A stretch of 64,000 bases of DNA. Origin: Zygnema circumcarinatum SAG 698-1b. Lineage: Eukaryota; Plantae; Zygnematophyceae. The DNA is taken from contig CM074814.1 of assembly GCA_037447605.1 (NCBI GenBank), positions 1,364,001-1,428,000 on the forward strand, written 5' to 3'. A program made the translations under genes and the position numbers. Shown piece after piece: positions 1-64,000 of the stretch (the first letter of the stretch is position 1; the number at the start of each line of letters is the position of its first letter). Below the pieces are notes generated by a model. That model ran no database searches. It was given only the letters and a program-made list of their open reading frames with translations, and was not told where the DNA came from.

Positions 1-3000
1 GAGAGGGCTTCACACGTGTAGCCATCTTTACAGCTCCATTGCCATTTCAAGGCGCCGCGGAAGAGAGGCAAAGGTTAGCCCTGGCCTCGTGGCTCCGCCT
101 GCATCCAGCCCCGCGCATTGTTCTGCTCGGGCATCATCCCTCGCTTCACAACATTGCAGCCATTTACGGTGACCGAGTTTCTGTCCGAACAGACGTCGAC
201 TGCAGGTACTTACTTTCGAATAATGCAAGCTGCAAAGTTAAGCATCAAGAGTCAATTCAAAAGACAGCTCATCAAGAATTACGGCGTTAAGTGCCCTGCA
301 ATTACTCCATTTATGACACAAGCGGTCATTTTCCGGGCCTCAGCAATTCAGAGACTGTTCTCACTTCCTCACGATTTTTTCCAGCAATTTTTTTCCATGC
401 GCATCTGGGAAATGGCACGCGAGCTAGAGAGAATGCCTCACATATGTCCTTTGGATGTTTTTCCTGTTGGTCTGGTGATGGATGACTTTGCTGATGATGA
501 CAACGAGGGGATATCTCGGGTACGATTATATTGGTGCAGTTTTTTGGGACCTCCTCTCTTTCACAGCATGCTCGGCTGTGCTCGGGGAGCTGAGGCTGAT
601 ATAGCCATCGTCGTGAACGCCGATGTGGTACTTTTGCACGACTTCTCCGCTGCACTTGAAAAGGTGCGGCAACTACGAGGGGACTGGCTTTTGGCCTCTA
701 ATGGCTGGGCTCCCAGCGGGTTTTCATTTGATTACGACGAGAGCAGCAGATTCTGGTACAGAACTGCAAATGGCAGCCATTTGGATGATGATCAGGTACA
801 TATCTCAGATGATAACTGATTGTAGTATTTTGCCCCTTTTGGATCCACTAGAGTGCCCGTCACGGCCTACTTGTTCTTACAAGCTGTTACTTTCCAGCAC
901 TCTGCTTCAGATGTTAGCCATAAAGTCCATGCCTTATAAGGCACTCACGCATTTTCCCCTCCCTTAGCTGAACCCTTCAGAATATGTAGGCTATGTTGCT
1001 GCAGATGTTCTGTTGAGGCAAGAGAGGTGTTTGGCGGCTCTAAAGTGGTTTCTTTCCTTCCCTTGAAAATTTGCAGTTACGTTGCAGTTTCTTGTCTGTG
1101 TGCAGGTAAGGCGCCTTTGCCTACCTTCATTGCGTGTGTTGGACATTTAGCCTAAGGGATGCAGTTGTGTTGTCTGTTGGCAGATGGCAGCACAAGTGAG
1201 GAGAACAAGTCAGTTCGAGCACTGTCGTGGACCTGCAATCGTAGCTTGGAACACAGGCAGGACCCCTTTACATGCAGGAGTGATGCCACCCTTCATGGCC
1301 AGCCATAGCAGGCTCTGCACTCGATGGCTTGTAAATGAGGCAATTGAGTCGAAGCTGCGGAGGGTGATTGATGTCAGCCAGGCAGTGACAGCTATATACC
1401 TGCCAACGAGGCAACAGGATGTTAGACTTAAGGGGAAAGGAAATGGAAATACTATGGACAAAAAAGGAGTTGCTTTTGCAAAAAACTTAGAACTAAGTCC
1501 TTGGACGGAGGCCATCGATGAATACCTTGCACTTTCATATGGCTCACTTAGCATCCGTCAACGCAGTTTAGAAGCTGCCACCTATGCTCTAATGAGGTGT
1601 AGGCATGAGGGAGCTGCAGGGCTGTGCTTTTTGAAACGCGGAAGAAAAAAGTGCCATTGTGATAAGCAGAAAGCTGATTCATCTGAGGTTGGGGAAGGTC
1701 TTCAAAGAGGAATAGTAGGCGATCGGGTGGGAGCTGTCATAGGTTCTGAAGACATGTCGGAAGACTCCAACATCCCGCCTATGCACGAGAATACAACAGT
1801 AAAACCGTCTGTAGTTGGAAGCTCGCAGAAAAATGGGAGTGGGGGTGGCGATTTTGAAACGAAGAGGTTAGTATTCCTTGAGAATGGCAGAGAAAACGAG
1901 GCTGCCTCTACGCTTCCCCCGCTACTTGCAAATGGACGCAAGAACAGATCTTCAGAGAGTGATGCTAATGGCTGTCTTTGCGATGATGGTAGAGCCAACA
2001 AAGATGCTTCTTGTGCAGTTCCTTCCTTTATCAAGATGAAGATATTGCCTACGGAGGTAGGGCTTCCGCATACGATGGAGAAGTTGCTGGAGTTGGTGGC
2101 TTCAAAGGAGAGAGTGGTGATTCTCGCAGCTGCTGCCAAGAACTACATTGAAATGCTCATGAGTTGGGTTTGTGGCTTGCGACGCCTTGGGCTATCAAAC
2201 TATCTGGTTTCAGCACTTGATGAGGAAACATATCGCTTCGCCTCTGTCCAGGCAAGTGCTGCTGTACTTTGTCATAAGGACTTGACGAGCGGGGAAATCT
2301 TTTTCTTTGAAGATAGGTGCACGTCATTGATCTGAACATTTAGGCAGGTTCTCTTCTTTTATAGTTTTGGTGCGATGGCCCTGACAGAGTCTCACGGAGG
2401 ATTGACTGCAGGGAGTCCCCGTTTTTCGGCACAACTTTTCGGAGCAGTTTCAGCGTGACAAATGTCACTTTGGCACAACGTGCTTCCAACGAGTGACAAA
2501 AGTGAAGTCTCGTCTTGTATTGACGGTCTTACGGCTCGGATACCATGTCCTATTTAATGATGTAGACTTGTATTGGTTCCATAATCCTCTACCAGAGCTT
2601 ATGGCGTATCCGTCGTCAACATTGGTAGCGCAGAGTGACCATTGGAACATCTCAGGTGAGTTGCGGGAGTGGCTTTGTCTCCGCAGATTACATTTGCAGA
2701 AGCGTGTTCTGGACGAGCATGGAAGTACTTGCTGATCAAACACCATCTCCTCTATGTGCTTTTCACTGTTGATTGTTGAACTATGTTTGGAGCTCCGCTG
2801 TGCCCGCTCTCTTGCAGGCCCAGGTAACGAGCTCCGGCGTATCAATTCTGGGTTTTATTTTGCACGTTCTGAGCCGAACATGATCATTGCATTTGAAAAA
2901 ATTGTGGAGCATGCGGCGAACTCGTCCTTGAGTGAACAGCCGAGCTTCTATGATGTCCTATGTGGTGTCGACGGCGAGTACAGGGTTGGAAACTCTTCAT

Positions 3001-3408
3001 GTATGCATCCTGGGTTGCACGTCATAGTGCAGTTCCTCAGCCGAGACAGGTAGACCTTGCAACTTCAGCATGAAGACTAGCTGCTTTCTTTTCAGCCCGT
3101 ATAAGCTGCTCTGCTTTCTTTTTGAATGATCATACAGGAAGTGTTGTTAAACTCTCGGAATACTTGCAAATCAGCTTCTCTCTCTGGAACTTGGCAGGTA
3201 TCCCAACGGTGCCACCCATTTCCTGTGGGACAAGGACACAAGAAAGGAGTGTGAAAAACTTGGGTGTGTGGTTCTTCACAACAACTGGGTGAGCGGGAGG
3301 CGCAAGAAACTGTGGCGGCAGATGGAGAAGGGGCTGTGGGATTATGATGTGCTCAGCCGTATGTGCATCTACAGCTGGCAGGGCCCCAATACACAGCGGC
3401 TGTACTAA
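1..3408 (+). CDS. RAY1: RAY1-like beta-arabinofuranosyltransferase (nucleotide-diphospho-sugar transferase family), multi-exon, 5' end outside window
   Basis: Exons approx. <1-205, 540-796, 1184-2251, 2412-2656, 2818-3049, 3199-3408. They read VAIFTAPLPF..RQRLALASW, FLGPPLFHSM, AWNTGRTPLHAGVMPPF, YIEMLMSWVCGLRRL, LGYHVLFNDVDLYWF, RRINSGFYFARS, SEQPSFYDVLCG, YPNGA and LHNNWVSGRRKK..GLWDYD, all motifs of plant RAY1. Stop TAA at 3406-3408. Confidence 0.88.
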
Positions 3409-4292
3409 ATCCGGTTAGCGAATATGGCCAAGTTTTTCATTAAAGTGCAGCTGATTGCAGGGCTTTGAAGTGGTGACTTTTTAGCCCTGCTATCAGCTGC
3501 ACAACTTATGTAGAGTGCGAATTAGCGAGCATGTAAAGACGAGAGGATTTAGAAGTGCTTTTTTGATGCTGCAAGGAAGGAAAGGACACCAGCAGACAGA
3601 CTGATACATTTTTTTGACCATTTTTGGTGTAAAAGGTCCTTAGAAAGTAGCTCAGCCAATCCCGAACAGTAGGAAAATGCCTTCCCTTTCTGTTTCAGAA
3701 TATGGAGATGCTTTCTAAAGAAGAGTGTGAAGGTGAGCCCCCCCACCCTGAGCCGTTTCTCAAATAGTGATTCACAGTCAACAATTTGCCGCAGTGGCTC
3801 AAGTTCAACTGGACTGCGCCTGGAGTGGGCTGCATGCTTTGGCGAAGAACGTGAATTGGGGCTGAAACTGTTGATGGCAGACAAAGGGTTTGTTAAGGAG
3901 GTACATTTGTACATTTGATGGCCTCGCCATCGTGAGTTCAATGCCATTTTCCTTGCCTTGGTTTCTGAAGGGAGGTACTGTAGATATTTAGGTCATTGGC
4001 CCTGAGGGCCAATGTAGACCCAAAGCTCCAAAAGCCAAGCTGCCATGCCTCAGTTTAACGGGCACAACCGATTAACAGTGGCGGTAACTGCGGCAAAACG
4101 GGTAACTGCGAACCATGGAGACAGCCAATTCTATGGCCGCGTAAATAGAGCGGTACGATAAATATCGGGGTGTAGACGCACAACTCTGCGCGATTTCCGG
4201 ATTTTAAAGGTCCTACATGTAGCGCTTGTAAGCGTTGTTCGGCGCGCTGTGGAACTGTCACACAGAACTGTAACGGCGCACACGGCATTCAC

Positions 4293-4325
<33 letters not shown>

Positions 4326-4335
4326 TCTCTCTCTC
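4293..4335. repeat. (CT)n microsatellite
   Basis: About 21 CT units with one CA interruption. Confidence 0.9.
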
Positions 4336-4591
4336 CGCCTCCGCCTTGCGTTGGGAGTCAGAGAAGGAGGCGTCTGTCTGATCAAAGGTGAGGCAGAGCC
4401 CAGTATCAATGGGAAAGGCATCAAAAAAATAGGTTCGGAGAAGGAGTCTCCACGAAATACGCAGTCATTCTCAGCTGCATGTGAGCTCACAGCATAGAGA
4501 CTGTACGCCGAACACCGCAAACACCGCACCTACAAACTTTAAAAATCATGATTTTTTAAAACCTAAACTCGAAAGACGAATTAGATTCTTA

Positions 4592-4624
4592 AGCCCAGAA
4601 AAAAGATTGACGTGTAAACCCTAA
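4592..4624 (+). promoter_or_regulatory. Site II (AGCCCA) plus telo-box (AAACCCTAA) promoter pair
   Basis: AGCCCA at 4592-4597 and AAACCCTAA at 4616-4624, about 100 nt upstream of the ATG at 4721. This pairing is typical of plant housekeeping promoters. Confidence 0.5.
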
Positions 4625-4720
4625 AGGGCTACCAAATCCTCCTCTACTATAAGTCCTCCACTGACATATATTCTCGTTATTCCTTCAGAAAGCGATTGAT
4701 TTGAAGAGCGCTTTTGAAGA

Positions 4721-5204
4721 ATGTCGGGACGTGCAAGCCGGAGTAGCAACCTAATTTTGGCGTTTGGCCTTGGCGTTTTCGCATTGGGCTCTCTTTCATT
4801 TCCTTTTGTACTCAGGTTCGTATGCATGCATGCGAAAGACTCCCATGCATGCACGTCTTCCTTCCTATTATCTATGAAATGTCGTTCGTTTTGGTGGAAT
4901 CATCAGGAGCTTGTAGCCCTCAGAAGCATCGGAGCCTCTGATGATGACCAAACAAATTCTTGAAATTCAGTGATTTTTCACGCAAGGCTTCATTATTCGT
5001 GTTCTTCCTTTAGGATTGATTGATGGTAAGTAATGCTTTCGCAGATTATCACATCCAACGCCGATTATTGACTCCAGCAAGCCGCTCAGTCCACAGGCCG
5101 TCCAGCGAGGCCCATATGTGAACTCAGGATCGAAGGATATAGGCCCAGATCCCATCCCTATTGAGCAATACAAGGCTAAAGCCCAAACTTCAGCGGGACG
5201 TTAG
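4721..5204 (+). CDS. Small (84 aa) single-pass membrane protein, conserved uncharacterised type
   Basis: Exon 1 4721-4815 (AG|GTTCGT) and exon 2 5045-5204 (TTCGCAG|) join in phase 2 to give MSGRASRSSNLILAFGLGVFALGSLSFPFVLRLSHPTPIIDSSKPLSPQAVQRGPYVNSGSKDIGPDPIPIEQYKAKAQTSAGR*. It has one hydrophobic helix and an IDSSKPL..RGPYxNxGSxDIGPD motif that I recall from small plant proteins. Confidence 0.8.
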
Positions 5205-6100
5205 CTCGCTTCTGCTTTGCATCTATACTTCATCGGTGTATAAGGCATGAAATTCGGAGGTGTTCTCTCTTTTTTCCTTTGTTTAGGGTATCCAGTCAGG
5301 ATCACTCATTTGCAGTTTCGGTGAACCTATAAGTGTTCAGCCTGACTTTTTCGTTTACGTGTATTTTGTCGAAGGAGTTCCGTTTGGAGGTGCAAGCTTT
5401 TGGTAAATGAGAACCAGTCAAATCTCTAACTTAGTGCAAAAAAAAAAAAAAATTTGGTTCAATCTGTAGCCGGAATGCCAGTGCAGTTTGAATGGGAATG
5501 AGTAAAGTCAGGGCTTTTATTGCTTACTACGAAATGAATGCTGGGCATTTGTCATCTCAAACCCCATAAAGGAACCGTAAGAAAGCCAAAAGACAATTTC
5601 GGCTGTTTCTGAAGTGCCAAGAAACAACATTGAGCTCAAACTCTCCCCTGTTTCTTCCACGCAGCCACAGTTTCGGATTACCAGCCAGTTGGGAAAGTGG
5701 CAACGCCTAGAGGGGCGCATCCCCACTCTCTTAGCGTCATCGGCCGCAATGACTATCGTTGCTACAAGTGTGTATGCGGCAAGTTATAACCGCCAGTGTT
5801 GCCTCGCTAACACGCAACGATTCAAATCGTGCAAGTAAATGTCGAATGGATGCGGATGCGCTGCCTACCATTTGTCGTTGTACGAAGCGAATTCAGTTGG
5901 GTTGAGCACATGATGAAATGGCCGTACAATATAAACAGATGCTCAAAGGACAAGCGTAGAGTAGAAACAAGGTGCAGCGCCGCATTTAAACATCGCAATG
6001 TGCTATGTGACTACACATAGTCACTTGAACCATCTGACCTTGATCCTTTTATTAGCCCATGTAGTGAAACCGTTGCCTGCATCACCAGTGGTCGGAAGCG

Positions 6101-9100
6101 TTATCTTCCGCCGTTCCACCAGGCTCCGTACTCAGGAAAGGGAGGGGGCATGGCCTGCAGATGATGCTGGGGATCACCGCTCCAACTGTTATGAGGAGGA
6201 TGCCACATGGCATCACCGGGAGCCCATCGTTCAACATTGCCCATGGCATGATGGGGCCCTTGACGGTTGTGATGCATGTGCATCCCAGGGGGGCCTTCAA
6301 TGTGGGAGTTGAAGTGGGGAGGGCGGACTTGATGCGGCAACTGGAGGTTGGGTCCGTGCAAAGAGAATGCCTGCCTCTGCCTCTGCTCTACCCAATCGGT
6401 AAGCTCGAGCAAAGGAGAGGGTGCAGGTTGGGGATGATGCACAACATCTCGAGGAAACGGAGGAGGTCGAAAAGGGGGCTGAACCCCTTGATGGAAGAGA
6501 TTACTGCCAGTGTTGAAAATGGGAGCTTGATGACGGGCAGGAGCAGAAACTTCGTTGTATCCAGGCTGCAATTCGCCATCCTCAAGTGGGTTTCCAGGTG
6601 GAAGAGGGGGCCAAATGCATGCTTCGACTTCAACGTGCTGGGAGGCACCCTTCGCAGCCCTGACTTTTTTTCCTCTGCATTTCCTATGTTTAGCTGTCAC
6701 AACTGTGGAATTGAAGGCGGAACCCTCTCCCAGCCGCCCCTCCCACTGCTCCTCTTTTGTCGTCGCCTGCACCTCCTCCGCTGCTGTGGGAGCCCCCTCC
6801 CCCCCCCCTCCCACAAGCGGCTCCATCCATGGCCTCTGCGAGGGCAGAATTCCTTCCTCTCCCATAGGGTTCGGGCCCACCGCTGGAAAGGGAGCCTCTC
6901 TCTCATCCGCCGCGATGGGCTCTTTTTTCTCTTCATGTATAATAGGGGGCTGCGATCTACTTCCGCCGCTCTGCAGCCGTAAGCAGGCAGAGCAATGTCT
7001 GTCAAACTCTCCATTAGCCATCACCCGATAAACACTGACATCGAACAGCTTTTAGGACTCCTCACAGGGGCTCTATCCCTCTCGCACCTCATTCACAGCA
7101 GGCAGCATGGGTTGGGGCACATTATTATATGGTTAAAAGACGATGTAGCAGCAGTAAGCATGCTGCTCGAAGTGTGACTATCTTCATTAGGCAATGAAAG
7201 AAGTGGCACCTGAAATTCGACGGGCTTACGGTGATCTTCTGGAAGGGCGATGCGACTGTACTTCTCCCAAAGGTCCTTTCGGCAGTACAGATAAAGGGGA
7301 GGGGTTTCATGATTCCAACTACTCTCATTGTCAACTGAACCAGGGAGGTAGAACGCCTGCAAGGAGCAGATTCCATGTTACGCAATTGCGTTGTGATGTA
7401 GCCAGCCAAAACTAGCAAAAAGCAGCGTTTTATAAGCTCGAATGGCTTCATATTACACGTGTACCCCCGCATTGTATATGTATCACTCACTATTTAGAAA
7501 AAAAAAAAACCCTTGACTACATTCATTCTGCAAGAAACTGCGAAGTGAAATATCGCAGCGGACATTCATTGAAATTCAAAATCCGAAAAAACAGACGAAT
7601 GTGTAGATTCAGCAAAACCTCAGTTTCAAAAAGCGCGCATCATTGGGCCCCTCAAATGCTTTACTGCTTTTTCTCCCTAACCTGCAAGGAGAAAACTCAC
7701 TTTCCCCGCCAGTAGCTGGGAGTCGTTCCACAGAAGCTCATACTCTGCGCTTGGCCTGCACACAAGACGCAGAGAAGAACACAACATTAAAAGAAAGATA
7801 TCCCCCACAGGGGCAGCTCCTGGAGAGAGACCCTCTCTGTGTTCCGTTCCATGCAAGCGCTTTCAACAATGCCGAAAGTGGCCCTTGAAAGATATACAAG
7901 CAGTACAATTCATCAAAGCGCTGAAATTTTGAGCTTTCAGATAATTTTTCCAAAGATGCCTGGACCTAACTATCTAACTAATGACCCACCTTCCTAACTA
8001 CATACATATCTAACTAATTAACCAACTAACTAACTAACGCCTATTGAATGCCAAACGCAAAGCACACAGCGGAGCAGACCAAACGGCCAATATGGGTATG
8101 CGAGCGGAGGGTTACCTCCGGGTCTCCGGCGGGACAATGAGAACGATAAGCTTTGGGCGAAAGCGGGCCGCTTGTTCTGCGAAGGTGGAGGCTCGTGCAA
8201 AGGGAGGGTTCAAGCCAATGATCTGCAAAGGAGGGGCTAATGGTTCATAATGGCTTGCACGGAAAGGCAATTCCCAGGACATCGCAGCAGTTACAAATTT
8301 CACTTGGAATGGCACAGCAACAACACATGGTGTTCTCTGAAGGCTAATAACATGGATAGTTCACAAATCGTTATATGGCAAGCATTTGACGAATTATTTT
8401 CGAGCCTGACTCGAGCACAGGCACAAGGATGCCATTGACGAGAAGTGACCAAGTCACCGAGCGAGTCTGCTTTACCCAAAAACCGTAAAAAGACTAAAAA
8501 CCCACGAGAATCCTTTACGATGGGAGTACTATTTCAGGTCCAAAGCAGGCTCACCAGTTTGTCGCCATCCGGGAGTTCGCGATGAGGCTTATCATAGGGC
8601 ACATTGAACCAGTCCATCTTTTGAAAGTTGAAGGTATCCTGCTCCCTCCCACAGCGTAGGAACGTAAAGTATGTCCGAGCACTGTGAGAGAGGACTTTTT
8701 TCCGAGAGAGAAGCAATGTCTGCTGACTGAGTGAGCAGCTACTTGAGAGCTGCTTGCCAGCTTCCGCATGTGCAGAAGTTGCCGAGTAATCTGACGTGCC
8801 AAAGGTGTGTCATTTTGAACTAGATAGATGAGTAAACCTCATGTAATATCAGCAAACTTCAAGAAAAATAGTCCTACATGCCTTCATTGAATATAATATC
8901 ATCAGCAACAGAAGAGCAGGTCTAATCAAACCCCATCTTTTTTTTCTCAGAGCTGCACTGAAGAGCCTAAGAAAACGACACGCCGGTCTGCCCTCATAGT
9001 CTGCACCACTCACAGCTCCGTACAGGGAAGTCTGCCTTACGACTTAAAAGCAGCAAAAGAAATAGTGATAGAAGCTTCAGTACCCTACGAGGTGGCCTTA

Positions 9101-12100
9101 GAAACTTTGCAATTAATTATCGCGCAAAAGTGTGAGGCAAAACCTCCTCATGAAGAACGACACAAGGAGGAATCAGATTGTCATTTTTGTCGTTACTCAC
9201 CGCGGGAGGGAAAATGTCGAAATTCTTGAACTCGCAGCGGCGCTTTCCTGCATGCTCAAGTGATGCTTTTGCGATGCGAGAGAAGTCGTTAGAGCCACAA
9301 CACATGTCCACTAAGCAGTCGCCATCCTCCACATACGGCAGCAGCCGATTGACCACCTGCACGTAACAGACCACACAAGTGAAACCACGAGAACCATCTT
9401 GCGAAGTTCACACCACGAAAAAAGGGTCGCCCTACCTCTACTTTTCTTCTTGGATGTCACCAATCTCCCTGCTTAGCCGATGATTAGCTATGCGGGATAG
9501 CGAATAGAGATTCACCATAGCCTTCATACTAAAGCGCCACCTTGGTAAATTATAAAACGTTTTCAAAATAGTGCCAAGATAGCTCGTGTAACTAGGATTG
9601 CCAACCTGTATGCTTCTATGAGAAACCATGTGAAGCTGATAAGGACTTCTGAGTGGCAGTGAGGCAGGGCAGTCCTAGAGATGCCATATCCCACCTCCTC
9701 CAACTTGGCAATTTGCGTGAAGTGGCGGCCGTACGAAGTATAGCGCGAGCCGTGCAGGAAGGGCGCTAGGTACACACGCATGTGGACCTAAACCCAGCAC
9801 GCTCCAATTCTCTCTTATTCTCAAAAAAGCACTACTCAAACCTCACCTCAGCCATGACATAGCCATGTAATGACCATGACATAGCCATGTAATGACCATG
9901 ACATATTGGCAGCTGCTGCTTGGCAGCGATTGAAAGGGAAGCAACAAAAAGTGGGTGTTGAGATTTTACCTCGCATTTTTTGAGTTCTTTCACCCAAGCA
10001 TCGTTGGGACGGAATGCGGATGCTTCCATTTCGCCGTTCTCAACGGCAGTTTGCGACTTCTCTACTGCCTGCAAGGGCAGTGCATGGAAACCCACCGCTT
10101 ATCCCCTAGCATTGCTCAAACACCAATTTCAAAATCAGGAAGATGCACGCATCCGAAAACCGAGATCAGAGCAGCACGGAGAGTCCAATTGTCAAAGGAA
10201 CACTGCCATGAAAAGCTGAGTTTGACCACCCATGTGCAGTTTTCTCTTCAGATCGGGACAGTACATTGATAATGGACTTTATTTTGTTCATCTTCATGGT
10301 CTGGTATTGCTCTTCGGTAGAATAACTGGACACAACAGCTAGCGATTTCCGCACTTTCTCCTCCGATACCTCGCCGGCGATGTACTCTTTCACTTTCCTG
10401 ATGCTGCACAGAGAAGTCCCAACAGCATCATCTCAGAACTGAGAGGGACACACAGCTCGTCATGTTTGCTGCCCACAATGCAAGCTTATTCATGGACACG
10501 TTCCATTCTCATTCTCATCTACTATCAGAAAGGTGAGCCTTGCTGTTCAGGGAGCTTGCATTGCTCTTCTCTTCGCTGCGATAATCACCAATAAAGAACA
10601 TCCCCGAACCGTGCTAAGCTGCCAATGTCAAAAGAACATCCTTTCCGAGGTTGGGGAACATATCGACAAGATAATGTGCGCTCAACAATGTTGCAATTCG
10701 GCAAACCTCCTTATTTTTTCTACGCATCTTTGACCCATCCAAGACTCAGTCTTACTGCAACCCTCGTTCTTTGACTCCCCAAGTCTTTTCAAACTCACTT
10801 TCTCATCAGCTCCTCCTTGTTGAACATTGGTGCTTCGGTTCGTCGCCTCACATTCACTATTCCCCACTTTTCCTTAACAAAGTTACTCCAACCCTCCTCC
10901 CTTGCTTCCTCTGTATCCGTCCTTGGAGAGCCCGTCCGCTTATTCAACACCGACGTCTTTTTTTCTGCTTTTTGAGAGCCAATCTCCTCCTTCAATGGTT
11001 CCGAATTTACCTCCCTTTTTATCGTCTCTCTCTCTCCCTCCGTCTTCCCCAATTGAAAAGCTTTCTTGCGTTTTTTCTGCACAGGCTCCTTCTGTGCCGA
11101 CGATCCCATTAGCTCGAACTCGGCCTCCTCCTCCTTCAGCTCGTCTATGGGCAGACTCAGCCTCCTCCTTTGGAGAGGGCGAGGAGGAGTGATTGGGGCT
11201 TTGGGCCACTTTAGATGGTCTCTTTCAGGGGTTCTCGTATCGGGTCGGATCTTGTGCGTTCTGCAGGGTTCGACAAGGAGAATGTTCTATGTGGTTTACA
11301 TGGTTTATAAGTTCGGCATGGATGCTTTATATGTTCTTAATGTTGTAAGTGTTCTAAATTCATCTGTTCAGTCTTCTGCATTGAAGGAGGCATGCGAATG
11401 TGAAGAGGGGAAGTTTATGGGTTTTGTAAGTGAGGATAGAGTGCGGGTAAAGAACATAGCAATGTAAAAGAAATTGGCTTGCCGTTTAGCTTGGGATAAA
11501 TGACACTTCAAAAGGGCATTTCAGTCGTTAGTCAGAGGTGAGACATTTATTGAGCTCATAGACTCCAAACGAACCCTATTTGAAGGTCAACTAGTATTCA
11601 CAAAAAAGTGGATGCTTGAGTTCTACAAGTATCAGGATTAACTTGCAACGTCCACATAAAAATGATGTGGTTCTACTCACCGGCAATACAGAAAGCGTGA
11701 AAGACCTTCTTCCACATCGACTTCATTCACTCCCCATACGCGTTGGTCCGCACCAGAAACTGGCATGCTTCTGCTTAATACAAATCAACCGAGAGTCCTT
11801 AGTCAGTTTTTGCAGATAGGAGGATCAGGGCTCCTTCAAAAAAGTAAGGATCTGTAGCAGCAGTGGTTTTGCAAATGCTCTGCAGTGCTTCAAACAAATC
11901 TAATCTAATAACTAATCAATTATATCTAATAACTAATACTAATCTGTGTTGGAGACAAATACGTTAACGTAAGGCAATTAGCAAGAGAGCTGACGACAGA
12001 GACAGCCAATGAAGACACTACAACAACAACAACAACAACAAAGGTTTTTTAGGTTTTTGGCCAGTACTCGGGAATGCATTTTACGTGCCAAGCACGAGGA

Positions 12101-13788
12101 CAACGCCGGCAGGGGACCAACTTTAAACCCACGTCTTCAGACAGTCCCTCCTCCCCAGCGCTGAACCCTTCGCCCTGGCCACATCCCTGGCAGGCGTGCA
12201 GAGGGCACTGGAAAAAGCGCTGCATCCTCACATTGTCGGCTATGTGGTTCCGCGCTCTTACAAGGGCGTCGCCTTCAAGAAGACTCTTTCCTGCCTCCCT
12301 CTCCCACTTTCGCAAGAAGGCAGGAACAAGTTTCTCTGCTACGCAACGAGGGTGATAGAACTTTCCGCACAGAGCCGCATCGCACAAAAACACCTGTTTG
12401 GACAGCATGACAACGATTCTCTCCCGAACGTTAGGTAATGGAAATGAAATGGATTTCATAGCTATGAATTGAAGGCTTGCAAACGGTTCTCTTCTGGTGG
12501 CTAATAAGCGGAGGCGTCACGATGGAACAGTTTTGCAATCCTTGATGATTTTGATGATAAGATTTTGCGAAGGGATTCTGAGGTGTGGTGATTGATGCCA
12601 AGCAAAGAAAGGCAACAAATAACAGTTGCGCTTGCCTCTTGCTCGCCGTCTTCAGAAGTCGATCTCCCCAACTTGCCGCATACAAAGCATTGGTGCTGCT
12701 TGTAAAGGCAATTGTCACAGAGAAACTCATCCTTCTGAAAAGTAAAATCCCCAAGTATGCACATGTGAAGTTATGAGTGAAAAGTATAAGGTTGCACTCT
12801 CATCTCCGCTTGAGAGACGAAAGGAAAGGATCCACATGAACACACATGCCATGCATGGGGATGACATTCTCGAAACGTATCCACTTCCTTCTCAACTAAA
12901 CCATGGATCTGACCATCACTCCTTTACACAACATCCCTTCGAACCATATGAGTAAAAAGTAATCCTTTCGCCTGACCCGGACTCAGCACATGCGTCCAAG
13001 GAAGAAATCGCATTTTGTCTGCACTAAAAGTTCCCGGAAGCTGACCTTTTAATCAGTCACAAAAGAACTAATCTTGGAGAGCGGAGGGTGCAGGAGAGCT
13101 GCCTGAACTTACCGGATTCTCTTTCAGACCGATGGAGGGACAGTCTCTCTCGGGGTCAAGCAAGGCGTGAAAAGAGCGCAGGCAGGGGCCATCGCAGCTG
13201 CAAAGGAATCGAACTCACTACTTCAGGGCCCTTCCAACACACTTATGACCTGAATACCTCTTCAACACAGAGAATGTATGATGACGCTTATTTAAGCCAG
13301 AATGATTCAAAACAAGCGATTGATGTCTGTTTGCTTCGGCTTTCAAAAAGCAGACAAGCAGGAAATGTGTATGCTTTTGAACACAGAAAAAGCAACATGC
13401 CTATGCCACCACGGTTACAGCGGCTAACCGCTGCTCCTCGTCAAAAGCCTCACGCAAACCTCAACAAATGTATGGATCTTCCCGTCTCTAAAATTGGAAA
13501 AACGAGCATTAGAACGTGTACATACCACAACAGCTCGCCGCCGTCATCGCAGATGGCGCACACGTTGTCCCCAAACTCATCGTTCTGCGGCTCCGTCGCC
13601 TCCTCCAACCCCTCCTCCCCCAACAGAGACTTGCCCCCATTCAACGTCACGTTTGCGCCTCCGGAGCTTTCAGTGCCGTTAGCCCTCCACCCGTCTCTCT
13701 GCATCTCTCTCTCAGGCAACGTCGCTTCCACTGCCGTCGCTTCCTCCTCCTCTGGCCAGTTGCGGGAACTTGAATTGTTCATATACAT
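6101..13788 (-). CDS. EDM2: ENHANCED DOWNY MILDEW 2-like protein (tandem PHD fingers plus C-terminal N6-adenine-methyltransferase-like domain)
   Basis: About 14 exons. PHD region: VCAICDDGGELLC-DGPCLRSFH, CDNCLYKQHQCFVCGKLG, FLCDAALCGKFYHPRCV, CPLHACQGC, VPCRRCPRAWHVKC, then THKIRPDTRTPERDHLKWP. C-terminal region: RVYLAPFLHGSRYTSYGRHFT, LVDMCCGSNDFS, FKNFDIFP, GLNPPF, FRPKLIVLIVPPET, FYLPGSV. Pro/His/Gly-rich tail ends at 6101; likely ATG at 13788. Confidence 0.9.
9852..9904. repeat. 22-bp tandem repeat in EDM2 intron
   Basis: CCATGACATAGCCATGTAATGA x2.4. Confidence 0.85.
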
Positions 13789-15029
13789 CGATGCTTCACG
13801 ATGTTCATGAACGCTTGTGGTTGAGGATCTTTGTGGAATGTTTGTTCCCTGCACAACTCAGAACCCACGAGGTGATAACGAGAGATTCAATGACGTGCCG
13901 GGTGTGGAAGGGGGAGCATTTAAGTTAGAGAACAATTCTCCATAAATTCTAGGATTGGCTAGAGGCCAAAGATCGTAATACTGAACAGAGATCGTTTCGG
14001 AAGTTTTAACACTTCCACTATTTTAAGCAGAAGTTTGAACATTGCCATACATTCAAAGGAACTCAAATGCTGTTATTCCAATGACTGGTTCCTGCAACAG
14101 GTGATTTCTACATCCAGGCATGGCCGTAACTGAAACACAAAGGGTAGCAGCTCTCACCGGCAAAAGTAGAAGGCCTCAAACGAATGACAGCCCTCCCTTC
14201 TGGTCTAGCCCACTCGGCTAGGGCCACAGTTGCGGCTGTGGTGTGCTCACAACTGTCTTCCCTAAAGACGGTCGCCCTTTCACGCGTCCTTTCTGAAGAA
14301 CAAACTGATCTTTCACATCCTCCACTGAATCTCTGCAACTCTTCGTTCGGGCAAAGTGTGTTTGTTCAAGGGAAAGCGAAACCTTTGGGACCTCTTTTGA
14401 CCTTCGAGCTGGCCATTTATTTGACTATCCCTCATTTCCCCGCTTGCATAGAGAGGACATGAAATGGCAAGTGCCCTCTCCTGTCCATCACTTCATTCGA
14501 TATTGAACGAAAGTTGTAACCCACGGAGCTGTCCCAGGGACAAAAAAAAAACACTGGGTGGAGTGCTGTGCTAGTTGCCTCGCCTTGATTAGACCTTGTT
14601 GGCAAACGAGTAATGCATATATATCCAGCTCACAACACATGCATCCTCTCCGGTAGCGCTCGCTCTCCGTCCTCCACAGAAACGGAAGCAGCAGCAGCAG
14701 CAGCAAAGTGAGGACCAGCTCCGCTATAGCCGACGCTCAAGCGGCGACCAGAGGGCGACCCTGCAGGACGGTCGGGCGGCGGCACTGCCAGCTGTACTGT
14801 ACCACCGTCAAATGGCGAATCGCACGTAGGCAATTGTGTACACGTGGCTGGCCGCCACTGGTATGTGCTTTTTGCCCGTGGTGGGGAGCGAGCCGTGGCG
14901 GGCGGGCGGGCGGGCGGAGAGGCAGTCCCTCTCCCTCTCGCTGCTGCTGCGTCACGTCTGTCCCGAGGAGGGCATTTGTGGCTTCCCATGTTCTTGTTTG
15001 TGTTGTGGCCATGCATATGCAGTAGTAGC

Positions 15030-15180
15030 TCATGGCATGGCATGGCATGGCCACAACACAAACAACAACAACTAGGGCCACGCCATGCCAACTTTTCCAG
15101 CCTTTGGCTGGTTGGTTAGCTGGCTGAATGGCTGGTTGGTTGGCTGGTTGGTGGCTGGTTGGTTGGTTGATTGGTTGGTT
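15030..15180. repeat. Simple-repeat cluster: (ATGGC)n, (CAA)n and degenerate (GGTT/GGCT)n
   Basis: catggcatggcatggcatgg at about 15031-15050 and ggttggttagctggctgaatggctggttggttggc... at about 15105-15180, in the EDM2/DUF1853 divergent intergenic region. Confidence 0.8.
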
Positions 15181-15828
15181 GGGCTTGCAAGGTGGCGAGG
15201 ACGACAGCAGCACGAAGTCAGCGAGCGGCTGTGCGGGTGTGCTGCAACGGCTAAGTACTTGTGGCCGTACTGTACGGCGTAATGTACGGAGGCGGGCTTC
15301 TTGGAGCGGGCTGCGAGGCTAACGTCGGCCATGGCCATGGCGGGCTGGGGCTGGAGGAAGGGAGGGAGGAAGGAAGGAAGGAAGGCCTGTGGCTTGCAAC
15401 CGCTGGCTGGCGGAGTTGTGCAGCGACTGCAGCAACAGCTGCAGCACAAGTAATTGATACTGAATAGGCATGTTAATGACGATTGATACGACGAAAGGTC
15501 CTTGGTCTGTTCGTTGGATCTGAGCGGAGAGTCCCAAAAGTTATTTCATCTTGGAGGAAGGGTCCGTGCGAATGCTATCTTTGCGAGTGCAGGTCGACCT
15601 GCCAGCGGTGAACACAATTTCCTAATGGAAATGTAAGAAAGGAAGTGCAGCAAGTGCAGGGACAAATTGGTGGCTGTCTGGATGCCAAGCTACGCACTCG
15701 GCCATGGAGCATTTGCTGCCAAATGGATGCAGATGGTGCGTGCAGGAGGCTTATCGCGAAAAGATAGCATATGTCTATATTCTGGTGTTTGCTGTCACAG
15801 GCGAGCATGGTCGTTATCGTTAAGGTCC

Positions 15829-18800
15829 ATGAATATTCGTCGAAGACCAGCAGCTGAATCTAGTGAAGAAGCGATGGAGAAGCCTGCAGCCTCTAGCAGG
15901 CACTCAGACAAGGAACCGAAGCAATGGAGTCGTGACGAAGGAACTATTTTAAGCAGGTTCGATCACGTTGAGCATGGTGATGGTGGAGCAAGAAGCGTAA
16001 GTGGGTATGGAGACGAAGGCAGAGAGCGAGGCAGAGATAATCAACTTGAGCCCTTGCGAAGGCTGTCAGAAGATGGAAATCTTGGCAGTGTGGACCGAAG
16101 GCAAGCCACAAACAAGAAGGAAAGGAATCCCGGAGAAGAATTGATAGAAGAAGAATTGGGGCAATGGAGCGCAGCAGACGGCTGGAAGAAAATGTTTGCT
16201 TTTCCGAACAAGTAAGCAATATAAGCTCTTCCTTTTACTCCACTTCGGATGTGCCGAAAGTCATTCAGCTCGTTGCAGGGTTATTCCTGGTAGTACGCTA
16301 GAAGCAGTTGCATTGACATCTTTGTCGGGTCCTTATAAAAACATATCCCGTCGCTTTCATCAAGGGGATGTAGCTCACATGGTAGAGCGCTCGCTTAGCA
16401 TGCGAGAGGTACGGGGATCGATACCCCGCATCTCCATAATTTAAATGTTCATGACGTTTGTCGTTTTAGTCATTTCCCACGATGCTCATCATTGTGTTAG
16501 AGATGGAAAACGAAAGGCATCTTCTTCCGGCATGGAGATCACAAATAAAGTGATGAAAGGTATGCATCAATTCAGAGATGAAAAGATGGAAGAATGTTAT
16601 TCTCTTCCACGCATTTCTGAGTTTGTGGATTTTCCAAATGTACTGCACTTTGCAGCATAATGTCCACTCAGTCTGAACCGCTAGAAACGACCTCGTATGT
16701 ACTTTTTCTGAATCGTTTTCAAGTAAAGTAGACATTTCAATGTAAGTTTTGCCCTCAGTAAGTTGCCCAAGGTTGATCCAGTTGCTAGCGATAGATTACT
16801 TTTCCCTTTCTTCTCCAAAGAAAACGCGGGGGGAATTGCTACCATGTACACGCGTCCCTCCTGTCCCTAAAGAAAAAGAAGAAGCCTGATTCTTGCCGCA
16901 TTTGCAGCAAAATCCCATTGGAGTCCTTATCAGCACTCAGCGTGGCATTCAAAGATACGTACAAACAGGACTACTTTTGTCGTTTGCCCCACATTACCTC
17001 CTATTGAGCTCACTTCATATTGCGTTCTGCAGGCTAATACGCGATGTGGCCTTTGTGGTCTTTTGCCCGCAGCTGTTGTTGAGCTCCCATGAGGTGAGTG
17101 GTTGATGATCAGCTAAATTTCTCAGCTGTTGGTGTTCGCCTTTTCCATGTTGCATGCTCTCTGGGGGGGCTGCGACAGCCTTTTTTTTTGTCTGTGAGGT
17201 CGCCTATCTTGCTATGACAAACCTGCTGTTCGTTGGCAGGCAAGGACGCAAGGAATGCTGAAGACTGGTATTGAGCATGTTATTGATGAGAGTGGCTTCT
17301 ATCATGAGACGTCCAATCTAGTCTTGTTATCCCATTTTTTCAACTTTTCCCTTTTTGAAACGCGTTGTCTCCAGTTTTACCATTGGCCTGCTTCATGCCT
17401 TGAATGCAGAGTCGCTGAGGGATGAACAAGCTGAATTCACCCTCTTGTTAGCTTGCTTTCGTTTGTCCTTTCCATGAAACTGGGTTTCTCGTGCTGGGCA
17501 TTCTACACCTAAGTGCTGAAACTCTTCTTCTTTGTATTCTGAAAGCTGCCTACAGTAGACGATTCCTTCTTTCGCACTCGAACGACCCATGATCGCTCTG
17601 CGCTTTTGGAATGGTTAAAGTCACTTTGCCCTGATGCAGTAGAAGAGTGGTTTAGAAACCGAAGGCGAAGTGCTAGGCTTGGTAAGTTGCTCTTAAGAAT
17701 CCTTACTCTTTAACTGCACGGTATGGTTCATTTTTTTACGCAATTCTCACTTGCTTGCATCACTCCATGAACATCGTGCAAACCGTTGCAGTTGCCAGCC
17801 CAAGGAGTTACACTTTCATCATTCACTATGTTGACTTTGCGTTTGGAGAGCAGGGCTATATTCCTTAGATTTGAGAGGGCATTTCTGATTATAGCGCAGG
17901 AGGGGTTTTTCCAGGAGATCACTTTGCCGACTGTGTGGAATATGTGTTGCGTTTTGGCCCAAATGTTCGGCCACAGCAGCTGCAGGTTTCTGTCCAGGTG
18001 CACTTGGAAATGTCTCCTGCTGAAACCTCACAGCAGGAGGGCATGGGAGTTGGAAACCAAATGCCTCCATACTCTACGGGAAAAGGTGTTGCCACAAAGC
18101 TGCCTATTGTATGGGAAACTATGGGTACAAGGCTTGAGAATTGGGAAGCGAGCTGGGAGGATGTCTGGGCAGAAGAAACCCCTACAGAGGAATGCGGAAT
18201 AGATGCAAAGGTAGGAACAGACTTGGAGACCCAAGTGCCGAATTCAGTGACATTAAGGGACAGTTCTGAAGATTCTTCAGGTGTCTGTCAGGAACAGTTG
18301 ACTCAAATGGCGGCCTGCGAAGGAGATGATCATGTATCTTTAAGTATGGCAATGGAGGGGTCCACATGCGGTAGCAGCGAAGAGCCAGTATGTGAAGCAA
18401 TACTTGAGTCAGATATTTCAAAGTCATTGCAACAGTCTGTCAGCGAACACTTTAGGTCCGCACGAGGAGACATGAGCCTGACAAGTTTAAAAAAACTGAC
18501 CAGACGGGAGAAGAAAAGATTCTGGAAGGAAGTAAACAGTAAGAAGAAAATGACAACTGTTGGAGAATTTGATTTGCTCTTTCGCCTTCCCCCCGATGTT
18601 AGAAGCAACAGCATTGTGATGAGAACTCAAGATGGTCAGAATAGCAAGCAGTCTTCGGAAAGTCAGAGGGAGGTGACCTGCTCGGAGTTATCATTGTCTA
18701 TGAACAAGCCGCGTGTGAATGAGCCTCTCGGACCTGTTCATCATTGGGAACTAACTGTGAAGTTCTTACTTTATGTAGGACCGTGGGAGGTCTTAGGTCT

Positions 18801-20172
18801 GCCTAGCCCTCGTGCAAGTGCAAGAAAGTGTGGGTGCTTATTTCATTGCAGCTCTCAACGTTCTAAAGACTTTGGAGAGGATGATCGGTTTGCGAAGATG
18901 ACGAGGAATGAGGAAGAACGACTTTCTTCCAGTGAAGTGAACTCACATAACGGAACTTCGAATGAGACAAGCGAGGAGGAGATTCAACTTAGGCAAGAAG
19001 GTAGTATTTTTAGGCATTCAACGCATGGTTGGGCGAGAGATGAAGTTCTTGGATGGTACTTGGGACCCCATTTGGGAGAATCTCTTTTGGATAGAAAGGA
19101 ACGCCTTATGCGGCAGCTTAAGTTGGCAGAAACTCCTCTCGGAAGTAAGCATTTGAAGGGGCTTTATCCCCAGCTTGAAACAGAGTGCTGGAAAGACATC
19201 ATGGTGAGAGATGACTCGCTGAAAGATGCTAAAATTAAGGAATGCAAAAGTAAGGTCGCCCCTGAAATTATGCAGGATTTAGAGATGGTAGATCCGTACG
19301 AGGAAAGGGAAACTCTAGAGAGTAGCCCTGTAATTTCTGTAGCCCCCGCAGCATTTTTGCAAGGATTTTTATTCTACGAGTACCCACTTTGGGTGCAATT
19401 AAAAGGCCGCGGCTTTGGATTGGAAGGTCAGCCTCTGCAGGACCGATACAAGGAAAAAAATAACTTGCAGTCCAACTATGAAAAAGAGGAAATGGGTGCT
19501 GAATTGGAGGAACAGCACGGTATCTCGGATGCAAGCGGGATGGGTACTCCCTATCATGAAGAATCCCGCAAACTGCATAGAGACTCGTCAGGCGATAAAT
19601 CGGTTCATGTCAAAGTTGCGGGTTCATCTCTACAGATGAAACCACTTGTGAACCCTAATCACTGGTCTGGTTGGTGGACATGCGACCTCCATCGATTAGT
19701 GACGTTGCCAGAGAAAAGGGACCGACAGTGGTACATCATTCCAAAATTGGAGTGGTTGTCTCCCGTTGTGCTACTTGGGAGTGATGCAGAAGCTTTCAAG
19801 AAGGTGCTGAGTGCTGAGCAGCTGCTTGAAGTGACCTCCTCTGTGGCAGCAGAAGCTCGGAGCTTCCAAACCTTCCGAAAGCAGCGCTTCCTTCTCGCCG
19901 AACTTGAGTGGCTAGAGACGTATTCAGAAGTAGAAGGCTTTTTGGGGAGTGAAAAGAGACAATACGCATTGGGAGATAATGAGGCAGAGCCTCACAACAG
20001 CATTCATGGAGGGCAACGATGTGAGTCTGCTTCACTCCTTGCAGGGGCCTGGGTTGAGGTCAGTCGAGGGTTTGCTGTAGAAGCAACATGGCCAGATAGT
20101 AAGGATTATAGGCCACATGGGTTTGTGCCTGCATGGTCTCCTGCGCTCAGAAACTTGGACAGGAATGGGTAG
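15829..20172 (+). CDS. DUF1853-like protein (putative PD-(D/E)XK-like nuclease fold) with large low-complexity insertions
   Basis: Frame-consistent exons 15829-16211, 16656-16694, 17033-17093, about 17240-17267, 17556-17681, 17915-20172. Ordered motifs LIRDVAFVVFCPQLL, LEWLKSL, RLGDHFADCVEYVL, TVGEFDLLF, HHWELTVKFLLY, YLGPHLGESLLDRKERL..QLKL, FLQGFLFY, GWW, WYIIPKLEWLSP and RGFAV..WP match the bacterial DUF1853 pattern as I remember it. The start (15829 vs 16660) is uncertain. Confidence 0.7.
16364..16436 (+). tRNA. tRNA-Ala(AGC)
   Basis: 73-nt cloverleaf GGGGATGTAGCTCACATGGTAGAGCGCTCGCTTAGCATGCGAGAGGTACGGGGATCGATACCCCGCATCTCCA. Anticodon arm CTCGC-TTAGCAT-GCGAG; upstream TATAAAA at about -30 and CAA at -3. 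Confidence 0.95.
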
Positions 20173-20769
20173 CCTCATTGCAGGTATGGGTCCATATCGG
20201 TGGCAGCGGTTATCCTTATCGCTGGGAATAGAAATAGCTTACATATCTACAGGACTAGCTTGCATGTACAGCGTCTATTTCATAACGCAAGAAGGGGCTT
20301 CCAGCACTTCTACATGTTTGGTTGCAGATGTAGAACTTGGAACGCCAGTTACGTGATCTGGATAATTGCAAATTCGTGGATTATTTTCTCATTTTTTTGC
20401 ACATCAAACTTATGATGCAAATGGTGGTGTCTTTCCCTCCTGATGATATACTCTATACAGCAGTTTATGTCGTAGCAACCAGAAATCACGCTAATAAACG
20501 AAGGTTAGACTTATCGAGACTGGACTGGACAATGTCCTGTTGTGCACTGCTGCAGTGCTGAGGGGGGATAGGCAGTGGTCTCACGATGGCGATGCCATCG
20601 AAGTACGCGGACAAAGCCAAGCTGTAGAAAGTGAACCAATGTGAAACGGTCACAAATTACCCATAACAAATGAAAATCAGCGGTAGGGACTCTGCTCCTG
20701 GCAAGAACAGGCAGGAGGAGAGTGGGGCTGGTTATGTGACAAATTAAAAAACACAATTACCTCGGCTCA

Positions 20770-20843
20770 GGCCTTTTAGCTCAGTTGGTTAGAGCGTGGT
20801 GCTAATAACGCCAAGGTCACAGGTTCGAGACCTGTATGGGCCA
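20770..20843 (+). tRNA. tRNA-Ile(AAT)
   Basis: 74-nt cloverleaf GGCCTTTTAGCTCAGTTGGTTAGAGCGTGGTGCTAATAACGCCAAGGTCACAGGTTCGAGACCTGTATGGGCCA. Confidence 0.95.
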
Positions 20844-22427
20844 TATCATGTTCTGCCCCAACGAAATTTTCGTCTGCGAGAAGCATTGGCCACACGCAGA
20901 GGGAGAGTGCCGTACCGTACGGTCAATAAAATGCCTCGATACATTGATACCTCGACTCTTCGATACGATACGATAGGGGAGCCATCGGGTCGACGAAAGT
21001 GCGGGGCTTTTTGACGACCTCGTCCAATTGACGCCAAACGGCGCTCGAGCAAATCCAGCCGTCCGTCCGTCCGTCCGTCCGATCTCAAAGCCGCGTTCCG
21101 TTCCAGCGCCCTCTCCGGTCCGTACGGCGCAGCACAGCGCAGCGCCCAGGCGGGCGACGGCGGCCAAGGGCGCGGTCACCGACGGTCACCGCGGTGTTTG
21201 CACATGCCGTACCGCGTGCCGTACAGTCGCCGTCAGTTGACACTCTCGCCAACAGCCCAACACCCGCCGTACACTTGATGCCATGCACTTGATGTTTGAA
21301 AGCACACATTATTGTGTGATCGGCGAGTCACTGCGTGCAGGATTTGTATTGGCGGGTTGACTAAAACGATTGGTATTGCACCGTTGTCTGTTGCGTCTTT
21401 GTGCAAAATTGAAGAGTAGTCCAAAGACATAGAAACCGCACTCAAAATGGAAGGGCATGGCAAAAATGGACTCTCTCATGGCTTTTGACATTGTCGCATA
21501 AGCGAAGAGCCACAGAAGCTTTGTTAGTTCGCCAACCCGTTTCTGGTAGCAATCCACTATTTCTCTCACTCGCGCGTGCTCTTTGTTCACAACCTCTAAC
21601 TTTTGCCTCCTAATATATCTTTCGAGATACTCACGGCCTTAATAGAATCCACACCGAGGACTACTGTGCACACCCACTATGTATGGTTTGCCATTGACAC
21701 GGTGTGAAGCATTTCGAACTATCCTCATCACCATTTGGGAAAACCATGGTGCCGCGTCTTGAATGTCCTCCCACAAAGGGAAACCCAAAAAACACTTCAT
21801 GAAAATGTTTGGTATGGTGATGCAGTAGATATTTTTTTATGCCATTTTCAACCATTAGATGATAGACTACCCTATCATTCCGAATCACTCTCAGTCGCAC
21901 AAGTGTTGTGTTCTTAAATTGAACATCACTATCAAATTGTGACGTGTCTATGTCATCGTTTCAATCGTGATCTACTGTGTCCAAGCCGTTCCATGCATGC
22001 TTGAACAGGTGCGCATCCAATCTCAAAGAATCCCAAATGCTCCTCCCCCCCGCCACCTGTTCCTTAGTAAGATTGCAACTTTTTCACTTTCGAGTCAAAT
22101 TGTCAGTCGCGACACGGTAGCCGCCACTCCGCATCTATCTATATCTTGCAGTCCCCCTCCTCCGCCTTCACTTCCCTCTCCTCTCTCCCTCCCTCCCTGC
22201 CCGTCAGGGTTGGGGGCGCGTCGCCGTTTACCTGCAATAAAAAGGTGCTTTTTAGCCCCCCTTGCCCCCATCCTCCGAGCGTACGGCCGACTTCGGCCGT
22301 ACGACATTGCCGTACGGCGGGGCACTGTGGTGCGCGGAGGATCATGGTGATCGTAGCAACCGTCCTCCGCCTGTACGCCGCCTTCGGGGCTGAACGAGGG
22401 CAAGGGCAGAAAAAAAATTGACAGATG

Positions 22428-22501
22428 TGGCCCATACAGGTCTCGAACCTGTGACCTTGGCGTTATTAGCACCACGCTCTAACCAACTGAGCTAAAAGGC
22501 C
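22428..22501 (-). tRNA. tRNA-Ile(AAT), identical to the copy at 20770
   Basis: Exact reverse complement of 20770-20843, with a T8 terminator about 10 nt downstream on the minus strand. Confidence 0.95.
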
Positions 22502-22664
22502 GATCTGTGGAAGTTTTGCCATAGTATTATTTAATTTTATAAATTGTTCGATTCCTCGCCCTACCGTACGCCCCGTGGGAGAGCCAGCCAGCCAGGCGAG
22601 CAGGAGCAGGCGCGCCATGGCGTCCTGACAAACGGGAGAGAGGGAAGCGGCGGCTGGAGGCGCC

Positions 22665-25600
22665 ATGGGCCGGCCCCCCGTGCCGGCGCGCGTCAGTCAG
22701 AGCTCGGGCCTGGACGCCATATCCGATGAGCTCTTTATTTACAATATCCTGCCGCGGATTATCAGTGGCCGCGACCTTGTGGCCCTGGCTGGCACAAGCA
22801 GGCGGCTGCGGAAATTGGCTTGCAAAGCGCCCGTGCTGTGCTTCAGGGAGACTCTTTTTCCTTCCCTCAGAGGGAGCCGGCGCTTCAGCAAGTTGCTAGC
22901 TGGTGTTGCGCGTCGAGCCGTGGATGTGCGACATCTAGAAGTGGTTTTTGGACGAAGTAAAATTTGTTCTGCCTGGTTGCAGGAACTGACCGGTGAGACC
23001 TTGAGGACTAACAGTACGCGAAATCGCGGGCTTGTTGCAGAATGAGTTTTTTCATGACTTTGTTGGAATTGCCTTCGACTGACTCAAAGACGAGAAGCTC
23101 AGTCAACGTTTCCCTTTCTGCTTCTGGAAAGGATGCTACTTTGTTTTTTGCTCAGGGAGGGCTGCCAGGGGTTACGAGGAATTTCTATTTAAGGATAGGT
23201 CTTAATCCTGGAGAATTTGTTAAGATTCAACATCGTTCTCCTTGCTCTTTGTGTCTTTTCAGATTCTATGAGGAAAAGCTTGCATACACTGGTGTTTGGT
23301 GGAAACCTGGAGCATCTACACTTCAGCAAGGCTGTTAATGACTCCCTCGGAAGCGTCTTCTCCTGCTCGAGTTTGCAGGCCCTCCAGGTAGATCATCCGC
23401 ACTATTTTGCATTTTAAGAAAGTACAAGATCAACAGTATCGTTCTTAAGCACTGAGTCAGGGCAACTTCTAATGTAAAGGCACGAGGTTGCATATGTAAC
23501 ATTGCATAACCAACTGAAGTTTGACTTGTTTGCCCGTACTCTGAAGTGACGAAAACGTGCTTGTGTTCCATTGGCATCCCGCAATAGATTATTTCAGTTC
23601 GCTTTTGTTCCTCAGATCAGTTTTTGCTGCTAATTTACGCTACTCTATTTTGCCTAACGCTGACTCTGGTTTTTTGCTTGGAGTTCATGGAATCAGCTGC
23701 AAAGTGTATGGCTGTCACACGCTCCTTTGCGATGCTCTCAGCTACCGAATTTGCAGCGGCTTCATTTGTTTCACGTCGAGCTTTGCGATGAGTCTTTAGA
23801 CGACATTGTCGCTTTGTGCCCCCAACTGCAGGTAAGCCTGAGTCCAATTGCCTTGCGATCCTATTCTCTCCCTTACAAAGTACATACGTTACTTAAGCTT
23901 TCCTTTCGAAAGTTATGAATAGTATTTATTGCCTTTGCCTGTCCCTGCATGTATCTGATGTGGTTAATTCCCTGGTGGGCCAGAGTTTGCGAATGGAGGG
24001 TTGCAAAGGCCTGGACTTCCCCCACATTTGTTCATCTTCTATTCTGGATCTTGTCTTTCATGGCCCTGAAAATGTTGCAGTCGACTGTATATATGTGTCC
24101 TGTCCTTCATTGCAACACCTTTCACTTCGGTGTGTTTCCCTTTCTTCCCCTCTTGATATTTCTTTTTGAGTACTTGTTCAGTGATTGCAATTCTTGCTGC
24201 AAGTGAGCATTGTCGAGCGAGATGGTCCAAGCTTTGAAGGTGAAATGTTAAGACCTTACTAGGTGAATTTATAACGATTGGATCGTTTTGTCACTGCATG
24301 ATGGTATCTATGGAAGGGTAGGGTTACTGTACCATGAAAAACAGTTAAATTAACTTAGCTTGCTGCTAAAAACTTTGCAGATCTATACAGGAGGTACAGC
24401 TAGACGATGCAAGCTCTTTGCATTCTGTGGAGCTCATGTCGTGTCCAAAGAATGGTATCGATGGAAGTCTTGTGGCTTTGAAGGAGCTTCGCTTAAGTGG
24501 CACTGCTTGGCGATGGTCGCTGGTGGAGCGATTAGTCAGGGAAATACGTGGCCTTCACATGCTTCAATTAAGTATTGAGTACGTGAACATTCTGGCTGCT
24601 GTAGAAGTAGCACAACAATTTTGCGACGAGGCTTGGAGTGAGGCAAGTACAAGTCTTGCTCGCTCAGTCAATGAAGAGCAGCACAACTTATGCTCTTGAC
24701 GTGGTTTTTCCTATGGGACACAGACTTGATTCAGAGAAGCTGTGTTCCTCCTTTTTGGGAGCTGTTCAAGAACTTGGGGAGCTATGCCTCAGCCTAAGGC
24801 ATCTTCATCTAACGACTTCATCATTCTGTGCATTCCAGGTTAGTCTTAGTTAGGCTGCCGGTGATGCATTTGTATCTCCAGATTTGTATTTTGTTCTTGC
24901 AGGATTTCTCCTTTTGAATGACCTTCTAAAGATGCACCGTCACTGGTGGCGAGCATCTTAGAAGTGTGCCATTTGTAGTAGTTGGTCTACTTCCTTAGCA
25001 ACATTTTTTTCTTGTTTGAGTAGATCCCAGCCCATACCTTTACGTCAGCTAGTGGTAGTGATCTCATCGCGAACGCCAATGTTAACGTTTTTTGGAAATA
25101 ACCTTCTATGCAGCTCACTGGTAACATGATCATTTGCTGTGTGCTGGATGGACGTGATTTTGCAGGCCATGTCAGAGAGAGTGGAAGTTCAGGAGGGTAT
25201 AATTACGAAGATTCTTGCACTGAGGGAGCTGACAATAGATATCACATCCTGGCAGACTGGCGATAAGGAGGTGCTTGAGGGCCTGCTCCATGTCTGTCCT
25301 CACTTAGATTCTTTCCAGGTTGGTTGGCACATACGGTCTTTTTGTACTTCTTGATTTGAGGCTTGCAATCGTAAGTAGCCTGTTCGACTGTTTTGTTGAA
25401 CTGAGTTTGAGAGTTTGTAATCTTTGACTTACCCTTTGCATATGTTGCTTTGGACAACTGTTTCTTTTGGTTGGGGTTTGAAACAGGTAATTGTTGGAGA
25501 GAGACTGTCAGGCATTACTCTCGAAGTGCTCTCAAAGTTAGTCGAAGAACTTTGTGCAGGGCGAAGCATTTGCCATATTGTACGGAGGTATGGTGTCTGA

Positions 25601-26050
25601 TGCAAGGCTCTATGTCACAAGGAGATTAAAACCTTAGCCAAACACCTTAGAAAATTAGCTGTGATTCATGAATTCGCGGAGTCTGATGCTCAGGAACAGG
25701 GCATTCTTCTCGGGCTTCTGCACATGTACAGTGTAGGCCAGCTCACATGAAGCTCTTAGTCATTAAGGCAGTGCGGTTCTTCTTTCAGATTGACTGCAAG
25801 GGTCAATCTGACATACCTTGTTACAAGAATTCCTTCTCTGCAGACTACTCTGTTGCTAGGTGTCATGCTGCTAATCGGTAGAGTGTCTGTAGGGATCAGA
25901 ATCCATCCAATTGCACGCAAAGATAGAAATTGGCAGAACAATGCTGTTTATTCGCTCGCATTACAATGTCAGATTTGGTACTTGAGGGACAGCAAAATAG
26001 GAGGCTTTCATGACTCCAGGCATTTTCAGATACAGGTGAAAGTAAAGTGA
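22665..26050 (+). CDS. F-box/LRR-type protein
   Basis: Exon 1 has an F-box-like segment (LDAISDELFIYNILPRII..DLVALAGTSRRLRKL). Later exons carry RNI-type LRR signatures: SLHTLVF, LPNLQRLHL..CPQLQ, SLRMEGC..CPSLQHLSL, LKELRLSG, CLSLRHLHL, LRELTI..CPHLDSF. The 3' end is uncertain: stop at 25600, or splicing AG|GTATGG to an in-frame exon 25789-26050. Confidence 0.75.
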
Positions 26051-27027
26051 TAGGAGTACAGGTAGTCCACTGGAGGTCTGTCATCATCAGTTCTATGTAG
26101 AGGGCTGGTAGGTAGAAAGGTGAAGGGCTTGCCATGCTCGATAATAAGCATTCGATTCCAGGATCTGAATGTAGGTTTGGAATACGGCCATAAAGGCAGG
26201 TGATCGCGTTCAAAAGTGCGCTTGCTTTACATGTTTTGAACTACAAAATCGATACGTGACATGACATAATGAGATTACTGAAATGGGAGCTCCATGGATC
26301 AAGTATCTGCTGTAAGGTTGAACGTTCCATTCACAGTGTCAGCGGAGGGAGCGCATGTAAAAAAAAAGTCAATGGGTACATGGAGACTCAAGTATGGCGA
26401 GTGTTTCACGAGTGTCAGTAGTGTCAAACGTAGGTCCAGATCTACGAGATATGTGCACCTGTTGCAGTTACTATACCTTTACGAAGTCAAACGCTGTACC
26501 ATATACACAAGACATGTTTCATCAAATTTAATTAAAGTCAAACTAGTTCCACACGTTAGAAATCTGCACTTGTTACACTTATTTCATATTGCATTCTCGG
26601 TGCACTGAAATACTGCGCTTTCTATTGGAGTGGACGCCACATCCATATCGTCGAATTCAAAACTGTACAGCGAGCCTGCTACCTAATCCTATCAAAAGTA
26701 GGCTTTCAGTCCTAACGAAAACAGCCAAAGCTGCTATTGACTGACGACCACTTTTTGGCCTTAAGAGGCCTAGAGTAAAGAGCGCTCCTAGAGGCACAGA
26801 ACGTGGTGGAATGATGAAAAGAGAGAAGCCCTTTATTACCGCTCTGACTTCCTATAACACTAGGGAGGCGCGGATTTGGAAAGGAAAATGCCCTGCTCAA
26901 GGAAAGTAGGTTGCCACCTCCTGCACTGCAGTATCTTTGCTGATCCCCAATCCCCATATGCTCATGCTTTTGTCATGTCATGTCATGTCTCACTTTTCTT
27001 CGGGTCACATGGTATTCGACATCATCG

Positions 27028-31253
<4,226 letters not shown>

Positions 31254-32399
31254 CTGACAGAAAAAATGCATAAATAAGCATAACTCGTTCAGTGAATGAC
31301 GAGAATGACTATGTATTTTATACATGGCCAAACCGTCAGATCTTCGCAAAAATTCACTAGATAGCTATGTTGACAATGCCCAGTAACGAGTTGTCAAGGA
31401 TGCTCTGAGAAAAACAGAAAGAATTGTTCAATCTTCGCTGCTTGCTATTTCATAAATGATCGACCGTCTACTTCAACCTTGGAAATTAAAAAAAAACACG
31501 TCTCGTTCTCAGAAAGCTCCATATGACCATGTACTGCAACTGCCCTAAAAGAATTCTAGCACTAAACCACCGCATTACAGACAGACAGACGACTGCAAAA
31601 CAGCAATTGTTCAGGAAATGGCATCCGCAACAAACCATAGTCCATGGTTTCAGCGAGAGCTCGTGCTGCTTCTCTTATGGGGCTTTCTGATACCGTCCCT
31701 CTCTTCAAATTGATCACTGATGCTCCCAGGCCAGAGCAACAAGGAAAAAGAGGGGAGAAAAAGGAACTATATCTAAAAAAACAACAAAAATTTAGTGCTT
31801 ATCCTAACAATCCCTGATAATCATCTTCCATCGGCTGTCGGATGTTTTTTCTTTTCTCCAAACGCAAATGTAACAGCTAACCACACCTGTTCTTCCCTCT
31901 AACCCTAATTCCAGCGCCTGCAGCAGGCGAGCCAACTGTCGCAGGCATTCCGCTCCTGCGATGGCGTCGTCCACATTCGCCGTCCGATGCTTTCAATCGA
32001 CGGCCAAAAACGAACCTGCGACGATCGGAGCAGTCGCCAGCGTCTGTGCGACACCGGCGCCTGCACCTCCAGAGTTTGAACTGTCATCATCAGGCCGACC
32101 AGGAGACATGCTGGACTGCTTGCAAATGCTAATAATGTGCTAATCTGCTCTGCTTTTTCAGCTGAGGATGAGGCTCAAAACATGCGGAAAGGATGGGTTC
32201 CACGCACATGCAGTGTTTTCTGCAGTAAAATCTCGAGCATACATTGCCGTTTTTAGCCAAGCCATTGCTGAAAGGATGGCGGTTCAGCGGTCGAAACCTT
32301 GGAGATAGCTGCGGAATGTGTGCAGAATACCAGAGGGTTTCTTGTTTTTTTTTTTTTTGAATATTTTCCCGCCATTCTGCTGTTGTTTTGATTGGAGCA

Positions 32400-34153
32400 A
32401 TGTTGACTATCCGCCTCGCCAAAGCTTCTGATCCACTCTCTAATGACAGCCCAAAGCGGCCAAAACAGCTGTTGACTTCCTCCAAGCCACATTCTGCAGA
32501 CGGAGCCGAGCCTGCTTCCAAGACTCCGCAACTAAAAGGGCCTGTTGCTAACAGAGAAGGCAACAACGCTGTAGAGCCGCAGAAGCTGTCACAAAGTAGT
32601 GCAGCAAAATTCGAAGTGTCTGGAGTAGATATCGCTGGATATAAAGTGATTCGAAGAACTGGAGAGAAAGCCCACTTTTGTATAAATTGCAATTTTCCGA
32701 TTGCGATTTACGGAAAGCTGGTAAGTGCCTGGCAAATGTGTACACGGAAGGAATGCAAGCATGTTAAGAGCAAGTTGTGCTTTCAATGGAATTCCACACA
32801 AGTTATGAAAATTAATTGCTGGGGTAAAAGTGATGTCGTGCATTTATTTAACGTTGTCTAATCTAAGACTGCGATTGGAACAAGTCTCAATGACGCTAAC
32901 TTTTTTATTAACTTACTTCAAGGGTGCCTTTCACGGGCTGCAGGAGCCATGTCTGCATGCTTTCTGCCTCACATGTGCTAAAGCGGAGAAAAAGTGCTTT
33001 CTGTGAGTGTTCCATCTATATTCTTACCATGTAGCTGCTCTCCTGATTGGTCGGCTTACATTTTAATTTAACGAATGCTGCCTTGTTGCCACTTTTGGAA
33101 GCGAACATCCCGACGCTTGTGTCAAACTTCCTGTTTGCTTGTAAGCCTTTTGGATTCTGCTTCAAAGAGTTTGTCGCTGCATTGCTGTTATTCAAGCAAT
33201 ATCACACAATCTAGAAAGCAAGCATGCGCGAAATTACAGGGGCTAATGCCCTCATAGGGCAGCTAGTCGGGCAAGTAGGCGCTCACGACCAGATAGAGCT
33301 TGTTTTGGTGCTTCTTCTGCTGCTAATGGCTTCATGTTTCTTTGCCTCTTGATGTTTCAGTTGTGGTGCAGAAGTGTCTCGAATATCAACTGTGGGCAGG
33401 GATGATGGCCTCTGTATTTGCGGAGCTCCGGGCTGTCTTCAGTGTTTCACAGATAGGCTAGGACTCGTCAAGCATGTTAGAAGCGCACATCAAGACCTTG
33501 CTCAAGGCACTCTACACAAGCTCAAGGCTGAAGCCGCGCAACTAACGAAAGGGATGACTCTGACTCCAGGCCCAAAACGTCCACGCACCGCAGAGCCTTC
33601 TGCAAAATCAAGAGAAGAGCCTGCTCTCTCTGTTGCAAACTCGGCAGTGGTTGCGCCTTCTCCTCTACCTGAACCGCCGGGTGGGGCAATGCCTATTCTA
33701 GGTTCTTCTCAGCCAGGTGGTGCTCATCCACATCATGTTCCAGTCCAAGTCCACGACCATTCTGGGGAGCGAGGTCAACAGTCTAAACTTCCCCAACAGC
33801 AGGCTGGTCCATTCCTTGACCCGCGTGCTCATCCTATGCAAGGACCTCCCGACTACCATCAAGGACATATGGGGCATGCAGGAATGCCTGGTCCAGGCAT
33901 GGGGCCGATGGATATGATGGGCCCCATGGAAGGCCCAGGTCCTGTGCGACCAGGCCTCCCATGGGTAGGTGGTATGAATCATCCTTACCTTGATCACCGC
34001 CCCCCTTTCCATGCTGGTCCGTTTGGTCAGCATGGACCCCGTGGCAGTTTTCGACCTGGGGTCCCAGACGAGTCACTGTATGGTTGGGGAATGGGAAATC
34101 CAGGATTTGGCCCAGGCCCCGGATTTGGTGGTGGTTGGAGACCCCCGTTATGA
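32400..34153 (+). CDS. HAKAI: HAKAI (CBLL1)-like RING/C2H2 E3 ligase, m6A writer-complex subunit
   Basis: Exons 32400-about 32720, about 32945-33001, 33361-34153. They read MLTIRL..RRTGEKAHFCINCNFPIAIYGKL|EPCLHAFCLTCAK..CFL|CGAEVSRI..ICGAPGCLQCF..KHVRSAH, closely matching plant HAKAI. Pro/Gly/Met-rich tail. Confidence 0.9.
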
Positions 34154-35572
34154 TAATCAAGCCATGTTGCTTTCCTCCTCATCCATGTTCTCCTAGTGTT
34201 TGTAATTGTGCTTTGCTGAATGCTCGCAGCTTTTTGCATGAAACACATCGGTGTTGCATGGGCGTTTTTCATCTCCTGTCCTTGTTCATTCCAATTAATG
34301 CTTTGCATTCTACTTGTACTAGTGTCTTCATTCTGCTCCAAAATTGGTACCAAAGTCAAGCTAGTTAATTTTCAATGATCGTTGCTGCTCGGACATGTCC
34401 TGGTTCTTTATTACTCAGCCAAGATAGTGATAGTGCAGGCTCTAGTATTCTTCCTCATAGCCCATGAGTTCCAAAACATCCCATGAAGTTCTCTCGTCAA
34501 AACCTAACTGCACCTGCTGGAGTACAGGCTTAGGCTGGGGTCAATAAGGGCCTGAAATGGTGATTAGGGCACCTGACCATCCGTAAACAAGAGCCAAACC
34601 ATGCCATGGCATTCTTGAGGCGTTCGTTTTTCTTGAAGACATCTGTGTCTAGTTGCCAGTGATCTTCACCTCCGATGTATGACAATCAACCCGACTCTGT
34701 GACCTGCAATGAAATCTTAGTAACCAGAGTGTGGCTACCGACCGTTAGGGCTCTGACTATTGGAATTGGCAGCTAAAGTTAGTACCAGGGATCTACCATG
34801 AGCGACATGGTGTGGCAATAGGCCTGGACCGCAATCTTTCTCATGTCATTCTCCTCTGGGTAGACCTAAGATCTGCATGTACAGCCGACACGTTGACTCC
34901 GGAAGGTGCCAGACCAGCACCTACTAAAGGCCTGTGTGACGAATCAATCAGACATCTGCACACTCATCTATGCTAGTAGCAGTACGAGTCGTAGTTTCTT
35001 GCTTGCATGCCGAATTTGGAGGGTTCTGCGGTTGGTGGTGCGGGATTGACCCTCACAAGAGTACTCTTGGTCCGCTGCATATGCGAACTCGCCTTATGAG
35101 TGTCCATCTTGAGGACTCCTCATGGCAGTACCAACCCATGCCCTCCCAACGGCTGCTCTAACAAGAGCCTGCCTTCGGCAGGATGTTTGCCACACGGACT
35201 CATGCGACCCCGCCGGCGCGACTTCATCCTTGCAATTCTGTTGACCGTACGACTCCCGCGACAACGACCGGCGATTGGGCTCAAATCTGAACAGTGTGAA
35301 CACTAAAAGATAGGCCATCCGTACAACGTGTCCACGTCATCTAGAGCCTCCCTGATTGGCTGCCAACCATCCACGTCGGTCATCTTGTCCGCTTGCACCG
35401 GTTTCGCGCGTTCTGAGGCCGCCACTTGGCAGCGTCGCCAGCGGCGAGTGCTCGCGGCGCGCCAGGTGGCACGCGGAGACGCGGTCCCCGGTGGGGCCCA
35501 CCGGCGCCATGACGCGCTCGTCGGTCCGGTCGTGGCGGCCCGCCATTGGCTCCGCGCCCGCATCCGACTCCC

Positions 35573-35580
35573 CTATATAA
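35573..35580 (+). promoter_or_regulatory. TATA box of the sucrose transporter gene
   Basis: CTATATAA after a GC-rich region with CCAAT-like (GATTGG) and ACGT-core motifs, followed by a purine-rich 5'UTR-like tract to the ATG at 35883. Confidence 0.5.
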
Positions 35581-35882
35581 TGGCGCTTGCAAGCCCCGGG
35601 ACAATCCTAGGGTTGAGCAGGAGGGAGGTGGCTGGAAGGGGCAGCCATGGCGGGGAAGGGCTTGGAGGTTTCGGGAGGGCAGATGGTTGTGAGGGTGGTG
35701 GGCAGAGTGTCCCGTGCTTAGAGGAGGAGGGAGGAGAGGAGGTGCGGCAAAGAGGGGAGAGTGTGAGCAAAGGGGGGTTGACTGTAAGGAGGAGAGCTTG
35801 GGAGGTTGCAGGACTGTGGAAGCAGGTTGGAGTGCAGAGTTCAAGGATTGTTTGCCAGACAAAAGGGAAGTGAGAGGCGAAT

Positions 35883-38800
35883 ATGGATAGGAGTGTTTCC
35901 GTGAGGGGGAAGAAGAAGGATAGAGTACCCCTGAGGAAGCTCGCGCAGATTGCCTCAGTGGCTACTGGAGTGCAGTTCGGATGGGCATTGCAGCTGTCGC
36001 TACTCACTCCCTATGTGCAGGAACTTGGGATTCCGCATGCATGGGCATCTTTGATATGGCTTTGCGGCCCAATATCCGGCATGTTAGTTCAGGTATGATC
36101 GTGAAAACTTCGTAATATGTGCACATTTTCTACTTATCGAGAGCCCGTCCTTCTGGTAATTTTTGTTTCCTTGGATGGAGTCTTGCATGCAAATCTTCCC
36201 TTTCTTTGGCGTTAATCATTTATTCACTTATGCGATACGACTTAAGTTTACATCCTGAGCATAACCCACACAATGCTATGGCTCAATCTGCCCTTGTTTC
36301 TGGACACTAAGCGATACCGCAACAGTGCGCAAACGTGATGTTTGCTCTCATTTGAACATCAGCCTGCATAGTACGTATTATCATCGATATGTACATATCA
36401 TATACATACCTTGGGCATTGATGAGCGTCCTGAACTCATCAACGTCTTAAATGCATTGCCGCATGGAGTGTCTGCTAGTTGCCCTTTGGGAGAGGGGGGG
36501 GGAAGCTTTCCTGAGCGCTCTCTTAAAAATCAAGTCGTTTGCGATTGACAAGTCATGAGGAGTTTACCTATTGTATTGTGTTTACTGCAGCCCATTGTGG
36601 GACACTACAGCGACAATTGCACAAGCCAGTATGGACGCCGGAGGCCGTTCATTGTCGTTGGGGCCATTCTTGTTTCCCTAGGCGTCGTGGTTATTGGGTT
36701 TTCTGCAGATATTGGCAGTCTTCTCGGTGACAGAAAAGAGTTCAAGCCTTGGGCCATAGGCATATTCATCCTCGGTTTCTGGTAAGTCAAAGTACCGAAG
36801 TTCTGGACTCTTCGTTTCCAGCCAAAAAAAATGCAAATTGATAATTCTTTAATGCTCATTCTGCTGCGCCTGATAATTCTGACTCTTCCGTGTCTTAATA
36901 TTGATGGGGCCACTTCAATTTTACACCACTTCATATAAAATTCCGGCATTTAGCCTCCATTGTTGTTGCTGTGTAAATGATAAATTCATCGTTTCAGGAT
37001 TAGAGTGTTACGGCCGTTTTGGTTGCTGTTCCGAAAAACGTCTGTATTTTTCTTGTTTCGCGTGCTGTTCTCCACTAAGAAAGCATGCACTGGCCTTTGT
37101 GTTTAGAGATTACCTCACTCCTTTTCTGCTTACGCAATTTGCAGGATTTTGGATTTGGCAAACAACACCCTTCAGGGCCCTTGTCGTGCCCTCCTTGCAG
37201 ACTTCACGGGTGTGTTTCACTTCACTTTTATATCCGAGACAGTAACCTTGTATTGAAATTATTCTATGCCGATTTAGGAACTCCTTTCGTCGACTTCTTT
37301 TGCTCAAGGGCGGCCTGCAGGTCTAATGGGCCGTCATTTCTTGCAGGCATTCAGCATGTCTAGATAGCCAGTGAACTTCGGTTCTGGCTCTTGCATCTGA
37401 AGCCCAGCAGAGCTTTAGTGAGCAAACATTTTTTCCGTCTATTTAGATGGAAACAATTGACTCTCTAGCACCCACCCTTTCATTGACATTTGTTGGATGA
37501 GCTTTTGATTGATCTGTGTAACCTCATGTTGGGAGCATAAGGCTGTACAATAGCCAAAAACCTACGAAAGAAGTGCCGATCGTGTTTTGTGCTTCCTCCA
37601 AAATCATTTGCTGTCCATGGGGGAAAATAAAAATCAATCGCTTCTTTCGGTGCGAAAAAGTTTCCTTTCAGGTTCCGACAATCATTACAGAAGTTGTGCA
37701 TGTATACTTACTTGCTGTTGGCATGTCTTTTATTGCTCCTGCTGCAGGTAGAGATGCCAAGCGTACCCGCAGGGCCAATGCATTCTTTTCATTTTTTATG
37801 GCCGTTGGAAACATTCTCGGATTTGCAACTGGTTCTTTTGACGGCTGGTATAAAATTTTTCCGTTCACTCTAACAAGCGGATGTGATGAAGCTTGTGCAA
37901 ACCTGAAAACGGCGTTTTTGATCGCGGTCATTCTCTTGCTTGCCACAACTTTTCTAAGTGTCACTGCGGCTAAGGAGAAGCCGTGGGTTCCTGACTCGCA
38001 GCTACCAACCAGGTGACCCCTCCTTACTGTTTGGGTATCTTCACTTTTGTTTCGCTTGGCGCTCTTCGTGTGGGCTCACGCGCCTGCAAGGTCGAACTGT
38101 AATGCTAGTCAGTGCTAGTCGGATTTCTTTGGTTCGGGAGCAGCTAGTGCCGCGGCACTTCAAGGGAGAAGGTAGTTGTGGTACATCTTTTTGTCTAGTT
38201 CCAACCGACATTCCTGATATTCTGTGCTTCTGGGCTGCTTTGGGCTCTCAGTACTACGCCACTTTTAAGTGATCACAAGTCAAGAACAGAAAATGGGTCG
38301 GATTATGGTGCGATACCAACGACTGTCACAGAAGGTGCGGACGTGCAATCCGATAGTACTGCGACAACAGCCACGGATGCTCTCGTGACTGTGGGGGGTA
38401 CTGCTGATGGTTCTCAAACTGTTGAAAATGACGAAGACGATGAAGATGAAGAGGAGGAGGAGATGGAAGAAGAGGAAACCAAATGGGTGCTGTCAGAGCT
38501 CCTTTCAGCTTTGAAGGACCTTCCAGCTCCAATGTGGTATGTCCTTCTTGTAACAGGCCTTACGTGGCTTTCTTGGTTCCCTTTCCTTCTGTTCGATACG
38601 GATTGGATGGGTCGTGAATTGTACAGAGGCTCTGCAGACGGAACACAGCCGGAAGTAAAAAGGTACTACAGTGGGGTCCATACGGGAGCATTAGGCCTCA
38701 TGTTCAACTCCGTGATTTTGGGCCTTTCCTCCTTGGTCGTGGAGCCTCTTTGTCGAAGACTGGGCTCTCGTACTGTATGGGCGGTCTCCAATTTCATCAT

Positions 38801-40339
38801 CTCCGGCTGTCTCCTGGGAACTTACTTCGTGGGGAACTGGAAGGGCCCGCTTGTTGATGGGGGTCCACCTCTGCCTACCTATTGGTCGGCCATTGGTATT
38901 TTTGCCATTCTCGGCTTTCCTCTTGCGGTGAGTTCTTGTTTCTCTAGACCGTTCAACAACAGGTAATGACAAATATCTTGCTAGCGCGGTTTTTGGGAGT
39001 TTTTTGAAATGGTTTGAAGATGGACTTTTCCACTTCAATGTTCATAAGCCTTCACAACTTGAAAGAAAACGAGGCATTTTAGTGAGCTTGGTATGCTTTT
39101 GGCTCTTACTACTTATTTCGCATGATTGTATGCTGGTTTCGAAACATATTTCTTTGCGAAGCCTAAGTTAAATTAGTAGTTCCGCACCTCTTGAAGCTAA
39201 CATAGACCTGCGACTTCTAGAATGCAGAAGCTTACTGCTCGCTTTTTCTGCTTTGAGGGAATGACAGGTGACTTACAGTGTGCCCTATTCACTCACTGCG
39301 ACCTTCACGAGCTCCCAAGGTGGTGGTCAAGGTGAGAATCATAGTCATGTTTGCTGAACTCAGTGTAGCCTTCAGTTTGTTTCAATTTCTGCGACCAGGG
39401 CAGGTATGTAAGGAGGATTAAAAGAGTGGGTTCTAGACTTAGTCAACTTCCGCAACTTAGTCAACCAGTAACTGTATATCTTACCTTGGAACACCTTAGT
39501 GCGGATGCTTTTTTACATAGTCTACGCAAGTTTTTGTCTTTATTCTCGTTGACGAGCAGAAATGCTCTTGCAAGAGGGCGTGATTTTGCATGCTGAATGC
39601 CACGTAAGCTAATCAGGGAATGTCCATAATCCGAAGGCACATCGGAAGATCAGGAGAAACTTTGTTTTGTTAATCCACTGTCTCCAGCGCAGACTATTTG
39701 GTGGAAATTTGGATTGCTCCATTTAGGGGTGCAGTTTATTTCTGTGCTTTTTTTTATATGGCCTTGAACACGGGGCTTTGCTTCTTGTCGGTATGAGCCT
39801 TGCAGAGAACGAGAGATCACAGTCTGGTCCTCATGGAAAACTCATTTTCTGAATCTTACCTTCTCCTTATTGACTGTTTGTGTGTCGTGCCTGCTTGCAG
39901 GACTCTCAATGGGAGTGCTCAATCTGGCTGTAGTTATTCCTCAGGTGCGTACCTGTTCTTGCCATGCTGAGGGCCCTTTACTGTGTTTTCTTTGTTGCTA
40001 GATAGCTCCATATTATGCGTTTTTCTAAATCCTTCAACATAATACTCGGCAATTGATAATGTTTTGACCATTCTAATCAGATTGACCCCCTCCCTGTCAG
40101 AAGCCCCTCCTCAGCCCTGCATGTCACTTTCCCCCAATGTCCCTCTGCAGGTGATCGTGTCTGTTGGCAGCGGCCCATGGGACGCCCTCTTTGGTGGAGG
40201 CAACGAGCCCGCCTTCTTAGCAGCCGCCGTATTTGCTGCCATTGGAGGAGCCGCAGCCCTTCTTGTGCTTCCCAAACCGCCTCCCAACGTACCCCCCATG
40301 GTCAAACTAAGGCGCACAATGAGCTCTCCCATCCCGTAA
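35883..40339 (+). CDS. SUT4: Sucrose/H+ symporter, SUT4 (type III)-like
   Basis: Exons 35883-36092, 36591-36781, about 37145-37209, about 37748-38012, about 38280-38927, about 39269-39331, 39901-39944, 40151-40339. Motifs [132 protein letters not shown]. Confidence 0.93.
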
Positions 40340-41208
40340 AGGGTCCCAAGCGAGGCAGCCCCTCGGCAGCAATCTAAGTGCTGATGGGGTGGCATTTATG
40401 TACTATGGAGTTTGAAGTATTTCTTTGGAGCCTGCAGCCTGCTGTGGCTCTAATAGACAATCCTAAGGTTGGAGGAGCAGTTGTATATGTGGAGTTTGTG
40501 ACTATTTTCCACACTATTAGACCCGTTGTTTACAAAAGAGTACTAAGTATTGAGAGTTGTATGACAGTGTCAACTGTAAGGCCTCAGGGTTGCAATGCAT
40601 ATGTGCTCCAGACTTGAGTGATACTAGGACTGACGTGGGTGTATATGCCTAGGGAGGTGGCTGGCTGCAAGGAACTGGAAAAATGTCGCATTTCAGGTTG
40701 GCGTAATGGCGAAGCTTTATGATCGCATGGAGTCTGTGGTCGGTCAAGTATGGGGCAGCAGCAGCAGTAGTAGTAGCGGTAGCAGCAGCAGTAGTTATTT
40801 CAGCGCCGAGTAATGCTTCCCTCGCATTTGTGCGCTTCTTTTTTTCGTTTCTCGAGCATAAAAAAGTGCAGTTTTCTGCTTCCTTTTTTGAGAGCTAATC
40901 GTGATGTTAGCAAAGTGTTATTGATGGGGTCAATTAAAGAGGCGCCTAAACTTGACAAGTTGTCACTTTGGCTGCATTGGGGCATTACAAAATTTGAAAA
41001 GGCGAATCTCCTCCAAGCGCGCGATTTCAACTTCGCTCACATCGCCCCGACGCTATGGAGGCTGTGCAGGACCGTCTGCAGGTTACGATGGCCGAGTAAG
41101 TGCGTTGGAAGGGAGGGGAAGGGAAGGGAGGACGCACGTGCTAATCGTCAGCCGCGTCTACTGCTTCCTCCGTTTGTTATGCAAATAGCCCACTGAAAAG
41201 CACGCAAT

Positions 41209-41410
41209 AGGGGGAGTCAGACCTTGACCATCGCTTACAAAATTCCCGAATTCCTTATAGTAAAAGTCACTTCTTTCGTGTACAAATTCCGAATCGGGAT
41301 CCGCGGCTCCGTCGTATACAGCCGTACCGAAATGCGTACCTAGCCAATGCTTAATTCGCCCGACAGGCTGACGAAATTGATTTGGCGATGGTCAAGGTCT
41401 GACTCCCCCT
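41209..41410. mobile_element. 202-bp MITE with 26-bp perfect TIRs and AAT target-site duplication
   Basis: Left TIR AGGGGGAGTCAGACCTTGACCATCGC (41209-41234) and its exact reverse complement (41385-41410). AAT flanks both sides (41206-41208, 41411-41413). Confidence 0.88.
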
Positions 41411-41605
41411 AATATTGAAGGTCGAGCCATGTGGACATTTTCCACACTGCTTGGCATGCGCCGAAAGGAGCAAAAGACAGCGAGCGTGGGCGGCGCAAGG
41501 AGAACGATAACGGCAATAATGAATAGAAGGACGCGGAAAAGGGAAGACATCGCTATCCTCCCAGCGGGAAAATTGTCGAGACCCAAATACAAGTCCCTCA
41601 TAGTA

Positions 41606-43490
41606 AAGGCCTTCACAGTTCGGACCAGTGGATCGGCAACCATTGGACAACCATTGGATGGCAATGGTTGGACGTCTACTGGTTGGCAACCAGTCGAATG
41701 GTTGTTTCGGTCCGCAACCACTGGTTGGCAACCAGTCGACTGGTTTGGAACCAGTGGATGCCACTGGTTGGCAACCAGTCGACTGGTTTGGAACCAGTGG
41801 ATGCCACTGGTTGGCAACCAGTCGAATGGTTGTTTCGATCCGGCGGCACTGGTTGGCAACCAGTCGAATGGTTATATCCATTAAATCAAATGGTTGGCAA
41901 CCATTAAATTGTCGGTGTACGGCTCTCCGTACAGTCGATATATGGGATTTGGTCAACGTGTACGGATATACGGTCAGGTGAAATAAATAGTACGCTTATT
42001 GTTTTGGCGGGTAGCACGGGATGCCACCGGTTGGCTGCGCCAATTGGGGCAGCCAATCTAGGACTACCACGTGGCAATTAGGTTACAGGCCTGCTGGAGG
42101 ATGGAGGCAGGAGGCAGGGACTGCAAGGAGGCAACGCAGAGGAGGACGAGCTCCCCGGTCTCACCGGGCGGCGGACATGGCCAGCCGAGCAGCCAGCAAG
42201 CAGAGGACGAGGGCCAGGGTGAGGGCGGGAGCCAGGGCGGGCGTCGAGGCGAGCGAGGAGCGGCGGACATGGAGGCAAATTATTGGAGCGGTGGGAGTGC
42301 GGCCGAATGAGGAGCTACGGCTCTCTTTAGGGCTTAGGCATAAATAGTGCTTAGTGCTTAGCTTAGGTTTAACCTTCTTCTGCTTTGCTGTGTGCAATCA
42401 GCCCTTGTGAAGGCTGGATAGAGGAGGTGGGAGCTTGGGTAGCTCAGGTGTGTTCTTTGGGATTAGAGGGTGTGTTTAGAGGATAGTGTGAGGTTGAGTT
42501 CGAGACACATTCCTTGTAAACATCCTTATTCTTATTAATGGAGTTTTAGACTTAGAGCTTTCTCCAAAGTTTTCTCAGTGTATGTTCTACTCCCTTGCAT
42601 GTTCCTCAGTCTGAAATGTCTACAGCGGCAAGTGAGGGGACATCTGCTGGGGGGTCTGACTCTAACATAAATCACTAGTTGTCAACGGTTGGCAACCCAC
42701 CAAAAAACACATACGACCCATTTTTGAGCCCCTACATCTCCCTACACGTTTGACTTACAGTAAACTATTAGTTTCCTCTTTTTGAAGTACTCACGGAACC
42801 CTAAGCCTAGCCTGAACCCTAAATCTGGACTCCTGCTCCTCCTCGCGATTCTGACTGCTCTCACAAAGCGCGCACTCATGCGCTCTACGGCGACAAAACA
42901 AAACAAAACAAAATAAATTCAGCAGAGCATGTCCATCCACCCAAGAGAAGAAAATGAGCACAAAAAACACACACATCGCAGTATTCGCATTTTCAGATGA
43001 TCACATACAGTTGAAAAAAATTCATATCAGAAATTTCAGAGTGTGCAGTTTTGCTGAAAATAAAAAGACTGCCAAAAGCAGTGGAAGTTTCAAAAACCCC
43101 TTCAGGGTTCAGGGTGGGAAAAAGAGCATAATTTCAGAAATTAAATGGTTGCCAACCATTTGATCACTGGTTCCGAACCAGTCGAATGGTTGTTTCAGTC
43201 CTGCGCCACTGGTTGGCAACCAGTCGAATGGTTGTTTCGGTCCGCAACCACTGGTTGGCAACCAGTCGACTGGTTTGGAACCAGTGGATGCCACTGGTTG
43301 GCAACCAGTCGAATGGTTGTTTCGATCCGGCGGCACTGGTTGGCAACCAGTCGAATGGTTGCCAACCAGTGGATGCCACTGGTTGGTTGGTTGGTTGGTT
43401 CCAAACCAGTCAAATGGTTGTTTCGGTCCGCAACCACTGGTTGCCAACCAGTCGACTGGTTTGTCTAATGGTCCGATCTGTGAAGGCCTT
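41606..43490. mobile_element. 1.9-kb non-autonomous element with inverted termini and subterminal arrays of quasi-palindromic repeats
   Basis: 22-bp TIR AAGGCCTTCACAG(T/A)TCGGACCA at 41606-41627 and 43469-43490 (1 mismatch). Repeat arrays (CACTGGTTGGCAACCAGTCGA units) at about 41630-41912 and 43139-43468. Inner array ends are also inverted. No TSD found. Confidence 0.65.
42000..42667 (+). mobile_element. Probable solo LTR nested in the 41606-43490 element
   Basis: 668 bp bounded by TGTT...AACA, with a GC-rich U3-like part, ATAAATA at about 42339 and a T-rich U5-like part. No PBS, PPT or clear TSD. Confidence 0.42.
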
Positions 43491-45009
43491 CTTCCCATTC
43501 CTGGGTTCGATCACGATACCGTCCGTACTCACTCTCCCATAGCCTCATGGCCTTGAGAGGAGTCCGCAAGGGCAGGGAGACCCCCCATTCGAGGTCACTC
43601 TGGCGGGGTCGCACCAATCACAGCCGGCCAATGTGCCACGTGGAGTACCGTTATTGGCTTTCGCCTTAAAAGGGCGCCTCCAGACCACTCGCCAAAAGTG
43701 CGTGCCGGAGAGGGCCCCGTCGCGGCCGCTCGCCACCGGCCATGAAATCAAAACGAGTACCATAACATTCACTTATAATATATTGTTCCGTCAGACCTAC
43801 TCAACCAACGTACTTATTCAGAACAAAGCAAAGCCAACGAACTTTCGATGGGTCGACAGCCTCGACCGTAGCGAGCCAGGTGGAGGGCGCAGGCCTTTCG
43901 CACGTGTAACCCCGGTCGCTGATTGGCCCTTTTCCAAGGCGAGTCGCAGGTCCGCTCCTCCTGCCGCCGCGTGGCGCAATTTCCCTCGGGTACGCGCCCC
44001 CGTGGCCACGTGGCGTCCCCGCCCGCGCGCCCTTGTCTAGAAAGCACGCACGCGACTGACTGACTGGAAAGCCCACGGCCCTCCCTTTGAGCTCCGCCCC
44101 GGCTTTGCAGGGAGGGAGGAGGGGAGAGAGGGAGAGCCTCCGCCTGAAGGGCCGGTCGGCCTCCCGCAGGCTTGGGACGGCCACTGGAGCCTGCCGCGTT
44201 TGCTTGGCAAGGGAAGAGAGGGGAAGAGAAGGGAAGGGAAGCTGGCAGGACCGCTGGAGGGGTTTGCTGGAGAGTGCAGATGGCGGAGGGAAGCTGGTGA
44301 AGACGCCAAACATTGGTACAAGGGTATCTATCTCATGCTTGTGTCAACATTTGTCGCGGGAGGAGTGTTTGGAGACACTTTCCGAAGGCGTTCGGGTGGT
44401 TTAAAGGCCTACGGTGGAGGCTGGAATACAGGTAAGGTCAGTTATGATTCAGAGTCTGCTTCAAAGGTTTCAAAGTTACGCCCGGGTCAGTCGCTATAGT
44501 ATTGGTTCCTTTAAGCAGCTCTTGTTGCAGGTGTTAGGGCTATTTGAATGCATGCAGCGAAGTTTGGGAGACAGGAAGTCATTGATCGGAAGTTTTGCTT
44601 CCGGATCGGTACATATCACGTTCAGATAAAAACAGCTGAAGTTAGTGGCTGCAATCTCAGCTCAAGTTACTTTATTGCTCCTTCTCAGTTTTGCTGAAAC
44701 TCTGAACTTGTGGAAGTGAGAAGTGCGTTCTCTTCTTGTTTGGATGTTGTGCTGCTCTTTTGTACAAAGAATAGGGCTATTGATGCCACGGTTTTACAGA
44801 TCGGGATTACTGTATACGAGTTTCTGTAATAAAAAAATACAGTAAAACCTCGGAAAAAAAAGAGAGTATTTTGTTTTTGATCAAAATTGTCGAAAGGCAT
44901 GACTTTCCTACAGAAGTTGAAACGGCGACGTTGAGCTGAGCATTGTTGTGAATTTGGATTCCTTTCAGTTTGAACGCATTTGATTACTTTCACTTTGGAC
45001 ACTTGAATC

Positions 45010-48000
45010 ATGTTAAGAGGAGCAGTTCCCGTGGCTATTGTTGCGGCTTTTGGCAACGGTTTGCAGGGCTGGGACAATGCAGCAATTGCGGGTAAGAACA
45101 AAACCGGGTTGTCATGTCCAGCTTTATCGATCTTGTGACTTTTCAGCATCGCTGTCGTGCCATTTCCTCTGCAGGAGAAAAATTTGTTGTGACTGTTTGA
45201 CTGCTGAGTACTCATAAGTTGTTGAAGTCGAGTTGGAACAGATTTACATTCCACTCCCGCCATTTGGTTGATGCAGAGGCAGTAGGTTGACTGCAAGGGA
45301 ACGTTGCTTTTGTGATGTAGAAAATTTGTTTTTGTCGACCATGCACCTGATGGCCTATTCCCTGCTAGTTCACAGGTTCCTTGCTCTACATCATTCCAGA
45401 ATTCCACCTTGAAGAATCACCTCAAGTTGTCGGCACCATTGTCGCTGCTTCCTTGATAGGTACGTTTTACACTTGTACTAATGGGCTGTAGCATTCTTTG
45501 CTTAACTAGAATGGTTTGATGGTATCATGAATATTGGAGCTACTCTTCATATGTATTGTAGTCTTGAACGTGCGTGGCTTTGCCTCATCCTCCTTTGTGA
45601 TGTAATGATTGAAAGCCTCGATTTCCAGCACGGGTTTCTTTCGTGTTGCTCAACGAACCTAAAGTTCCTCTCCCTGTCTATTGCTTTCCTTTACAGGATC
45701 AGTTTTGAGCACATTTGTCGCTGGACCGGCTGCCGACTGGATAGGGCGGAAATCACTGCTATTGGTGGCTGCAGCCTGCTTTATCGTCGGTAAGCACTTC
45801 ACCGAATGCAACAAGCATGCCATGTTCATTGCTCAGCCTGAAATTTATAACCATTTCGCTGTTACCTGCAGTGTCTGCTGAACCCCCTGACGGCCACTTC
45901 AGCAGCATCTTTTTCACACAGTAGTTTCTGCATCCATAATACACCCTATGGTTACCATATTATTGACTTGACTTCATTGATTCTGGGTTTGTTGATTATG
46001 CTGCAGGGGCGATTGTCGACGGATGGTCACCGAGTGTCAATGTCTTGATTCCCGGTCGAGGAATAGTTGGATTCAGTGTTGGCCTCATAGCGACCATAGT
46101 TCCACTTTTCATTGCAGAATGCTCACCTTCAGAAACACGTGGCCAGCTGGCCACGCTTCCTCAGCTCCTAGGCATCACGGGAATGCTATCGGCGTACGGA
46201 GTGGTATTCTGGATTTCACTTGCAGAGAATCCCAGCTGGCGGACAATGCTCGGGCTTGCGTAAGTTCATTCTTGTCGACGGTAAACCAGATTCATCCTGT
46301 CACTCATCACCTCATGAAAGACTTGGAGAGAGTAAGTGCTAATTCACTGCGTTATTTGAACGCTGCAGATTGGTTCCTGCAGTGCTTTACCTTATTCTCG
46401 CCGTCCTTGTTCTGCCCGAGTCACCTCGGTGGCTTGTCAGCAAAGGTCGCATGAAGGAAGCGCGAGAAGCTTTGGTCAAGCTTCGTGGCACTGAGGATGT
46501 TGCAGGTCAGTTATAAGAAGTCACACGTGATTCATATAAACGATTTTGCATGAAAGACATTAGTAGTTGCAATGAGTCGATTGCAAACTTGTAGTTTGCT
46601 CAGACTCGCTTCGTCTCCGCACACTGCAGGAGAGTTATCGATGCTTGTGGAAGGCTTAGGCGTTGGCGGTGATGCCACAATTGAAGAGTGGCTGCTAAAG
46701 CCTGCTGAAAATGTAGAAGGTGAAGACGAGGCATCAGAGGCTGACGCTGGACAAATCAAGCTGGTAGGAACAGAACCGGGAGTGGTATGGATTGCTCAAC
46801 CATTGAGCAAGGAAGAGGAGAAGGAGGAAGTGACTGGAGTAGACAAGGAAGAGACTAATCTGATAACATCGCTGAGTCATATGGCTGCCCATAGTCTGCA
46901 AGTAGATCAGGTGGTAGCTCTCATGAAAGAGATCCACGATGCCAAAGAAGGGCAGAACGAGGAGAACGCGGAGACATTAGATATCGGCTTTTTAGATAAC
47001 CTAAGAGATCACATTTTCGGCAACAAGGATGAAGTTGAGCCCGCAATTGTTGGTGATTTTGATGATGCGGACCTTGAGAAGCCCCTGCTTGGATCAGTCA
47101 GTGCGTCCCGACAGTCAAGCGAGAGGGAGAGGCATTTCACGAAGCAGAATTCGCAAGGCAGCTCAAACTTTATATCGAGTGTGGCACGTGCGTTGTCTAT
47201 GAATTCTGGAGCGGTTAAAACGAGCACGGCAGAGTCGTTTGTAGGATCACCTGGAGGAGGCTGGCAACTAGCCTGGCAAGTGGAAGCACAAGAAGAAGGC
47301 GCTGCTGCCGCAAGGGAACGGGATTCTGAAGACGGTCTCAGGAGAGTGTTTATATTGCAGGAACCTGGCGATTTGCAATCTACGTCAACTTTAGCATTAC
47401 CGGGCATGTCAGCTGCTGGGGAACAGGAGGTTTTCCAAGCTCAGGTTCTGATTACTAACCCCCGCCAGCTTGGAAAAGAGTTCCTTCCTGATGATGTTGC
47501 TGGACCAGCAATGGTGCACCCAGCCAAACTTGCAAAAACTGGGCCAGCGTGGGCTGAAATGATGGAGCCTGGGGTGCCTCAAGCGTTGGTTGTCGGGGTG
47601 ACGCTGCAAGCACTTCAACAGGTAAGGTGTCCATTATCATCGAATGAAGCAATCAGAAGGCTTTTCCTCTCCATTTCCTATTTTTAAAACTCCTGAAGGT
47701 TCCGAGGTAAGATTTCACCTCACTTTTTTACAACGAATTGGCCCTAGACTCCCAAATACTTGAAACGGGCAAAAAATATAGTTCTCTGATTCGGAGGCAG
47801 TTGTACACGTTTTTGTTACACGCAGGCTTGTGGAATCAATGCGGTTCTCTACTACACTCCGACCATTCTGATGAACTCAGGAGCCGGAATGCTGGAGCAA
47901 TTAGGGCTTACCTCGCAGTCGTCTTCAATTTTGGCCAGCTTTGCGACCGTGGCTTTAATGCTCCCATGCATCTTTTTGGCCATGTGGCTTATGGACAGAA

Positions 48001-48688
48001 GCGGACGACGGTGAGTTCTACGTCATCTCCCACATCAGGTTGCCTTTACGGAGTCAGGATCAAAGTCCCCGTCACCTTGTCAATGTCAACGTTACAAAGT
48101 CAGCAATGCAGGTCACCCAATGAAGGCGATAGCTTCAAGATCTTGCAGTCCTCTCCCCCTCGCTATAAGCTTCGCTCATCGAGTCTCTATGTGTACCTTT
48201 TTTGTGGTGATTTCAGGCAACTACTACTGACGACAATTCCTCTTATGACAATATCCCTCGCTCTTCTGAGCTCTAGTTCGATTATACTCCCACCCGGTAG
48301 TCTTTTGCAATCCGTCTGCTCGTTGGCTGGTGTGGCACTCTTCTCTTGCTCCTTTGTGGCGGGTTTCGGGCCCATTCCCAACATCATATGCTCAGAAATA
48401 TTTCCCACGAGGGTGAGAGGCCTCTGCATAGGACTGTGTGCTACGACCATGTGGGCTTGCAACATAGCGGTCAGCCAGGCCTTCCCAGGCCTTCAGACTG
48501 CCTTTGGATTAGGAGGAGTCTTTGGGCTGTTCGGCATCATGACGCTCGTTTCATGGCTATTCATCTATTTGCGAGTTCCGGAAACGAAGGGCCTCCCGCT
48601 TGAAGTTATTTCTGAGATATTTGCCATGTCGGCAAGAGAGAAAAAGTTACATGACGGCGAATTCCGGGAGGAAAATCAGACAGCATAG
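45010..48688 (+). CDS. TMT: Tonoplast monosaccharide/sugar transporter (TMT/TST family)
   Basis: 8 exons. They read MLRGAVPVAIVAAFGNGLQGWDNAAIAG, ADWIGRK, IAECSPSETRGQLATLPQ, LPESPRWLVSKGRMKEA, ELSMLVEGLGVGG..IEEWLL, a long central loop with GGGWQLAW and LRRVFI, QALVVGVTLQALQQ|ACGINAVLYYTP, GFGPIPNIICSEIFPTRVRGLCI, and RVPETKGLPLEVI. Confidence 0.94.
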
Positions 48689-49113
48689 GGACGCGTTTCT
48701 TGCAGATTAGATTAGGAGTCGCTGGTAGCCGTCAGTTGCATTCAGGAATTTATCAAAGAGGGGTGTGTGCAGACGCAGGTAAATAAATATAAATAAAAAG
48801 CATGTACTCTTGAGAGCGGATTGTAGGTGGGGAGCTGCAGTACTGATAGCTGGAGCAGGACTGGTGGGATCCAGAACCGCGTGCATCTCTTGTGTAGCTG
48901 GAAGGAGAGTGGGGATTAAATAGAATTAATCGCTAGTGGAAGGAATTTCTGTTGATGAAAATCGCCTCTAAGAGATTGGCATAAAAAACTCAACATCCCA
49001 CAAACATATCTATTGCACCTTGTGTCCCGCCCGATTTTTTCCTTTTACTTTCGAAGCTCAAACCAGATGTGCCTTCCAGCGCTCCAAGTTTCCATGCAAT
49101 TTTTTCGTGCAAT

Positions 49114-49666
49114 AGGGCGTGTCAGACTTAAAAAATTCTCGTAATACTAAAAACTCGATATTCGTAACATTTCGAGTCAACGTCAGTAAAACTAAAATTC
49201 TCGAGCGTAGTTTTTCGCACTCGCGGCGCGGTCCTGTCCGTGATCTCCGCCGTCTTCGCAACTTCGCCCTCGCGCGGGGCCCTCAGACTTAGAAACAGCG
49301 CCGGCGCGGCGCGCGGAGACCGCTTGTCGGTGTGTCGTGTTGCGCGTCACGGGCGGGCGCGGGCGCGGGCGGGAAGCCGGGAAAACAACCATGACGTCAC
49401 GTTGACGCGATTTTCGCCAGTATTTTCTTCGCACGTCCATTTCGGCGCCTCTTTTGGGTGCGAACAAAATCGTGCGAAGAAGTGCCCTTTTCAGTAAACC
49501 CCACGGGTCAATCTTCGCAACGTTGACCCGTTGACTTAGCACAGTTGACTTCCGTTCGGTTCGGTTTAGGTTCGGGGGCGCGATGATTTTTAGTACTTAG
49601 TAACCTCGATTCTCGTAATACTAAAATCTCGATATTCGTAACATTTTGTTAAATCTGACACGCCCT
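49114..49666. mobile_element. 553-bp MITE with 18-bp TIRs, AAT TSD and 37-bp direct subterminal repeats
   Basis: TIR AGGGCGTGTCAGA(C/T)TTAA at both ends. AAT at 49111-49113 and 49667-49669. TTCTCGTAATACTAAAA(A/T)CTCGATATTCGTAACATTT at 49136-49172 and 49610-49646. Confidence 0.85.
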
Positions 49667-50324
49667 AATGCAGCTGTTCTTCAATTCTACATCACGGACT
49701 GCTCTCTAAGAGCTTCCGCAGCTTCCTCTGAGGAGCGGCAGGCAGAGCGCCTCCTTCTACCTCTGCATTTCTAACGTCTGCAAATGTACTCAGTTCAAAA
49801 ACTCCGTCGGAAAGTCATCGCTGGCTAACTATGATGAACCTACAAACCTTCAAAGTTGCAGAAGTAAGAGCTGGCGGAGAGTTAGCAGCGAGCGGAGGAG
49901 AGAGTTCTGAACAGGAGGGAGGAGGGCTGCCACCGTACAGCAGCGCAGAGAGCGACCCTGAACACCCTAGTAAACTTAAGATCTGGGAGGGTTCTACGGA
50001 TGCAGAGTTTAAAATGACGAATTATAAGATTTTGGGAAACCTAAAAATGAGAAGATTATAAACGCTCTGAATAAATGGCTTCTGCGATGCTCTTTCGGCA
50101 GCTGCAGCAGCAGCACCCTCTCCTGCTGTTGAAGCAGATAGAGTGGTCGGTGGAGAAGGGAGCGAAAGCGAGAGTGAGAGCGATAGTGAGATGAGGGCGA
50201 GAGAGGGCGACGTTTGATGCTATCAAATGACGGACGACGGGAAAATGGGGAGGGAACCACGAGGGACCAAAAGCCCACCCGCCCGGGCACAGACGGCCTA
50301 AAAGGACAAAAGAATCTAACGTAA

Positions 50325-50430
50325 TGATTGGAACCATTGCCAATGATTGGCAGTGGTTGTCAGCCAACCATTGGCAATGGCTGGCTCGGTCGCGAATCGA
50401 TGGTTCGCAGCCATTGCCAATGGTGGATCC
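50325..50430. repeat. Short array of CCATTG(G/C)CAATGG quasi-palindromes related to the 41.6/43.2-kb repeats
   Basis: ggaaccattgccaatgattggc..caaccattggcaatggc..gccattgccaatggtgg resembles 41636-41670. Confidence 0.5.
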
Positions 50431-51360
50431 AACGGTCCGACCTGCGCAGATCTGGATCTGGAGCTGCGACTCGGCCGGCTCCAGCTTCGAGTTGGCTCTC
50501 CAAGCCTCAATGGACTGCTGGCTGCCTTTCAGTTTCAGCGCAGCTCTGATGAAGGCTTAGAAGAGTGGAGGGGCCCTGAATCTCCGCAGCATAGCTTATA
50601 GATTTAAGAGTGATCTTCTGCTGAGGAGATTCAGACAGGCTGCTCCTGAATGATGCCACTCCTTTAGATTGGAAGGGAAGGAGACGGACGAGATGTTTCT
50701 GTGGATGTGACTTTCCCCCTTAATCATGTGAAGTGGAACGTTCTATGCTATCAGTTCCACATCCGCATGATAACACGAGATCAAGCAAGACGCAGCGGCA
50801 ACCAAATTTCACTGCAGACATGTGAGGAGGAGAACGATCCGGTCGATCCTGAAGGTAAGCACCTCCTATTGAAATGGACGGAGTGGGCATTGCATGCACA
50901 CAATGAGAATGGAGAACGAATGACACAAAAGGAAAGTGTCTATACAATGAGGTGCTTGTACAATGTCCTCAGCTTGCTTATATCCAATGCAGCTAGAGCT
51001 AGGCGACAGAAAGTAAGTGCCAGCATAGATGTAGCCTCAGCAAGGGCGGCCAAGTGTAAGCGCATGGCCGCAAAAGATAAGCTTTAATAAAAGCTAGAAG
51101 TGAAAAATATATACGACAACATAAAAATGACTTAGTTGTAACACCTCCTCCTTATTTTTTTTTGTTTTCCTATTGATCTGAATACGCGGCGCCAACGTGG
51201 AAGTGAAGATCCATTGACATCACTGCACTGACTGCCCTGACTTCGCTTCACGAGGTACAACAGATCTCAAAACCCCACTGGCCCTCCCTCTCATCTCAGA
51301 GTAGGTCGCCCTTCATTTCTCGCACGCCCAAAGCCACGTGCTACAACGAGCACGTTTAGA

Positions 51361-54128
<2,768 letters not shown>

Positions 54129-54880
54129 GCCGCCCGAGTCCCGCACGTCCTGCCCCCTCCGCCCAAACGACACCGCGCGCGAGTCAGTCAACGCTTCTGC
54201 TTTGCGACAACCACGGAGCGCTCTGCCCCTCCGCCCCCCCCCCCTCCCCCTCTCTCTCTCCCCATGACACAAACACAAACAAACAACCGGGAGGCCCCCC
54301 CCCTCGCTCCTGTGCGCGACCACGGAAACCACCGTCCGGGCAGTGGCCAACAAACAAAGAGCGCCCCCCGCCTCCACCTCCTCCCTCCCTCCCTCCCGCG
54401 CTACCTTCAGCGCCTCTCCTTGAGCACGCAACGCCGCTCTGCCAATCTCTCCCTCTGCTCCTCCTCCTCCTCCCCCCGCAACCACTCCCTTCCCACTCGC
54501 TCCTTCTCTTCCCCTCTTCTCCCTCTCGTTGGACAGGAGAGAGGGGCGATAGTAAAGAGTTTTAGTCTCTCCCACGCGATGCGTCACGCGGGCAAACACA
54601 AGGAGTTTAGTGCATCTGCCCGCGCGGGCTGGCCAGAAATGATTTTTCGTTGCCCGCGTCCAAAGTCAGAGGCCCCATTGGAGGGCGCGCCGCGGGCAGC
54701 CTCCAGAGCGCCGCTAGAAAACAAATGAAAAAAACAAATTTTTCGCGTCCGGGCGCTTGGGGGAGCCACGTGGCAACCGCGAAACCTTCGACGCGCCGAA
54801 GCCATTTGACGGCCTTTGACGGCCTTGGACTGCATGCGACCTGCGTGGACTGCGCGCATTGAGTGACTGCCTCCATGGGC

Positions 54881-55370
54881 GGATGGCATGGCACGGCATG
54901 GGATGGGATGGCATGGCATGGCATGGCATGGGATGGGATGGCATGGCATGGGATGGGATGGCATGGCATGGGATGGGATGGCATGGCATGGGATGGGATG
55001 GCATGGCATGGCATGGGATGGGATGGCATGGCATGAAATGGGATGGCATGGCATGGCATGGCAGGGGATGGGATGGCATGGCATGGGATGGGATGGCATG
55101 GCATGGGATGGGATGACATGGCATGGGATGGGATGGCATGGCATGGGATGGGATGGGATGGCATGGCATGGCATGGGATGGGATGGCATGGCATGAAATG
55201 GGATGGCATGGCATGGCATGGCAGGGGATGGGATGGCGTGGCATGGGATGGGATGGGATGGCATGGCATGGCATTTGGCATGGGATGGGATGGGATGGGA
55301 TGGCATGGCATGGCATGGCATGGCATGGCATGGCATGGCATGGGATGGGATGGTATGGGATGGGATGGCA
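54881..55370. repeat. Pentanucleotide satellite (GGCAT/GGGAT)n with 160-bp higher-order unit
   Basis: About 98 pentamers. The variant block GCATGAAATG..GCAGGGGATG recurs at 55031 and 55191. Confidence 0.93.
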
Positions 55371-55528
55371 TTGGAGAGCGGCATGGGGCTATGAGCACGA
55401 GGGCGCATGGATGGCCATGGAAGCCACGGAGTCCCTCCAGGAGGATAGCAGCTGCAGAGCAAGTCCAAGGGAGGCAGTGTGGAGTGTGGAGATAAGAAGA
55501 AAGAAGGGAAGAAGCGGTGGGAAGAAGG

Positions 55529-61788
<6,260 letters not shown>

Positions 61789-61825
61789 ATCAGTGGCATG
61801 TGAAGGATGAATGAAGAAAAATCTC

Positions 61826-61893
61826 AAACCCTGAAAAACTCTGAAACTCTGAAAACTCTGAAAACTCTGAAAATTCTGAAAACTCTGAAAACT
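61826..61893. repeat. 9-bp tandem repeat (AAAACTCTG)n between convergent POLH and Aurora 3' ends
   Basis: About 7 imperfect copies. Confidence 0.85.
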
Positions 61894-62256
61894 GCACTTA
61901 TTCCTGCTCTTTATGTAAAAAATGAGTGTTTTCATTGAACCAGCCGGAAGAAAGGATTTCTGCAGATGGGTGGAACCGCCAGCTGTGGTTGAGGCAGACA
62001 GTCGGTAGCCAACCAAGGCAAAGGCGAACTATGGCGCGCCCTCAATCCTACGACCACACCGGTCCTTCTGACAAGCATAGGTCTGCTCCACACGGGATGG
62101 CCAGTGCTGTAGTTTCTGCTTTGCCTTGGTTGACTTAGACGTGCCTGTCGACCACACTTTCTGCATATTGAGGAGAGGCTCTGTGACTGTCGCAAAAAGG
62201 GTCTGTCTCGACTGCATCGTCACGAGCTTGGAAGGAACGCCTGAAGAGAGAAGTTT

Positions 62257-63761
62257 TCACATGCTGCCCTTTTCTTGATGCCTCAAGTCCCACTTCTGTC
62301 GAGTGTGCTTCACTATCCATGGATGCGTCAAAACCTTCGAGAGCGGCAGCCTCTCCTCTGTGCCTCGCACAAGCAGCTGCGGTTTCTTGCAAGCAAGTAC
62401 GGAAAAGCGATGTTGTCAGACTCCAGAAATTGACTTTGTTCAACACGGCTTTGCGCTGAAACTTGACCCGCCCATTGACAAAGACCTTGCTGATCGTATC
62501 AAGCACCAGCTTCTCGTGTTACACGTGAAAAACTTCCAGTTTAAGGTTCAAGCAACGTCAGATTCCACATCTCAAAGGAAGACACAAGAAACCAACATTG
62601 GTACGCGTAAGAAATGTAAACTAATGATGAAAAATCGAGATAATCACGCAAACATTGAGCGTGGAAGTCTTGGAACTACCGCGCTGTGAAAGACAGACTC
62701 ACCTTTGAAATAAGGTCCTTCGCATCATTGCTCACTTCTGGCCGTGGTGGAAAGTGGAGGTCAACTTGAATTATGCTGTCGAAAAGAATACAGAACACTG
62801 AATAAGGAAACGTAGACAGTCCATGCTTTTTTAGACGGCATTTTTCCAGTAAGACAAATATTATATAAAGAACAACAAGAAGTGAAGTATATTAAGTTGC
62901 CATGTTTGCAATTTACGCCGTTGAGCATGAAACCTGACATTTAGTACAAATAGGCAGTTGAGCTCACGACATAACCAGAGTGTGTTAAAGCTTACCGCTT
63001 GTATGTTTCAGTATGTCCTTCCGCCTCAAATGGTGGTAATCCGTAGAGAAACTCATAGCAGAGAACGCCCAAGCTCCAGATGTCCACACTTGCGTCATGC
63101 TCCTCATACTCAACTGCCATTTGTGAAGTCAAAATAGGAGCACGAATCGTCGGCTTGATGTAATCTTACAGCAGAGACAATGGAAAAAATTGAGCAACAG
63201 GCCTCCGCAGCTTTTGCTTACAAAAGCAAAGTTTCAAGATCAGACACACGGTTAGAACAAGCAGTTTCTATAAAGTACCGATAGCCTCAGCAAGTTGAGC
63301 CTTTCATACCCATTTCTGGGGGAAGATAGTCCAAAGTCCCGCACAGAGTCTGTCGTCGACTGTTTGGCGTATGAACCGACCAGCCAAAATCTGAAATTTT
63401 CAAGTCACCCTGCAAAACATATCGCAAGCTCAGCGTCTGAAGGGGGAAGACACTTTTGACGACTGCCCATACTGTAAATCTCATGTTCATGCCAATCCAC
63501 TACAGAAGAAGAAGTAGTAGTAGATTGTCCCATCTTCCTGACAGAATCTGGAGCCATTGTGGCTGTGGGGGAAGATGGTCCTTGTTAAACAATTGAGTCT
63601 TTATCCGTTGTCTTTTGGTCAACCCAGTGCATTAGGCTATGGTGGAAGAAGACAGTAGCACTTACATCCGCGCTGATGAGGAGATTTTCAGGTTTGATGT
63701 CTCTGTGAATCACGTGCTTGGAATGGCAATATTGAAGAGCTCTTGCCAAAGAGGCAATATA
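62257..63761 (-). CDS. AUR: Aurora serine/threonine kinase, 3' half (5' exons beyond window)
   Basis: Exons read [28 protein letters not shown]|[33 protein letters not shown]|..[31 protein letters not shown]|[24 protein letters not shown]|[21 protein letters not shown]. Stop at 62257. Confidence 0.93.
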
Positions 63762-64000
63762 CTGTACAAGTCACAGCAAGATGGGATTACCATTTGTCAA
63801 TCCGCTGTTGCATAGAAAACAGCGAGCTGGATTTGTGGATAACATGTTTGCTGCTATAAGTTGTGTGGGAACTACGTCACTCAGCATTGTACAAGCACTT
63901 TAGCTCCACAGGAAAGCACCTCCCAAATTCTTATATATTTATGTGAAAACCCGTTCTGAAACAACTTCTGACGCAGCATTTTGGTTAAATACCAAAACTG

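Follow-up and report, generated by a model that had tools for sequence, protein, structure and literature searches.

A streptophyte-algal orthologue of the DUF1853 family with a predicted PD-(D/E)XK nuclease site in Zygnema circumcarinatum

Proteins of the DUF1853 family are uncharacterised, chiefly bacterial, and assigned to the PD-(D/E)XK superfamily (PMC3045609, PMC3424549). The motifs of this family in the genome of the streptophyte alga Zygnema circumcarinatum SAG 698-1b raise the question of whether the gene was acquired from bacteria and whether it still encodes a nuclease. A first, sequence-only reading of the window (the whole 64,000-nucleotide stretch analysed, positions 1,364,001 to 1,428,000 of contig CM074814.1) had described the family in terms that agree with this literature and proposed a horizontally acquired, domesticated nuclease. 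Plant, alga, and Phytophthora members, described as longer proteins, have been known since Laganeckas et al. 2010, and the Zygnema gene is an ordinary member of this previously described family, to which, taken alone, it adds one more. We assign a probability of roughly 0.75 to the reading as a whole, namely a vertically inherited orthologue in the eukaryotic branch of DUF1853 that would act as a metal-dependent endonuclease and goes back to an ancient entry into eukaryotes.

An open reading frame of 745 aa is present at 17935-20172 on the forward strand, and an open frame of 745 codons is not a chance expectation. Homology and splice signals predict four coding exons, three upstream plus exon 4, which would encode a protein of ~945 aa (Table 1). 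All introns have GT-AG borders and matching phases, and the 945 codons run without interruption across the predicted exons. The earlier proposal to join the open reading frame to small upstream exons thus stands in its principle but not in their number, as three exons suffice instead of four. The motif spanning exons 1 and 2, GWKKMFAFPNK-LIRDVAF, parallels GWNFLKSLPNK-LVRDVGF of Amborella. Further in-frame ATGs lie at 15682, 15727, and 15733, with a stop upstream at 15634. With regard to possible organelle targeting, the Zygnema protein has a presequence-like N-terminus if started at 15682, as do the fern proteins, P0049 (from a 'mid-size' eukaryotic branch), and Amorphochlora; the N-termini of Selaginella, the conifers, and the Zygnema protein started at 15829 are not presequence-like. 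That the locus is a pseudogene, i.e. an unexpressed or decaying copy, would fit the protein libraries searched, which contain no matching protein from Zygnema itself (best identity about 30%), and the five sequencing-run holders listed, none of which is recorded as RNA, but appears highly improbable given the uninterrupted codons in four exons with canonical splice sites, the length of the open frame, and the intactness of all family-invariant residues. The locus is a real, intact streptophyte-algal nuclear gene with spliceosomal introns for a DUF1853 nuclease-like protein.

Table 1. Features of the Zygnema DUF1853 locus (positions within the window).
Feature	Position	Strand	Remarks
Exon 1 (coding part)	15829..16211	+	predicted start ATG 15829; ends ...GWKKMFAFPN plus AA of Lys codon; donor AA/GTAAGC
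Intron 1	16212..17032	+	821 nt, GT...AG
tRNA-Ala(AGC) gene	16364-16436	+	inside intron 1, same strand as the DUF1853 gene
Exon 2	17033..17093	+	(K)LIRDVAFVVFCPQLLLSSHE, N-terminal DUF1853 motif; tblastn with Amborella orthologue; acceptor CAG/G, donor GAG/GTGAGT, phases fit
IRDVAF	17037-17054	+	DUF1853 motif
Exon 3	17546..17681	+	LPTVDDSFF...EWLKSLCPDAVEEWFRNRRRSARL plus G; tblastn with Amborella orthologue; acceptor AAG/C, donor G/GTAAGT
RLGDHF	17675-17925	+	DUF1853 motif, straddles exon 3/4 junction
Exon 4	17915..20172	+	contains 745-aa open reading frame, motif I helix, motifs II and III, C-terminal conserved blocks, stop codon
Basic helix KKLTRREKKRFWKEVNSKKK	18490..18549	+	directly before motif II; helical hairpin in both models
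TVGEFD	18556-18573	+	DUF1853 motif
HWELTVKF	18742-18765	+	DUF1853 motif
LGPHLGESLLDRKERLMRQL	19060-19119	+	DUF1853 motif
QGFLFY	19360-19377	+	DUF1853 motif
GWW	19669-19677	+	DUF1853 motif
WYIIPKLEWLSP	19729-19764	+	DUF1853 motif
RGFAVEATW	20065-20091	+	DUF1853 motif

The Pfam profile PF08907 (DUF1853) matches residues 568-637 of the open reading frame (E 8.8e-11) with 42.3 bits, above the curated gathering cut-off of 25, and every motif of the ordered series proposed from the sequence was located where that proposal had placed it. Against a family profile built from 35 bacterial-size DUF1853 homologues (316 columns), the spliced Zygnema protein aligns in six collinear pieces that fill 88% of the columns. 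Between these pieces lie five inserts of about 172, 89, 34, 81, and 67 aa, which we judge to fit the insertions of 50-190 aa described initially. An NCBIfam search gave no match, and neither did the PADLOC defence models when compared with the Zygnema, plant, and bacterial members. The protein is a streptophyte-algal orthologue in the eukaryotic branch of DUF1853 / COG3782 within the PD-(D/E)XK superfamily.

Bacterial DUF1853 / COG3782 (PF08907) proteins, such as those of Marinobacterium, Gallionellaceae, Nitrotoga, and Chromatiales, resemble the Zygnema protein over the entire domain, with the motif order RDxAW..SP.LL, RLG, GEFDFLF, HWExxVKF, and GP..D.L..K followed by the C-terminal motifs KGYLFY, GWW, W..LP.L.WLSP, and SRGFVV..WP. 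Their predicted fold is also the same, with a TM-score of 0.63/0.84 over 288 residues (rmsd 2.8) between the model of the Selaginella orthologue and a cluster of bacterial DUF1853 proteins in the ESM Atlas. However, the bacterial proteins comprise only ~290-330 aa without inserts and carry the motif I Glu within 'YFE', whereas the Zygnema protein has five disordered inserts, an N-terminal extension of ~120 aa, and introns in its gene.

Structure prediction is consistent with a nuclease fold. In the AlphaFold model of the Zygnema protein, the core blocks reach pLDDT values of 86-96 and the inserts stay below 50. The Selaginella model (pLDDT 84.8) has the element order helix-strand-strand-strand-helix-strand, which is the same in the Zygnema model, and both contain the alpha-beta-beta-beta-alpha-beta core. 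Nearly all non-helical structural neighbours are PD-(D/E)XK nucleases (Z 4.3-6.6), including R2 endonuclease, Can2/Card1, NucS, BpuSI, SduA, UPF0102, and TnsA, as well as MGME1, HamA, Exo5, McrC, AddA, and Dna2, with all VIA Z-scores below 8 and so in the range that the tool calls common. Topology and neighbours thus speak for a PD-(D/E)XK core, but the Z-scores are modest and Foldseek returned no match in the PDB at E <= 0.001; searching PDB sequences with this profile of the family gave just one chance match (E 0.2). The closest solved minimal core is the UPF0102 / YraN-like protein 3fov (Z 6.0 over 88/102 residues for the Zygnema model; the Selaginella model gives Z 4.7), which according to the literature is also the best profile match to DUF1853, although our profile search detected no sequence similarity between the two. 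Proteins of this type consist of the core alone (~100-120 aa), have EXK instead of EXXXK, and are likewise uncharacterised in function.

Laganeckas et al. 2010 defined the family by the motif II Asp and the E-x-x-x-K variant of motif III. The claim that the putative catalytic D, E, and K are kept holds for these two motifs, both encoded in exon 4: motif II (GEFD) contributes E411 and D413, motif III (HWELTVK) contributes E472 and K476, and all four residues are invariant in the streptophyte and bacterial sequences compared. In motif I, the position of the bacterial Glu is occupied by A198, and E202 follows four residues, or one helical turn, later; a Glu at this second position is nearly invariant and is present in every streptophyte and in most of the remaining eukaryotic members. 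On this sequence basis, the Zygnema protein is predicted to be a divalent-metal-dependent phosphodiesterase (endonuclease) with a putative active site comprising E202 (first core helix), D413 (strand 2), and E472/K476 (strand 3). The basic helix preceding motif II is kept by the streptophyte orthologues (consensus KRKxKLLRK) and missing from the bacterial consensus. It may serve as a nuclear localisation signal or as an arm that binds nucleic acids, and the inserts, this helix included, would supply targeting or substrate contacts.

Alternatively, the fold may have been kept as a nucleic-acid- or protein-binding scaffold without nuclease activity, the function residing in the large disordered inserts. 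The displaced motif I Glu, the predicted disorder of more than half of exon 4, and the conservation of a related SAR branch despite its lost motif II acidic residues would all agree with this, and the literature found reports activity for no DUF1853 member. Nevertheless, we regard a mere scaffold as unlikely in view of the invariance of the motif II and III residues from bacteria to streptophytes and of the near-invariance of the displaced Glu in eukaryotes, which would lie on the same helix face.

Orthologues with inserts at the same sites are found in Chara, Closterium, Physcomitrium, lycophytes, ferns, gymnosperms, and Amborella, and the Zygnema protein aligns end to end with the Amborella, conifer, fern, and lycophyte proteins. 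Representatives are Amborella trichopoda LOC18440672, Physcomitrium patens LOC112283903, Cryptomeria LOC131076467, Selaginella SELMODRAFT_410197, and Chara braunii CBR_g34324, every one of them uncharacterised. They share with Zygnema full-length orthology, the loop positions of the inserts, the eukaryote-type motif I, the basic helix, and a conserved C-terminal SRGF.VE.TWPDS..YRPHG. Their identity to the Zygnema protein is ~28-33% overall and 41-51% over the core, and the insert lengths vary widely, giving totals from 414 aa in Selaginella through ~945 aa in Zygnema to 1858 aa in Chara. In the phylogeny, the eukaryotic sequences make up a single clade, separate from the bacteria sampled (100/99) and not nested among them. 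Zygnema, Chara, and land plants group together (100/97), as do land plants alone (99/92), and Zygnema is placed between Chara and land plants, matching the species order.

The proposed horizontal acquisition is therefore not upheld, as the gene tree mirrors that of the species and the distribution is broad and vertical, from Chara to the angiosperm Amborella. A lineage-specific or recent transfer of a bacterial gene into Zygnema, with introns and inserts gained later, could draw on the mostly bacterial nature of the family, its patchy spread in eukaryotes, and its absence from most angiosperms. Yet it appears extremely improbable because mosses, ferns, conifers, and Amborella have the gene by shared vertical descent, together with inserts and motif changes common to all streptophyte groups named above, and because the core is ~45% identical to streptophytes vs ~29% to bacteria. 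By these sequence comparisons, the gene is shown to be vertically inherited within Streptophyta. Any bacterial origin of streptophyte DUF1853 must be ancient, and the presence of the family in eukaryotes reflects either a single ancient entry or an ancient eukaryotic family, not a gain by Zygnema. The remark that this is not a familiar angiosperm gene was apt, as Amborella is the sole angiosperm among 29 matches. The other angiosperms appear to have lost the gene, and for this reason it may have been overlooked in plant biology. Conservation from Proteobacteria to conifers, with a nuclease site that is probably intact, makes the family an entry point for study, with Physcomitrium as a genetic system for the streptophyte branch and the compact, confidently modelled Selaginella protein suited to biochemistry.

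In a contig scan, peptide patterns derived from plants retrieved no bacterial relative, and a second scan based on a bacterial alignment found 481. Bacterial gene neighbourhoods (two contigs, and 80 loci clustered) contained no conserved partner, merely lineage-specific synteny and antisense shadow ORFs. Two sequences, one from a Chlamydiales MAG (L048, identical to P0077) and P0157, are the only ones of bacterial size with the eukaryote-type motif I, TVGEFDFLF, and HWEVSVKF. P0157 corresponds to assembly GCA_001545115.1. In the tree, both lie with the eukaryotes relative to the split from the other bacteria (86/97, 83% of bootstrap trees), AU tests do not reject the grouping (p 0.34 and 0.86), and V-type ATPase genes adjoin the MAG copy. 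The Chlamydiales sequence is possibly the nearest bacterial relative. These observations would suit a single ancient transfer from a Chlamydiae-like bacterium to an early plastid-bearing eukaryote, after which the gene would have been inherited vertically by the green lineage and have spread to SAR lineages. We consider this scenario, which is compatible with the main explanation and adds a donor to it, unlikely: the grouping was named post hoc after the data had been seen, its support lies under the starred level, both branches are long (about 1.1), and L048 shows up to 39% overall identity to Proteobacteria vs 33% to streptophytes. Moreover, MAG binning is fallible, the bacterial sampling is narrow, being confined to one peptide pattern, and, with an unrooted tree, chlamydiae may equally well have received the gene from a eukaryote.

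In oomycetes, chromerids, and dinoflagellates, DUF1853 is fused to a 3'-5' exonuclease of the RNase D type and to a tRNA-editing domain of the YbaK type (aminoacyl-tRNA deacylase), for example in Lagenidium N0F65_009728, Aphanomyces Aste57867_17691, Chromera Cvel_22497, and Alexandrium A0A7S4QV86. Among the long SAR-type homologues tested, 13/13 contain DNA_pol_A_exo1 and 10/13 also tRNA_edit. Their N-terminal DUF1853 belongs to the same eukaryotic clade as the Zygnema protein and has the motif I Glu displaced alike, but the Zygnema protein lacks both C-terminal domains. As motif II reads GQxK instead of GEFD in the fused proteins, the Asp is lost, so that DUF1853 may act as a binding module in the fusions, which say little on catalysis. 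The conserved fusion nonetheless provides a first testable substrate idea: by analogy with this sister eukaryotic branch, RNA or tRNA 3'-end metabolism would be weakly favoured over restriction or defence. A joint scenario, in which a Chlamydiae-like donor near plastid establishment contributed an RNA/tRNA 3'-end quality-control nuclease partnered with RNase D-type and YbaK-type activities, with the partners separate in plants and the gene kept by non-flowering plants and Amborella but lost in other angiosperms, is distinctly improbable as a whole. Finally, a word search of the 'mid-size' branch around P0049 matches only metagenome proteins; this branch is eukaryotic, because one of its contigs carries Chromo/DNA methylase, PP2C-kinase, and JmjC genes of eukaryotic type.

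The 745-aa open reading frame (ORF) that carries part of the DUF1853 motif series has a single relative in a word search, Amborella trichopoda LOC18440672 (611 aa, E = 1.4e-38), whose sequence contains the entire motif series described in the sequence-only reading. Aligning the Amborella protein to the window with tblastn placed three additional pieces upstream of the ORF; after reading of the DNA and scripted assembly, the resulting four exons join in phase and stop-free into 945 codons, completing the motif series. The introns (821, 452, and 233 nt) are all of the GT-AG type, with the donors GTAAGC, GTGAGT, and GTAAGT. Splicing of exons 1 and 2 restores GWKKMFAFPNK-LIRDVAF across the junction, the counterpart of Amborella GWNFLKSLPNK-LVRDVGF and parallel to the W.FLK.LP.R-[LI][IV]RD motif of further orthologues. 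Three exons upstream of the ORF exon are enough, against the four of the sequence-only reading. This four-exon model is a prediction from homology and splice signals, and its ATG is a candidate start, with alternative in-frame ATGs at 15682, 15727, and 15733.

Features of the DUF1853 gene, its product, and its surroundings (nucleotide positions count from the window start; aa, residues of the predicted protein)
Feature	Position	Strand	Basis or remark
Exon 1 (coding)	15829-16211	+	tblastn and splice borders; candidate start ATG 15829
Exon 2	17033-17093	+	tblastn and splice borders
Exon 3	17546-17681	+	tblastn and splice borders
Exon 4	17915-20172	+	contains the 745-aa ORF
745-aa ORF	17935-20172	+	ORF translation
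Profile piece 1	aa 122-221		bacterial profile
Profile piece 2	aa 394-482		bacterial profile
Profile piece 3	aa 572-610		bacterial profile
Profile piece 4	aa 645-684		bacterial profile
Profile piece 5	aa 766-835		bacterial profile
Profile piece 6	aa 903-922		bacterial profile
Short-period repeat	~15090-15210		upstream of the gene
tRNA-Ala(AGC)	16364-16436	+	within intron 1
tRNA-Ile(AAT)	20770-20843	+	~600 nt downstream of the stop codon
tRNA-Ile(AAT)	22427-22501	-	
tRNA-Ala(GGC)-like	41690-41787	+	98 nt
tRNA-Ala(GGC)-like	43220-43317	+	98 nt
2-kb bin	52001-54000		GC skew -0.79, AT skew -0.78

The initial observation of an ORF with DUF1853 motifs was confirmed, as every motif coordinate was verified on the window and the ORF matches Pfam DUF1853 (PF08907) with E = 8.8e-11 and 42.3 bits (curated cut-off 25). 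The Pfam alignment covers only ORF residues 568-637, and an NCBIfam search with the ORF gave no match. An exhaustive profile search collected 282 representative homologues at E <= 0.001. Against a 316-column profile made from 35 bacterial-size matches, the spliced protein aligns in six collinear pieces that fill 88% of the columns and are separated by inserts of about 172, 89, 34, 81, and 67 aa; the same motif order is seen in the bacterial consensus. The putative active site differs in motif I, in the first core helix, where bacteria have a nearly invariant Glu in “YFE” and the window protein and other streptophytes have Ala at this site (A198) and a nearly invariant Glu four residues later (E202). 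Motif II (bacterial GEFD; E411, D413) and motif III (bacterial HWExxVK, here HWELTVK; E472, K476) are retained, and the E-x-x-x-K variant of the latter has been described for DUF1853 (PMC3045609). In the long SAR-type proteins of oomycetes, Chromera, and dinoflagellates, motif I is displaced as in streptophytes and motif III is mostly retained, while motif II is mostly GQxK and lacks the Asp. A basic helix, KKLTRREKKRFWKEVNSKKK, precedes motif II; it is conserved among streptophytes and missing in bacteria, and may serve as a nuclear localisation signal or as an arm that binds nucleic acid.

A model of the compact Selaginella orthologue (414 aa), built with a 54-sequence alignment (pLDDT 84.8, pTM 0.83), shows a core in the order helix-strand-strand-strand-helix-strand, its motifs lying on the expected elements, and superimposes on a bacterial DUF1853 cluster of the ESM Atlas with TM 0.63/0.84 over 288 residues. 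Foldseek against the PDB found no significant match for this model. A Foldseek-independent aligner placed it at Z 4.3-5.7 beside largely PD-(D/E)XK nucleases (R2 endonuclease domain, Can2/Card1, NucS, BpuSI, SduA, UPF0102 (3fov), TnsA, MGME1, HamA, Exo5, McrC, AddA, and Dna2) and found neighbours of the same kind for the window model core (9wuf, Z 6.6; NucS, 5.8; R2, 5.7; Can2, 5.7; 3fov, 6.0, 88/102 residues aligned), Z-scores that for both models fall in the range the aligner calls common. The window model itself, of exon 4, has a mean pLDDT of 63.4, with conserved blocks at 86-96 and inserts below 50. The case for a PD-(D/E)XK fold rests on the consistency of these neighbours and their agreement with the published HHsearch link of DUF1853 to 3fov (PMC3045609). 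Family and fold assignment are supported, and the gene is an additional member of an already known, uncharacterised family. DUF1853 was described as mostly bacterial, with a few cases of much longer proteins in plants, algae, and Phytophthora (Laganeckas et al., PMC3045609), and was listed with unknown function by Steczkiewicz et al.; our literature search on DUF1853 found no later paper.

When the Amborella protein was the query, a word search returned 29 matches, all with PF08907; those with a name are from Cryptomeria, Ginkgo, Adiantum, Ceratopteris, Diphasiastrum, and Selaginella. Among them was no angiosperm besides Amborella, which suggests that other flowering plants lost the gene once Amborella had branched off. 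Cluster look-ups added Chara braunii, two Closterium species, Physcomitrium patens, the chlorarachniophyte Amorphochlora, the oomycetes Lagenidium and Aphanomyces, Chromera velia, and the dinoflagellate Alexandrium. Over their full length the streptophyte proteins can be aligned, and their inserts fall in the same loops. For 61 core sequences, a careful maximum-likelihood tree separates all eukaryote-like sequences from all bacteria (ultrafast bootstrap/SH-aLRT 100/99; 100% of bootstrap trees), groups the window protein with land plants, Chara, and one MMETSP transcript (100/97), and recovers land plants (99/92). Since this tree matches the species order, the gene was inherited vertically within Streptophyta. 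The proposal that the Zygnema genome acquired the gene horizontally is thus not supported, as the eukaryotes stand apart from the sampled bacteria and the broad vertical distribution including an angiosperm, named beforehand as evidence against such a transfer, was found. A branch of 350-515-aa proteins adjoining the streptophytes is eukaryotic, because one member, the 403-aa P0199 (L084:8001-9212), lies on a eukaryotic metagenome contig, and probably stems from small algae. This contig is intron-poor and gene-dense, and the DUF1853 neighbours are Chromo/DNA methylase, PP2C-kinase, and JmjC genes.

Two bacterial-size sequences, P0077 from a Chlamydiales MAG (L048:3001-3927) and P0157 from another bacterial genome, assembly GCA_001545115.1 (L085:6001-6927), have a eukaryote-type motif I (RLGDYFA..[VI]EFWL). 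In a careful tree that includes them, the main split places both together with the eukaryotes (86/97; 83% of bootstrap trees). This grouping, picked after data inspection, has long branches in an unrooted tree, and AU tests did not reject it. Sequences bordering the eukaryotic clade in this way are a lead to its possible origin.

With its putative catalytic positions all filled, the window protein is inferred to be, most likely, a metal-dependent nuclease. Bacterial gene neighbourhoods revealed no conserved partner, defence-system models gave no match, and the N-termini of orthologues are mixed, some presequence-like and others not. The only associative clue to a substrate is a fusion: all 13 long SAR-type homologues tested (P0057, P0065, P0071, P0073, P0087, P0088, P0092, P0095, P0097, P0107, P0111, P0118, and P0133) carry DNA_pol_A_exo1 (RNase D/WRN-type 3'-5' exonuclease) C-terminal to DUF1853, and 10 also a tRNA_edit (YbaK/ProX-type deacylase) domain. 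This architecture, with motif II GQxK, occurs in oomycetes, Chromera, dinoflagellates, and marine eukaryotes, and a literature search for it found no paper. It points to RNA or tRNA 3' ends as possible substrates, a clue weakened by the missing motif II Asp of the fused domains. The interest of the window gene is modest and lies chiefly in this fusion clue, the displacement of motif I, and the phyletic pattern.

Several tRNA genes occur in the window, including a tRNA-Ala(AGC) gene on the same strand as the DUF1853 gene that hosts it and a pair of tRNA-Ile(AAT) genes on opposite strands. The two tRNA-Ala(GGC)-like calls, 1.5 kb apart, are long for tRNAs. One 2-kb bin has an extreme strand composition, and the short-period repeat translates as GWLVGWLV... 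on the forward and NQPTNQPANQP... on the reverse strand.
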